From Octopus sinensis (taxonomy: Eukaryota): 64,000 bases of DNA. Below the pieces are notes generated by a model, which was not told where the DNA came from, did not search any database, and worked only from the letters and a program-made list of their open reading frames with translations. The stretch is from NCBI RefSeq assembly GCF_006345805.1, contig NW_021832267.1, forward strand, positions 1 to 64,000, written 5' to 3'. Positions 1-64,000 of the stretch are shown piece by piece; position 1 is the stretch's first letter; the number at the start of each line of letters is the position of its first letter. Position numbers and translations under genes: made by a program.

Positions 1-65
1 CATCATCATTATTTTTGCTGGTACTGATAGTAACAGCAGCAGCAGCAGTAGCAGCAGTAGTAGTT

Positions 66-117
<52 letters not shown>

Positions 118-909
118 GAGGAGGAGGAGGAGGAATAATGGGCACAGAAGATGGATGGCTGAATTAAAGATTCAGAATATTTCACGGTTTATTGTGTCTG
201 CTCTCAGACACAATCTTTGCTTTTCATCTTTTCTTGGTGTATAAAAGTGTTATGTACAATTGAAGTGCTGGGGGTTCACATCCCCTACTTTGTGGATTTG
301 TTAGAAATTATTCATTACATTTATCTGAACTGTGGGTTGAAACCCCACCCGGTCAAGATTTCTTTCATCTTTTCGGGATCGATAAATAAATTACCAACCC
401 GGGATGGTAGGTTGGCGAAATTTTTAGGGTGACGAACGAGATGCATTGTCGTTTCTATTCCGGCTCTATACATTATAAGTTCGAATTCCATCACCTGCCC
501 CCGGCTTTGACATGATGGCATATTAAAGAGCCGGAACCTGCTAACGGTGACAAGTAGGGTCTCGTGTGTCAGACGCAATGGCTCATCGACTTGAACTACA
601 TCTCGGTCGCATCAGTATTTGGTAAATTTGGATCTTGCATTTTAGTGGAACAGTTGTTAGAGCGACATGGCATACTTAAAGGGTGAATCGGAAGATTCGA
701 CAGATTTGTTAGAGCAAAGCCACAAATATACGTGACGAATTGGATAGAATATCTCACGATATTCGATTTGACAGTCAACGCTCTGAGCTCAAATTCCAGC
801 ATGCCAATATGAGTGGTAGACTCGATTTGTTACCTGGTCTAATACCACTACATGGCAATTTGGGTGACTTTAGCCGAGTTTACTCTGTTGTAAGCATACG
901 GAGAGGTAT

Positions 910-1127
910 CCTATTTCTTTACTACCCACAGTGGACAAACAAGGACAGACAAATAATTAAGTCGATTATATCGACCCCAGAGCGTAACTGGTACTTATTT
1001 AATCGATCCCGAAAGGATGAAAGGCAAAGTCGACCTCGGCGGAATTTGAACTCAGAACGTAGTGGCAGACGAAATACCGCTAAGCATTTCGTCCGGCGTG
1101 CTAACGTTTCTGCCAGCTCGCCGCCTT
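910..1127 (-). mobile_element. tRNA-headed SINE, family A (Octopus-type; central core GTCGACTTTGCCTTTCATCCTTTCGGGGTCGATAAA)
   Basis: Minus strand begins AAGGCGGCGAGCTGGCAGAAACGTTAGC (A-box-like) and contains GAGTTCAAATTCC (B-box); same sequence recurs at 37031, 40677 and 50236. Confidence 0.9.
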
Positions 1128-2015
1128 TCTAAGATGGTATCCTATGATACCATCCTTGCTGCTTCCTACTAGTTTCGGAGAGTCTATGGAAGATCATGGG
1201 AACTAACGTTACCTCTGTCTAAAAAATATAAACAATAAATAGATGAATTATTCAAAATGTTAGCAGTATATCTCCAAGTATTGGCTATCTGCTACCCTCG
1301 GGATCACTTCTGATGAGGACAGCTAGAGATATAATGTTATCCAATGTCTTAAGTGATAACTGCAGATTCAACAACTGTTCCCAGTCTCACTTTTTTAGCC
1401 TCTCTTTGTCTTATAGATTATGTATTATTAATACAGCGCAGCCGCAATCATGCTTTCTGTCGTTGGTGTTGGTGTTGTGTTTGCTGTTCTTGTTATTGAT
1501 GATGATGATGATGATGATGATATTTTTTTTGTACCTTTAATCAGAAACCTTTGAGTCATTGTTAGCCTTTGATAGCTTTTATAATAGTTTAACTTCTCTT
1601 CTGTCAAGTCTTAAAAGGTATTGACAATAAAATGTCATTTTTTCCTTCACTTCACTGATACTTTAGTGCTTTTTTCGGGAGTACCTCTTTCATTTCCTAT
1701 TCCGTATCAGTTTTTCTTTTTATATCTACCATTTCACTTGTTTATATTTGTCTACCCTCTTTCTTTTTCTATGTGTCTCTATTATTTTTTAGTCTATCTT
1801 CTTGTGTTCCTGTTCTTGTTCCCTTCTTCTGGTAATCACTCACTCATTACCCTTTAATACGTATTTGTATTTTATTCATTTTTATTCCTTTTGTGACTAC
1901 TTTATAATAGTCATCTCTTCTATATAATATCCCCTTTTCTCTTTCTCTCTCTCCTATGTGTACGTACGTATATATATATATATATTAATATATATTATAT
2001 ATATATATATATAGA

Positions 2016-2046
<31 letters not shown>

Positions 2047-2235
2047 TGTATATATTATATACATATATGGATATATATATGTATATATATATATAAATAT
2101 AAATATATATATATTTATATATGTATATGTATATATATATATATTATATATATATATATATAATATATATGTAATATATATATATATGTATATATATGTG
2201 TATTATATATATAAATAGAAATATATATATATATT

Positions 2236-2266
<31 letters not shown>

Positions 2267-2280
2267 TATATTATAATATA

Positions 2281-2320
<40 letters not shown>

Positions 2321-2854
2321 GTATATGTATATGTATATATATATATACGTGTGTGTGCTTAGTAGATGTATTCTATCCATTATCGAGTTAAGTGGTTGAA
2401 AAATAGTTAATGCTAAAAAAACACAAGCATTAAAAAGTCAACGTAATGATCACAAATCTACGATAAAAATAAAAATAACGAAATAAATAAAAATATTAAA
2501 ATTATATGATTTGTTTACGAATTATATTTTTGTTTTGTTTTCGACAAACAAGAATAACTTGGGACAATGTTTCGATCTTATGTTAACTCTTCAGCAAAAA
2601 TGAAGATGCGGTAGTATACCGAAATACAGAAATACTATCGGTCAAATACTGAGCTCCGTTATTGCTTTGATTTCTTCCTTGGTATGTGATATTTTATTTA
2701 ACCTCAGGGAAACTCAGATCCTGCAAACTTGTGAGGAAAGACGTTCGTCATAATTGTCTTTGCATTTTTTTTTTGTTTTTGTAGTTGTGTGAGATGCCAT
2801 TAATTACATGTGGCTCGCCTCGTTTCCATTTCAAAGAGGTTACTCTATGGCATA

Positions 2855-2928
<74 letters not shown>

Positions 2929-2982
2929 AAAACTGGACAGGATAAAAAAGAAATTGCTCCTTGCCCGTTACTTAGTCTCATT

Positions 2983-3423
2983 AAGATGGCGAGCTGACAA
3001 AATCGTTAGCGCGTCGGAAAAAAAATTCTTGCTGAATTTCTTCTGACTTTTTATATTCAGACTTCAAATCTCGCCGAGGTCAACTTTGTCTTTTACTCTT
3101 CAGGGGCTGATAGAAATGAATACTAGTCTAGTACTGGCGTCGATGAAATTGCCTTTCACTTCCTTTCAAAGTTGCTGTCTTTGTGCAATAGCAGCAATTA
3201 CAGAACGGCTGGGTGGAGAATCGTTAAAGAATCTAACAAACCGCCTTGCGGTAGTAAACTGCATCATTGCGTTCTGATTTCGTATCTCACCAAAGTCAAA
3301 TTTGCTTATCAACTTTTCAGGGTAGATGAAATACAGTATATGTCAAGTACTAGGGTCGATAGTATCTATTAACTTCTTCCTCTCAAACCTGGTGGCCTTG
3401 GGTTAAAATTAGAAGCAATTATT
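2983..3423 (+). mobile_element. Two adjacent decayed family A SINEs
   Basis: AAGATGGCGAGCTGACAAAATCGTTAGC ... GCCGAGGTCAACTTTGTCTTTT, followed by a second more diverged copy from about 3203. Confidence 0.7.
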
Positions 3424-3487
3424 ATCCAGTCTAATTCTTTTCTGCTTCAGAGCGTGCACAACACACACACGCATATATATATATATA

Positions 3488-3670
3488 TAATTATTATCAA
3501 AATTATAATTTAGGGTATCTAAGAGATACCAGCATGCTGAAAATAGCAATCAAAACCTGACTCTAAAACCACATTAAAGTGAACATTTTATTGTGGTTTT
3601 TATTGTGTGTTTTTTTTTTATTGTGGTGGTATCTCTTAGATACCCTGAATTATAATTTTAATAATAATTA
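3488..3670. repeat. 44-bp inverted repeat (3488-3531 / 3627-3670) beside (TA)n
   Basis: Arms match at 42 of 44 positions by manual comparison; spacer about 95 bp. Confidence 0.85.
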
Positions 3671-3744
3671 TTACCTTTGAAGGTTTTTATTCCCATGTTG
3701 GTCACTTGATAAGATCGATATTTAAATTAACGATCTTATCCTTA

Positions 3745-3804
<60 letters not shown>

Positions 3805-3838
3805 CATCTATCTATCTATCTATCTATCTCTCTTTCTT

Positions 3839-3900
<62 letters not shown>

Positions 3901-4724
3901 CACTTCAGTAATGTAGCTTCAGCATTTCCCTTTCTCCTTTCGGACGAGGAGCTATGCTGGAAACGCCAAAAGCTCTCTCTTTTTACTAAGTGTCAAACTA
4001 ATACATTTCTCGTGCACGCCCTCTTGCAATCTTATTAATTTTATTTTCCGTTTATTTGAATTGTCTCTATATATGTATGTATGTGATTTTTTTTTTGTGT
4101 GTGTGTATGTATATAAGTATATATAGATGTGAGTGTGTGTATGTATGCACCCATTTATGTATCGTTTAAGTATGCAAGAATGAAGGAGTTTTATATAATT
4201 AAAACGTCTTTAAAGTCAAGGGCTACATAGTTTATAATCTCCATAATTTCAATTAATTGATTTTATTGGCATTATCTCCCATTTTGTATCTTTTTTTATT
4301 TGTTAAACAAGCCGAGAAGGACATTTTTCAACTTCTTATCTTATAAATGGAACTTCTAATGATCTCGTACTTTTTTCTCCCCAATATCGATCATAGTCAT
4401 AATCAACGTCGCTACTCTTCCTATATCTATATACATTTATGTGAAATATACTCTGTTGTATAATAATAAGACTCAAACATGTCCGTTACTTCTACCACTT
4501 AGCGTAAAAATCGAAATATATTTCCACCTGAATCTTCTCTAGTTTCTAAAACTTGCAGTTGATTTTTAAACGAATTATCTCTTAAGTTCCTCGTTTTTAT
4601 CTTTTCAGACATATGTGTAGGAAGCTTTTATATTGAAACTGAATGGAAAACTCAGTAATTTGAAGTTTTTTCCATCCATCTATCTATCAATCCCTCTGTC
4701 TCTCTGTTTATTTATGTATCTGGT

Positions 4725-4764
<40 letters not shown>

Positions 4765-5473
4765 TTATAGACCACTTATACTTAACGAATACGCACCATG
4801 TATTTGCTGGTAGGGTGCAATTTGACAACTCGTCAGGTGTTAAAACACCAGGTAGTCATGGACAGGCCAGAGAACTCCCCCAAGATCCCACTCAGTAGTG
4901 ATGGACATCAATGTTTTGCCATTGTCGCTTATCAACATCACGTACCGGAAGCTAATCGGCAGCGAATCATACCGCCGGTCCATGACTTATTTGTATACAG
5001 TTTCTCTGTTATCTACATGCGTAATGTCTTTCGCGTGTTTGCAGAATATTATACATTAGTAATATCAACATTCTAAATGTTTAAGCCTCTCGTTGTTACA
5101 CAAAGTTATTAAACGGTTTTAATTCGACTGCCAAAATGTACCCTCATCTGGATATTTGAACTAGTAAATATTTTCTAGCTGTGCACTTTGGTTTATGTCT
5201 GATAGTAAAACTGTAGTATATGTTACTAATTTCTTCGTTATTGATTTTTTTATTGTTGTAATACAAAATACTGGAAGATTATGTAAGTTGACGCTTCAGG
5301 TTACATCTACCAAATATGAAGAGGCGAGTAAGCTCAGTGTCATTACATCCTCTGCTCTCTAAATCTAAACGTTTTAGTGAGAGAACAGTTTTTCCTTTGT
5401 TGTTTATCTATCTGCCTATTTATCAACATATACACACAAATACATACATGCATATATCTAACATATATATTAA

Positions 5474-5508
<35 letters not shown>

Positions 5509-5751
5509 ATTATATATATATATATTATATATATATTATATATATATATATATATATACGTGCATATATACATATATGTATAGAGATTGCTAGCTGGTTA
5601 ATTAACTAGCTTTCTGGCTATTACTTATTGTCTGTCTGCCTGGCTATTCATCATATATATATACCTACAGAACTATTTCCATATACAGACTATTTACAAC
5701 ATTTATAATATATATATATATATATTCATACAGGCAGATAGATATGGAAAC

Positions 5752-5849
<98 letters not shown>

Positions 5850-6353
5850 TCAGAAAGCTACACGCTTACACAAGAACATCCCAATTAATTTTTTTTCACC
5901 TCTATCTATAGTTTTTTTCTAGTTTATTTGTATCTCGTCATCTCTTTATTATTCTTTCTTTCTTCTCTCTCTATCTTTCAGTGTTTCTCCCCCTCTCACC
6001 CATCCCTGTTTTATCCATATTTATTCCTCCCTCACACCTCATACCCACCCTCCAACTGCTTGTTTCCCAACAAACTCTTTATTATTGGAAACTTCTCTTT
6101 GACAGTTCTTATTCATCCTTCAACTTGCTGATCCCTCTGCCACCTAGCACTTACCCCTCTCAGCACAATACCTCTATACATACATATATATATATACATA
6201 AACATACTTACATCTGTACATACAGACACATTCATGCATACGTAATTATATACTTAGATCGACATATATGCAAATATTCATATATCCATATATGCATATC
6301 TGTTTAAATATACACACAAAGAAATTCATACACACATAGACATATATAAACAG

Positions 6354-6392
<39 letters not shown>

Positions 6393-7719
6393 TCATACAT
6401 TATAGATACATGCATAAGAACATACATACATATATACATACATACATACATACATACATACATACATAGACATTTACACAATCATGTGTGTGTGTGTGTG
6501 TGTACGATTGTCTCATACTCTCACTCCAGCCAAACTCACACTCACTTTCTGTAATCTACAACTGATCTCACGCATTTCATATTCTCTCTTCAATATCTTC
6601 CCTCATGTTTTCTTCCTTTCCAACGGTTGTCTTTCATTTTTCCTTCCTTCTTTCTTTCCTACCTTCCTTCTTTCCTTCAATTCTCTCCTTTCTGCTCTTT
6701 TTTTTTCTTTTGCCTCTTTCGTCTTCCTGCTTTTCTTTCTGTTCTCCATTTCTTCGCTTCTTTCTTCCATTTTGTTTCCTGACATCTTTCGTGGGTTTCT
6801 TTCATTCATTCCCTGTCTATTTATTTTCTATAATTTCATTCTTCAATTCATGTTTTCTTTGCATGTCTCTATATACGTTTCAATTTCCCTTTGTCTTCTG
6901 CACTTCTTTCTCTCTCACCATCCCTCACTCACTCTGTCTGTGTCTGTCTCTTTCTCTCCCAACCTCTCTCTCTCTCTCATTATGTTCAAAAGTCTTTCTA
7001 AAATTTCTCACTTTCTCGGTCACCACAACTACCACAACAAACATTTTCACCACCACTGAGAGCACCACCACCAATACTACCACCAGCAGCACCATCACTA
7101 ATAACAACAGCACTAATAACATCACAAACCATCCAAGCAGGAGCCTCTACGTGGAGGCTCCTCCTTGAAGAAATGGGTCTCTCGCTCGGCCTGGTACAAA
7201 CACGACACCAAATCTCTCTCAAATTGTACACAATTTGGGTAATGCATTCCTGACAGATAGAAAAAGGCGTGATGGTCGCGGCTAGAGCGTCTTTGATCAT
7301 GGGCGTGCACATTAAGGGCTAACCAGGGCAAACAATGATAATACCATCACTTTCATTACAGCTAATGCCCTCATCGAGTACAACGCCATCAGAACCACTG
7401 TCGGCAGCATCGCCAACGCCAACATCGCCACGGTCACCGCTAACATTATCACTAACGCCACAATATAGCTTGTGTTTTTGCCTTGCCATTTCACTCATTC
7501 TGATGACTGTCCATTCGCTCTGCTAAGTCGGCTGTCGATTGCCATTAATAATTGTAGAAAGATTAGCAGACGACATAGATGAGCAAGAAGAAAGATGTCA
7601 GAAAAAAAACTGGTTTTATGTGTATGAGGGAGAGGAGGGGAAAGAGAGGGAGGGAGAGAGGGAGGGAGAGAGGGAGAAAGAGCTTGTGTGTATATCCGTA
7701 TGTGTGCGTATGTGTATCT

Positions 7720-7767
7720 GTTTATATGTGTATATAAGTGTATATGCATATGGAAATGATGTATATG

Positions 7768-7808
<41 letters not shown>

Positions 7809-8005
7809 CACATAAATATACATATATATGTAATATATATATATATATAATATATATACATAAATATACATATATATGTAATATATATATATATATATAT
7901 TTCATATTTATATATCTACATATACACTCACACACATAAATATATATAAGTAAATATATAAATAAAAACTTTGAGCGTATATGGAATATATGATCATATA
8001 AACTT

Positions 8006-8045
<40 letters not shown>

Positions 8046-8110
8046 ACATATATATACATATATGTGTGTGTATGTATGTATATACATCTTTATATACATA
8101 ATAAATATAT

Positions 8111-8156
<46 letters not shown>

Positions 8157-8488
8157 ACTAATCATATACAGACACACACACACACATATATGTATATATA
8201 TATATGTACATATACATAACATATGCAGGTGCATATGCTCATATGCATATCTGCATATATCTGTATATATATTGAATAAACAAACAAATAAAGAGGCACT
8301 CTATTCTTTTGCAGCTTATTTATCCTTTTGCAATAGATTAGTGCGAACGGAAAATTACATACCAGCATTCCAGGCAGGGTCCGGTTTGCTAGCGTAACTC
8401 AACGACACAACGACAGTCTGCAGTAAAGATGGCACCATGATAAGACATCATTTGAAAACAAGCGCATACACACACACACACAAACACA

Positions 8489-8544
<56 letters not shown>

Positions 8545-8729
8545 AATTGCATATACAACAAACATACGCCACACACATTCTTATAAGCATGTCAACAAGC
8601 ATATACGTACGTACATACTCACACTGACAGTGTGTGCATCTGTATGCGTTTACGAACGGATATATTTTATATATGTATATATATATATATGTTGGTGTGG
8701 TATATATGTATATGAATATATATATATTA

Positions 8730-8778
<49 letters not shown>

Positions 8779-8809
8779 CGTGTGTGTGTATATATAAAAA
8801 TATATACAC

Positions 8810-8844
<35 letters not shown>

Positions 8845-9344
8845 GTCTATATATATATATATAATTATAATATAATATTTTTTGTGTTTCTGCATATATG
8901 CGCGTTATGAAATATGTAAAATATAACACACTTTTTTGGGTGTAAAGTGTATGTATATGCACACGAATTTGCGTACGAATATATATGTGTGTACGTGTCT
9001 GTATAATTATATATGTGTGTATACATATAGGTGTGTTTGTGTGAAGTATATGTATACATGTATTTATGTATACATACATGTTTATATATATACAACTATA
9101 TATATATAATAAGCGTATTTACATCTACGTATGGACATGTAATATATCTATAAGGTGTATATGTACGTATGTGTGTATATATATACATATATATATGTGT
9201 GTATTATATATATATATATTATATATATATATATATATATAGATATATATATATATATGTACATATCTGCATGCATGTGTGTGTATAATCATATATGTGT
9301 GTATACATATAGGTGTGTTTGTGTGAATATATACGTATGTGGGT

Positions 9345-9386
<42 letters not shown>

Positions 9387-9451
9387 TATATATATGTATT
9401 ATATATATGCATTTATATATGTATATATATATATATATATATTATATTGCA

Positions 9452-9546
<95 letters not shown>

Positions 9547-10903
9547 TGCATATATGCATGCAGATATGTATATCCGCATGTTTGTGTATGAAACAAAACA
9601 AAAAACACATAGAGGTAAAGAAGGGAGACAATAATGTATGGGGTTTGGAAAATATAAGGACACTCACGCAGGCGCAAACACACATAGCAATACTCATGCA
9701 CACACGGACACTCGTTAGATATACACACATACACAGACACATACATAAATACAGAAGCATACACAGACATACAAACGCACAACAGTGGCACAGACGCATT
9801 CATACAGACCCACAGTCACACAGCACCCCACTCAAAAATGCCACATCCATTATAGAGAAATATAGAAAAAAAATAGGGAGAACAAAAACAAATACACAAC
9901 AATAAGAAATCAACAACAACAACAGACAGAATGAGGTAGGAAAATTGAGAAAATTATGAAAGATAGCCTAACTGTACCCCCGTCGCTTCCTGCCCCGCTC
10001 CTTCTCTCGAAAAGACGGAGTTGAGTAAGAAAGTCGAAGTGAAAAGAGCATGGGTGGGAGGTAGAATATTGTTATAATGTACTCGTTTGAAATGACTAAA
10101 TGACGAGAGAAGAAATAGCGAAAGTAGAGAATAAAGGAGAAAATAATGGAGATAATCCTGCTACAACCAGCACCGTTGCCACCATCGCAGGTACAGCCGC
10201 AATCATCGCCGCTGCCAATACTACGACTATCTACTATCCCTACCATCAAGGCACAAAACAACAACAAGAACAACAACGACAGCAATAGTTATAACGCCAA
10301 TGAAGAAAAACAACAGCAACAACAACCCCAAAAAATTACGAAGCAAACTATGATGTATTAAGAGTTACATAGAGGAAATACAAGTAAAATTGTGTGTGTG
10401 TCTGTGTGTGTGTGTAAGTATTCAAATACACTATACATTTATATATATATATTATAAACGTATGTATATATAGGTATATATGTATGTATATGTATTTATA
10501 TTTATATATATATATATATAAATATGAATATTTGTATGTATAAAATTTCATATCTATTCATATATATATGTATACATATATATACATATATATTCATATA
10601 TATATATAATAGCTATACATATATAGTATATATATATATATATATATATTACATATATATATATGTATATATACATATATATACATATTATTATACATAT
10701 ATGTAACATATATATACATATGTATAGATATAAAAATTTTATATATATACAAATTTTACTAATTTATATATATATATATAAGAGAGAGAGGAGAGAGAGA
10801 GAGAGAGAGAAGAGATGAGAGAGAGAGGGAGAGGGGAGAGAGAGTTGAGGGAGAGAGAGTGAGAGAGAGAGCTTGGAGAGAGAGATGAGAGAGAGAGAGA
10901 GGA

Positions 10904-10942
<39 letters not shown>

Positions 10943-11724
10943 AGAATACACTCATATGTATACATATACGTATATAGTACAGGAAAACAATAACGTTAGA
11001 ATGACCAAAAAAGTGCAATAAAATTATATAATATGTGCATGCATGAATATATATTTATATAGATTGCCTAAGTGTATGTGTGTATAAGTATGTATAAGTA
11101 TATTTATGTATGTTTCTTATATATATATGTGTGTGTATATATATATATATACATATATATTAATACACAAGCACATATTTATATGTAAATACATATAATA
11201 TATATATGTGTATAAATGTATGTATGCATGTATGTGCTTATGTATGAATGTACATAGGAATGTATGCAGGTTTACAAGACGTATACGCCTATGTTTATGT
11301 ATGTGTGCGGGCGTGTGTGTGAGTATGTGTGGTTATAATTGAAAAATATATAGGACAACAACATTAAGGTGAAGGAAAAAAAATTACAGTCAAGCAGATG
11401 ATGAGGGAAAAAAATCAGAAAAATGAAGGGAAGTAATGGACGATAAAGAGACGTTTGGTAAATATGGTGTTAGTATATGTATATAGATTAGGGATAACAC
11501 ACACATACTCATACAGGCATACACATGCATACATATAGATGAATATAGATTACAGTAACGCTCCGACACACATACACTTACACATGCTCAAACATACTTA
11601 TTTACATGCATACATATATATATATATATGTATATATATATTATTTTGATTAAATGCGTGTGTACGTATATATATGTATAATCATATATATGGACATATA
11701 TGCATATATATCTATAGCTATATC

Positions 11725-11800
<76 letters not shown>

Positions 11801-12514
11801 TATAAATACGCATTCATATATATATATACATATACGTATATACATTTACACATATATATATATATTACATATGATAATGTATATGTACTTATATATTTGT
11901 ACGTGCACTTATATATGTGTGTATATATCCGTTTGTGCTCCAGTATGTATATACATATATATGTTATCTATGTACGTATGTACGTACATATGTATTTATG
12001 TATATTCAATCACATGCATACGCACTTATAAATATCTAACATACATATATACAATTAGATTAAAGGAGACTAGAAATGGCATTCGTTTTTTATTATTTGG
12101 TTTGAGATTGAGAGGCTGCAAGAATAATTGTTAGCAATCAAATCAGAGATTAGTGTAAGACATAAGATGGAAATATAGACGCACAGGGGGAGAGAACTGT
12201 GTTAGTTGGACAAATGTCTTTTGTCAAGTTGTGATATAGCTTAATATATCATTATGTTCTTTCATGGCGTTCAATGTTAAATAAGTTTACTAATCAATAA
12301 TTACTAGTTCATAGACATGCATATGTGTATTATCTTTGCACGCGTGTATATAAGTATGAACAATGATGCACGCGTGTGTGTATGTGTGTATGCATACATA
12401 TATATATGTATATATATGTATGTATGTATGTATACATATACATATACCTACATACATATATATTATGTTAACATACATCTCCAGTAAGAAACGTCATTTT
12501 AAATATATATATAC

Positions 12515-12571
<57 letters not shown>

Positions 12572-12808
12572 TATATAGATATATATATATATTCATATAG
12601 ATATATACATCATGATAGATCGCTAGCCCACTAAACATTCTTTATTTTCTTTCCCTGTTTTTTTTTCTGTGTTCCTTTCTGTCGAAGAGCTTAGGCTCGA
12701 AACGTTTGAAAAATTTTTTAATTCCCGAGCGTTAAACTAATACATCTGTTTGTTGTCTACACCACCTGTGTTCGTCTTTTGTTTCTTTTTTTTGTGAATT
12801 CTCCCTAA

Positions 12809-12850
<42 letters not shown>

Positions 12851-12935
12851 GTTTTAATATATATATAATATGTATGTATTATATTGTATGTATGTATATA
12901 TATATATATACATACCTGTATATATATATATATGT

Positions 12936-13001
<66 letters not shown>

Positions 13002-13030
13002 ATAGATAGATAGATATATATATATGCTCT
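7720..13030. repeat. Extended (TA)n/(CA)n/(GA)n compound microsatellite region
   Basis: Direct reading; representative of many such tracts (1965-2350, 25610-26560, 35470-35900, 42420-43400, 61240-62350). Confidence 0.9.
12610..12808 (+). mobile_element. Non-coding mini-element with hammerhead-like motif (12675-12710), in (TA)n
   Basis: CTTT-CTGTCGAA-GAGC-TTAG-GCTC-GAAAC-GTT; whole element is homologous to 46036-46200 (minus strand). Confidence 0.75.
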
Positions 13031-14345
13031 GTATGTATTTATGTCGTATATATTTTCTTAAGCGTGTTGATGACTTCGATTCGATTCCAGTTAGCGGCAC
13101 CTTGTTAATGTATTTTCTATCCGTAACTCGGGTCGATCGTAGATTTGTGTGCAAATTTAACCAGCTGCCTGCTGTGTTTAATTTAGTACTATGGACTGCG
13201 TATCCTATATAAATTATCAATAGCATTATACACTGTATGGGTCTGAGTCTGCTTTATGATTATATAAATGATTTCATGATTAGAAATGTTCTTTTAAACT
13301 CAACTACTTATAGGATTACCCAACCATTGTCGATTTTATCAACGAAATGTCAAAGGCATAGACATCTATTTTAGAAACATGCTAACGAAACTCTCTTCGG
13401 GAGGTGACACTATAAGACTATTTTTGTTTCCATTTAAGAAATATCAGAAATTGCGAATTGTGCATTCTTTCAATGGAAAAAAATTGTTTAGTTTTAATTC
13501 GCAAAATAATTCCCTGGATTAAAATGAAATTATTGGTATATATTTAACAGAAATAGCGCAAATTTTCTTTTAACAAAGATACGGAATTTTTTTTCTTGTC
13601 ACGAATTCAAATAAGAGTCAGCAGCGGCAGGTATTGAATTTTTAAAAATCAAATTCAAAATCGACTTTCAAAATGGATTCTTATCGCAAAAAGGTTCCGA
13701 TACTCCTCCAACAAATTCTATAGGCTTACTGCCATATGAGGAATTTTTGTTATTGTACACATTTCATTTTTTCAGTTGCCAAATGATCGTTAAAATTGAA
13801 GCAGGAAAGCATTTCTTCATTTTTCAAAGTAAAAGTAAAACTATATTGTAAATTTTATTTCCACTTCTGGGTGGAAAATTTCATAATAAAAAGTGTGAGA
13901 AATGTTGGTGCTCCTTAAAGTTTGTGATGCTTTAATTATATTATCATCAATAATTACTACAGTTTTATAATTTGATAAATTCAATCACTTACACTTGAGC
14001 AAGAAATTTTGTCCTTCACTTAATTAAAAATAAAAATGAAAATCACTGTGGCAATTTTTGTGTAGGCCACGACAAAAATCTCGTTCAACAAATGAACTGA
14101 TTTTGGATCATCAAAGCTATTAATTTTAGTTTCGTTTGAGTCCAAGAAGCAAAACCTTGAAATTAAACTGTAAATTAAAAGGACATCCGATAAACATTGA
14201 ATAGTGTCAACGTGAAAAATGCAATCAGAAATATAATTTCCCGTTGTCTAAAATCGTTCAGGGGCAATTTGTTGCTCTAAATGTTCCACATTCATGTAGA
14301 GTAAAATTGAAAATAAAAGACATTATGCATTATTTTAATAAGATG

Positions 14346-14555
14346 GAAGGTGGCAAGTTGACAAGGATCGTCAGCATGCCAGGCAAAAGGCTTTGTGACA
14401 TTTCGTCCATGTTTACTTTCTGAGTTTAAATTCCCTGGAGGTCGACTTTGCCTTTCATCTTTTCAGGATCGATAAAATAAGTACCAATTGAGCCGTGGGA
14501 TCGATGTACTCGTCTTAGCCCTTTCCCTCAAATTGCTGTTTTTGTGCAAATTTTG
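14346..14555 (+). mobile_element. Family A SINE, decayed
   Basis: Contains GAGGTCGACTTTGCCTTTCATCTTTTCAGGATCGATAAAATAAGTACC core and a degenerate tRNA head. Confidence 0.8.
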
Positions 14556-14877
14556 CTATTAAATATCAAATATGTGGCTTGTTTTTAAGTGTACAACCGT
14601 AAAGTTTTACTTTTTGTCGGAAAGTTTGCAATAACCCTCAAACAAAAATTTCTCAGTTGCACATGTGACTTTCCTGAAATTTTACATGACTCAACTTACT
14701 GAATTCTTACATCCACCCCTATTTTGGGAACCTCCTGGCGCATACTGTAATACAATAGATGAGAAATTTTGCTGATCGTACATTTGAAATGGTCATTGCT
14801 AAAACTAACGGATGGGCCACATGTGCATTTATATATATATATATCCATGTGTGTGTATATCTTTATGTTTTTGCTTA

Positions 14878-15048
14878 TCCTCCACCACTGCTTGACAATT
14901 GGTGTGGGTTTGTTTATGACCCCGTAACTTACCATTTCGGCAAAAACAGGTCAATGGAATAAATGCCGGGGTTGTCGACTAAACAATTTAAACTAAAGCG
15001 TTGCCCCATCATGGCCGCAATGCAATGATTAAAGCAAGGAAAAGATAA
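14878..15048 (+). mobile_element. 3' portion of family C SINE
   Basis: GACAATTGGTGTGGGTTTGTTTATGACCCCGTAACTTA ... CATGGCCGCAATGCAATGATTAAAGCAAG matches the reverse complement of 30411-30580. Confidence 0.65.
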
Positions 15049-15152
15049 ACGATTATCACTGAATTTTTTGTCTGTCATTAGACACTATTTAAGTTCCATA
15101 TATATTCAAGTACATATCTGAGTTTCTTGAATTAATTTATGTCGCTTCACGT

Positions 15153-15370
15153 AAGGTGGTGCGCTGGAATAATCGTTAGCATGCCAGGCAAAATGTTTGG
15201 CGGCATTTCGTCCGTCTTTGCATTCTGGGAGCAAATTCCGCCGATGTCGACTTTGCCTTTCATCCTTGCGGAGTCGATAAAGTAAGTATCAGTTTAGCAC
15301 TGAAGTCAATGTAATCGACTAGCCCCCGTCTCCGAAATTGCTGGCCTTGTGCCAAGATTTGAAAACAATT
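15153..15370 (+). mobile_element. Family A SINE
   Basis: AAGGTGGTGCGCTGGAATAATCGTTAGC head; GTCGACTTTGCCTTTCATCC core; tail GGCCTTGTGCCAAGATTTGAAA. Confidence 0.8.
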
Positions 15371-15749
15371 TATATCTCTTCACGCATCATTTACTTATAA
15401 GAAACAACTCACTTAAGACAGGAACTATAGCTAAGATTTTAATAGAATCGTAGACAACTAGTTTTTGCATGGGAAAGCGATCAAAATCCGAACGATTCAA
15501 AGGAAAATAATCGACTGTGTTAGTGTAATAATAAATACTTACAACATTTGGTGTTTTTATCGTTCTTTAACTTGGTCTTAGAAAATCACAGGTGCATGTG
15601 TGTGAGTGTACGATGTGTGGGAGTGTGTGTGTGTGTGTGTTTAATGTGTGTGCGAGTGTGTGTGGGGGGAGCAAGTGTGTGTGTCCGTGCAATATTGTAT
15701 GTATGTATGTATTTACTCCTTGACCTTTTACCTCTATTCTTTCTTTACT

Positions 15750-15785
15750 TTTTTTGATGAAGAACAGACGTCCGAAACGTGAAGA
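15750..15785 (+). ncRNA. Decayed hammerhead-like motif of the mini-element family
   Basis: TTGATGAA-GAAC-AGAC-GTCC-GAAAC-GTG-AAGA; GUG at the cleavage position suggests it is inactive. Confidence 0.5.
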
Positions 15786-15991
15786 CTCTTTCTCTTCCTT
15801 TCAAGCGTTCACTTTATAAACCCTTGTTAAAGAACACTACACTAACAAGTAAACATCTATATATTGGAGAGCGCAGTTCCTGTCATACTAGAAGATGTGT
15901 GGATCACATCAGAAACATCTCTGATCACATATCTGCTCTACCAGGGCTGCCTTAAGGCTAAAGACCACCAAGAACACCAACAGCAGCAGCA

Positions 15992-16373
15992 GTGGAGGCG
16001 CAATGGCCCAATGGTTAGGGCAGCAGACTCGCGGTCGGAGGATCGCGGTTTTGATTCCCTGACCGGGCGTTGTGTGTGTTTATTGAGCGAAAACACCTAA
16101 AGCTCCACGATGCTCCGGCAGGGGATGGTGGCGACCCCTGTTGTACTCTTTCGCTCCAACTTTCTCTCACTCTTTCTTCCAGTTTCTTGTCCCCGACTTC
16201 CTACGCAACCGCTGAGCCTGGCTGCGCATTCATCCATCCGTCGATGCTCTCGGTGTCGGGGATTGACCTGCTTTCTCTTCTGCGGGTCTTACGAATAGCA
16301 AAGGACCACGTTTCGGCCTTCTCCCACTCTGGGACGAAGACCGCTTTGCTCAACAAGCAAACAAACAAACAAA
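15992..16373 (+). mobile_element. tRNA-headed SINE, family B (probably Octopus OR1/OR2-type CORE-SINE), tail type 1
   Basis: GTGGAGGCGCAATGGCCCAATGGTTAGG A-box, GGTTTTGATTCCC B-box, (CAAA)n tail; near-TSD AACAGCAG(C/T)AGCAGT at 15979-15993 and 16372-16386. The OR assignment is from memory. Confidence 0.85.
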
Positions 16374-16574
16374 CAGCAGTAGCAGTAACCTCAGTAGCCG
16401 TGGCAGTAACAGCAGCCGCGGCAGTCGCAGCAGCAGCAGCAGCAGCAGCAGCGGTAGCAGTAGTAGCAGTTGCCTCAGTAGCAGCACTAGTTAAATTGAA
16501 CTGTTAAGAGTTAAGCATTTGTACTTCTACTTCATAATCATGTAGGGCAACTGTACTCCATCAGACAGAGAGTG

Positions 16575-16850
16575 GCTGGTTGCTATCGTGCCTCTATAAC
16601 TCAAGTGCGCCAAACATATTCGTCTCTCCACATCTTGTCACCCCTTTTGCGCCTGTTCCCTTCCAATCCTGCACTAATCCCTATTTCAAACCTATCCCCC
16701 TCTGAACTTCGCTCCACTGGAATTTTCTTCCTCCTCCTCCTTTCCTTTTTCCGAGTGATGGCTTCTAAAAGTTTATATAGAATATTAGTGACATCCAGCT
16801 CACCGGTCTCGGGGTGCCACGAAATGTTATGGCCCCTGCCCTTTTCTTCC
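16575..16850 (-). pseudogene. Degenerate 3' end of an RTE-type LINE
   Basis: ORF 16601-16885 has GH...NI...basic KKERRRR...W pattern reminiscent of the RTE C-terminus (GH.LR...GKR.RGRP...W...AQDR..WR); heavily decayed. Confidence 0.4.
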
Positions 16851-17321
16851 AATTGAGTAAAAACAAAAACAAACAAAATGTGCACTAAGTCTACTTAACA
16901 CGAGATTTTAATCGAATATCTTATACAGCAAAGTTGATTGATAATAAGAGTTACCTATGTTACACTTTACGCTCAAGAGCCGCAACATCTATTTTTAAAT
17001 TTGTATTTACTAATACAAAAATATACCGCTTCATATGATTACTCTCACAAATCGATTGATTAATCTCTGCTTTCTTCAGTCCTTTCATTGAGTTTTCCTT
17101 CTTCAGACTTGTAGGATTTTAAAGTTGTTTTAGATAAAACAACAATGATGCCAAATATTATTTCGGGAGTCTCACGTGGTAGCTTTGAGAATTGCATTAC
17201 CTTAAACGCTCACCTTTTTAGCCTCCAGGCGATAGTTAAATGCAAAATCTCCCACCAAATCTCCTTCAGACATTCAAACCGCCGTAATTTTCCCGTTGCA
17301 CACATATAAACACACACACAC

Positions 17322-17475
17322 ATGACGGGGCCCTTCCCATTTCCGTTTACCAAATCTATTCAAAAGCTTTGATCGACCCAAAGCTATAGTAGAAGTAACT
17401 TGCCCAGTGCTACGCAATGGGATTGAACTCAGAACCATGTGGTTGCGAAGCAACCTTTGTGCCGCACAGCTACTT
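17322..17475 (-). mobile_element. 5' half of family C SINE
   Basis: TTTCCGTTTACCAAATCTATTCAAAAGCTTTG...GCTATAGTAGAAGTAACTTGCCCAGTGCTACGCAATGGGATTGAAC homologous to 30620-30775. Confidence 0.75.
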
Positions 17476-17506
17476 CTATATATACACAGCTACTTCTATA
17501 TATACA

Positions 17507-18469
17507 CAGTGGGGGGGGGGGGATAAATATTCGTGCATGTCAAAATTCTTTATTTACCTAATTTCTAAAGACCATAAAAGGGATATACCAATACTATATT
17601 TGCATACACATGCATAAACTAAGAATATGCAAAAGAAACTAATAAATTATAGTAACTAAGGAATTTATATACAATCATAAATATTCAGGGGTGAAAATAG
17701 TATTCGTACAGAACATAAATATCTGATAATTCTGATTTAATACTTCATAGCATAACCATTATTCAGTTCCACTTCAACCAATCTCTTCTTGTAGTTCTTA
17801 ATCAATGACTCGCGTGTTTCTTTAGGACATTTTTCCCATTATTTTTGACAAATTTTCTCCAAATCTGCAATGCGCGTTGGGGCTCTTGAATGAATTTTAA
17901 TTTTCAAATAACACCACAAATTTCAATGGGATTCAAGTCAGGTGACTGGCTTAGCCATTCTAATAATTTTATATTGTGATCGACAATCCATTTTTTTGGT
18001 AGCCTTCGCCGTAAAACCCACCCTTCACAAAGCTGGAGATTTTCTACAGAGGCCCATGAATTATTGTTCAAAATATTTTGGTACATTTCTGCATTCACTC
18101 TACCATCTATCACATGTAAGTTGTCAGTACTATTTGCAGAGAAACACCCCCACACCATGATGTTGCCACCTCCAAACTTTATGGTGGGAATAGTGTTTTT
18201 CGGCGAATAGGCAGTACCATCTTTCATCCAAACATGGCAACGCGAATTTTGTCCAAACAATTCAATTTTCGACTGTACAAGTACTTCCACCCCCCCCCAA
18301 TATTTATGATTGTATATAAACTCCTTAGTTACTATAATATATTATTTTCTTTTGCATATTCTTAGTTTATGCATGTGTATGCATATATAGTATTAGTATA
18401 TCCCTTTTATGTTCATTAGAAATTAAATAAAGAATTTTGACATGTACGAATATTTATTTCCCACCACTG
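17507..18469 (-). mobile_element. Internally deleted Tc1-family DNA transposon with about 185-bp TIRs
   Basis: TIRs 17507-17691 and 18290-18469 (CAGTGG...CCACTG, TA on the right side); encloses a transposase fragment. Confidence 0.93.
17780..18280 (-). pseudogene. Tc1 DDE transposase catalytic and C-terminal fragment
   Basis: ORF 17904-18290: SKIELFG, PTIKFGGGNIMVWGCFS, WLSQSPDLNPIE, which are Tc1 DD34E hallmarks; N-terminal HTH missing and second-D region deleted or frameshifted. Confidence 0.93.
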
Positions 18470-18514
18470 TATGTATATATATGTGTGTGTGTGCGTGTGT
18501 GTGTATGTATATGT

Positions 18515-18812
18515 ATATTCCATTGTGTCTGGGGAGAGTCATTTTCCTTTTGTGCCTTATTATGTAACACACTCACCGGTAGAGGGAACGCAGTGTATAT
18601 AACGGACAGAGTCAAAACTATTGAAAAGGTTGCAAGACGCAACGAAAATTTTAGGACAATAAAAGTAAGAAAAATGTGGAAATTTTACCGGTGAGTGTAT
18701 TACATAATAAGGCACAAAAAGAAAATGACTCTCCCCAGACACAAGAGAATATGCTTCAACACACGAACTCATATAAAGAATCTTGCAAACCAAATCCAAA
18801 AACGAAATGTAC
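18515..18812. mobile_element. Penelope-like non-coding element: 67-bp inverted repeat (18515-18581 / 18686-18752) enclosing a hammerhead variant (18611-18657, plus strand)
   Basis: Arms match 63 of 67 by eye; spacer reads GTC-AAAA-CTA TTGAAAAG GTTGC AAGAC GCAAC GAAAATTT TAG-GAC. Confidence 0.6.
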
Positions 18813-19844
18813 ATATTATATACATATATATTATATATATATATTATATATATAATATTAGTATGCTATATATAACGTACACATTATATAACATATTACT
18901 AGACATTTCAAGATACACTATAGTTAAATAAGATACCACGATGGTCAAGGATTGGACACCGGTTACCATAGGTCTTTTCTATTAGATATGAATTACGATA
19001 TAAAACAAATATAGAAATTTTATTGACATAATTTTCGTTACATGTGTCCTATAATAATCATTTCAATATATATTCAAAGTTACATATTTAAGTCAATTTT
19101 TAACATTCCTACTTATATATATTTGTAGTTTTTATTTTACTTTACTCTTTTTTTTATTTTATATATTCACCTAGTTTCTTATCTCTTTTTTTTAACCTAG
19201 ATTTCTAATTTATTTTTTATATTTTTTCGAGACACCATTTTGTCTAATTAATGATCAGGGTGAATGATGAGTGGCTAACATCAGAGCACGCGTCGTACAT
19301 CCATTTATAATACACAACATTACTGGGATATGGGGCCGCCTCGGGACATTTTCGTTTCTAAAAAAACGTGTTTCTTTGAATGAAAGCTTGTTAACAACAA
19401 AATTTACGTGCATAAGTGTGTGTGTGTGTGTGTGTGCGTGCTTGTGTATATGTGTCTGTGTGTCTGTATGTGTACTAATGCACACATATACATATGCATA
19501 CATACACACTAAGACGCTCCCACCCACTCGTCTTCCACTGACCCATCCTCCTACAAACACATACACATATGCACGCACACATACACATGCACATACACAC
19601 GCACACACTTTAACAAACACACACACATACATATGCACGCACACGTATATATGTAAAGATAGAGCGACACAGGAGACAGATAGGCTTATAAGCAGCAAAC
19701 TGGCAGAGTTGACAGAGCGCAGGATGGAATGCCCAAGAAAGGCTGTATATCAGGACGGCACCCCTGCGACTCTCGACAGACTCAGGCATAAGAAAGAAGG
19801 AAAGTATGTGTAGATCTATCTATCTATCTATCTATCTATCTATT

Positions 19845-19953
<109 letters not shown>

Positions 19954-19991
19954 ATATATATAATATATATATATATATTGTATATATATAT

Positions 19992-20055
<64 letters not shown>

Positions 20056-20156
20056 ATTGAATTTATCTATCTATCTTTCTATCTAACTATCTATCTATCT
20101 GTCTGTCTGTGTGTCTATCTCTTTCTATATATTTCTCTATCTATCTATCAATCTAT

Positions 20157-22412
20157 TCTACTGCAACTGGCAGCAAACCCGGAGTATCCCCAGTTTTGTG
20201 AGCCGAGGAGCGGTCACCCTGCTAAAGAGAGACCCAAACAAGGGGGACATTATAGATAATTTGCGGTCCATCACTTTGCTCGACGCAGATTTGAAGATTT
20301 TGGCTAAGGTACTAGCCGTGAGGTTGGCGCTTGTCATCGAGAAACTAGTCGACAAGGCGCAAACGTGCGCCGTACCAAGCAGAAGTTTCCATGACAACCT
20401 CCATCTGATGCGCTACATCATAGACAGATTAGTTAAGGAACCTGACATGGGTGGGGCACAGATCAATTTGGATCAATCGAAAGCTTTCGATAGGGTCGAT
20501 CAGCGTTATTTGGAGGCTGTCCTTAGGGCGGCTAGTTTCGGTCCCGTCTTCCGTAGTTGGATCACTGCTTTATACAGCGGCATCCGCTCGGTAGTTTGCT
20601 TACATGGTCATCTATCTAGACCATTTAAAATCACGCGTTCAGTCCATCAAGGATGCCCCCACTCGTCGTTTCAGTATGTATTGACTCTAAAGCAACTACT
20701 GCGGAAGCAGGCGAAGCTTAGGGGCATCCCGCGAGAATTGGGATGCGGGAGGAGCGTGTCTGCATGCTCGGACGATGTCACCGTCATAGTATTGAGTCAC
20801 AAGCATTTCGACCTGGTCGACGAGACACCAAAAGAATACGAAGCGGTTATGGGAGCAAAAACTAACCGGGAAAAGTCAGTGGGTTTGCAGCTCAGCACCT
20901 GGAGAAGCAAACCTATGCCGTCCAATAGCGTAACCATCGTGGGACACTGGACCGGTTAAATTGACGGGGTTTGGTTCGGTCCGGGACGAGATAACGAGTA
21001 GGGTGAGCACTCTCACCCAGCAATGGGCCGAGAGGAAGCTATGTCTAAAAGGTCAGGTTGAGTGGCGGATGCGTACATCACCTCCATCATCTACTACTCT
21101 TTGACTGTCGTGCCTTGCCCCGACCCTACCATCACAAAACTAAAATGCTTACTCTTCCGCTTTTTGTGGAAGGGAAGCGTTCCGATGGTCAGGTAATCTA
21201 TATGCTGCCAACATCCGCTAAGTGGAGGGCTGGGCATGCTGTAGTAAATGATGCGTAGACACGCGCTGAGACTGCGACATCTCCAGCGTTTCATAGACGA
21301 CGATGAACAGGTGTGGTCGCCGTTTGTGAGACGCGCTTTCCTGCAGCTCCTCTCTTTCACTGAAATGCAATCGTGGATCAAAGAAAGACCGAGGCTGGGC
21401 GAATAGTAGCGCGAGTGTTGCCATGCTCTCCAGTAAGTCTGCAATCCAGGATTAAACTAGTGCGACTTCAATTTCCAGAAGGCGTTCTATAGCGGATTAG
21501 TAGAGGGGGAGGTGCGACGACGGTCTTGGGGAGACCCTGGGCGTCAACGAGTAATATCTAGCCCGCCTCATCAGGACCACTTTCGGGTCGGGACCTATGG
21601 ACAATTTCCAGAGATCCCTGACCTGGCCTGACAGTGCTATCGGGATGCCATGCTCGTTCGGGATAAGCTCTACAAGCACGGTTCAAGATACACCGGACCG
21701 AATTGCCTGAGATGCGGTCAGAGCAACGAAACTGTTCTGCGCGCACTCGTGCAATGTCCAAACATTTCAGACCTGTGGGTTTATGTCGAACGGCTGCTGT
21801 CACGTGTGGGACGAACTCGGTTGTCGGCCGAGTCTATCGTGAATATTGCCCCACCACATTCCTTTAACAGAGAAGGCAAGACAGTTTTCATTGTACTGGT
21901 GGCTATGGTGAAAGAATGTGTGTTGTGGGCTCATGTGACATGTTTAGAGACAAACACTTTCCTCTCTGGTCAACTTCTCATCAATTTCCTCAAGTATCAC
22001 TTGAAGAAGGTGGCAATAGAGAAGGAAGTTTTGTTAAATGAAAGGTTCGACAAAAGGTGGGTGAATGTGGCAAGGATGGTACAAATATATGACGAAAATA
22101 CCTTGAGCACGATCTTATAAAGCAGACAGAGAAAGAGTGCTTTGTTTCCATGTTAATGTTTTGCTTTTTCGTTTCCGAGGTTACCGTTCTTTTTCGTAGG
22201 TTTTTCTTTCCACGGATAAACCTAGTTAATGTTACATTGCCTCCCGCCATTGGGAACTCTATTTGTTAACAAAGATTTTTGTGTTATTTCCCTGTTTTTC
22301 ACGTCCAAAAAAAAAAAGAAGGTTTTTCGCTCCCTTGTGATCGATTTCGAAAAACAAAAATTCTATAATGTATTGTCCCTTCTGTGTTCGGCCCTGAGTG
22401 GTTAATAAAGAG
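20157..22412 (+). mobile_element. 5'-truncated L1-superfamily (Tx1-like) LINE, ORF2 pseudogene
   Basis: RT motifs RSITLLDADLKILAKVLA, LDQSKAFDRVD, QGCPHS, SDDVTV (ORF 20111-20959); C-terminal CLRCGQSNETVLRALVQC knuckle (ORF 21650-22120); T-rich 3' UTR, AATAAA at 22404; flanked by (TCTA)n with candidate TSD 20139-20156 / 22413-22430. Confidence 0.92.
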
Positions 22413-23010
<598 letters not shown>

Positions 23011-23539
23011 TCACTCTACCTATCCACATACACATATACATAATATATACATGCATACATGCATACACACATACATACACACACACAAATATATATTCGC
23101 CTGTGTGTGTGTGTACATGTTTCTGCGTTGTTTCGTATACGGTTGTGACCTAGTTATATCTTTCTATCGAGTTATTGAGATTCCCGCCACTTTTTTCCCA
23201 AATTCCATGAGTTCCTTGCAGTTTCGATGATTAACATTCCTTATCCCATCGCTTACGTATCTAAGTCACATCTTACTTTAATACTATTCTAACCAAACAT
23301 TAAATTTAAAGCGCTTCTTTTCAATAACTGTTCTCATGTAAACACTAGCACTAACTACTATGAGTAGTGTGATTCACAATTACGATTACAAACGTGAAAA
23401 TTGTAATCTTACATCACTATAACTGTTAATCTTCTGTCAGTTCACGATAGATTTACTAAGATTAATATATATATCGCATAGAATAAAAACGAAACGCGAG
23501 TGGACAACACATCTCTACTCTACAGAATTCTACACAAAT

Positions 23540-24445
23540 GTAGGCCAATAATGATGGAAGAATTTCTGATAGTACAGTACAATGCTAAAATAAACAAATT
23601 TTCGACTATAAAGAAACAGCGACACACGCCAAAATGACTTTGCCCTAAAGATAAGATTGTGAAAGTCTAAATAACTTGGTGGTGGGTTTAGGATCCATAT
23701 TATTCCAAGAAAGCTACAAGGAACTCTTAAGAAACTAAGCTATTTTGGAATCTGAAACTCACTTACTGAAAACCACAAATTTATAAAAGCTGTATGAGCA
23801 ATTTTATAATGTTTTCGGTAACCAAGTGTATCATATACAAATAAATGAGAAGAGTTCTTCAATATAAGAGGTCAACATAGAGAAATAGCAACCATTATTA
23901 TGTCGATATAGAGAATTATATGGAGAAACCTGATAGGTTTCAGATACTAGAAGAGATGTTAAAAAGACTCTAGCAGATACTTTTCAAAATCGTGTCGAAC
24001 AGTGGGTAGCCACCTAAAAAAATATTGAAAAGAAATATATCCCTTTTCCATAAGAAAGGAAATAGAAACGGAGCTAGAAATTACAGGTATATCCGGGGCT
24101 TCATATGTCAGCTAAGTAATTGAAGAAATTATTACAGGTGAGGACAATTATTTAATGACTAGCAATTTGCTCTTTAAACAACGCCTGCGCCATTACGAAT
24201 GATCATTGAAGCAATTACTCGGTTGTTAAGATATGAATGTGGTACATTTTGTCTTCAGGAAAGATTTTGACGATGTTGACTTTAGAATGATGTCCAAGAA
24301 ACTAGGCGATATTGGAATTATTAAAAGAACTAAGAGAGTATTTGCATGGATTTTAAAAAGAAGTTAAGCGGTTGCAGCCAACGATACTCTTTCAAAGATT
24401 ATAATAATAATTAGTAGACTCTTCCAAGGAACTATCTGGGAAACT
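23540..24445 (+). pseudogene. Decayed CR1/L2-type LINE reverse transcriptase
   Basis: AATTACAGG (NYR, from NYRPISL) near 24080; 24230-24440 translates roughly DMNVVHFVFRKDFDDVDFRMMSKKLGDIGI...AVAAND...LFQGTIW, a decayed form of the CR1 motifs DVIYLDFAKAFDKVDH...GVPQGTVLG. Confidence 0.75.
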
Positions 24446-24462
24446 AAATGTTTGTACTCTCC

Positions 24463-24499
<37 letters not shown>

Positions 24500-24876
24500 G
24501 CTTTCAGTCATACGAACTAATTAAATCGTTAGTTATGCAAAGGATAGGAAAATATCAAAAGCAATCAAGAACCACAATGGGGTCAGAACCCCTCCCAACC
24601 TTCGCAAAGACGTCAGTACACCGAACAAATGGTTCAAGATAGAAATGTACAGTGAACGTATCCAAAAGAATAATGAAAATTTTGCTACCGAAGATCACAG
24701 ATGACAAGTAGCCCAGTTTTATCATTCTATCTCAATGACAATAAGATCAACTACAGAAAGTTGTAGCAACATCGGCAATATTGCTGGTGTTGCCACCAAA
24801 TGGCCGCAAGCATCAGGCTAAAAGTACTAATATAGCAAATGAATAAAAGAACATCTTTCAGTCTATGTATATATGC

Positions 24877-24909
<33 letters not shown>

Positions 24910-25609
24910 TGTATGTATGTATGTATGTATGTATGTATGTATGTATGTATGCATGTATCTTTCTATCTTTCTATCTGTCTGTCGATCGATCGATCCACTT
25001 ATCAATATATTTATGTTTGTGTGCGTGTGTGTACGCGAGTGTGTCTTAGTGCGTGGGATGTGAGTGTTATGTGTGTATATGTGCGTGTGTACGTGCACGT
25101 GGGTGTCTGTGCAAACAGCAAATAACACAAAAGACAATAGCAACCTCCCTCTCTCACCAAAAGTTACAGGCACACATACATATCAACCATCACATCCATA
25201 TATACACGCCCACGCACACCCGACACACTCACACAAAAACACACAGAACCACACACACACATTCATACATGTTCATACACACCCACTAATACGCACACAC
25301 ACACGTCTTACATACACTCACACACACACACGTCATACATACACTCACACACACACACACACACACACACACAAAGACACTCATACATACGAGACGACTG
25401 AACAAAAACTTCGCCTGAATGTAAAAGAGACTAACAAGTTCGTTAAAGCGATCGAAAATAGAATTAAATTTAAGTGAAGTTTTCGCGTCTGGAATATGTT
25501 TACAATTAATTAGATTGTTACGATAACAGTACAGGGTAAACATTGCCTATATTAATGTAGGTCAACATGTGTATACTCACTTGCCCCCATCTCACTATAC
25601 AACTTATTC

Positions 25610-25681
<72 letters not shown>

Positions 25682-25812
25682 TACACGAATATTTGTAATT
25701 GCACACACACACACACATATATATATATACACGTAAATGTATCTAAATATATCTACATAAATATGTGCATATATATGTGTGTACGTGTGTGTGTATACTT
25801 ATGTATGTATGC

Positions 25813-25854
<42 letters not shown>

Positions 25855-25945
25855 ATTAGCTGGACTCGTATACATACCCATTATTTTATTATTTTTATCT
25901 GGCCGCTAGTATATACAAAAAACACGCACATTCATATGTATACAT

Positions 25946-26002
<57 letters not shown>

Positions 26003-26020
26003 CACATATATATATATATA

Positions 26021-26096
<76 letters not shown>

Positions 26097-26355
26097 ATAT
26101 ATAAATACACATATATATATATATAAATATACATATATATATATATATATAATATATATATATATTATATATATAATATATATATATATATATAATATAT
26201 ATATATATATATACATACATACATGCATACACATATATACATACATAAACAACCACACACACATATAAAGTATAAATAGTTAGCTAGCTAGCAAGATAGT
26301 TAGATAGACAGACAGATAGGCAGACAGACAAACAGTGAGACAGACAGACAGACAT

Positions 26356-26408
<53 letters not shown>

Positions 26409-26414
26409 GATAGG

Positions 26415-26484
<70 letters not shown>

Positions 26485-26930
26485 AACCATATAGATAAAC
26501 ACGATATAGATATCTACATATAGACAAGACAGATATATAGATAAATATGATATAATGAAATACACGTACACTCACGTGCGTATGTATGTAGGTGTCTATG
26601 TGTGTTTTTGTACTTCATTAGCATTCAAACTCCGACTAATATATGTACAGGCAAACATACACATTAATCTATATTTCAATATATATTCACACAGCAAGCA
26701 TACGTACATACACTTGAGCTAATGAAAGTCAAAACACTAGGAGATTTAGCGAACTTATTTTTCATTGGTTTCTCAGTCTATGTATCTAATCGTATATATA
26801 TATATATATATTATATATATATATATATATATAATATAAGAATATATATATATATACAATATATATGTTTTCTCTCTCTCTCTTTCTTTCTCTCTCTCTC
26901 CCTCTCTCTCTCTCTTCTTCTCTATTTTTC

Positions 26931-26966
26931 CTTTCTGTCGAAGAACGTTCGCTTGAAACGTCAAAG
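26931..26966 (+). ncRNA. Hammerhead-like motif of the mini-element family
   Basis: CTTT-CTGTCGAA-GAAC-GTTC-GCTT-GAAAC-GTC-AAAG; stem I CTTT/AAAG and GUC triplet intact, stem II eroded. Confidence 0.6.
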
Positions 26967-27027
26967 ACTTTTCCATTGTTCCTGACCGTCATACACGCAC
27001 GCGCGCGCACGCACATATATGTGTGTT

Positions 27028-27058
<31 letters not shown>

Positions 27059-27162
27059 GCACACACACAAGACAAGGTATGAATAATGGTTATTATATGT
27101 TTTTATTTATTGCAGTAAATTTCCCGCATATACTTACATACACACATACATATATATATTTA

Positions 27163-27215
<53 letters not shown>

Positions 27216-27284
27216 TTTAAAATATACTTAAAAATGGGGTTCTGCTAATTGCAATACACAACTAAATATCAGGTTCAGATAATG

Positions 27285-27409
<125 letters not shown>

Positions 27410-27413
27410 TAAT

Positions 27414-28256
27414 ATCCCTCCACGGTAAATACTGGACTAAAACTAAATGCAAAAGAAATAGACAAAGAAAAATCCCAGCAATGTTTGAGAAGCTCAGGAC
27501 TCAAAGCAGAGACAGAGGGATTTTTAATTGCAGCACAAGACCAAAGCCTCCCCACCAGAAATTACCAAAAACAGGTAATGAAAAGAAATATAACAAGTAA
27601 CTGCAGAATATGTGGAGATGGACAAGAAACAATAAATCATATTATCTCTGGCTGCCCAGTCCTGGCTAAGAAGAAATATATTCACAGACATGACAGAGCT
27701 GGAACCTACATACACTGGAAGCTATGCCAACATTATGGAATAACAACAGAAAAAAGATGGTATAGGCACACACCAGAAAAGGTCACAGAAAACGAGAAAG
27801 CAACCATACTCTGGGATATGCCGATACACACAGATAGAGAAATTAAGGCCAACAGACCAGATATAGTTGTCAGAGATCATGAAGGAAAAAAATGCTTTCT
27901 AATTGATGTGTCAATACCGGCAGATGACAACGTGTCTCTAAAAGAAATGGAGAAACTTTCAAAATGCAAAGACCTGGAAATTGGTAACCAGAATGTGGAA
28001 TCTAAAACAAAAACAGAAACAATTCCTATCATAGTAGGTGCATTAGGCATGATAAAAAAATATTCAGACAAATACATAACAAAAACACCAGGACTTACAA
28101 ACACATATAACATACAGAAAATTGCACTACAGGCACTGCACACATCCTACGCAGAACACTATCAGGCATCACAAAAAATCACAGCACACATACCCAAGGC
28201 ACACAGAGCTGCGCTCGGTAGTGAGTGAAAGCACGCTATAAAAATAAAACTACTGA
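27414..28256 (+). mobile_element. 5'-truncated R4/Dong-type RLE non-LTR retrotransposon (subfamily 1) in (TAA)n
   Basis: ORF 27485-28228: ETEGFLIAAQDQ, CCHC knuckle CRICGDGQETINHIISGC, RHD, ILWD, RPDIVV...LIDVSIP...EKLSK restriction-like endonuclease; short 3' UTR runs into (TAA)n. Confidence 0.93.
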
Positions 28257-28410
28257 ATACTATAATAATAATCATAATAATAATAATAATAATATAATAA
28301 TAATAATAATAACAATAATAATAATAATAATAATAATAACGATAACGATAATAATAATAATAATAATAAAATGATAATATAATAATAATAATAAAATAAT
28401 AACGATAACG

Positions 28411-28463
<53 letters not shown>

Positions 28464-28515
28464 GATAACGATAATAATAATAATAAAATAATGATAATAA
28501 TAATAATATAATAAT

Positions 28516-28701
28516 AAACACCAGGACTTACACACATATAACATACAGAAAATTGCACTATAGGCACTGCACACGTCCTACGCACAACTTTCCATACACA
28601 TACACCATCAGAGCATCACAACAAATCACAGCACATACCCAGGCACACAGAGCTGCGCTCGGTAGTGAAGTGAAAGCGCTCCTATAAAAAATAAAACTGC
28701 T

Positions 28702-28705
<4 letters not shown>
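28516..28705 (+). mobile_element. Second, shorter 3' end of the same R4/Dong subfamily
   Basis: Near-identical to 28083-28256 (ACACCAGGACTTAC...GCTGCGCTCGGTAGTGA...ATAAAACT), flanked by (TAA)n. Confidence 0.9.
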
Positions 28706-28756
<51 letters not shown>

Positions 28757-28780
28757 TAATAATAATAATAATAATAATAA

Positions 28781-29367
28781 TGCCCTGATGCAGTTACCAG
28801 GCAGTGGATAAATGCCCTGATGCAAGTAGTACCAGGCAGTGGCTCTCATGGCTTCTGATTCTTAACTGATTGGAAGTGTTATCATGTACATTGTTTTTGT
28901 CTTGGTATAAAAGATGGGCTACAGCAAATATTCTGCTCAATACCACAGATTGCTTGTCAGTTGTTTGACGTAACCAGTTGAGCATGTCCCTTAGTGGCTG
29001 ACGATATGTGCATCTCGATCACGAGCAGAAGTAGTGGGGGAGCATATATAGCCATGTGTTGAGAGGGATGCTTTGGGGTTTGAATAGTTCACCTCTGGAA
29101 ACATGGGTGGTTCTTTCAACATCCTTAAACAACCCTATTCGGGGACCGTTTGAGCGGATGGGCTACTCAACTGAAGAAAATTCAACTGGGCCCCACCTGC
29201 AAGGTCATGTGCTGTTTATCTTGATATGAGATCACCATGTCGCGCACATATGGTTGTGATGCATGTGCCTGGTGTACCTTTATCAGACGGGTAGTCATGA
29301 TGGGTATATTGGGCTTCGTATATTTTACCCCAGTGTCACTTTGATGGCATGAACTGCTCTCTCACTC
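28781..29367 (+). mobile_element. Non-coding TAA-associated retroposon (family D), full-length copy 1 with duplicated 5' head
   Basis: TGCCCTGATG...GGCATG(A/C)ACTGCTCTCTCACTC then (AAT)n; homologous copies at 29506, 30839, 53926 and 62918. Confidence 0.85.
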
Positions 29368-29419
<52 letters not shown>

Positions 29420-29423
29420 TAAT

Positions 29424-29985
29424 ATGCTCAACTGGTTAAGGTCAAACAACTGACAAACTAATATGTAGTGTTGAGCAGAACAATTGCTGTAGCCCATCTT
29501 TTATATTTTGTCTTGGTATAAAAGATGGGCTACGGCAATTGTTCTGCTCAATACTACAGATTTGCTTGTCAGTTGTTTGACCTTAACCAGTTGAGTATGT
29601 CCCTTAGTGGCTGACGATATGTGCATCTCTGATCCCGAGCAGAAGTAGTGGGGGAGCATCATAGCCATGTGTTGAGAGGGATTATTTGGGAGTTTGAATA
29701 ATTCACCTCTGGAAACATGGGTGGGTCTTTCAACATCCTTAAACAATCCTTATTCAGGGACCTTTTGAGCGGGATGGGCTACTCAACCTGAAGAAAATTT
29801 TAACTGGGCCACACCTTCAAGGTCATGCACTGTTTAACTTGATATGAGATCACGATCTTGCGCACATATGGTTGTGATGCATGTGCCTGGTGTACCCTTA
29901 TCAAACGGGTAGTCATGATAGGAATACTGGGCTTCGTATATTTTACCCCAGTGTCACTTTGATGGCATGCACTGCTCTCTCACTC
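29424..29985 (+). mobile_element. Family D copy 2, 5'-truncated with fold-back inverted duplication
   Basis: 29424-29505 is the near reverse complement of 29517-29598; remainder matches copy 1 through the same 3' end. Confidence 0.85.
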
Positions 29986-30078
29986 AATAATAATAATAAT
30001 AATGATAATAATAATAATAATAATAATAATATAATAATAATAATAATAATAATAATGATAATAATAATAATAATAATA

Positions 30079-30144
<66 letters not shown>

Positions 30145-30190
30145 TGATAATAATAATAATGATAATAATAATAATAATAATAATAATAAT

Positions 30191-30393
30191 AGGGAATGAT
30201 AAAGAAGCGGGCTGAGAGATATATTAAGCAACACCTTGGTAACTCCAATCTCCATGAACTACAAAAGATAACCTTGTTGGGTACAGCTCATATACTACGG
30301 AAAGCACTCTCCATCTAAACTGCTACTCTTGGCCTCCGGAGGATGCCCGGTACGAAGGCAGCTGAAATAAAGTTATAATGAAGAGAAACCATA
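30191..30393 (+). mobile_element. 3' end of a second R4/Dong-type subfamily in (TAA)n
   Basis: Translates GMIKKRAERYIKQHLGNSNLHELQKITLLGTAHILRKALSI*, the QK..LLGTAHILR terminus of R4/Dong proteins; 3' UTR differs from subfamily 1. Confidence 0.85.
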
Positions 30394-30410
30394 AATGATA
30401 ATAATAATAC

Positions 30411-30777
30411 TTTTCTTTTTACTTGTTTCAGCCATTTGAGTGCGGCCATGCTAGAGCACAGCCTTTAGTCGAGCAAATCGACCCCAGGACTTATTCTTTG
30501 TAAGGCTAGTACTTATTCTATCGGTCGCTTTTGCCGAACCGCTAAGTTACGGGGACGTAAACACACCAGCGTTGGTTGTCAACACACATACATACTTATA
30601 TATGTATACATATATACAACGGGCTTCTTTCAGTTTCCGTCAACCAAATCCACTCACAAGGCTTATATCGCCCGAGGCTATAGTAGAAGACACTTGCCGA
30701 AGGTGCTACGCAGTGGGACTGAACTGGGCCCCATGTGGTTCGTAAGCAAGCTACTTACCACACAGCCACTCCTATGC
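30411..30777 (-). mobile_element. tRNA-headed CORE-like SINE, family C, near full length
   Basis: Minus strand: AGGAGTGGCTGTGTGGTAAG (A-box), CAGTTCAGTCCC (B-box), CACCTTCGGCAAGTGTCTTCTACTATAGCCTCGG (CORE-like), internal microsatellite, tail GGCTGAAACAAGTAAAAAG. Confidence 0.85.
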
Positions 30778-30788
30778 ATATAATAATG

Positions 30789-30838
<50 letters not shown>

Positions 30839-30839
<1 letters not shown>

Positions 30840-31377
30840 GCCCTGATGGGGCAGTGGCTCTCGTGGCTTCTGATCTTAACTGATTGAAAGTGTTATCATG
30901 TACATTGTTTTGTCTTGCTATAAAAGCAAATATTCTACTTAATACCACAGATTTGCTTGTCTGTTGTTTGACCTTAACCAGTTGAGCATGTCCCTTAGTG
31001 GGCTGACGGTATGTGCATCTCTGATCATGAGCAGAAGTAGTGGGGGAGCATCATAGCCATGTGTTGAGAGGGATTCTTTGGGGTTTGAGATAATTCACCT
31101 CTGGAAACATGGGTGGTTCGTTCAACATCCTTAAACAACCCTTATTCAGGGACCTTTTGGGCGGGATGGGTTACTCGACAAGAAGAAAATTCTAACTGGG
31201 TCCCACCTGCAAGGTCATGTGCTGTTTATCTTGATATGAGATCACCATGTTGCGCACATATGGTTGTGATGCATGTGCCTAGTGTACTCTTATCAGACAG
31301 GTAGTCATGATGGGTATACTGGGCTTCGTATATTTTATCCCAGTGTCACTTTGATGGCATGCTCTGCTCTCTCACTC
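30839..31377 (+). mobile_element. Family D copy 3, full length, in (TAA)n
   Basis: Starts at the same base (TGCCCTGATG) and ends at the same base (CTCTCACTC) as copy 1. Confidence 0.85.
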
Positions 31378-31423
31378 AATAGTAATAAAAATAAATAATA
31401 ATAATAATAATAATAACGATAAT

Positions 31424-31520
<97 letters not shown>

Positions 31521-32904
31521 GTAATAATAATTGGAATAATTGGCAAAGACATTGATTAGCTTGGCGGTCTATTGTGTACTGTATGAGAGGATAATGTATT
31601 CTTGCATACACTAACATTGATTAGAACTAGAATTAGCAGAATTTGTAATACTCTAAGTTTGAAACCCACATGTACAATCTGTGGAATTTAACTGAATTGC
31701 TTTTATGTTTTCCCATCACAACCAATTAACTCATATATTTTATGCTGTGTCATTTTCCCCCCACATTTATTGAGAAATCCTAAATCGCCAGATGATAAAT
31801 AGTCGACGATACTGTATCACTTAACAACCTGACAAGAATGTATGCCGTCTTGTCTACAACGATCCTGAATGAAACACAAACATTTTGAAATTGCTACAGT
31901 TCCAGTGCCATACACAATTCCCGCTCCGTACGGTATTTATGTTCAAATACGAAAGCGCAAGGAGACGGAAATAATGTAAAATAAAATAGTGATGTCCACC
32001 ATTTTGTGCCCTCTTTATGTTGATAGTTTATGTAAATTCTTCATATTTACACAAGCTTTATTCACCGTCAAAAATTGACAGTTATTTTCATCGCATATTC
32101 TTTAGAAGAGTTGTAGAGCTATAGTTATAAATTTCCATTTTCCGTCATTCTTCTCTGGATCTCGGCTGTTCAATCCCCGCTTTCGTTTTATCATTGTGTA
32201 AAAGACAAATGATATATAGAACACAGCAAATGCTCTCATTTTTATGTTTTTTTAGTCACTTTCTATATTCTATTCTATTAGCAGGTTTGCGACGCATCAT
32301 TGACGTTTCTCTTAAATCTTGCTTCTTAAAAAAAAAATTATAAAATAATTGCCGCTTTTGCCGTATTTTTTATGTGATTACGTTGTTTGAATAAACTATG
32401 TCTAATTAGGGATTTGGTCCTCCAAGCAGAGGTTGAAATAATTCTCTGTGAGCGTCGGAGAAGAGGAAGAGCGAGAAGGGGAGAGGGAGAGAGAGAGGGA
32501 GCAAAAAAAGAAGTAAGAAAAAGAGTGAGGAGAGACTAAGTGAGAGCGGAAGCAAAAGTGCTTTTATTTACAGCTTGGAACTAGATCAATCTTAAATAAC
32601 TACGTAAGAAATAAAACACGTTAAAATTTTTAAAAAAACCTGCGTCGCATATACAAAAAAACACTTACATACATTCATACACACATTCACAGACGCACAG
32701 TCATGAATACATGCAAGCGTTAACACGCTATCTTCAAGGTGAGGTTTTCGCAGGGATGCAATGTTTTATGAATAGCGATTATTTATTGTATATTTTTGTA
32801 TGGGAATTAGGCGAAATGGAAAGGCTGAGAATGACTGACGTAAAGGCTTCCTCGTGGGTTGGAAATATCTGGAGTTTCAAGCCAAGGTGTATATGAGACA
32901 TATA

Positions 32905-32974
<70 letters not shown>

Positions 32975-33589
32975 ATATATGGTGTGTGTGTGTGGGTGTG
33001 GGAGAGGAGAGAGAGGAGAGAGAGAGGAGAGAGACAGAGACAGAGACAGAAAGAGCCTTTTAGTATGCCTTTCAAAGCCAGTTCACTGTATTCGGCTACC
33101 TGGTGTCATCGACAATATGGGTTTAAATGGCACTGGATTTACTTCTGGAATTCCTTCGTGTCCTTAGAGTTTATAGCATATGAAAGAAGGAGAAAGAAAG
33201 TGGAATTCGTGACATTCTTTAGTAATCACTACGATCGTTTCGACCCATCGTGCATCGGTCCCTTGCGGGTCGGATCCTGCACAAATGATTCTGGTGCATC
33301 ATTCGGCGCAGATGTGCTTTATCAGGTTAACTGTCAAATGTAGCTCATTCTTTAATCTTAGTTTCGCTTATTTCGATTAAAATTCATTCTGGCAGTTTTC
33401 TGTAGTTACTTGCATACACGAAAAAACTTGAGTTAGAATTAAGAACACTTCTCTTGTAAGTAATCAATTGACTTACAAAGAATAAAAAATAAAATAAGTA
33501 TAAAATAACCCGTGAATCAAATAATATGCTTAACAGATATGAAATAGCTAAACTAAAATCACATATATACATACATGCGTGTATATATA

Positions 33590-33629
<40 letters not shown>

Positions 33630-33642
<13 letters not shown>

Positions 33643-33996
33643 CCATTCTGTGTGTGTGTGTGTGGTGGCTTCTAGGATCACGGGCATCCTCCGTCCGATT
33701 GAGCTCAAATTTGATATGTAGACACCGACAGCATCAGGGCGCGTATAAGTCTTGAAAAAATTACAAAAATCGATTCCAGGTGAGAATGCGATCGATAAGC
33801 CGTGGAAATCGTTTTTCTTTGGAATAGAAAAAAGTCTATCTTTATTTCTTCTTTTGTTGATGTCTCAAATTTAGGTTAAATCAGTGTTTCTCAAAGGGGA
33901 GGGCTATGGGAGGGTCGGACAAGTTGTTTTGAGAAAATTTGGTTTAAATGTTTGACAACACAACACCATCCATTGGATGGGGGGCGTTTTGCTCGA
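33630..33996 (+). mobile_element. Probable non-autonomous Helitron
   Basis: 5' TATATATAAA plus (GT)n plus CCGATTGAGCTCAAATTTG, typical of Helitron-derived short elements; 3' hairpin CCATCC-ATT-GGATGG (33966-33980) 11 bp before CTCG (decayed CTRR). Confidence 0.5.
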
Positions 33997-34061
<65 letters not shown>

Positions 34062-34239
34062 CGAGTGAAAGATACTCATCTAAAAGAAAGATACTCATCT
34101 AAAAATATAAGCACACACACACACAACACAAACATATACACACGCGCGCATTCATACATATAAACATATTGGTATATATTTGACAGAACAACAGAAATAT
34201 TAGATGAAGAAATTAGGTATGTGGTGTAGTTGTAATTGA

Positions 34240-35150
34240 TGATGATGATGATGATGGTGGTAGTGGTGTTGTTGTTGTTGGTGGTGGTGGTGGTGGCGGT
34301 GGTGGTGGTGGTGATGATGATAATGACGAAGACGACGAAACGTTCACGATGAGGATGATATTGTACTTGCTGTTCTTGATTCAGAAACGAAAGAGAACAT
34401 ATAATACATCCCCCTCCCCCACCCAGCCCAACCTGTCGCCTGAGCCATAAACAAAAAAACAAAACACAAACCAAAAGAATAGAAAAACAAATCTTCAGTT
34501 TGTCTTTGTGTAGAAGTTGAAAAACATCATCATTTACAGACACAGTGAAAATTATTGTTATTACAGATGTACACGTTTTTATTGTTGTTTGTTGTTGTTG
34601 TTGCGATGATAGATGTCAGAGAAGTGAGAGCGATGGCGGCGGCGGCGTTGATGCTGGTGCTGTTGATACTGTTGGTCATCGTCGTATATTCTCTTGCGGA
34701 GTTTCTGGTTTGGATGGCAGTAATGGTCTTGGTGATGGTGGTGGTGGCGGTGGTGGTGCTGTTGCTGCTGGTGGTAGTGGTGGTGATGGTGATGGTGGTG
34801 TGGTGGTGGTGGTGGTGGTGGTGATGGTGGTGGTGGTGGTGGTGGTGGCGGTGGTGGTGGTGCTGCTGCTGGTGGTAGTGGTGGTGATTGTGATGGTGGT
34901 GGTGATGGTGGTGGTAGTGGTGGTGGTGGTGGTGGTGGTGGTGGTGGTGGCGGTGGGGTGGTGGTGGTGGTAGGGGTCCTGGTTGTGGTGGTGGTCAAGG
35001 TTGTTACGATGTGTGTTATATACCAGACAGTTTGCCGTCAAGACATGCCTCGTCTTATTATTATCATCATTATTATTATTATTGTTGCTGTCGTTGTTGT
35101 TGCTGCTGATGATGTGATTGTTGTTGTTATAAGTGGATGTTGATGTTGTT
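34240..35150. repeat. (GGT)n/(GAT)n/(GTT)n low-complexity tract
   Basis: Direct reading; source of poly-V, P, T and H ORFs. Similar tracts at 36340-36700 and 43830-44990. Confidence 0.9.
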
Positions 35151-35342
35151 GTTATCGTTTATGTTACGTTGGCCTGTTGTCGCATGTGTTGTTGTTGTTC
35201 TCGTCTTAGTAGTTGTTAGTGTCGGCAGGCGTGAGTGTGGTGTTACGCGGCGTGATGACGGTGAAGGGCGTCAGCGTGGTGAATGCTGAGTGAATACGTG
35301 AATGATGACACCGAATGGTGTGTGTGCTTGTGTGCACATTTT

Positions 35343-35387
<45 letters not shown>

Positions 35388-35507
35388 CGTATATAAACAT
35401 ACATTTACACACACAAACACATACATACAAAATTAGACAGAAAGAGAGGAAGCTAGAGACATACATGCATATATACGTACATACACATATAATATATATA
35501 ATATAAA

Positions 35508-35543
<36 letters not shown>

Positions 35544-35677
35544 TATATAATATATATACACTATATATATATAAATGCTATATATATAATATTATACTAT
35601 ATATATATATATATATAATATATATTATATATATATTATATACACTATATATATATAATGCTATATATATATATATA

Positions 35678-35749
<72 letters not shown>

Positions 35750-36368
35750 TATATATATATAAATGATATATATATATATGTATACATATATCTTTATATA
35801 TAACTCCGCACACGTTTGAAAATACAAACACTCATATATATATATATATATATTATACATACATACACATAAATCCATATATACATACATGCACAGATAA
35901 CATACGTACGCACAAGCATACATAGACGCATGCTATCATCAGTGTTATTCGCCAAGTAGGCGGCGCCACCACGAACACCTTCCACAAGTTGTTTGAATGT
36001 TAGGTATCTGTGCCATATAATCAGTGAAGAAACGATTTATGTACTTCTTGATTTCATGGTTTATCCATCTAGCGGCAACTCTGGACATTAGAAAGCATCA
36101 TATTGTTCTCAAAGAAAGGGGTGTTTTCGATTCCATCGCAAATGACACCAAAGTACTACATATGGCGATAGAAGGTATCCAGTCATGCAATGCAACCTCT
36201 TCAAGCTATGGGATTTTTTTGTTTTGTTTTATTTTTCGATTTTTTCTTTATTTCTTATCTTTATTTGTATTTTCTACTTTCTTAGATTATATATTACTAA
36301 AGACGGTAAATATTACGAACTGTTGGCTAGATGGCGCCAGTGGTAGCAGTAGTAGTAGTAGTAGTAGT

Positions 36369-36412
<44 letters not shown>

Positions 36413-37030
36413 TAGTAGTAGTGTAGTAGTAGTAGTAGTAGTAGGAGGAGGAGTTCTGGTGGTGGTGGTGGTGGTGGTGCTGCTGCTGGTGCTGGTGGTG
36501 CTGGTGGTGCTGGTAGTGGTGGTGGTGGTGGTGCACTGTTGATGATGGCTGGTGAAGAAGGGAAGTTGATGATGGTGATGATGATGGTGCGTTTCATATC
36601 AACGTTAATGGTATGATAAAAATGACGGTAACGGTGGTGTTGGGGGTGGTGGTGGCGATTGTAGTGGCGTTGGTAATGTCTTATAGTGATGGTATTGGTT
36701 CTGCTCAAATGAATTGGGCGAAGAAAGAATCCATCAAGCTGATGAGGGACAAAGAAATTATTAAAAGCAAAATCGTAAACTCGTTGGAACGTTAGACTCG
36801 ATCAATGATCTTACCTGATGCTACATCATATGACACGTTATGATATATTACGAAACCATATGATATCATATGGTGTTGGGCTTTAGCGATTGACGGTAGG
36901 GAGGGAAACCTGCTCCAATTATTTGCAAAAGTGAGGATGCCACTAAACGCATCGAGGGTGCAGCGGTGTTATACCGAGCGAAGGAAGAAATGGACGATTT
37001 TGATATGAAGAAAAAATATATGAATTGACA

Positions 37031-37259
37031 TCGGCGAACTGGCAGAAACGTTAGCACGCCGGGCGAAATGCGGAGCCGTATTTCGTCTGCCGTTACGTTC
37101 TGAGTTCAAATTCCGCCGAGGTCGACTTTGTCTTTCATCCTTTCGGGGTCGATAAATTAAGTACCAGATACGCACTGGGGTCGATGCAATCGACTTAATT
37201 CGTTTATCTGTTCTTGTTTGCCCCCTCTATGTTTAGCCCCTTGTGGATAATAAAGAAAC
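37031..37259 (+). mobile_element. Family A SINE, young copy
   Basis: GGCGAACTGGCAGAAACGTTAGCACGCCGGGCGAAATG...GAGTTCAAATTCCGCCGAGGTCGAC...TAGCCCCTTGTGGATAATAAAGAAA. Confidence 0.9.
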
Positions 37260-37300
37260 ATATATATTATATTATTTAATATTATATTGTGATATGATAT

Positions 37301-37517
37301 AGGGCGGCGAGCTGGCAGAGTTGCTACCACGCCGGGCAAAGTGATTAACGGCATTTTCGTTTGTTTTTACATTCTGAGTCCAGTTACCGCCAAGGTCGAT
37401 TTTGCATTTCATCCTTTCGGGGTTCGGGATCGATAAAATCAAGCACTAGGGTCGATGTAATCGACAACTCACTTCCGCCAAATTTCAGATCTTGTGCCTA
37501 TAGTAGAAACGGTATTA
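37301..37517 (+). mobile_element. Family A SINE with alternative tail (TGTGCCTATAGTAGAAA)
   Basis: Same head and core as 37031; tail shared with the copies at 55485 and 50470. Confidence 0.8.
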
Positions 37518-38589
37518 CATCCTATAATATGTTGTGGCGTGATTTCATATGATATACGATACAGCTTAAGACATTATATGGTATAATGTAGTATATGACT
37601 TATGATATACAACATATGATTATACATATGATATGATATGATATATGATGTGTAATGAGATATATGGGACATCAAACGACACTATATAGTATATGATGTG
37701 ATACAAACTATGTATGATGTGAAGATATTCGTACATAACAAGTGCTTAGTGCTGGGGGTTTTCGTGTTGATATCTTTGTTATATCGCACGTTCGGATGAC
37801 CTCTACTCAACTCTGGCGTCTAGACTTCTCCCTCTATATCTACGTATCGGGCTAGCCTACTTCATCGTCTGGGGGCGTCCACACAACATTAAAATGTTGG
37901 GTTTAGAAAATGAAATTAAATTATAAGAATATAAAAAAGAAACGGTCATCGTTGTGAACCAACGTGACTCCTTATTTTGCCGTCCAATCTTTTAAAATCT
38001 GCACTAAATACCCTTTAAATTATACCCAAGGTGTTAAAAACTGAAAAGCATATAGGATAATATAATCCAAGATACACTATGTCTGAGAAAACTATGGAAC
38101 TGTCATGGGTGGAACGTCTTTGGAAATCTAGGACTTAGAGTTTATCGTCAATTCACATTATCTTTGGCAAATGCCTTCTGTAGTATTCTCATATTTAGTA
38201 AAAATGCAAATAAAACTAGTAATTTCGAATAAAAACATCTAGAATTGTTTGTTCTTCCCAAGTTACACGAATGCTCCCTTGTCAGTCTTCCTATCCTAAA
38301 TGCAGTAAACAAGTGAACGGTCTGTTGGATATCAGTAACAATTAATGCTTTTGCTGACAATGTGTCAGATAAATAATCAATCGAGTTTGAGCTTTGGCCT
38401 AACAACAACAACAACAATAATGATAAATGCTATATCAACGGATACATTGATGTGACTGCACATATGATTTTTACACATAGTAATAACATCATTAACGAGG
38501 ATTCACCAAGAATAGTTATAATATTCATGTTATCAACAATAAAAGTTTATGATACATCACACGAAGGGGTGATGCTATCATTAACGTAC

Positions 38590-38870
38590 GCGTGCGGTCA
38601 ACCAGAGAAACTTCTACGTGGTGATTAAAAGTATTAGAAACAGCATCTCGAGATCTTCCACACACACCTTACGTTTAAGTAATATCCTTTAGCCTCTTGA
38701 CAGAGGCCCCAAATTTCCCTCAAATAGCAATACATTAACAATGAAAAGAAAAACTGGTAGCATAATTTACTCGTATGTACGCTACGTCTAAATGAAAGAG
38801 GCCTTCGTCTTAGCTAGAAAGCCTTGATCATAGGAAGACAACTGGATCGGGGATGATCTGACAATAAATA
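38590..38870 (+). mobile_element. Old dispersed repeat, family E (SINE or LINE-tail-like)
   Basis: Carries a decayed form of the motif GATGGTCAYGGCTGGAA..YTTTGATCA also seen near 7270, 38100, 39295, 40370, 60380 and (minus) 51020-51080. Confidence 0.5.
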
Positions 38871-38930
38871 AACTATAATAAAATAATCAACAAAACAAGT
38901 GAGGCAATGTTTCTAACTCAAGTGCTAGAT

Positions 38931-39258
38931 CACGGGTCCTCATCCTTTTTTTAATTTATGGACTCCTTTCGTTACTATTTTATTTTAATGGACCACCATA
39001 GCCATTCGATGTTTAAAAACCAGTTTTATAGAAACTTCTTTCAAATTTCTTATTTTGTTTTTCATACATCCACTTGTGTAGTTTGAACTATGGAAACCCA
39101 ACTGTTTCTTGTAATACCTACCAATACTTACATCTTAAGCAAAATTTTTCAGAGGCACTTGAGATACTATTGTGAATCGTCAAGTCTACTATTTTGCATG
39201 GACCCCAAAATCTTATTTGGGCCCTCAGGGTCCATATGGACCCGGTTGAGAACCACTG
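38931..39258. mobile_element. hAT (Buster/Charlie-like) MITE
   Basis: Perfect 8-bp TSD TGCTAGAT at 38923-38930 and 39259-39266 with central TA; right TIR reads CAGTGGTTCTCAACC on the minus strand, left TIR CACGGGTCCTCATCC (11 of 15). Confidence 0.85.
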
Positions 39259-39621
39259 TGCTAGATGGTTAGATTAAACTCTTGTGACAGAATTTATGGC
39301 TACGGCTGAAATGGCCTTTGATCATAGGCAACACTTAGGATGAAGCCACAACAGTATGACCCATTGCCGTACATACCACACATCATTAGGAAAGTGAATG
39401 ACATACAAATGAATCTCCCAAAAGGAAAGACACGTTACAGCGTCTGGTTCATTTTTTGTGTTCTTATATCCAATAACAACTCGGCTTATTTCGATCATCA
39501 TCCTTCTAAGAACGACAGCATGAGGCACCAGTTGACTAATGGGCTTGAATTAGTCCTCTAAACATCTTTTCAAAGTACATGGAACCGGAACTATTTTAAT
39601 TCACTATTACAGTCATTCGCA

Positions 39622-39955
39622 TGGCGTTGGATTGGCAGAGCTGTGAAGGTGTAGAGCAAAATGTCTCTTCAGCACTTGTTTCAGCTGTGTGCGTTCTAAG
39701 TTCAACTTTGTTTTTTTTTCATCCTTTCAAGGTCGATAAAACAAAGTACCAATGATATGAATCGGATAAAATGTTTAGCGGGGTTTCTTCCAACTCATTA
39801 CGTTCTGAATTCAATTTCCACAAGGATTAACTTTTGCCATTCACCCCTCTGGGGTCGATAAAATGGAGTACTAGTCAAGTACTGGGGTCGATTGTATCGA
39901 CCAAATCCCTCCCCTCGAATTGTTACTCTTGAGCCAAAAGTCGAAATCATCATTA
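39622..39955 (+). mobile_element. Two decayed family A SINEs
   Basis: TTCATCCTTTCAAGGTCGATAAAACAAAGTACC and TTTGCCATTCACCCCTCTGGGGTCGATAAAATGGAGTAC cores. Confidence 0.7.
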
Positions 39956-40497
39956 TTATTATCAATATCTCGAGATTACTGAGTCTTCGTTTATACTTCA
40001 TAGGTCTTGGAAATATCGAAGTTTACTTCACTGTGGTCGTTCAACATTTTAAATAAATACAAGAACTGCTCCAGAAAAGAAAAGGGGTTTTGATCAAATG
40101 AATTGATTCTAACGTATTATGGAAGACTTAATTTGTTTGTTCCATCAGCTGGATATAGCAGTCAAATTTTCTTCAAAATACCCTATTTTCTAAAAAAAAA
40201 AATAGACACGTACACTAATCTTGAAAATAGACACGTACACAATCTTGAAAATCTTTTTGCACTGCAAAAAGACGGGGTGGTCACGGTTGAAACAAGAATA
40301 CGGTTGAGTGAACATTAAGTCGCTAAAAACCAAATCTCCGTTAATGTAGATATCTCATCGTTAGAAAGACAAGATGGTCATGGCTGGAACGCTTTTGATC
40401 AAAGGTTTGTCCGATCAAGGATGATCTTATACGTTTATCTATCCTCGTAATGGAAAAGTGAAAGACGACGCAGGAAAAAGAATGACCTTATGTTTTT

Positions 40498-40911
40498 GTA
40501 TTTCTTTATTGCCCACATAGGGCTAAATATAGAGGGGACAAACAAGGACAAAGTATTTTAGTCGATTACATCGACCCCAATGCGTAAATGGTAATTATTT
40601 AATCGACCTCGAAAGGATGAAAGGCAAAGTCGACCTCGGCGTAATTTGAACTCAGAAGGTAACGCTAGACGAAATACCTATTTCTTTACTACCCACAAGG
40701 GGTTAAACATAGAGGGAACAAACAAGGACAGACAAAGGGATTAAGTCGATTACATCGACCCCAGTGCGTAACTGGTACTTAATTTATCGACCCCGAAAGG
40801 ATGAAAGGCAAAGTCGACCTCGGTGGAATTTGAACTCAGAAGGTAACGCTAGACGAAATACCGCTAGGCATTTCGCCCGGAGTGGTAACGATTCTGCCAG
40901 CTCGCCGCCTT
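40498..40911 (-). mobile_element. Family A SINE head-to-tail dimer (full copy 40677-40911 plus headless copy 40498-40678)
   Basis: Two colinear copies joined at GACGAAATACC. Confidence 0.9.
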
Positions 40912-41525
40912 AAGAGTTTGGATTACCAGTTTCGAAAAGTATGAACTTCACACCTATATCTTTTTCCAGATAATATGAATGACAGGATTTAACCAGGTAG
41001 ATATTATGCTAAGTTATGTAACGAAAACTTGTTTACCTTAACAGTTTCAAAATGTATGGACATGACATCTATGTCTTTCAATCAATATTGGCTACAGATG
41101 AACAGAAAAGTCATACAATTGACTATATGACAACACTAAAAGGTAGGGTAAATATAAATTCTATTTTACCTCTTTTGTGATCATCAGTAGCCGGCTGCTG
41201 AAACATCTTTTTAAACTACAGCAAAGTAAGCGATTAAGCGATCCTCATTGCCAGTGGAACCTCCCTGCGATCGTGTGATTCGAAAGTGATGGAAATAGAG
41301 ATGACGGTCGCGAAAAATTATCTTAAAGAAATGGATACCAAAAATTTAAGACAAGAAAAAAAGAAAAAAAAGTTTTAGTTGCAGATTGTCACGTCAGCAT
41401 CAACATGGTTTAGTTTATATGAAGAGTGTCAAAAACTGCCATCTGTCGGTCATCTTATCTGTTGCCAGCAATTACCGAGCGCCATTATTGGAGATTAATA
41501 CTAAAATTGGAGTCACGAAATTTCT

Positions 41526-41572
<47 letters not shown>

Positions 41573-41769
41573 GATTTTTGAAAAAGACTTTTGCCATTTA
41601 ATTCGCCCCTATTGCACTCTAGAGCTCTCTGCAGTAACTGCGTCTCCTTTTTACTCTCTTTGTATATATATGTGTGTGCGTGTGTGTGTGTGTGTGGTGT
41701 GTGTGTGTGTGTGTGTGTATCTCACTCTATGTATATTCATAATCGTCTACAGGCGAATTTTGCATAAAC

Positions 41770-41816
<47 letters not shown>

Positions 41817-41872
41817 TATTCTTCCGTAAATGCATTGAAATATACATGCACACGCACGCACACACACATGCA

Positions 41873-41903
<31 letters not shown>

Positions 41904-42423
41904 TGTATGTATGTATGTATGTATGTATGTATGTATGTGAATGCGTGTATATACGTGTATGGTTATATGTACGCATGTTTGAGTGTTCACTTAGCGTCCG
42001 TCCCACAAAATCTAGATTTTCGCCCTTGTGCCTGTCAACTTAAATAACATCAATAAACATATTAATGATTATTTACAATTAACAAGAATCAGGAAGATGG
42101 TGACGATGATGCTGACGACGACGACGGAGGCGTTTTTGTGGATGAGGAGGAGGAAGAAGGAAAGAAGAAGAGGCAGATAATAAAAATAATAGTATTAAAA
42201 ATATTAATGATAGTGATAACATTAGTTCTTTTTTCTATTTCTCATTACTCTCACGCGAAGCTATCAATCTTTTTCAATTCTCTTCATTCTTTTTATATTT
42301 TTTATCACACATTTTTCCTTCAAACTTCTCTTCCATCTACACATCCCAACCTGTTCTGTCCCTCCCCATCCCTCTCCCACCTTTTCTCTGTCTTCACTCA
42401 CAGACATCGTATATGTGTGCATG

Positions 42424-42472
<49 letters not shown>

Positions 42473-42537
42473 ATACACACACACATATGCATGTATGTAT
42501 ACATATATATATATAAATACACACACATATATGTATG

Positions 42538-42569
<32 letters not shown>

Positions 42570-42579
42570 AATATATATA

Positions 42580-42616
<37 letters not shown>

Positions 42617-43000
42617 GTATGTATATATATAAGAGAACGTCTCTCGGCCTTTTTTAAAGCCTGTTTATCTATTTATCTATCTATTTATCATATCTATTTA
42701 CCTGCCTCTCTATCTACCCAGCTACCGGTCTATTTCTATGTCTACTAAATATGTCTGTACGCGTGTAAACAATAATCATTATTGCAAATATGATCCCCCA
42801 CTCCTCCACACACAAAAAAAATCTTCCTCCCCCGCTACTACTAACAACAACGTTAACAACAACAATAACAACAACAACACTATGTCACACGATCTTTAAG
42901 CTTTCTTATTTTTCAGATTGATTTACAATTAATAATATCTACTCCATTATCTCTACCGACAGATTAAAATTATATGCGTGTGTGTATATGTATGTATGTG

Positions 43001-43036
<36 letters not shown>

Positions 43037-43051
43037 CATACATAAAATATG

Positions 43052-43121
<70 letters not shown>

Positions 43122-45069
43122 TATATATAATGTATGTGTGTATGTATGTATATGTATATATATGGTGCGTGTCTGTATATGTATACATATTTATATGCAT
43201 GTGTGCATGTATGTATATATGTGTATGTGTATGTATGTATAAATATGTGTGCGTGTATATATATATGTGTGTGTGTATTTATGCGTATATGCATGAATAT
43301 ATATTCATGCATATATGTATGCATTTATATATTTTTATCTATATACATCTATAAATATGTGTGTGTATGTATAAATGTGTTTGCGTGCATGTATGAATGT
43401 TCGTATGTATGTTTCCCTCTCCACTTCCCCAACGAATTAAAGTATATCTGCCACCCAGCGCAGGGATCGAACTGCCAACCTCATCCACCGAGTTGAAGCT
43501 CTTTACTATGACATACGACACTTGTTATTTAGCCTGTAACTGGATCCTTTCAGCTTCGACACAACCTCCACCCTAATCCCTAAATGGCTCCCTTTAACTC
43601 CACATTTAGAACCCTTTCTCTCCATTTCTCCCCGCTCATTCTCTTTCTGTCTCACCCTAATTCTGGACCTTTCAATCCGTTTATTGTTGACATTAGGGGT
43701 GTCATAATTTGACAGGGCCAATGTGTTGGTGTCGGTTTCGATTCCGGTATGGTTTTAGAGAGGCATTGATTATTGCAGCGATGTTTAGGGTATTTACGAT
43801 ACGAGCGAAATGATGTCGGGGCGTTGGTAGACAATGATAGTGATAGTGGTGGAGGTTGTGGTAGTGTTGATGCTGGTGCTGTTGGTAGTGTCGGTGGTGA
43901 TGTGTGTGTGTGTATGTGTGTGAGTTTGTGTGTGCGTGTGTGTATGTGTGTGAGTTTGTGTGTGCGTGTGTGTATGTGTGTGAGGTGGGGTGGTGATAAG
44001 GTTGTTGTGGAGGATGCGGTGCTGAGGGTGGTATGGTGTTGAGGCAGTTGTGATGTGAATGTTTATGTGCTGATAGTGATGGTGATGATTGCGGTGGGGC
44101 TAGCAGCGGGAGGGGTGATTGAGGGGTGGTAGAGGTAGTGGTGGTGGTGCTAGTGGTTTCGGTGATCTGGATGATGTAGGCGGTGGTGGTGCTGATGCTG
44201 AAGATGGTAGAGTGTTTAGGTGATTGTGATGGCGATGCTTATCGTGGTGGTTCTGGTGGTAGTGGAAGTAGGAATATTTTCGTGGTTGAGGTGGGGACGT
44301 TTGTGGCAGTGGGGACAACGGTGTTTATTCTCGTATTAGTGGTAGTGATGCTGATGACGAAGGCGGAGTGGGAGTTGAGGGCGTGGTGTCACTCATACTG
44401 ATGATCGGGTTTATGGTGGTGGATGTAGCGATAAAAAGCCATTGAATTTATGGGTGGTGGTCTCGTCGTAAAGGCTGTAGTGTGGTGGTGTTCATGATGG
44501 TGAAGGATATAGTTGTGGTGGTGGTGGGGTGATACTATGGCGGTATGTTTGGTAGCGGCAGTGGTTGCTGTAGTAGTATTTGTGATGACTGAGCTGGGAG
44601 TATATGACGAAGTAGTGGTGATGATGAGTGATGGTGACTGATGGCCGGGAGAATGACTGATGGTAGGGATGGGGACTGATAATAATGTTGGAATGGTGGT
44701 GGTTGGAGCGATGTAGTGGTTGTTAGTGATGGTTGTTAGGGATGTAGTGATGACAACCGACAATGGTGGCGGTGACAGCGGTTGCGGTGGTGACAGTAGT
44801 GTGGCGGTTGTGGTAACATGATAGTTGAAGTGGTGGTTGTCTGATGATGGCTGTTGGTGGTATGATTACTGTTGGTGACTGATGGTGGTGACGGCGGTGA
44901 GTGTGGTGATGATGATGACGGTGGTGCTAGTGAGGTTGTAGTGGTGGTAGTGGTGGTAGCGACCACTGCTGTTATATTGGTGAAGTGACATCACACGAGA
45001 TCTATCTGCATGTGCCAGATGGCAGGCACACGTCTTTAATTCTCTAATAACCTCTTCTTTCCGAGCAAT

Positions 45070-45102
<33 letters not shown>

Positions 45103-45103
45103 T

Positions 45104-45156
<53 letters not shown>

Positions 45157-45967
45157 TGATGCTGATGTTCATGTTCATGTTGTTATTGATGTTGTTCGTA
45201 TATGACCCGATTAGAACTCGCGTTGCTCTAATGAACCACGGTGAAGAGACTCCATCCGACTAATATCACACCTTCACACCACGTCCTCCGTTCACTTACC
45301 GCCCCTCAATCACGGGGCCCTTCATTTATTTATATTTCTTATTTTTATTTTAGTTTTATTTCAAATTATTTTTATTTTATTTCTATTTAGTTATTTATTT
45401 ATTCATTTATTCAGAATCAAACCAAGCTGTCAAAAAAAATCCTTTAAATATATAAAAAAAGATAATTGAACCGAATAAATAAATAAATAAAGAAGCGTAA
45501 ACGTCAAAAGGCAATATTTAATAGTCCCTGGCAGAATCATGTAACCAAATGCTCTTCCCCTCATCACCACATACATCTGCTTTTTCCTTTCTAAAGATGA
45601 CAGTTGGAAAACCACAAACGTTAATTACTCGTTAGTATCTAGTTGCTTTATATGTCAAGAATTTAGCCATTTTCATCAACTGTACTGCTGCAATGTTGGA
45701 GGAGAAGAAGATGGTGAAGGGGTAAAAAAAAAACTGAAGAAAAAATACTGAATAATAATAATAATAAGAAGACAAATTTCCTTTTTTCAAGATGGCTGAA
45801 CTCCTTTTAGAAATGTAACTTGAAATTATGCACAGTCATTTGAACATGCAAAACAGGGGCAACGTTTAAATCGTTTGGACGTTCGTACATAAAATCAAAC
45901 GCTGATACATACACAAGCAAGCACACACCCCTCCTCAACCCAAAAGACACACACATGCACACACTCA

Positions 45968-46018
<51 letters not shown>

Positions 46019-46035
46019 ACACATACTATATATAT

Positions 46036-46196
46036 AGGGAGAATTCACGAAAAAAAACAAAAGACGAAGACTAGTGGTGTAGAAAACAAACAGATGTATT
46101 AGTATAACGCTCGGGAATTGAAAAGTCTTTAACGTTTCGAGCCTACGCTCTTCCACAGAAAGGAACACAAAGAAACAAGGCGAGAAAAAAGGAGAG

Positions 46197-46200
<4 letters not shown>
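46036..46200 (-). mobile_element. Non-coding mini-element with hammerhead-like motif (46127-46162), flanked by (TA)n
   Basis: Minus strand: CTTT-CTGTGGAA-GAGC-GTAG-GCTC-GAAAC-GTT-AAAG; stems I and II perfect, palindromic ACGT stem III. Confidence 0.75.
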
Positions 46201-46273
<73 letters not shown>

Positions 46274-46276
46274 TAT

Positions 46277-48240
46277 ATAAAATATTAGAAAAAACCCATT
46301 TTATCAATTCAAACTGAATAATTAAATTACACCATCTAGAAAATTACATATAATAGAGAAGTTAAAATCAAAATAGCAATAAAAAGTAAAGATTAAGTAA
46401 ATTACAAAAATAATATAATGTATATAATAGGTAGAAAACGACGCGTGTTTCGCTGCTATATTTAATAATATAATAATAGGTGTCTGTTATTTTTATTTGG
46501 GTGTCTTTATATTAGTTTCTCCATTAGTTGAGTTTTTTTCAATTTTTTTAGTTCATGGAGCTTTAAGTTTTTTCGTCTTTTAGTATTTTTCATTGATAAT
46601 AATTTCGCCACGTTCATTGAGTATTTATTGTATTCCACGCGATATATTTTATAAACGTTTTTTTCTTTTCGTATTTTTCATTGTTAAAAGTTTCGCTACG
46701 TTCTTTGAGGATTTATCTTATTTCTTTGCACTATGTATCCACGCGATAATTTTATAAACGCCTTAAATATATATTTCTTTTTAAAATTCAGTTACTCTTC
46801 ATTCTTCGTTAAAGCTAAGTCTGATTTTTATCGTTTCTCTATTTTATTTGAATATTGAACCGTTGTGTGTTCGAAATTATTATTATTGTTGATATTATTA
46901 TTGTTTGATGTAATATTTTTATTTATTTATAGTTTCTTGATAGTATTTTTTACGTCCGATGTTTAATTGTTATAAAAGATTTTACATTTTACATATTATT
47001 TAACTTGAGAATTTATTTTGTTAGACTTTATTTCTTATAATAATTAGATTATATTTTCATTAAATAGTATTATTTTTAAATAAACTAGTTTTTATTTTAA
47101 TATAAAGTTTATGTTTAACTTTTTTATCGTGTGATATATTAAATCTATAGATATTATACATGGATATTAATATAACGAGTTTATATAATGCATTTTAGTG
47201 TATTTGTACTATTTCAAATTTTTGATTGTATTTTTCATGAATGGAATCGATTGAGTTGATTAATTAGACGCTTATCATTTTAAAATCTAGATAGATTAAC
47301 AGAATCGTTGAACTTAGTAATTTAGTTTGCTTATCAATATTAGTTACTTCTTGCTATTATTTTGACTTGATCGTTTTTATTATTGTTAATGTTATTGACT
47401 GGTTTGGTAGAGGACTGGTGATTGTGATTGTACATCTTCATAGTGTATTGTTCTTTGGTTCTAATATTTTAGCACCTTCCTTTAATTTGGGGTTGATAGG
47501 TTTTCTTACTTTCCATTAGCATATTGTTATCGCTAATATATATATATATATTTGTTTATTTATATATTTTATCATAATATATTATATTATATATTGATAT
47601 ATAGGTGGATTATGTATTTGTAATACTAAATTTAAGTTAATTAGGTATTATATTATTTGATATTTAGTCAATTTTGTTATAGATTGTTATATTAAATATA
47701 TAGATACTATACATGTATTTTTATAATATGGTTAGCTTATTTAAGGAGTTTGTCTATATTTGAAACGTTTCTTATTTTGATTACAATTTAATGACTTGTA
47801 ATAGCTTAGTGTATTTTATTTAATTTTAAATTATTTAATTATTGAAGAATTATTATATTTTTCACTTATGTACATTTAGAATTTTCATATACATACATAC
47901 ATACATACTACATACATATATATATATATACATGTATATATATTAAAGTATATTTATAAATTAATTATTTTATTGTTCTATTTTATTTTTAACCTGATGA
48001 GCGACTATATTTATATGGAAGTGATTTCTCTACTACTATAATCATTTCTTAAATATAGCAGCGAAACATGTGTTGTTTTTCTACCTATTAGATACATTAT
48101 ATTATTTTTGTAATTTACTTAATCTTTACATTTGATTGTTATTTTAATTTTACCTTCTCTATTATATGTAATTTTCTAGATGGTGTAATTTAACTATTCA
48201 TTTTGAATTGATAAAAGGTGGGTTTTTTCTAATATTTTAT
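46277..48240 (+). mobile_element. Penelope-like element remnant with inverted partial pLTR (about 190-bp arms, 46277-46464 / 48050-48240)
   Basis: Terminal inverted arms in (TA)n; right arm overlaps a complete hammerhead; interior extremely AT-rich with no recognisable RT or GIY-YIG. Confidence 0.7.
47991..48077 (+). ncRNA. Type I hammerhead ribozyme motif with long stem II
   Basis: AAC-CTGATGA-GC..CTATATTTA..GGAAGTGATT/AATCATTTCT..TAAATATAG..GC-GAAAC-ATGT-GTT-GTT; the inverted copy preserves GAAAC-ACGC-GTC. Confidence 0.75.
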
Positions 48241-48246
48241 ATATAT

Positions 48247-48440
48247 ATTATATTGTGTGTAATATGATTTAGTATTTCTAAATTGAATTCTTTTTCCTTT
48301 AAGTTTGGATTTTATTTCCTCAAATAATAACTATACATATATATATATATTATATTGTGTGTAATATGACTTTAGTATTTCTAAATTGAATTCTTTTCCT
48401 TAAGTTTGGATTTTATTTCCTCAAATAATAACTATACATA
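48247..48440. repeat. About 100-bp tandem duplication
   Basis: 48247-48340 repeated at 48349-48440 with a few indels. Confidence 0.85.
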
Positions 48441-48449
48441 TATATATAT

Positions 48450-48503
<54 letters not shown>

Positions 48504-48788
48504 TATATATATATAGATATAATATATATATGAAAATAGTAATGCAATACTAGAGTATTGCTTTCCAGTAAAGAATAGCCCGTGAGGGTAAAATTATACA
48601 TAAAAGTAAATAAATGATACAACGAAGTATCGATATTTACTGGAAAATAGCGAACGTAATAAATACGACGCTAATGTATAGCTTCACTGCGTATGTGCTA
48701 GTAAAGATGCGTGTGTGCAACAAACATGAAAAATTGTCTTACCTCTAGGAAGAACATCTGAAAAATGAAAAACCTAGATAAGGATAAT

Positions 48789-48857
48789 GCAGTACCGGTT
48801 TCGGATTTTTCAAAATACGAATGCCAATCGTATAATTGATTTATCTTCATCAGCCAC
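48789..48857 (-). ncRNA. Type I hammerhead ribozyme (inverted copy)
   Basis: Reverse complement of 49327-49395; CTGATGA core at 48847-48853. Confidence 0.75.
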
Positions 48858-49326
48858 ATATACCTCAACAATATTTCAAATGTTGCCATCTATGCCAGTA
48901 CACTCGTCAGAACGCCAAAACGTTAACAGAGTGAGAACAGTGAAGAAGTTTCAATGAAAATAGTAATGCAATACGAGAGTATTGGTTTTTCATTTTTCAG
49001 ATGTTCTTCCTAGAGGTAAGACAATTTTTCATGTTTGTTGCACACACGCATCTTTACTAGTACATACGCAGTGAAGCTATACATTAGCGTCGTATTTATT
49101 ACGTTCGCTATTTTCCAGTATATATATCGATACTTCGTTGTATCATTTATTTACTTTTATGTATAATTTTACCCTCACGGACTATTCTTTACTGGAAAGC
49201 AATACTCTCGTATTGCATCACTATTTTCATTGAAGCTTCTTCACTGTTCTCACTCTGTTAAAGTTTTGGCGTTCAGACGAGTGTACTGGCATAGATGGCA
49301 ACATTTGAAATGTTGTTGGGGTATAT

Positions 49327-49395
49327 GTGGCTGATGAAGATAAATCAATTATACGATTGGCATTCGTATTTTGAAAAATCCGAAACCGGTACTGC
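49327..49395 (+). ncRNA. Type I hammerhead ribozyme
   Basis: GTGG-CTGATGA-AGAT...ATACGA/TCGTAT...ATCC-GAAA-CCG-GTA-CTGC; canonical core, palindromic stem III ACCGGT, GUA triplet with predicted cut after 49391. Confidence 0.75.
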
Positions 49396-49635
49396 ATTAT
49401 CCTTATCTAGGTTTTTCATTTTTCAGATGTTCTTCCTAGAGGTAAGACAATTTTTCATGTTTGTTGCACACACGCATCTTTACTAGTACATACGCAGTGA
49501 AGCTATACATTAGCGTCGTATTTATTACGTTCGCTATTTTCCAGTAAATATCGATACTTCGTTGTATCATTTATTTACTTTTATATATATATATATATAT
49601 ATGCATATATAATGTGTATATATATCTACGTATGT

Positions 49636-49673
<38 letters not shown>

Positions 49674-50235
49674 CGCCAGCCTTAGCCATTGGGCTGCACC
49701 TGAGATGAGGTATCGCCTTTAAGTTTTCTTTTTAACTTTCGTCATTCATACCGCTCTTAAATGTAATCATTATATCGACACTCTTTTTATGGAATAGCTA
49801 GGCCATTACTGAAATACTACTAAAGATGGCTGACGTGGGGCTCAACAGCAAGAACAACTGGACCCGCACGTTCACACAAACATATTTGGACACATAGACA
49901 CACATACAGATATACGTACACGCATGCATACATGCGGGCGTATGTACGCGTGTGTATAATAATTTCACCACTTTTCCGTAAACTGAAGACAAAAAGGAAT
50001 TGTCTTGATTGATTTTTGACCCTTATTGCATCTGTTCTCTGAATCATGTAGATTCAGAGAACTGGACCTACTAGTTTGCATACCATAAGTGTTTAACCCT
50101 TCATTTAATATCAGCAGCCAAGAATTTCCTACAAAGTATACTAAGAGTCTTTGCGAAATGTTTATGGTCTCGTAAAGAGCATCTCCCGATTCTGAAAGCC
50201 TGTGTTGCTTAGATAATATAGAGGCAGAAAATAAT

Positions 50236-50450
50236 GATTTCAAATTTTTGCCACAAGGGCAGCCGACGGCGGGGGTGGGATTAAGTTGATTACATCGACC
50301 CCAGTGCGTAACTGGTGCTTAATTTATTGACCCCGAAAGTATGAAAGGCAAAGTCGACCTCGGCGGAATTTGAACTCAGAACGTAACGGCAGACGAAATA
50401 CGGCTACGCATTTCGCCCGGCGTGCTAACGTTTCTGCCAGCTCGTCGCCT
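50236..50450 (-). mobile_element. Family A SINE, young insertion with 19-bp TSD
   Basis: TATAGAGGCAGAAAATAAT at 50217-50235 and 50451-50469. Confidence 0.93.
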
Positions 50451-50469
50451 TATAGAGGCAGAAAATAAT

Positions 50470-50640
50470 TCTTTCTACTATAGACACAAGGTCTGAAATT
50501 TGTGGGAGGGAACTAGTCGACTACATTGACCCCAGTGTTATAAGTAACCTAGAAAAGAGGAAAAGCGGAATATGAACTCATAGCATAGTGACTGCTGAAA
50601 TGCCGCTAAATATTTTGCCCGGCGTGCCAGCTTGCTGCTA
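50470..50640 (-). mobile_element. Older family A SINE
   Basis: TCTTTCTACTATAGACACAAGG tail, AGTCGACTACATTGACCCCAGTG, TTTTGCCCGGCGTGCCAGCTTGC head with deletions. Confidence 0.7.
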
Positions 50641-51455
50641 TAAGTAATAATATTAATAATAAAATAAATCACAAGTAAATGCAACAGTACACGTGTATTC
50701 TTAAATACTCGTGACTCTACCGCGATGCAAATGTTTCCGCTTTAACGCATGAGTTAAGATGAATCAAATCCCTTGCTAATCCAACACAGCACAGCTCTTA
50801 AACTGTTTTTTCTTCTATTAATTAATTCAAACAAGATTGAACATGTCTGAGATAATGAGACCAAATTTTTTTCCTTTATAGATACTAATTAGCTAGAAAA
50901 AACAAGAAAAAAAGTTTAACATTGCAAACCATCGATATTTAATTTACTGTTGATTCCATGGTGGTGGTCGTAGTAGTGGCGGTGGCATTTGTTGTTGTTG
51001 TTCTGTTGCTATTATTTTTGTTGTTTAGCCCCAAGTCAGCCCTGATCAAGCAGATTTCAGCTGAAAAGCATCCAGACAGCGATTATTCTGTTATTTTGTA
51101 TATCAGGAATGTTATTCTCCATAGTATTTTAAAAATACAAACCTTGACTCTACAACACTGTATATAAATTCCCTACTGGGAATGACCAAGTTTAAAAATC
51201 TGCTGGATCTCACTGATAAGAGAATATTACATTGCTTATAAACTCTATATTTGGAAGGACTCATATTAAACTCTGTTGGACTTTAGGATTTTACTCAAAG
51301 GATATTGGTAAATTGCATATATACGATTATGCCTATAAAACTGATTTATAAATTCAATATCCATACATATCTTATTTCTATTTTCTTTCCTCCACCTCAC
51401 TCTCTATTTGTATCACGTCTAAACTAACTATGATTACATTTTTTCCTCTCACACC

Positions 51456-51507
51456 GTCTCCGATGAAAGAATATTATTAATTAATATCCTAGAAACAGCG
51501 GTAAGAC
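51456..51507 (+). ncRNA. Hammerhead-like motif (U4C variant) in a probable Penelope pLTR remnant
   Basis: GTCT-CCGATGAA-AGAATATTA-TTAAT-TAATATCCT-A-GAAAC-AGCG-GTA-AGAC; stem I GTCT/AGAC perfect. Confidence 0.6.
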
Positions 51508-51720
51508 CTTCTATCTATAAATGCTCTAATATCTATACAGCCTTGTATTTTTTTTTTATCTTATTACCAAAAAAAATTCTTATCTACATACACTGACATA
51601 GAACCAACGTTGAACTCTTTATTCGCAATATTACCGAATCTAGAACTTAACTATAGTCTGTCTTTAGCACTTATTCAACATTACCTGATACATTTGGGTC
51701 ACAATGACACCATTATCTCT

Positions 51721-51816
<96 letters not shown>

Positions 51817-51841
51817 ATCATATAAATATCTATATATATAT

Positions 51842-51872
<31 letters not shown>

Positions 51873-51884
51873 ATATATATATAA

Positions 51885-52266
51885 GTGGAGGCGCAATGGC
51901 CCAGTGGTTAGGGCAGCGGATTCGCGGTCATAGGATCGCGGTTTCGATTCCTAGACCGAGCGTTGTGAGTGTTTATTGAGCGAAAACACCTAAAGCTCCA
52001 CGATGCTCCGGCAGGGGATGGTGGTGATCCCTGCTGTATTCTTTCACCACAACTTTCTCTCACTCTTGCTTCCTGTTTCTGTTGTACCTGTATTTCAAAG
52101 GGCCGGCCTTGTCACTCTCTGTGTCACGCTAAATATCCCCGAAAACTATGTTAAGGGTACACGTGTCTGTGGAGTGCTCAGCCACTTACACGTTAATTTC
52201 ACGAGCAGGCTGTTCCGTTGATTCGGATCAACCGGAACCCTCGTCGTCGTAACCGGAGTGCTTCCA
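51885..52266 (+). mobile_element. Family B SINE, tail type 2
   Basis: First about 195 bp match 15992-16187 (B-box GGTTTCGATTCC); 3' half unrelated to that copy. Confidence 0.85.
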
Positions 52267-52829
52267 AAAGAAAAAAAATATATATATATTCTTTATCTGT
52301 GGATTAGCAATAAATAAGTTCATAAGGAAAGAATTTCCATAATTTTCAACCAATACAGTTTTCAATGTTCGCAGTCATCTACAAAACGGGACGATTATCT
52401 ACAAATGGAAATTGCCACCAGAAATAAATGCCAATGGACTGTTGCCATTACTATACCTCTATACCTCCCGATGACAGCTCCATAAGTTATTTTCCATTGT
52501 TATAGCATCAACTGAGGCGACAAATTAACCAAGCCGAGAGTATCTTATAATATTTGTTCTAACTCTTACTGCTCTAAGTTCAAGTCCTGCTGAGGTCGGC
52601 TTTGCCAGTCATGCTTTTGGATTCGATAAATAAATTACCAGCCCAGGGTGGTGTATCGGCAGATTTATAGTTTTGGACGAAATTACTTTTAGTATCTGTT
52701 CCCGGTTTTTGCATTCTGAGTTTAAATTTCGTCCGGAGATTCAAATCTCACCAACTGCTATATCATCATTCCTCATGCGCTGACATGCATTTACAGCAAA
52801 GCTGACCAGTGGCAGACTTCTGCATCGGC

Positions 52830-53610
52830 ACTGTTCTGAATTTGAACAGGTATCCTGTCGTCTCATCACAGTTGTGCCCTGTCCTGAAATGAATGTATTG
52901 CTGGTTGTATCTGATCTTAAATTTATTCTTCATAATACCCATACTTCTTCTTTCAGTGTTATCAGCGGATTTATACTTGCCCTGTATACATTGTTGTCTA
53001 TTTTTGAGTTTTAGGTTTTTCATTTTACCATTAACTTATAGGTATTTTCCACGATCAATATTATTTATTTTTCAAACACCTTTTATTCCAGTTTCTATTT
53101 CTTCCTCCTCGCTATCGGTTACCTCGGTCACTTCTAACTCTAAAAACTGATAATAGGATTTTTGTTTATAGTTTCAGAAGATCCCAAGATCATTGCGTTT
53201 ATGGCCAGAACATATTTTCTAAGAATGCTGTCATCTAAAAGCTAACATTCATTTTCTTATTTTCTCACCTACACTTGTTAATTCTTTTAACATCCTCTTA
53301 AAGGGTAAATAACAGTAATCTAACTCTACTTATTTATTTCAGACATTTATTTCAGTTTTAAGTATTGATTTAATACATTAGTAATATTCCTTCCTAACTT
53401 CTTCAAATAGTTTATTTGTGAAAGAGGGTAATACTCACTTTCATCCTTTGAATACTAGGTAAAACATTACTTGGGCCTAATTCTATTACTTTCTTTTTAT
53501 CAAATCTGTTACTGGCATTACCAAATTTTCCTTTTTTCTGAAAGTCTTTGCATAGTTTTCTAAAACTTCATTTTTACTGCTCCACTGATTCCTTAAAATA
53601 AACTCTACAG
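52830..53610 (-). pseudogene. Highly decayed LINE RT and knuckle relic (L1-like)
   Basis: Minus strand has TTAGCTTTTAGATGAC (LAF-DD-like), GATCTTGGGATC (YLGI-like) and CDETTGYLF in the expected order; no intact frame. Confidence 0.35.
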
Positions 53611-53655
53611 GATGTTCAGTTTCATTATTATTATTATTATTATTTATTATTATTA

Positions 53656-53722
<67 letters not shown>

Positions 53723-53746
53723 TATTATTATTACTATTACTATTAC

Positions 53747-53827
<81 letters not shown>

Positions 53828-53925
53828 TATTATTATTATTATTACTATTATTATTATTAGTGAGTGAGTGAATGAGTGAGTGAGTGAGTGAGTGAGTGAG
53901 TGAGTGAGTGAGTGAGTGAGTGAGT

Positions 53926-54416
53926 AGGCATGCCTTCAAAGTGACACTAGGGTGAGATATACGAAGCCCAGTAAACCCGTCTGATAAGAGTACACTAGAC
54001 ACATGCATCACAACCATGTGTGCATGACATGGTGATCTGTCATCAAGATAAACAGCACATGACCTTGCAGGTGGGGCCTTGCTAGAATTTTCTTCAAATT
54101 GAGTAGCCTATCCCGCTCAAACGGTCCTTGAATAAGAGTTGTTTGAGGATGTTGAATGAAACATGCCACATTCCGGAAGTGAATTATCCAAACCCCAAAG
54201 AATTCCTCTCAACACATGGCCATGATGCTCCCCCACTACTTCTGCTTATGATCAGAGATTCACATACCATCAGCCACTAAGGGACATTCTTAACTGGTTA
54301 TGGTCAAGCAACTGACAAGCAAATCTGTGGTATTGAACAGAATATAAAATATTTGCTGTAGCCCATCTTTTATACCAAGACAAAACAATGTACACGGTAA
54401 CACATCCAGTCGGTTA
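53926..54416 (-). mobile_element. Family D copy 4, between (TTA)n tracts
   Basis: Reverse complement of 28860-29350; 3' end runs into (CACT)n then (TAA)n. Confidence 0.85.
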
Positions 54417-54423
54417 ATTATTA

Positions 54424-54480
<57 letters not shown>

Positions 54481-54481
54481 G

Positions 54482-55437
54482 ATCATTGCCTTTGCACAGC
54501 TTCTAACGCTGGAGATGTACTACGGTGTCAGCTGTTCACTGCCAGTGAACTAAGGTAACACCTCTTAGTTTTCGAGCACCTCCCGTTGTATTCAAGCAGT
54601 TCCAAGCAGTGCTGTTTTCTGCAAGTGCTCCACCTTTATTGCAGCCCCTATTTGTACTATGTGCTTCTCCAGATTTTCGCTCACTGTTCTCAGGGCTCCG
54701 ATAATTATTGGTACCACTACCACATTTTTCATCGACCACAACTGCTTTACCTCCCAAGATAACCCGTCATACCTATCGACTTTTCTTTCTTCCTTATCAC
54801 ATATATTGTTGTCAGCTGGACATGCTATATGTATGATCCAGCATAGTTAACTTTCTTTCTCAATTAAGACTATGTCCGGTTTCCTATTTTCTTTCTCATG
54901 GTCGCACTGAATCATAAAATCCTACAGGATCTTTGCATTATCATTTTCGACGATGCCTTCAGGTTTGTGGTCGTACCAATTTTTTTCTCTGTCAAGACCA
55001 TACTTGTTGCAAAGCGTCCAATGGACAAGCCTTGCTATATTGTAATTGCTTGTCTTATATTCTATCTGGGCTAGTGGCGTACATTGACTGGTAATATGCC
55101 ATACGGTTTAACCATTTTGTCCGCAGATTCTGCACTAATCACTTTCTGGTGTGTTGTCTATTCTGTATTTTATGTAGTTTGTTCTTAGTGCTTGCTCTTG
55201 GGCAGCACAGATTACAGCCTCCGTTTCCTGTTTTAAATCACTTTTAGTCATCTCCAGCCATCTTTTTTCTCTGTCTGTCTTATCTTCATCATCGCTATGA
55301 AATTATCCAAGCATTCTGTTCTTTTACCCACGTATTTTCAGTTTCATTCGCTTTCAATTTCTTGTATAGTGTTTTATCCTTGCAATCTTTCATCCTACGC
55401 AAGCCTGACCTTCGTACTTCTAATAACAGTGGCTCTT
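54482..55437 (-). mobile_element. 5'-truncated R4/Dong-type RLE retrotransposon (subfamily 3), pseudogenised
   Basis: Minus strand translates ETEAVICAAQEQALRTNY, CRICGQNG*TVWHITSQC, KPDIVLIE, VVPIIIGAL, LQKTALLGTA; 3' UTR ends in (TAA)n. Confidence 0.9.
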
Positions 55438-55483
55438 CTTCCTATTAATATTAAAGGGTTTTTATTATTACTCTAGTATCTCC

Positions 55484-55700
55484 GAAGGCAGTAAACTAGC
55501 AGAATCGTTAGCACGTCGGGCGCAATGCTTAGCGGCATTTCGTCCGTCTTCATATTCTGGGTCCAATTTCCATTTCGACTTTGCGCTTCATCCCTTCAGA
55601 TTTGATAAAATTAGTACTGTTTGAACATTGGCGCCGATGTAATCGACTATCCCCCATCTCAAAATGTCAGACTCTGTGCCTATAGTAGAAAGGATTATTA
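55484..55700 (+). mobile_element. Family A SINE
   Basis: GAAGGCAGTAAACTAGCAGAATCGTTAGCACG head; TCGACTTTGCGCTTCATCCC core; TGTGCCTATAGTAGAAAGGATT tail. Confidence 0.8.
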
Positions 55701-56758
55701 TAATACCTTCTGCATTTGGTCCTAACTTCCGACTCAGACCCCGTAACACCGTATGTTGGAGTGGAATGCGATTCGATGCTGTTTAATGCGATTTATAGTA
55801 CATACTGGGTAGGAGCATCAGAAATGTTCAGGGAGAAAAATTCGTTATTTCAATCGATTTAGTTGGGTATTCAATGTTCGGCCGATGTTGTAGTTGTAGC
55901 CATCACATCTTCAGTCAGGACTATGGCAAGTTGTACACAGATTTTAGGACTTAAAAGATATAGGACTTAAAACACTTAGGGACATATGACTCCTGTGTAG
56001 AGATTCTTTCGACGATTCCAGGCACAGATATCATATGCATTTATCTTTGTTCCTGGTTTCATTCTGTATCGCTTGCACTCAAACCTATTGAAAGCTATAG
56101 AATCCTTTTGAATACCTGCGGGGATGTTGTTTGCAAGGATCATTATCCTACTTCCCAGCGCTATAAAGATAAATAAAATAATCAACCAGAGTATTTTTGT
56201 TTATATTAGGCATGTGTTGTATATTTTCTTCAAATATGACAGCAATTTTGTATAAGCTGATTTTAACTCTAAATATTTCAATTGCCTTGTTGAAACAATC
56301 TATAAGCCGTGGAATTTCAGATTTCGTGTGCTTGATTACCGTAGAGACTTTTCTTACTCTCTTGCGATTATTGTAGATAATCTGGTATTAGAGTGAAATC
56401 TCTTGGCGGTAAACCATTTTTTCGCTGTAATTTATATAAATAACATTAAAAGAGTATGTTTCTACAATGTATGAAGAAATAAACCAAAAAATAAATTAAA
56501 TATTATATGTGTGTGTGTGTCTATGTTTGAATATATCCATGTATGTATGTATGATGTATGTATGTATTTATGAATGTGTGTATATGTGTGTATGCAGACA
56601 GACATACGCATGCATATATACACTCACACATACACATTTATATTCAAGTTGTGAGGATTAATAGTAGCAGGTGAAATATCCCAATTAAGTTAATGGTAAA
56701 TTTTTCCAAACATGGAAAGTCTAAGTGCAGTTAAAGACAGCGTGAGGACGATAGAAAG

Positions 56759-56799
<41 letters not shown>

Positions 56800-59442
56800 G
56801 GGGAGACAGACAGACAAACAGACGGATAGGGGCTCAGTGTTATTGACATCAAAGTGTTTTATGTGAAAAAGATTACATACATGACAGTGATCCATTGTAT
56901 AAATGCTCTACCATAAATAAAACAATAATGGCTGAAACCAAATTATCAAATTATAAAGCAAATATATAACTGGAGAACCTCATTGTTAAAAGAACGCTCT
57001 TAATGGAAGCAGTAAGACAATTTATAATTTAGTAAGGATAGAGTGAAACTTGTCAACACAATTCTTGACTGGAGTAGTTTTTATATTCAATGTTATAGTT
57101 AAAACTGCTTCAAACAGAAGATAATAACAACATAAAATACCACCATATTATAATGGTCAAGAATTGAGTACTACAATTGATCAATCGTATTTAAATGGTG
57201 CACCACAACGAGACCCAGGTACACCGCAGATTTTTATATATTTTGTATTATGACTTCAGAAAATCCATATTTTAATTGAGCATCTTCAAAAACATATTAT
57301 TCATAATTTTTTTTATGCAGAAGTATGATTAACTGTCTCTGATCGAGGCTCAAGTCCGGCAGCTTTGAGTGAAGGAGTTTAGTGAGTTACACCGAAGACG
57401 GTTCTTGATTTGTTCTTGATTTTATCGACTTCGAAAGGATAAAAGCCATAACTATTCTCGGAGGGATTTCACGTCAGAAAGGAAAGCCTCTGCTTTCCTT
57501 TCTGCAACATATTTTTCTGCCAGTTAGCTGCCTACTACACATAAGTTTGTTTAATGGAGCAACTTAAGCAGGAGTGTTCGTTTTTTTCTTTTTCATTTTC
57601 TTCATCTTTAGCTTTACAACATAGTTTTCTTCAAATTGCTAAGCAAGTTGCACTGATACGTATCTTTTGTTTTAATTTTTGTTTGACTTCCAATCGAAAT
57701 AAACACCATAGAGTCAAACGCATGCACTGACGAAAGTGGTGGGGCCTCGGCGGCGACGATGGTGGTGATGGTGGTGTGGTGGTGGTGGTGGTGGTGGTGG
57801 TGGTGGTGGTGTGGTGGTGGTGGGAGAGGTGATCTACGTCGGAAACCTCAATATAGTAAACGTTCGTCAGCTTATAGAAGTGCACATGCTTCCTTTGAGG
57901 AGAAAAAAAAAACAAAATGCCGTCTCTCCGAAGCGAAAGGTGCGCCTCAAAATTTCACAATATTCTACTCTCACAGTATATAAACTTATCCAAATATATC
58001 ATGTTCACCATCATTACCAAAAGTTTTCTCGAATGAAAAAGAAAAACGTATTGAAGTCTATATGGCAAACGTTAATTACAAAAGAGAGGACCTGTTCCTC
58101 TTGTATGTTAATCTCAAACGTTAAACCGTAGCTTCACCGAATGAAACAACGCTACTGTTCTACAATGATCCTTGTTCTACTGACTTCCCTTGCTGCCACC
58201 AGTCCCAGATTCTAGATCAACCAGCATGTTTTTCCTTTTTTCTCTTAATACACCGTTTCTTTTGCTTCCAATTGTATGTCTCTTACAATATGCTTTCTTT
58301 TTGTAATGTTATAGTTTGTAGATATGTGCACATTTTCCCACTAATATACATGTATATATGTATGTTTGCACACATAAATGTGTGTGTACGAGTGTATATA
58401 TCGGAGCAGACATTAAAAAAAATTTTAAGTTACATGCAAAAATATATATGTATATATGTGCGTGTGTGTGTGTGTAAACTTGAATAGATATAAATATATA
58501 CATATATGTGTGTGTGTGTGCGCGCACACGTGTGTATACATCACACGCGCACACATGTGTTGTTCTATATATGTATATATATGTGTGTGTGTGTCTATGA
58601 TTGTGTTTGTGTGAGCTTGTGTGTTTGTGCAAAGGGTGTATTGTTTGTATTTTACTATGCATGATATACACGACATGCCAACAAAATAGATATGTAATTA
58701 ACACAGGGCTCTTCCAGTTTCACAGCCTCTGGCAAGTGTTGCTAGCCGGCTGGTACAGCTCCTTCACCCTTCACTCCTTAGCTCCTTCACCCCTCACTAT
58801 TTCCCTTTCACTCTCTCTCTCTATTTCTCCCTCTCCCCCTCTCTCTCTTCTATCTCTTAAATGATGTGACCGAGATGATATGCAGGTCCTTAGACAACTG
58901 CACTTCTCTCTGTCTTTCTCTCTCTCCCCTGGCTATCTTCCCCCTCTTACTGTCTCTTACTACTACTCCTCTCTCTCTCAATGACTTGATATAACTGTCT
59001 CCTCTTCCTTTCCCTCTCTCTTCTCACCTTCACTCCTGTCTCCTTTGAGAAATGACGGCGTAAGGAAGACGTGACGTGATTTTGTCACACTATTTCTAAT
59101 TGTCAAATGATGACGTACAGCTGATGTGTTGACTGTCTCTCTTTCTCTTTCTCTCCTACCTTGCGCTCTTTCTCTCTCTCTCTCTCTTCTTTCTACACTA
59201 TTACTCTCTCTCTCTCTCTCCCTTCACTCTTTAACTTTCTCTTTCATGCATTTTCCTATATCTTTCTTACACTTCTTTCTTCCAAATCTATCTCCCACTC
59301 TTACACACGCTCTTCCTTATCTCTCTCCTTCACATACTTTCCCTCTTTGCATTCATTGCACTCCTCTTTTTCTGTCTCTCTTACTCCCACTTTTCTATAC
59401 ACACGCACACGCACGCACACACACACGCACACACATACACGT

Positions 59443-59480
<38 letters not shown>

Positions 59481-59548
59481 GTTAAACTAGACTATATATA
59501 TCACTGTCTGTATTTCTCTTTATCGCTTATATTCGCTTTCTCCCCCTT

Positions 59549-59579
<31 letters not shown>

Positions 59580-62022
59580 ATATATTATATATATATAGTG
59601 TGTGTGTGTGTGTGTGTGTGTGTATGTATATCTATACACATACACACACATACACTCGCACACACGCACGCACAACACACCACACACACACACACACCAC
59701 ACACACACACACACACCCCATATCTATGCATATATCAATTTGTCAAAAGGTGAGCTGAAGTAAGTTGCCGCGCATCTCCAAACGTAGCTCCCTCTCAGCC
59801 TCTCACTCACTTTCACACCTTACGTCGTTTTACAAATGGTGATTGAGCTCGTATTGTAAATTCTGTTAGTCTTTCACTCACACTCAAATAGTTACACTCA
59901 CTTCCAGTCAGAAGTGTGATTGTGGATATGGACGTGTTACAGTGGCCCTTACTCAACACTTCCTCTCACACTCCCTATCCATTCATTCACTTAGTTTCGT
60001 CACAAAAATGGAGTGGACGCAAACATTGCCATTCTACCATCTCTCTCTCCACTCTCTCTCTCTCTTTCCTCTCTCTCTCTCTCCTCTCTCTCTCTTTCCT
60101 CTCTCTCTCTCTCTCTTCCTCTTTCTATCTCTTATCCTCTATCTATCTCTCCCTCTAGCTCTTTCTCCCTTTTTTCAATCTCAAATATCAACCATAGAAT
60201 GAACAACGGAGCAGTGGGATAAAATGTTGATCCTTAAGCAACGCCGTGAGCCCGTATATGGTTTTACAACCTGCAAGAAATAGCAGTCAGATCTCTGTCG
60301 GCACACAGACCTCACCTTCTTAGCAAAAGAACGTATTGTTTAATGTGGTCCCACGTTTCCTGTTCGTTAAAACAGAGATGGGATGGTCCCGAGTGGAATG
60401 CCTTTGAGGACAGTTTTGTTAGAGCAGATTACTGTGACTATTTCTCTTGAAAACACGTTTGTAAACAGGGGACTCTGTGCAACCGTGTCTCTCCTTCTCT
60501 CTGTCGCCCTGACTCCGTCCATCTCTCTCTCTCTCACTCACTGTCTCTTCTTTCTCTGTATGTCTATCTGACTCCTTGTCTATTTTCCTCTCTCCTCTCT
60601 CTTCTCTCTCCCTTCCTCCTTTTCCTTCTCTTTCTTTTACTCTGACATCTATCAAAAGATGGTCAGGAAGAAGTGATAGCCGCTGGTCCTTACACAACAC
60701 CATTCTCCCATTCTCACATTCCCTTTGCACTGTCTGCTCTCGCAAATGGTGTTGTGCGGAGAAACGCACACCTTACAACGCACATGTAGACACACACACA
60801 CACATACACACACACACGATCTCACAAAGTAATTTCAACGCGAACACAGACTAGACGGCTTCTCTCTCTCTCTTTCCCATCACTCTTCCCCCTCTCTTTC
60901 TCTCTCCCTCTCTATCTCTTTCTCTTCTCACCGTTTGCCCTGCAACCACTTCTAAATGGACATAGCAGTGGAGTGGTGTGAATTCTTGTGTCCATAAAGT
61001 AGGACAAACAAACAACAATGGACTGAGCTGGTCTGGGAAGCATTGGGTTGTTTCTAGAGAGTTGCGAATCGTGGGAATAAACAGCGAACTTAGACGGAGA
61101 GTGAGATGGGGGTGAGGCAATGCCACACCCAAGGACTTTGTTCAGCTGTCAAATGTTATTCAATTTAAGCAGCTGCTGGCAAATGTTTGGACACATTTAG
61201 AGATGAACATTTTTTTATCAGTGTAATGTAGTAAAGTACAGTGTGTGTGTATGTGCATGTTTACTGAGTTTGTGTGCGTTTGTGTTCTTGTGCATGTGTG
61301 TTATGGTACGTATGTGTCCCCGTGTGCTCTAGTATGAGTTTGTGTGTGTGTTCGTGTGTATATGCATGAGTGTGTCTTTTGTGTTTGCATATCAGTTTGA
61401 AATTGTATTCGTGGATGTATGTGCGTTTTGCTTGCGTTTGTACGTTTGCATGTGCCTGTATATGTGTATGTGCGGGCATGCATGCATGCGTGCGTGTGTG
61501 CATGTGTGTGTCTGTATGTGTGTGTGTGTGTGTGTCTGTGTGCATGTGTGTGTATTTTGGAAATCTCACGTGTTTGTGTTTGCAGGAATTGCTGTGAATG
61601 TCTTTGCAAGTTTTGTAAGTGTTTGTGTTTGTCTGAATGTGATTGCGCGTTTTTGTGTATATATATGTGCACGTGAGTATATCTGAGTGTTCGTGTATAC
61701 ACATTTGTGTCTGTACACACACGTCTGTGTGTATGTATCTGTGTGCTTATTGGAGTTTTATGTTAGTGTACTTCAACACAACAATGATTGATTTATCGCC
61801 AAATGTAAGGGATCGTTGTGAGTTCAACTCCAAGGTGTGTGGTAAGATACAATGGATTGCAGGACCTTCGTTCTGCAAATTGTGTAAGTTTGTGTGTGGG
61901 TATGTCTAAGCACTTGTGTACGCATATTTGTGCCTGCGGAGGTACATTAGTGTGTGTGTGTGTGTCTGAACGAAGAAACTAGTAACAGCTAAAAGCAATA
62001 TTTACAAAAATTACTAGAAAAT

Positions 62023-62086
<64 letters not shown>

Positions 62087-62175
62087 ATAATATGTGTGTG
62101 GGTGTGTGTGTGGTGTGTGAGTATGTATTTATGTATGTATGTATATATGTATGTACGTATGTATGTATGTGTTTG

Positions 62176-62220
<45 letters not shown>

Positions 62221-62605
62221 TATATACATATATATATATTTATATATTATATGTATGTATATATATATAATATATAGATGTATAATACATATAATATATA
62301 TATACATATATATATATATATATGTATATATATACATATATGTTGTTGTGTGTGTGTGTGGAGTGATTTTTCTCTCCATTTCTTCTTGGTAAACTTTGTA
62401 GCCCTGCTTCCACTTCTTTTTCTTTTTTCTGTGTGTTTTTTTTGTGTGTCTCTTTGATCATTTCTGTCGTGTTGTCATCTGAGATCAATGTTTCAGTGTA
62501 GTTTCTTTCTGTTTTGCAAATTGTCGTTTCCTTGTGTATTGAGAAAAGTATTTCCTTTCTTCCTATTTCTTTATTACATCTAGTAGTCGTCCATTTTTTG
62601 TTTTC

Positions 62606-62637
<32 letters not shown>

Positions 62638-62719
62638 CTTCTTCTTCTTCTTCTTTCTCTTCTTCTTCATCTTCTTCTTCTTCTTCTTCTTCTTCTTCTT
62701 CTTCTTCTTCTTCTTCTTC

Positions 62720-62753
<34 letters not shown>

Positions 62754-62868
62754 TTATTATTGCTGCTGCTGCTGCTGCTACTACTACTACTACTACTACA
62801 TCTAGTAGTAGTAGTAGTAGTAGTTTTGAGTGAGAAAGTAGCACGCACCATCAAATTGACGCTGGGTT

Positions 62869-62914
<46 letters not shown>

Positions 62915-62917
62915 AGC

Positions 62918-63273
62918 CTGATATACCCGTCTGATAAGAATGCATCAGAATGCCTCACAACTGCATGTGTGCGACATGGTGACCTACATGAAGATAAATG
63001 AGACATGACCTTGCAAGTGGCACATCCCGTTCAAAAGTTCCCTGAATGAGGCTTGTTTAAGGATGATGAACAAAAAAAACTAATACTTTCAAGGGTGAAT
63101 CTTTCAAACCCCAAACAATCCCTCTCCTTGCATGTCTATGATGGGCCCCCGCTATTCCTGCTCGTGATTAGAGATGCACATATCGTCAGCCCCTAAAGGA
63201 CATGCTCAAATGGTTAAGGCCAAGCAACCGACAAGCAAGTCTGTGGTATTGAGCAGAATATTTGCTGTAGCTC
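62918..63273 (-). mobile_element. Family D copy 5, older and truncated at both ends
   Basis: TACCCGTCTGATAAG...GATGCACATATCGTCAGCC...TCTGTGGTATTGAGCAGAATATTTGCTGTAGC. Confidence 0.8.
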
Positions 63274-64000
63274 GTAACTATTGGTGCTGTTGTTTATTTT
63301 CGTTATCCTCCTCCTCCTCCTCCTCCTCATCATCATCATCATCATCATCATCATCGGAATTGGAAGAAAATGATCTCATTACTAGTCTCTAACGAATCCC
63401 TGATTTTAAAAAGTCGTCGTCAATGCTTGGAAGCACATTTATCTTTGGAATACATGAATATATCACGTTGATTCAGAAAAGAAGAGATATCTTCTTGATG
63501 TTCCCGCCTAAGGTTGATTGGCATCAAAATATATAACGATATGTTAACTGGTAGCATCCATTCATAAACAATTGCCATGAGCAACACAGATTTTAAATCT
63601 ATTGGTCAAAATATTCTAAGCTGCTGGAAACATCCCAAAAACCGCTTCATGGAATCGCTATAAAATACTATCTTTAAACTCACCACTTCACTTTATATCT
63701 TCGGTGATTTAATTTATATCAATGCAGCATGAGAATTATTCCAGACATGAAATGGTTAGAACGAACATAAAAGTCATCAATGAGTGTGTTACATAACGAT
63801 TTGATGGTCTTCCTATGTTTAAGCTACATACATTTAACACACCGGAATGGAACGAGTCTTCTTCTGTTCTACGATACGGAGGAAAGGTTAAGGGGACACA
63901 TATAAAAACTCTAACCTGAAATTCTATTGACCATAATTCAAAACAAATCGGGGCATGTAAAAGAGAGAGGAAACAAGAAGAAAAAATGGATCGATGAAGG

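Follow-up and report, generated by a model that had tools for sequence, protein, structure and literature searches.

Our analysis reveals, in the genome of Octopus sinensis, an abundant lineage of repeats carrying a hammerhead-shaped motif with U in place of the normally invariant A at core position 6, and comparison of its subfamilies suggests that this U6 motif is likely kept by selection. We are confident that the repeats are the 5'-truncated 3' ends of a coding Penelope-like element (PLE).

The window analysed is a stretch of 64,000 nucleotides (contig NW_021832267.1, positions 1 to 64,000), and searches were run against its own 2.72-Gb genome. A first-pass annotation of the window listed six motif sites, all of which are present on direct reading, and described the motif accurately (U6, an extra A, stem II GAGC/GCTC, GAAAC and a palindromic ACGT). 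It treated the six as one family; they are instead three U6 copies, two copies of sister families and one single-copy non-member (Table 1). The U6 lineage comprises the sites at 12675, 46127 and 26931, with U6 in the best copies as described, and the A6 sites that had been taken for divergent members belong to sister families B and E. The site at 2558-2600 was rejected as a family member, being single-copy, with itself as the sole candidate in the genome.

Table 1. Features of the window related to the hammerhead-bearing repeats.
Feature	Position	Strand	Basis
5'-truncated 3' end of Penelope-like retrotransposon, U6 lineage, subfamily S3, decayed (focal copy)	12611-12805	+	90.9% over 197 nt to S3 consensus
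Hammerhead stem I, 5' arm CTTT	12675-12678	+	pairs with AAAG in 7 of 7 subfamily consensuses
Core C3 U4 G5 U6 C7 G8 A9 plus extra A; U6 at 12682	12679-12686	+	sequence, genome counts
Stem II GAGC/GCTC, 4-nt loop TTAG here, GTAG in family	12687-12698	+	sequence, consensuses
G12 A13 A14, palindromic A15.1-C-G-U16.1, H17	12699-12706	+	sequence; agrees with published min-HHR consensus
H17 (U), predicted cleavage site	12706	+	sequence
Stem I, 3' arm, broken: TGAAAA instead of AAAG	12707-12712	+	sequence compared with alignment
(TA)n microsatellite, 5' flank of focal insertion	12503-12607	.	repeat reading
(TA)n microsatellite, 3' flank of focal insertion	12808-13025	.	repeat reading
Second U6-lineage 3' end, intact motif 46162-46127	46035-46198	-	92.5% to S3 consensus
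Old decayed U6-lineage fragment, motif 26931-26966	26903-26994	+	81.5% to oldest subfamily consensus
Sister family B copy, A6, decayed; consensus core CCGACGA	3917-4070	+	87% to B consensus
Motif of old sister family E, decayed; consensus core CTGATGA, stem II GGAC/GTCC	15750-15785	+	25 other genome matches

The focal copy has 39 other scored matches in the genome at 86-90% identity (the best 40 of 2,952 first-look candidates), and its homologues elsewhere extend into EN and RT. It is called decayed because the 3' side of stem I is broken: the CTTT/AAAG pairing that had been described stands in the family consensuses and fails in this copy. The flanking repeats confirm that the clearest copies are bounded by (TA)n. 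The best-preserved motif in the window is the one at 46127, and the 26931 copy can be aligned over about 90 bp; a subfamily with its own GTTC loop was considered for the latter and discarded, as none appeared among the first 100 of 154 matches listed. A query with the family B copy gave 592 first-look candidates, of which the best 40 were scored. A relaxed minimal-hammerhead descriptor matched the window five times, against a mean of 0.27 and a maximum of 3 in 100 dinucleotide shuffles; three of the five matches are the copies at 12675, 26931 and 46127, and the other two, unlisted, are probably due to chance. The window copies themselves are decayed by-products. Separately, positions 40499-40862 hold two tandem copies of a 184-bp unit, present in many fetched loci as well, which we take to be part of an apparently abundant SINE-type repeat.

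The coding parent is seen in longer copies. An EN frame lies upstream of the motif in 2 of 30 loci (L008 and L022), and a genome search with this upstream EN DNA returned 20 loci, 13 of which carry the motif at the match limit, every one with U6; several of the 20 run on into an RT with YIDD. The RT domain matches RVT_1 above the cut-off (E = 2.5e-7; 31.1 bits, cut-off 29.6). The EN domain gives a weak GIY-YIG match just below the cut-off (E = 8e-4; 20 bits, cut-off 22.6), and an intact protein relative scores equally weakly. This EN is C-terminal, has two Cys within its core and two His (CCHH, read by eye), and is preceded by an RT-EN linker, C-x4-C-xx-C, as it is in five of seven relatives checked. 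Many of the 336 protein relatives carry RVT_1 and some GIY-YIG, with PF01541 present in several; the named ones belong to corals, an anemone, a shark and a newt. Among the long copies, three young ones agree at 93-95% across 3.7-4.2 kb; frameshifts, which may stem from assembly error or from decay, break their reading frames. The motif lies 0.5-0.9 kb downstream of the EN, and some 100 nt separate it from the fixed 3' end.

Taken together, the RT, the C-terminal GIY-YIG-type EN with CCHH, the CX2-5CxxC linker, the fixed 3' end, the frequent 5' truncation and the microsatellite targets are those of an EN+ Penelope-like element, putatively of the Neptune type. The Penelope link proposed in the annotation is thereby borne out, long copies with RT and EN carrying the same U6 core; its statement that there is no ORF holds for the window copies and not for the family. 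An upstream motif, as in a pLTR partial tandem, was found in none of the three longest copies, two of which are themselves truncated; L008 holds a single tandem of a long and a short copy. The tandems in L226, L297 and L298 were rejected as element tandems, since they take in unrelated DNA from the flanks and have the look of local duplications. In the last of these (L298:4180-5430), an array of units of about 312 bp, each combining a U6-lineage motif with unrelated DNA, reversion to A6 in some units places canonical cores side by side; the array resembles a nascent retrozyme and is probably a local duplication. Fragments of a distant GIY-YIG-type EN family that has a comparable cysteine linker (36-40% identity) were also noted at L149:2067-2285, L229:887-1081, L125:432-683 and L233:43-177.

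The description of the repeats as very abundant is upheld by 13,278 exact U6 matches genome-wide and by 11 matches in 530 kb of evenly spaced stretches, which scale up to some 56,000 copies in the genome (Poisson range, about 28,000-100,000). All scored family copies have the 3' end in common, followed by a simple repeat, and differ at their 5' ends. Among 62 copies on contig C1, chosen solely by an exact 29-nt motif match, the 5' end lies between 5 nt and more than 3.4 kb upstream of the motif (by approximate count, 39 at 100 nt or less, 6 at 101-300, 7 at 301-900 and 10 beyond 900), and it is this wide spread that identifies the short copies as 5' truncations. In 59 of the 62, the 3' end is followed by a simple repeat of the TA, TC, TATC or a similar type, and a second motif within 3.5 kb upstream occurs in four. 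Genome copies are roughly 140 bp to 4.1 kb long, so the uniform size of 170-200 bp first given does not hold, nor does it for the fragment of about 90 bp at 26931. The repeats are mostly solitary motifs whose long copies are coding, unlike the non-coding tandem hammerhead units of non-LTR retrozymes; and they have spread 5' ends and a coding parent, unlike SINE-like repeats with a fixed 5' end and no such parent. At L142:8978-9585, two U6 3' ends lie back to back in inverted orientation, about 300 bp apart, with private mutations in common, as expected of one PLE insertion with 5' inversion.

Position 6 is nearly fixed as U. With the rest of the 29-nt pattern held constant, 13,278 of the 13,734 exact-context matches have U, 138 have A and 318 have C or G, the reversed-pattern control giving none. 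Position 7, which had been described as limited to C or G, takes all four bases genome-wide. Within the family context, A6 has a frequency close to that of a loop transversion, of which a looser pattern finds 154. In the 30 A6 loci examined, the flanks and N7 match whichever U6 subfamily each locus belongs to, and the A6 copies are scattered over the subfamily tree; they are thus point mutants. Their alternative interpretation as an ancestral subfamily is ruled out by the same flanks and scatter, together with the presence of U6 in the oldest subfamily sampled (86 U, 12 C and 2 A among the first 100 of 324 matches listed).

When positions 6 and 7 are masked, the 3' ends give a ladder-like tree in which many forks are weakly supported (9 of 97 starred). 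In the DNA tree of RT/EN, eight U6 copies are separated from two A6 copies with full support. The most economical reading of these sequences is that A6 would be ancestral, on a root assumed from the published consensus, and that U6 arose once, before the oldest sampled subfamily. Locus L295 was left out of the tree; at L295:2600-6980 a U6-type RT/EN is joined to a 3' end of family C (A6), possibly as a chimeric or nested insertion. As A6 belongs to the definition of the minimal hammerhead (min-HHR) and is missing from this lineage, we file the motif as a variant derived from the min-HHR and not as a canonical member.

All seven subfamily consensuses, whose mean divergence ranges from about 9.5% to 1.3%, have U6, in agreement with the earlier proposal that the element spread with a non-canonical core. 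Across them the 36-nt motif varies solely at N7 (U, U/C, G, A, C, U and U, from the oldest to the youngest) and at H17 (A, A, U, A, A, A and U in the same order), the two positions that the hammerhead leaves free. The finding of only A and U at H17 in the consensuses makes the absence of G weak evidence. Varying columns number 0 of 30 in core and stems and 0 of 4 in the loop (GUAG); of the 121 ungapped columns in the flanks, 62 vary (Fisher p = 1.2e-8 for core and stems compared with flanks, a value that overstates the case because most consensus sets were chosen with motif-fixing patterns and the columns are not independent).

Given this motif-based choice, copies found with a tail-only profile were taken as a check, giving 43 distinct copies once the window copies and six duplicate or selected loci were set aside, 32 of them with an ungapped motif. 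These 32, picked by tail or EN alone, return the same consensus, with U6 in 30, N7 as 9 U, 5 A, 11 G and 7 C, and H17 as 14 U, 17 A and 1 G. The positions C3, U4, G5, G8, A9, G12, A13, A14, A15.1, U16.1 and H17 are without exception as the min-HHR requires in the seven consensuses, and each is so in 29-32 of the 32 copies; the extra nucleotide between 9 and 10.1, the G10.1-C11.1 pair and the palindromic 15.2-16.2 are all present. As far as sequence comparison can tell, selection has likely maintained the hammerhead shape around U6.

The sister families extend this picture. Family B and most of family C keep A6 and have a U4C core (CCGACGA; 7,450 exact matches), of which loci L234-L263 and window 3917-4070 are examples. 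The canonical U4 pattern has 4,267 exact matches, part of which may reflect CpG decay, and a subfamily of C has U4. Family C is joined to RT and EN in L294 and L300 and has stem I GTTT/AAAC against CTTT/AAAG in the U6 lineage. For families B and E, no coding parent was found within the 1.5-kb flanks of 30 and 20 loci, respectively, so that their assignment to PLEs is based on the 3'-end sequence they share. Stem conservation above background is found across families: 93.8% of stem cells pair, compared with 20-49% in slid controls (14 distinct hand-picked rows), the shuffle control being optimistic because the rows are related. Both sides have changed in three of eight pairs, one C-G/G-C exchange in helix I and two pairs in helix II. 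Within the U6 lineage the stems are invariant, without compensatory change, and covariation is confined to comparisons across families. In addition, a block GAGCG ... CTAATA, or a close variant, lies 15-35 nt downstream of the motif in U6, B, C, D and E (for example at window 12724-12742), and from its sequence is a candidate protein-binding or initiation signal.

Folding calculations point in several directions. Stem II has a pair probability of 0.99 in short folds of two other copies, and monomer folds are no better than shuffles (z from -0.6 to +0.6). At -12.9 kcal/mol, the active dimer fold is predicted to be weaker than both the alternative dimers (-24.6 and -28.0) and a pair of separate monomers. 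The statement that Rfam and strict-core searches miss the motif proved correct: the copy at 46030-46200 gave no Rfam match at E<=10, and in a scan of the whole window the top 150 of 355 matches listed are of the simple-repeat miRNA type only. A canonical-core sister copy likewise gave no hammerhead match, which indicates that Rfam is blind to such minimal motifs and that its silence is no evidence.

By analogy with published PLE ribozymes, our preferred reading, held with evenly balanced confidence, is that the U6 motif would be a slow self-cleaver, maintained by selection within a coding PLE and needing a second copy and the element's protein. The element's EN would nick TA-rich DNA, and reverse transcription would begin about 100 nt downstream of the motif and mostly stop early, giving rise to the short copies; solitary copies would be passive by-products. 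Following published PLE work, cleavage is predicted to fall after G-U-H17; two ACGU palindromes would come together as helix III, and the reaction would be slow, with assistance from protein. In this regard, the hammerhead tertiary fold predicts the observed pattern, in which N7 and H17 change freely and the rest stays fixed, and this favours slow assisted cleavage. Candidate partners for a dimer are scarce, with an upstream second motif in only four of the 62 copies and in none of the three longest, and this counts against the reading. A narrower version, which we regard as doubtful, is that A6U was a selected retuning that made the motif a gated hammerhead, off as naked RNA in Mg2+ and on with its own protein or another metal, the gate timing the cut within the transposition cycle.

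The invariant loop, the poor dimer energy, the missing upstream partner and the result in Anolis described below leave weight for a non-catalytic role. The same element could carry a U6 motif that does not cut and serves as a folded signal for protein binding in RNP assembly or for the start of RT, a reading that we consider less probable than cleavage and still worth serious attention. A U6-A15.1 pair could then convert the junction into one long hairpin that contains tandem G-A pairs; such a hairpin is indeed the predicted monomer fold of the young subfamily, although the S3 copy is predicted to fold differently. The GUAG loop is invariant alongside the core, and sequence-specific binding accounts for this as well as catalysis does. 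Mutations at position 6 strongly reduce cleavage in published ribozymes (PMC7151607; PMC9901934), cleavage is dispensable for insertion in vitro in Anolis, and Naiads spread without a canonical hammerhead. Against this reading, however, the varying positions are exactly those that are free in a catalytic hammerhead, N7 takes all four bases so that there is no conservation of the hairpin's U7-A14 pair, and the same core persists in sister families with other loops. Our findings support cleavage and an RT recognition signal, the two functions put forward in the annotation, as the right options.

The remaining explanations are far less probable than slow cleavage or a signal. A6U could have killed the motif in one master element, with no selection acting now: the change is expected to be damaging (PMC7151607; PMC3088659; PMC9901934), master lineages can fix damaging changes, and the consensus sets were partly chosen on the motif. 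Such a relic is very improbable and largely refuted by the lack of change in the 30 constrained columns across seven subfamilies with divergences from 1.3% to 9.5%, compared with change in 62 of the 121 columns in the flanks, and by the identical consensus of the 32 copies not chosen on the motif. Equally improbable is the discrete, self-amplifying mini-element of 170-200 bp using borrowed PLE enzymes, the first-pass annotation's own proposal: 25 of the 39 C1 copies that end within 100 nt of the motif start 58-99 nt upstream, a clustering that makes a preferred short form possible, but the copies have no 5' boundary in common against a fixed 3' end, short copies are plain sub-sequences of coding long ones with the same core, and the diagnostic tails S3, S4, S6a and S6b are all attached to RT/EN in the long copies examined.

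The lineage amounts to a natural experiment, in which a normally invariant core base was changed, the rest was kept and an estimated 28,000-100,000 copies were made, with A6 sister families in the same genome as controls for U6. If U6 cleaves, the known hammerhead core is widened; if it does not, the fold has been selected for something besides cutting. Should the retuning be true, a natural U6 ribozyme would have been retained across seven or more subfamilies and tens of thousands of insertions. In either case, strict-core searches miss whole high-copy families.

Much of the background to these repeats is already established. PLE hammerheads, the minimal fold, the extra A and the abundance of Penelope in octopus (PMC13282606) are known, and the extra A, the short palindromic helix III and the Penelope link were published in 2014 (Cervera and De la Peña, 2014; PMC4209133). 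What appears to be new is the lineage-wide A6U, which was found neither in the literature searched nor among the 56 rows that PMC4209133 shows in its Fig. S3; the small PLE hammerhead variants of Lunse et al. (2017), summarised in the review PMC6765202, may already include U6, and published supplements may likewise bear on this point. Nor did the literature searched, including PMC11014351, yield a measured cleavage rate for A6U.

The closest relatives of the motif are the metazoan PLE min-HHRs, which cleave weakly as dimers and are mostly single motifs from truncated PLEs (Cervera and De la Peña, 2014; PMC4209133). The octopus motif agrees with their consensus in CUGANGA-H, G10.1-C11.1, the palindromic 15.2-16.2, U-H and the short helix I; both have a U-rich 5' flank and occur mostly as solitary copies of truncated PLEs, and the row of the Neptune element of Acropora digitifera has the same 4-bp stem II with a 4-nt loop. 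In contrast, a whole octopus lineage has U6, where 56 of 56 rows in Fig. S3 of that study have A6; the core variant it reports is U3-A8.

At the level of the element, the likeness is to the EN+ PLEs Neptune and Nematis (Craig et al., 2021; PMC8557442), with a single ORF encoding RT followed by a C-terminal GIY-YIG-type EN, the CX2-5CxxC linker that marks elements of this type, heavy 5' truncation, (TA)n targets and a hammerhead near the 3' end. The octopus element differs from them in its non-canonical core and in that no upstream pLTR was seen in its three longest copies. The same study describes the spread of Naiads without a canonical hammerhead and calls the role of PLE hammerheads unclear. 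In line with an assisted reaction, the hammerhead of the Anolis Poseidon element PAc cleaves solely with its protein (Frangieh et al., 2024; PMC11167929); catalytic mutants had no effect on its insertion in vitro, and no RNA ends were seen at the cleavage site. PAc shares with the octopus element a PLE hammerhead and AT-rich targets and offers a model for protein-assisted cleavage, but it belongs to another clade and its motif overlaps the ORF start, whereas the octopus motif lies about 100 nt before the 3' end. Metazoan non-LTR retrozymes (bioRxiv 10.64898/2026.07.22.740005) are likewise hammerhead-bearing, PLE-related repeats; theirs are non-coding tandem units, whereas the octopus copies are solitary truncations of a coding element.

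Regarding position 6 itself, a deep scan found single mutants in the CUGA turn to be low in activity (PMC9901934), and in one ribozyme A6C lowered the rate to 3.6e-6 per min, from 0.3 for A6, in 0.3 mM Mg2+ (PMC7151607). A natural substitution at this position is nevertheless represented by the C6 hammerhead of phage Bcep176 (PMC3088659; PMC7151607), which still cleaves, weakly in Mg2+ and well in Mn2+. It differs from the octopus motif in having C instead of U, in being one phage example with full stems as opposed to a minimal motif with more than 13,000 exact copies, and in having been assayed.
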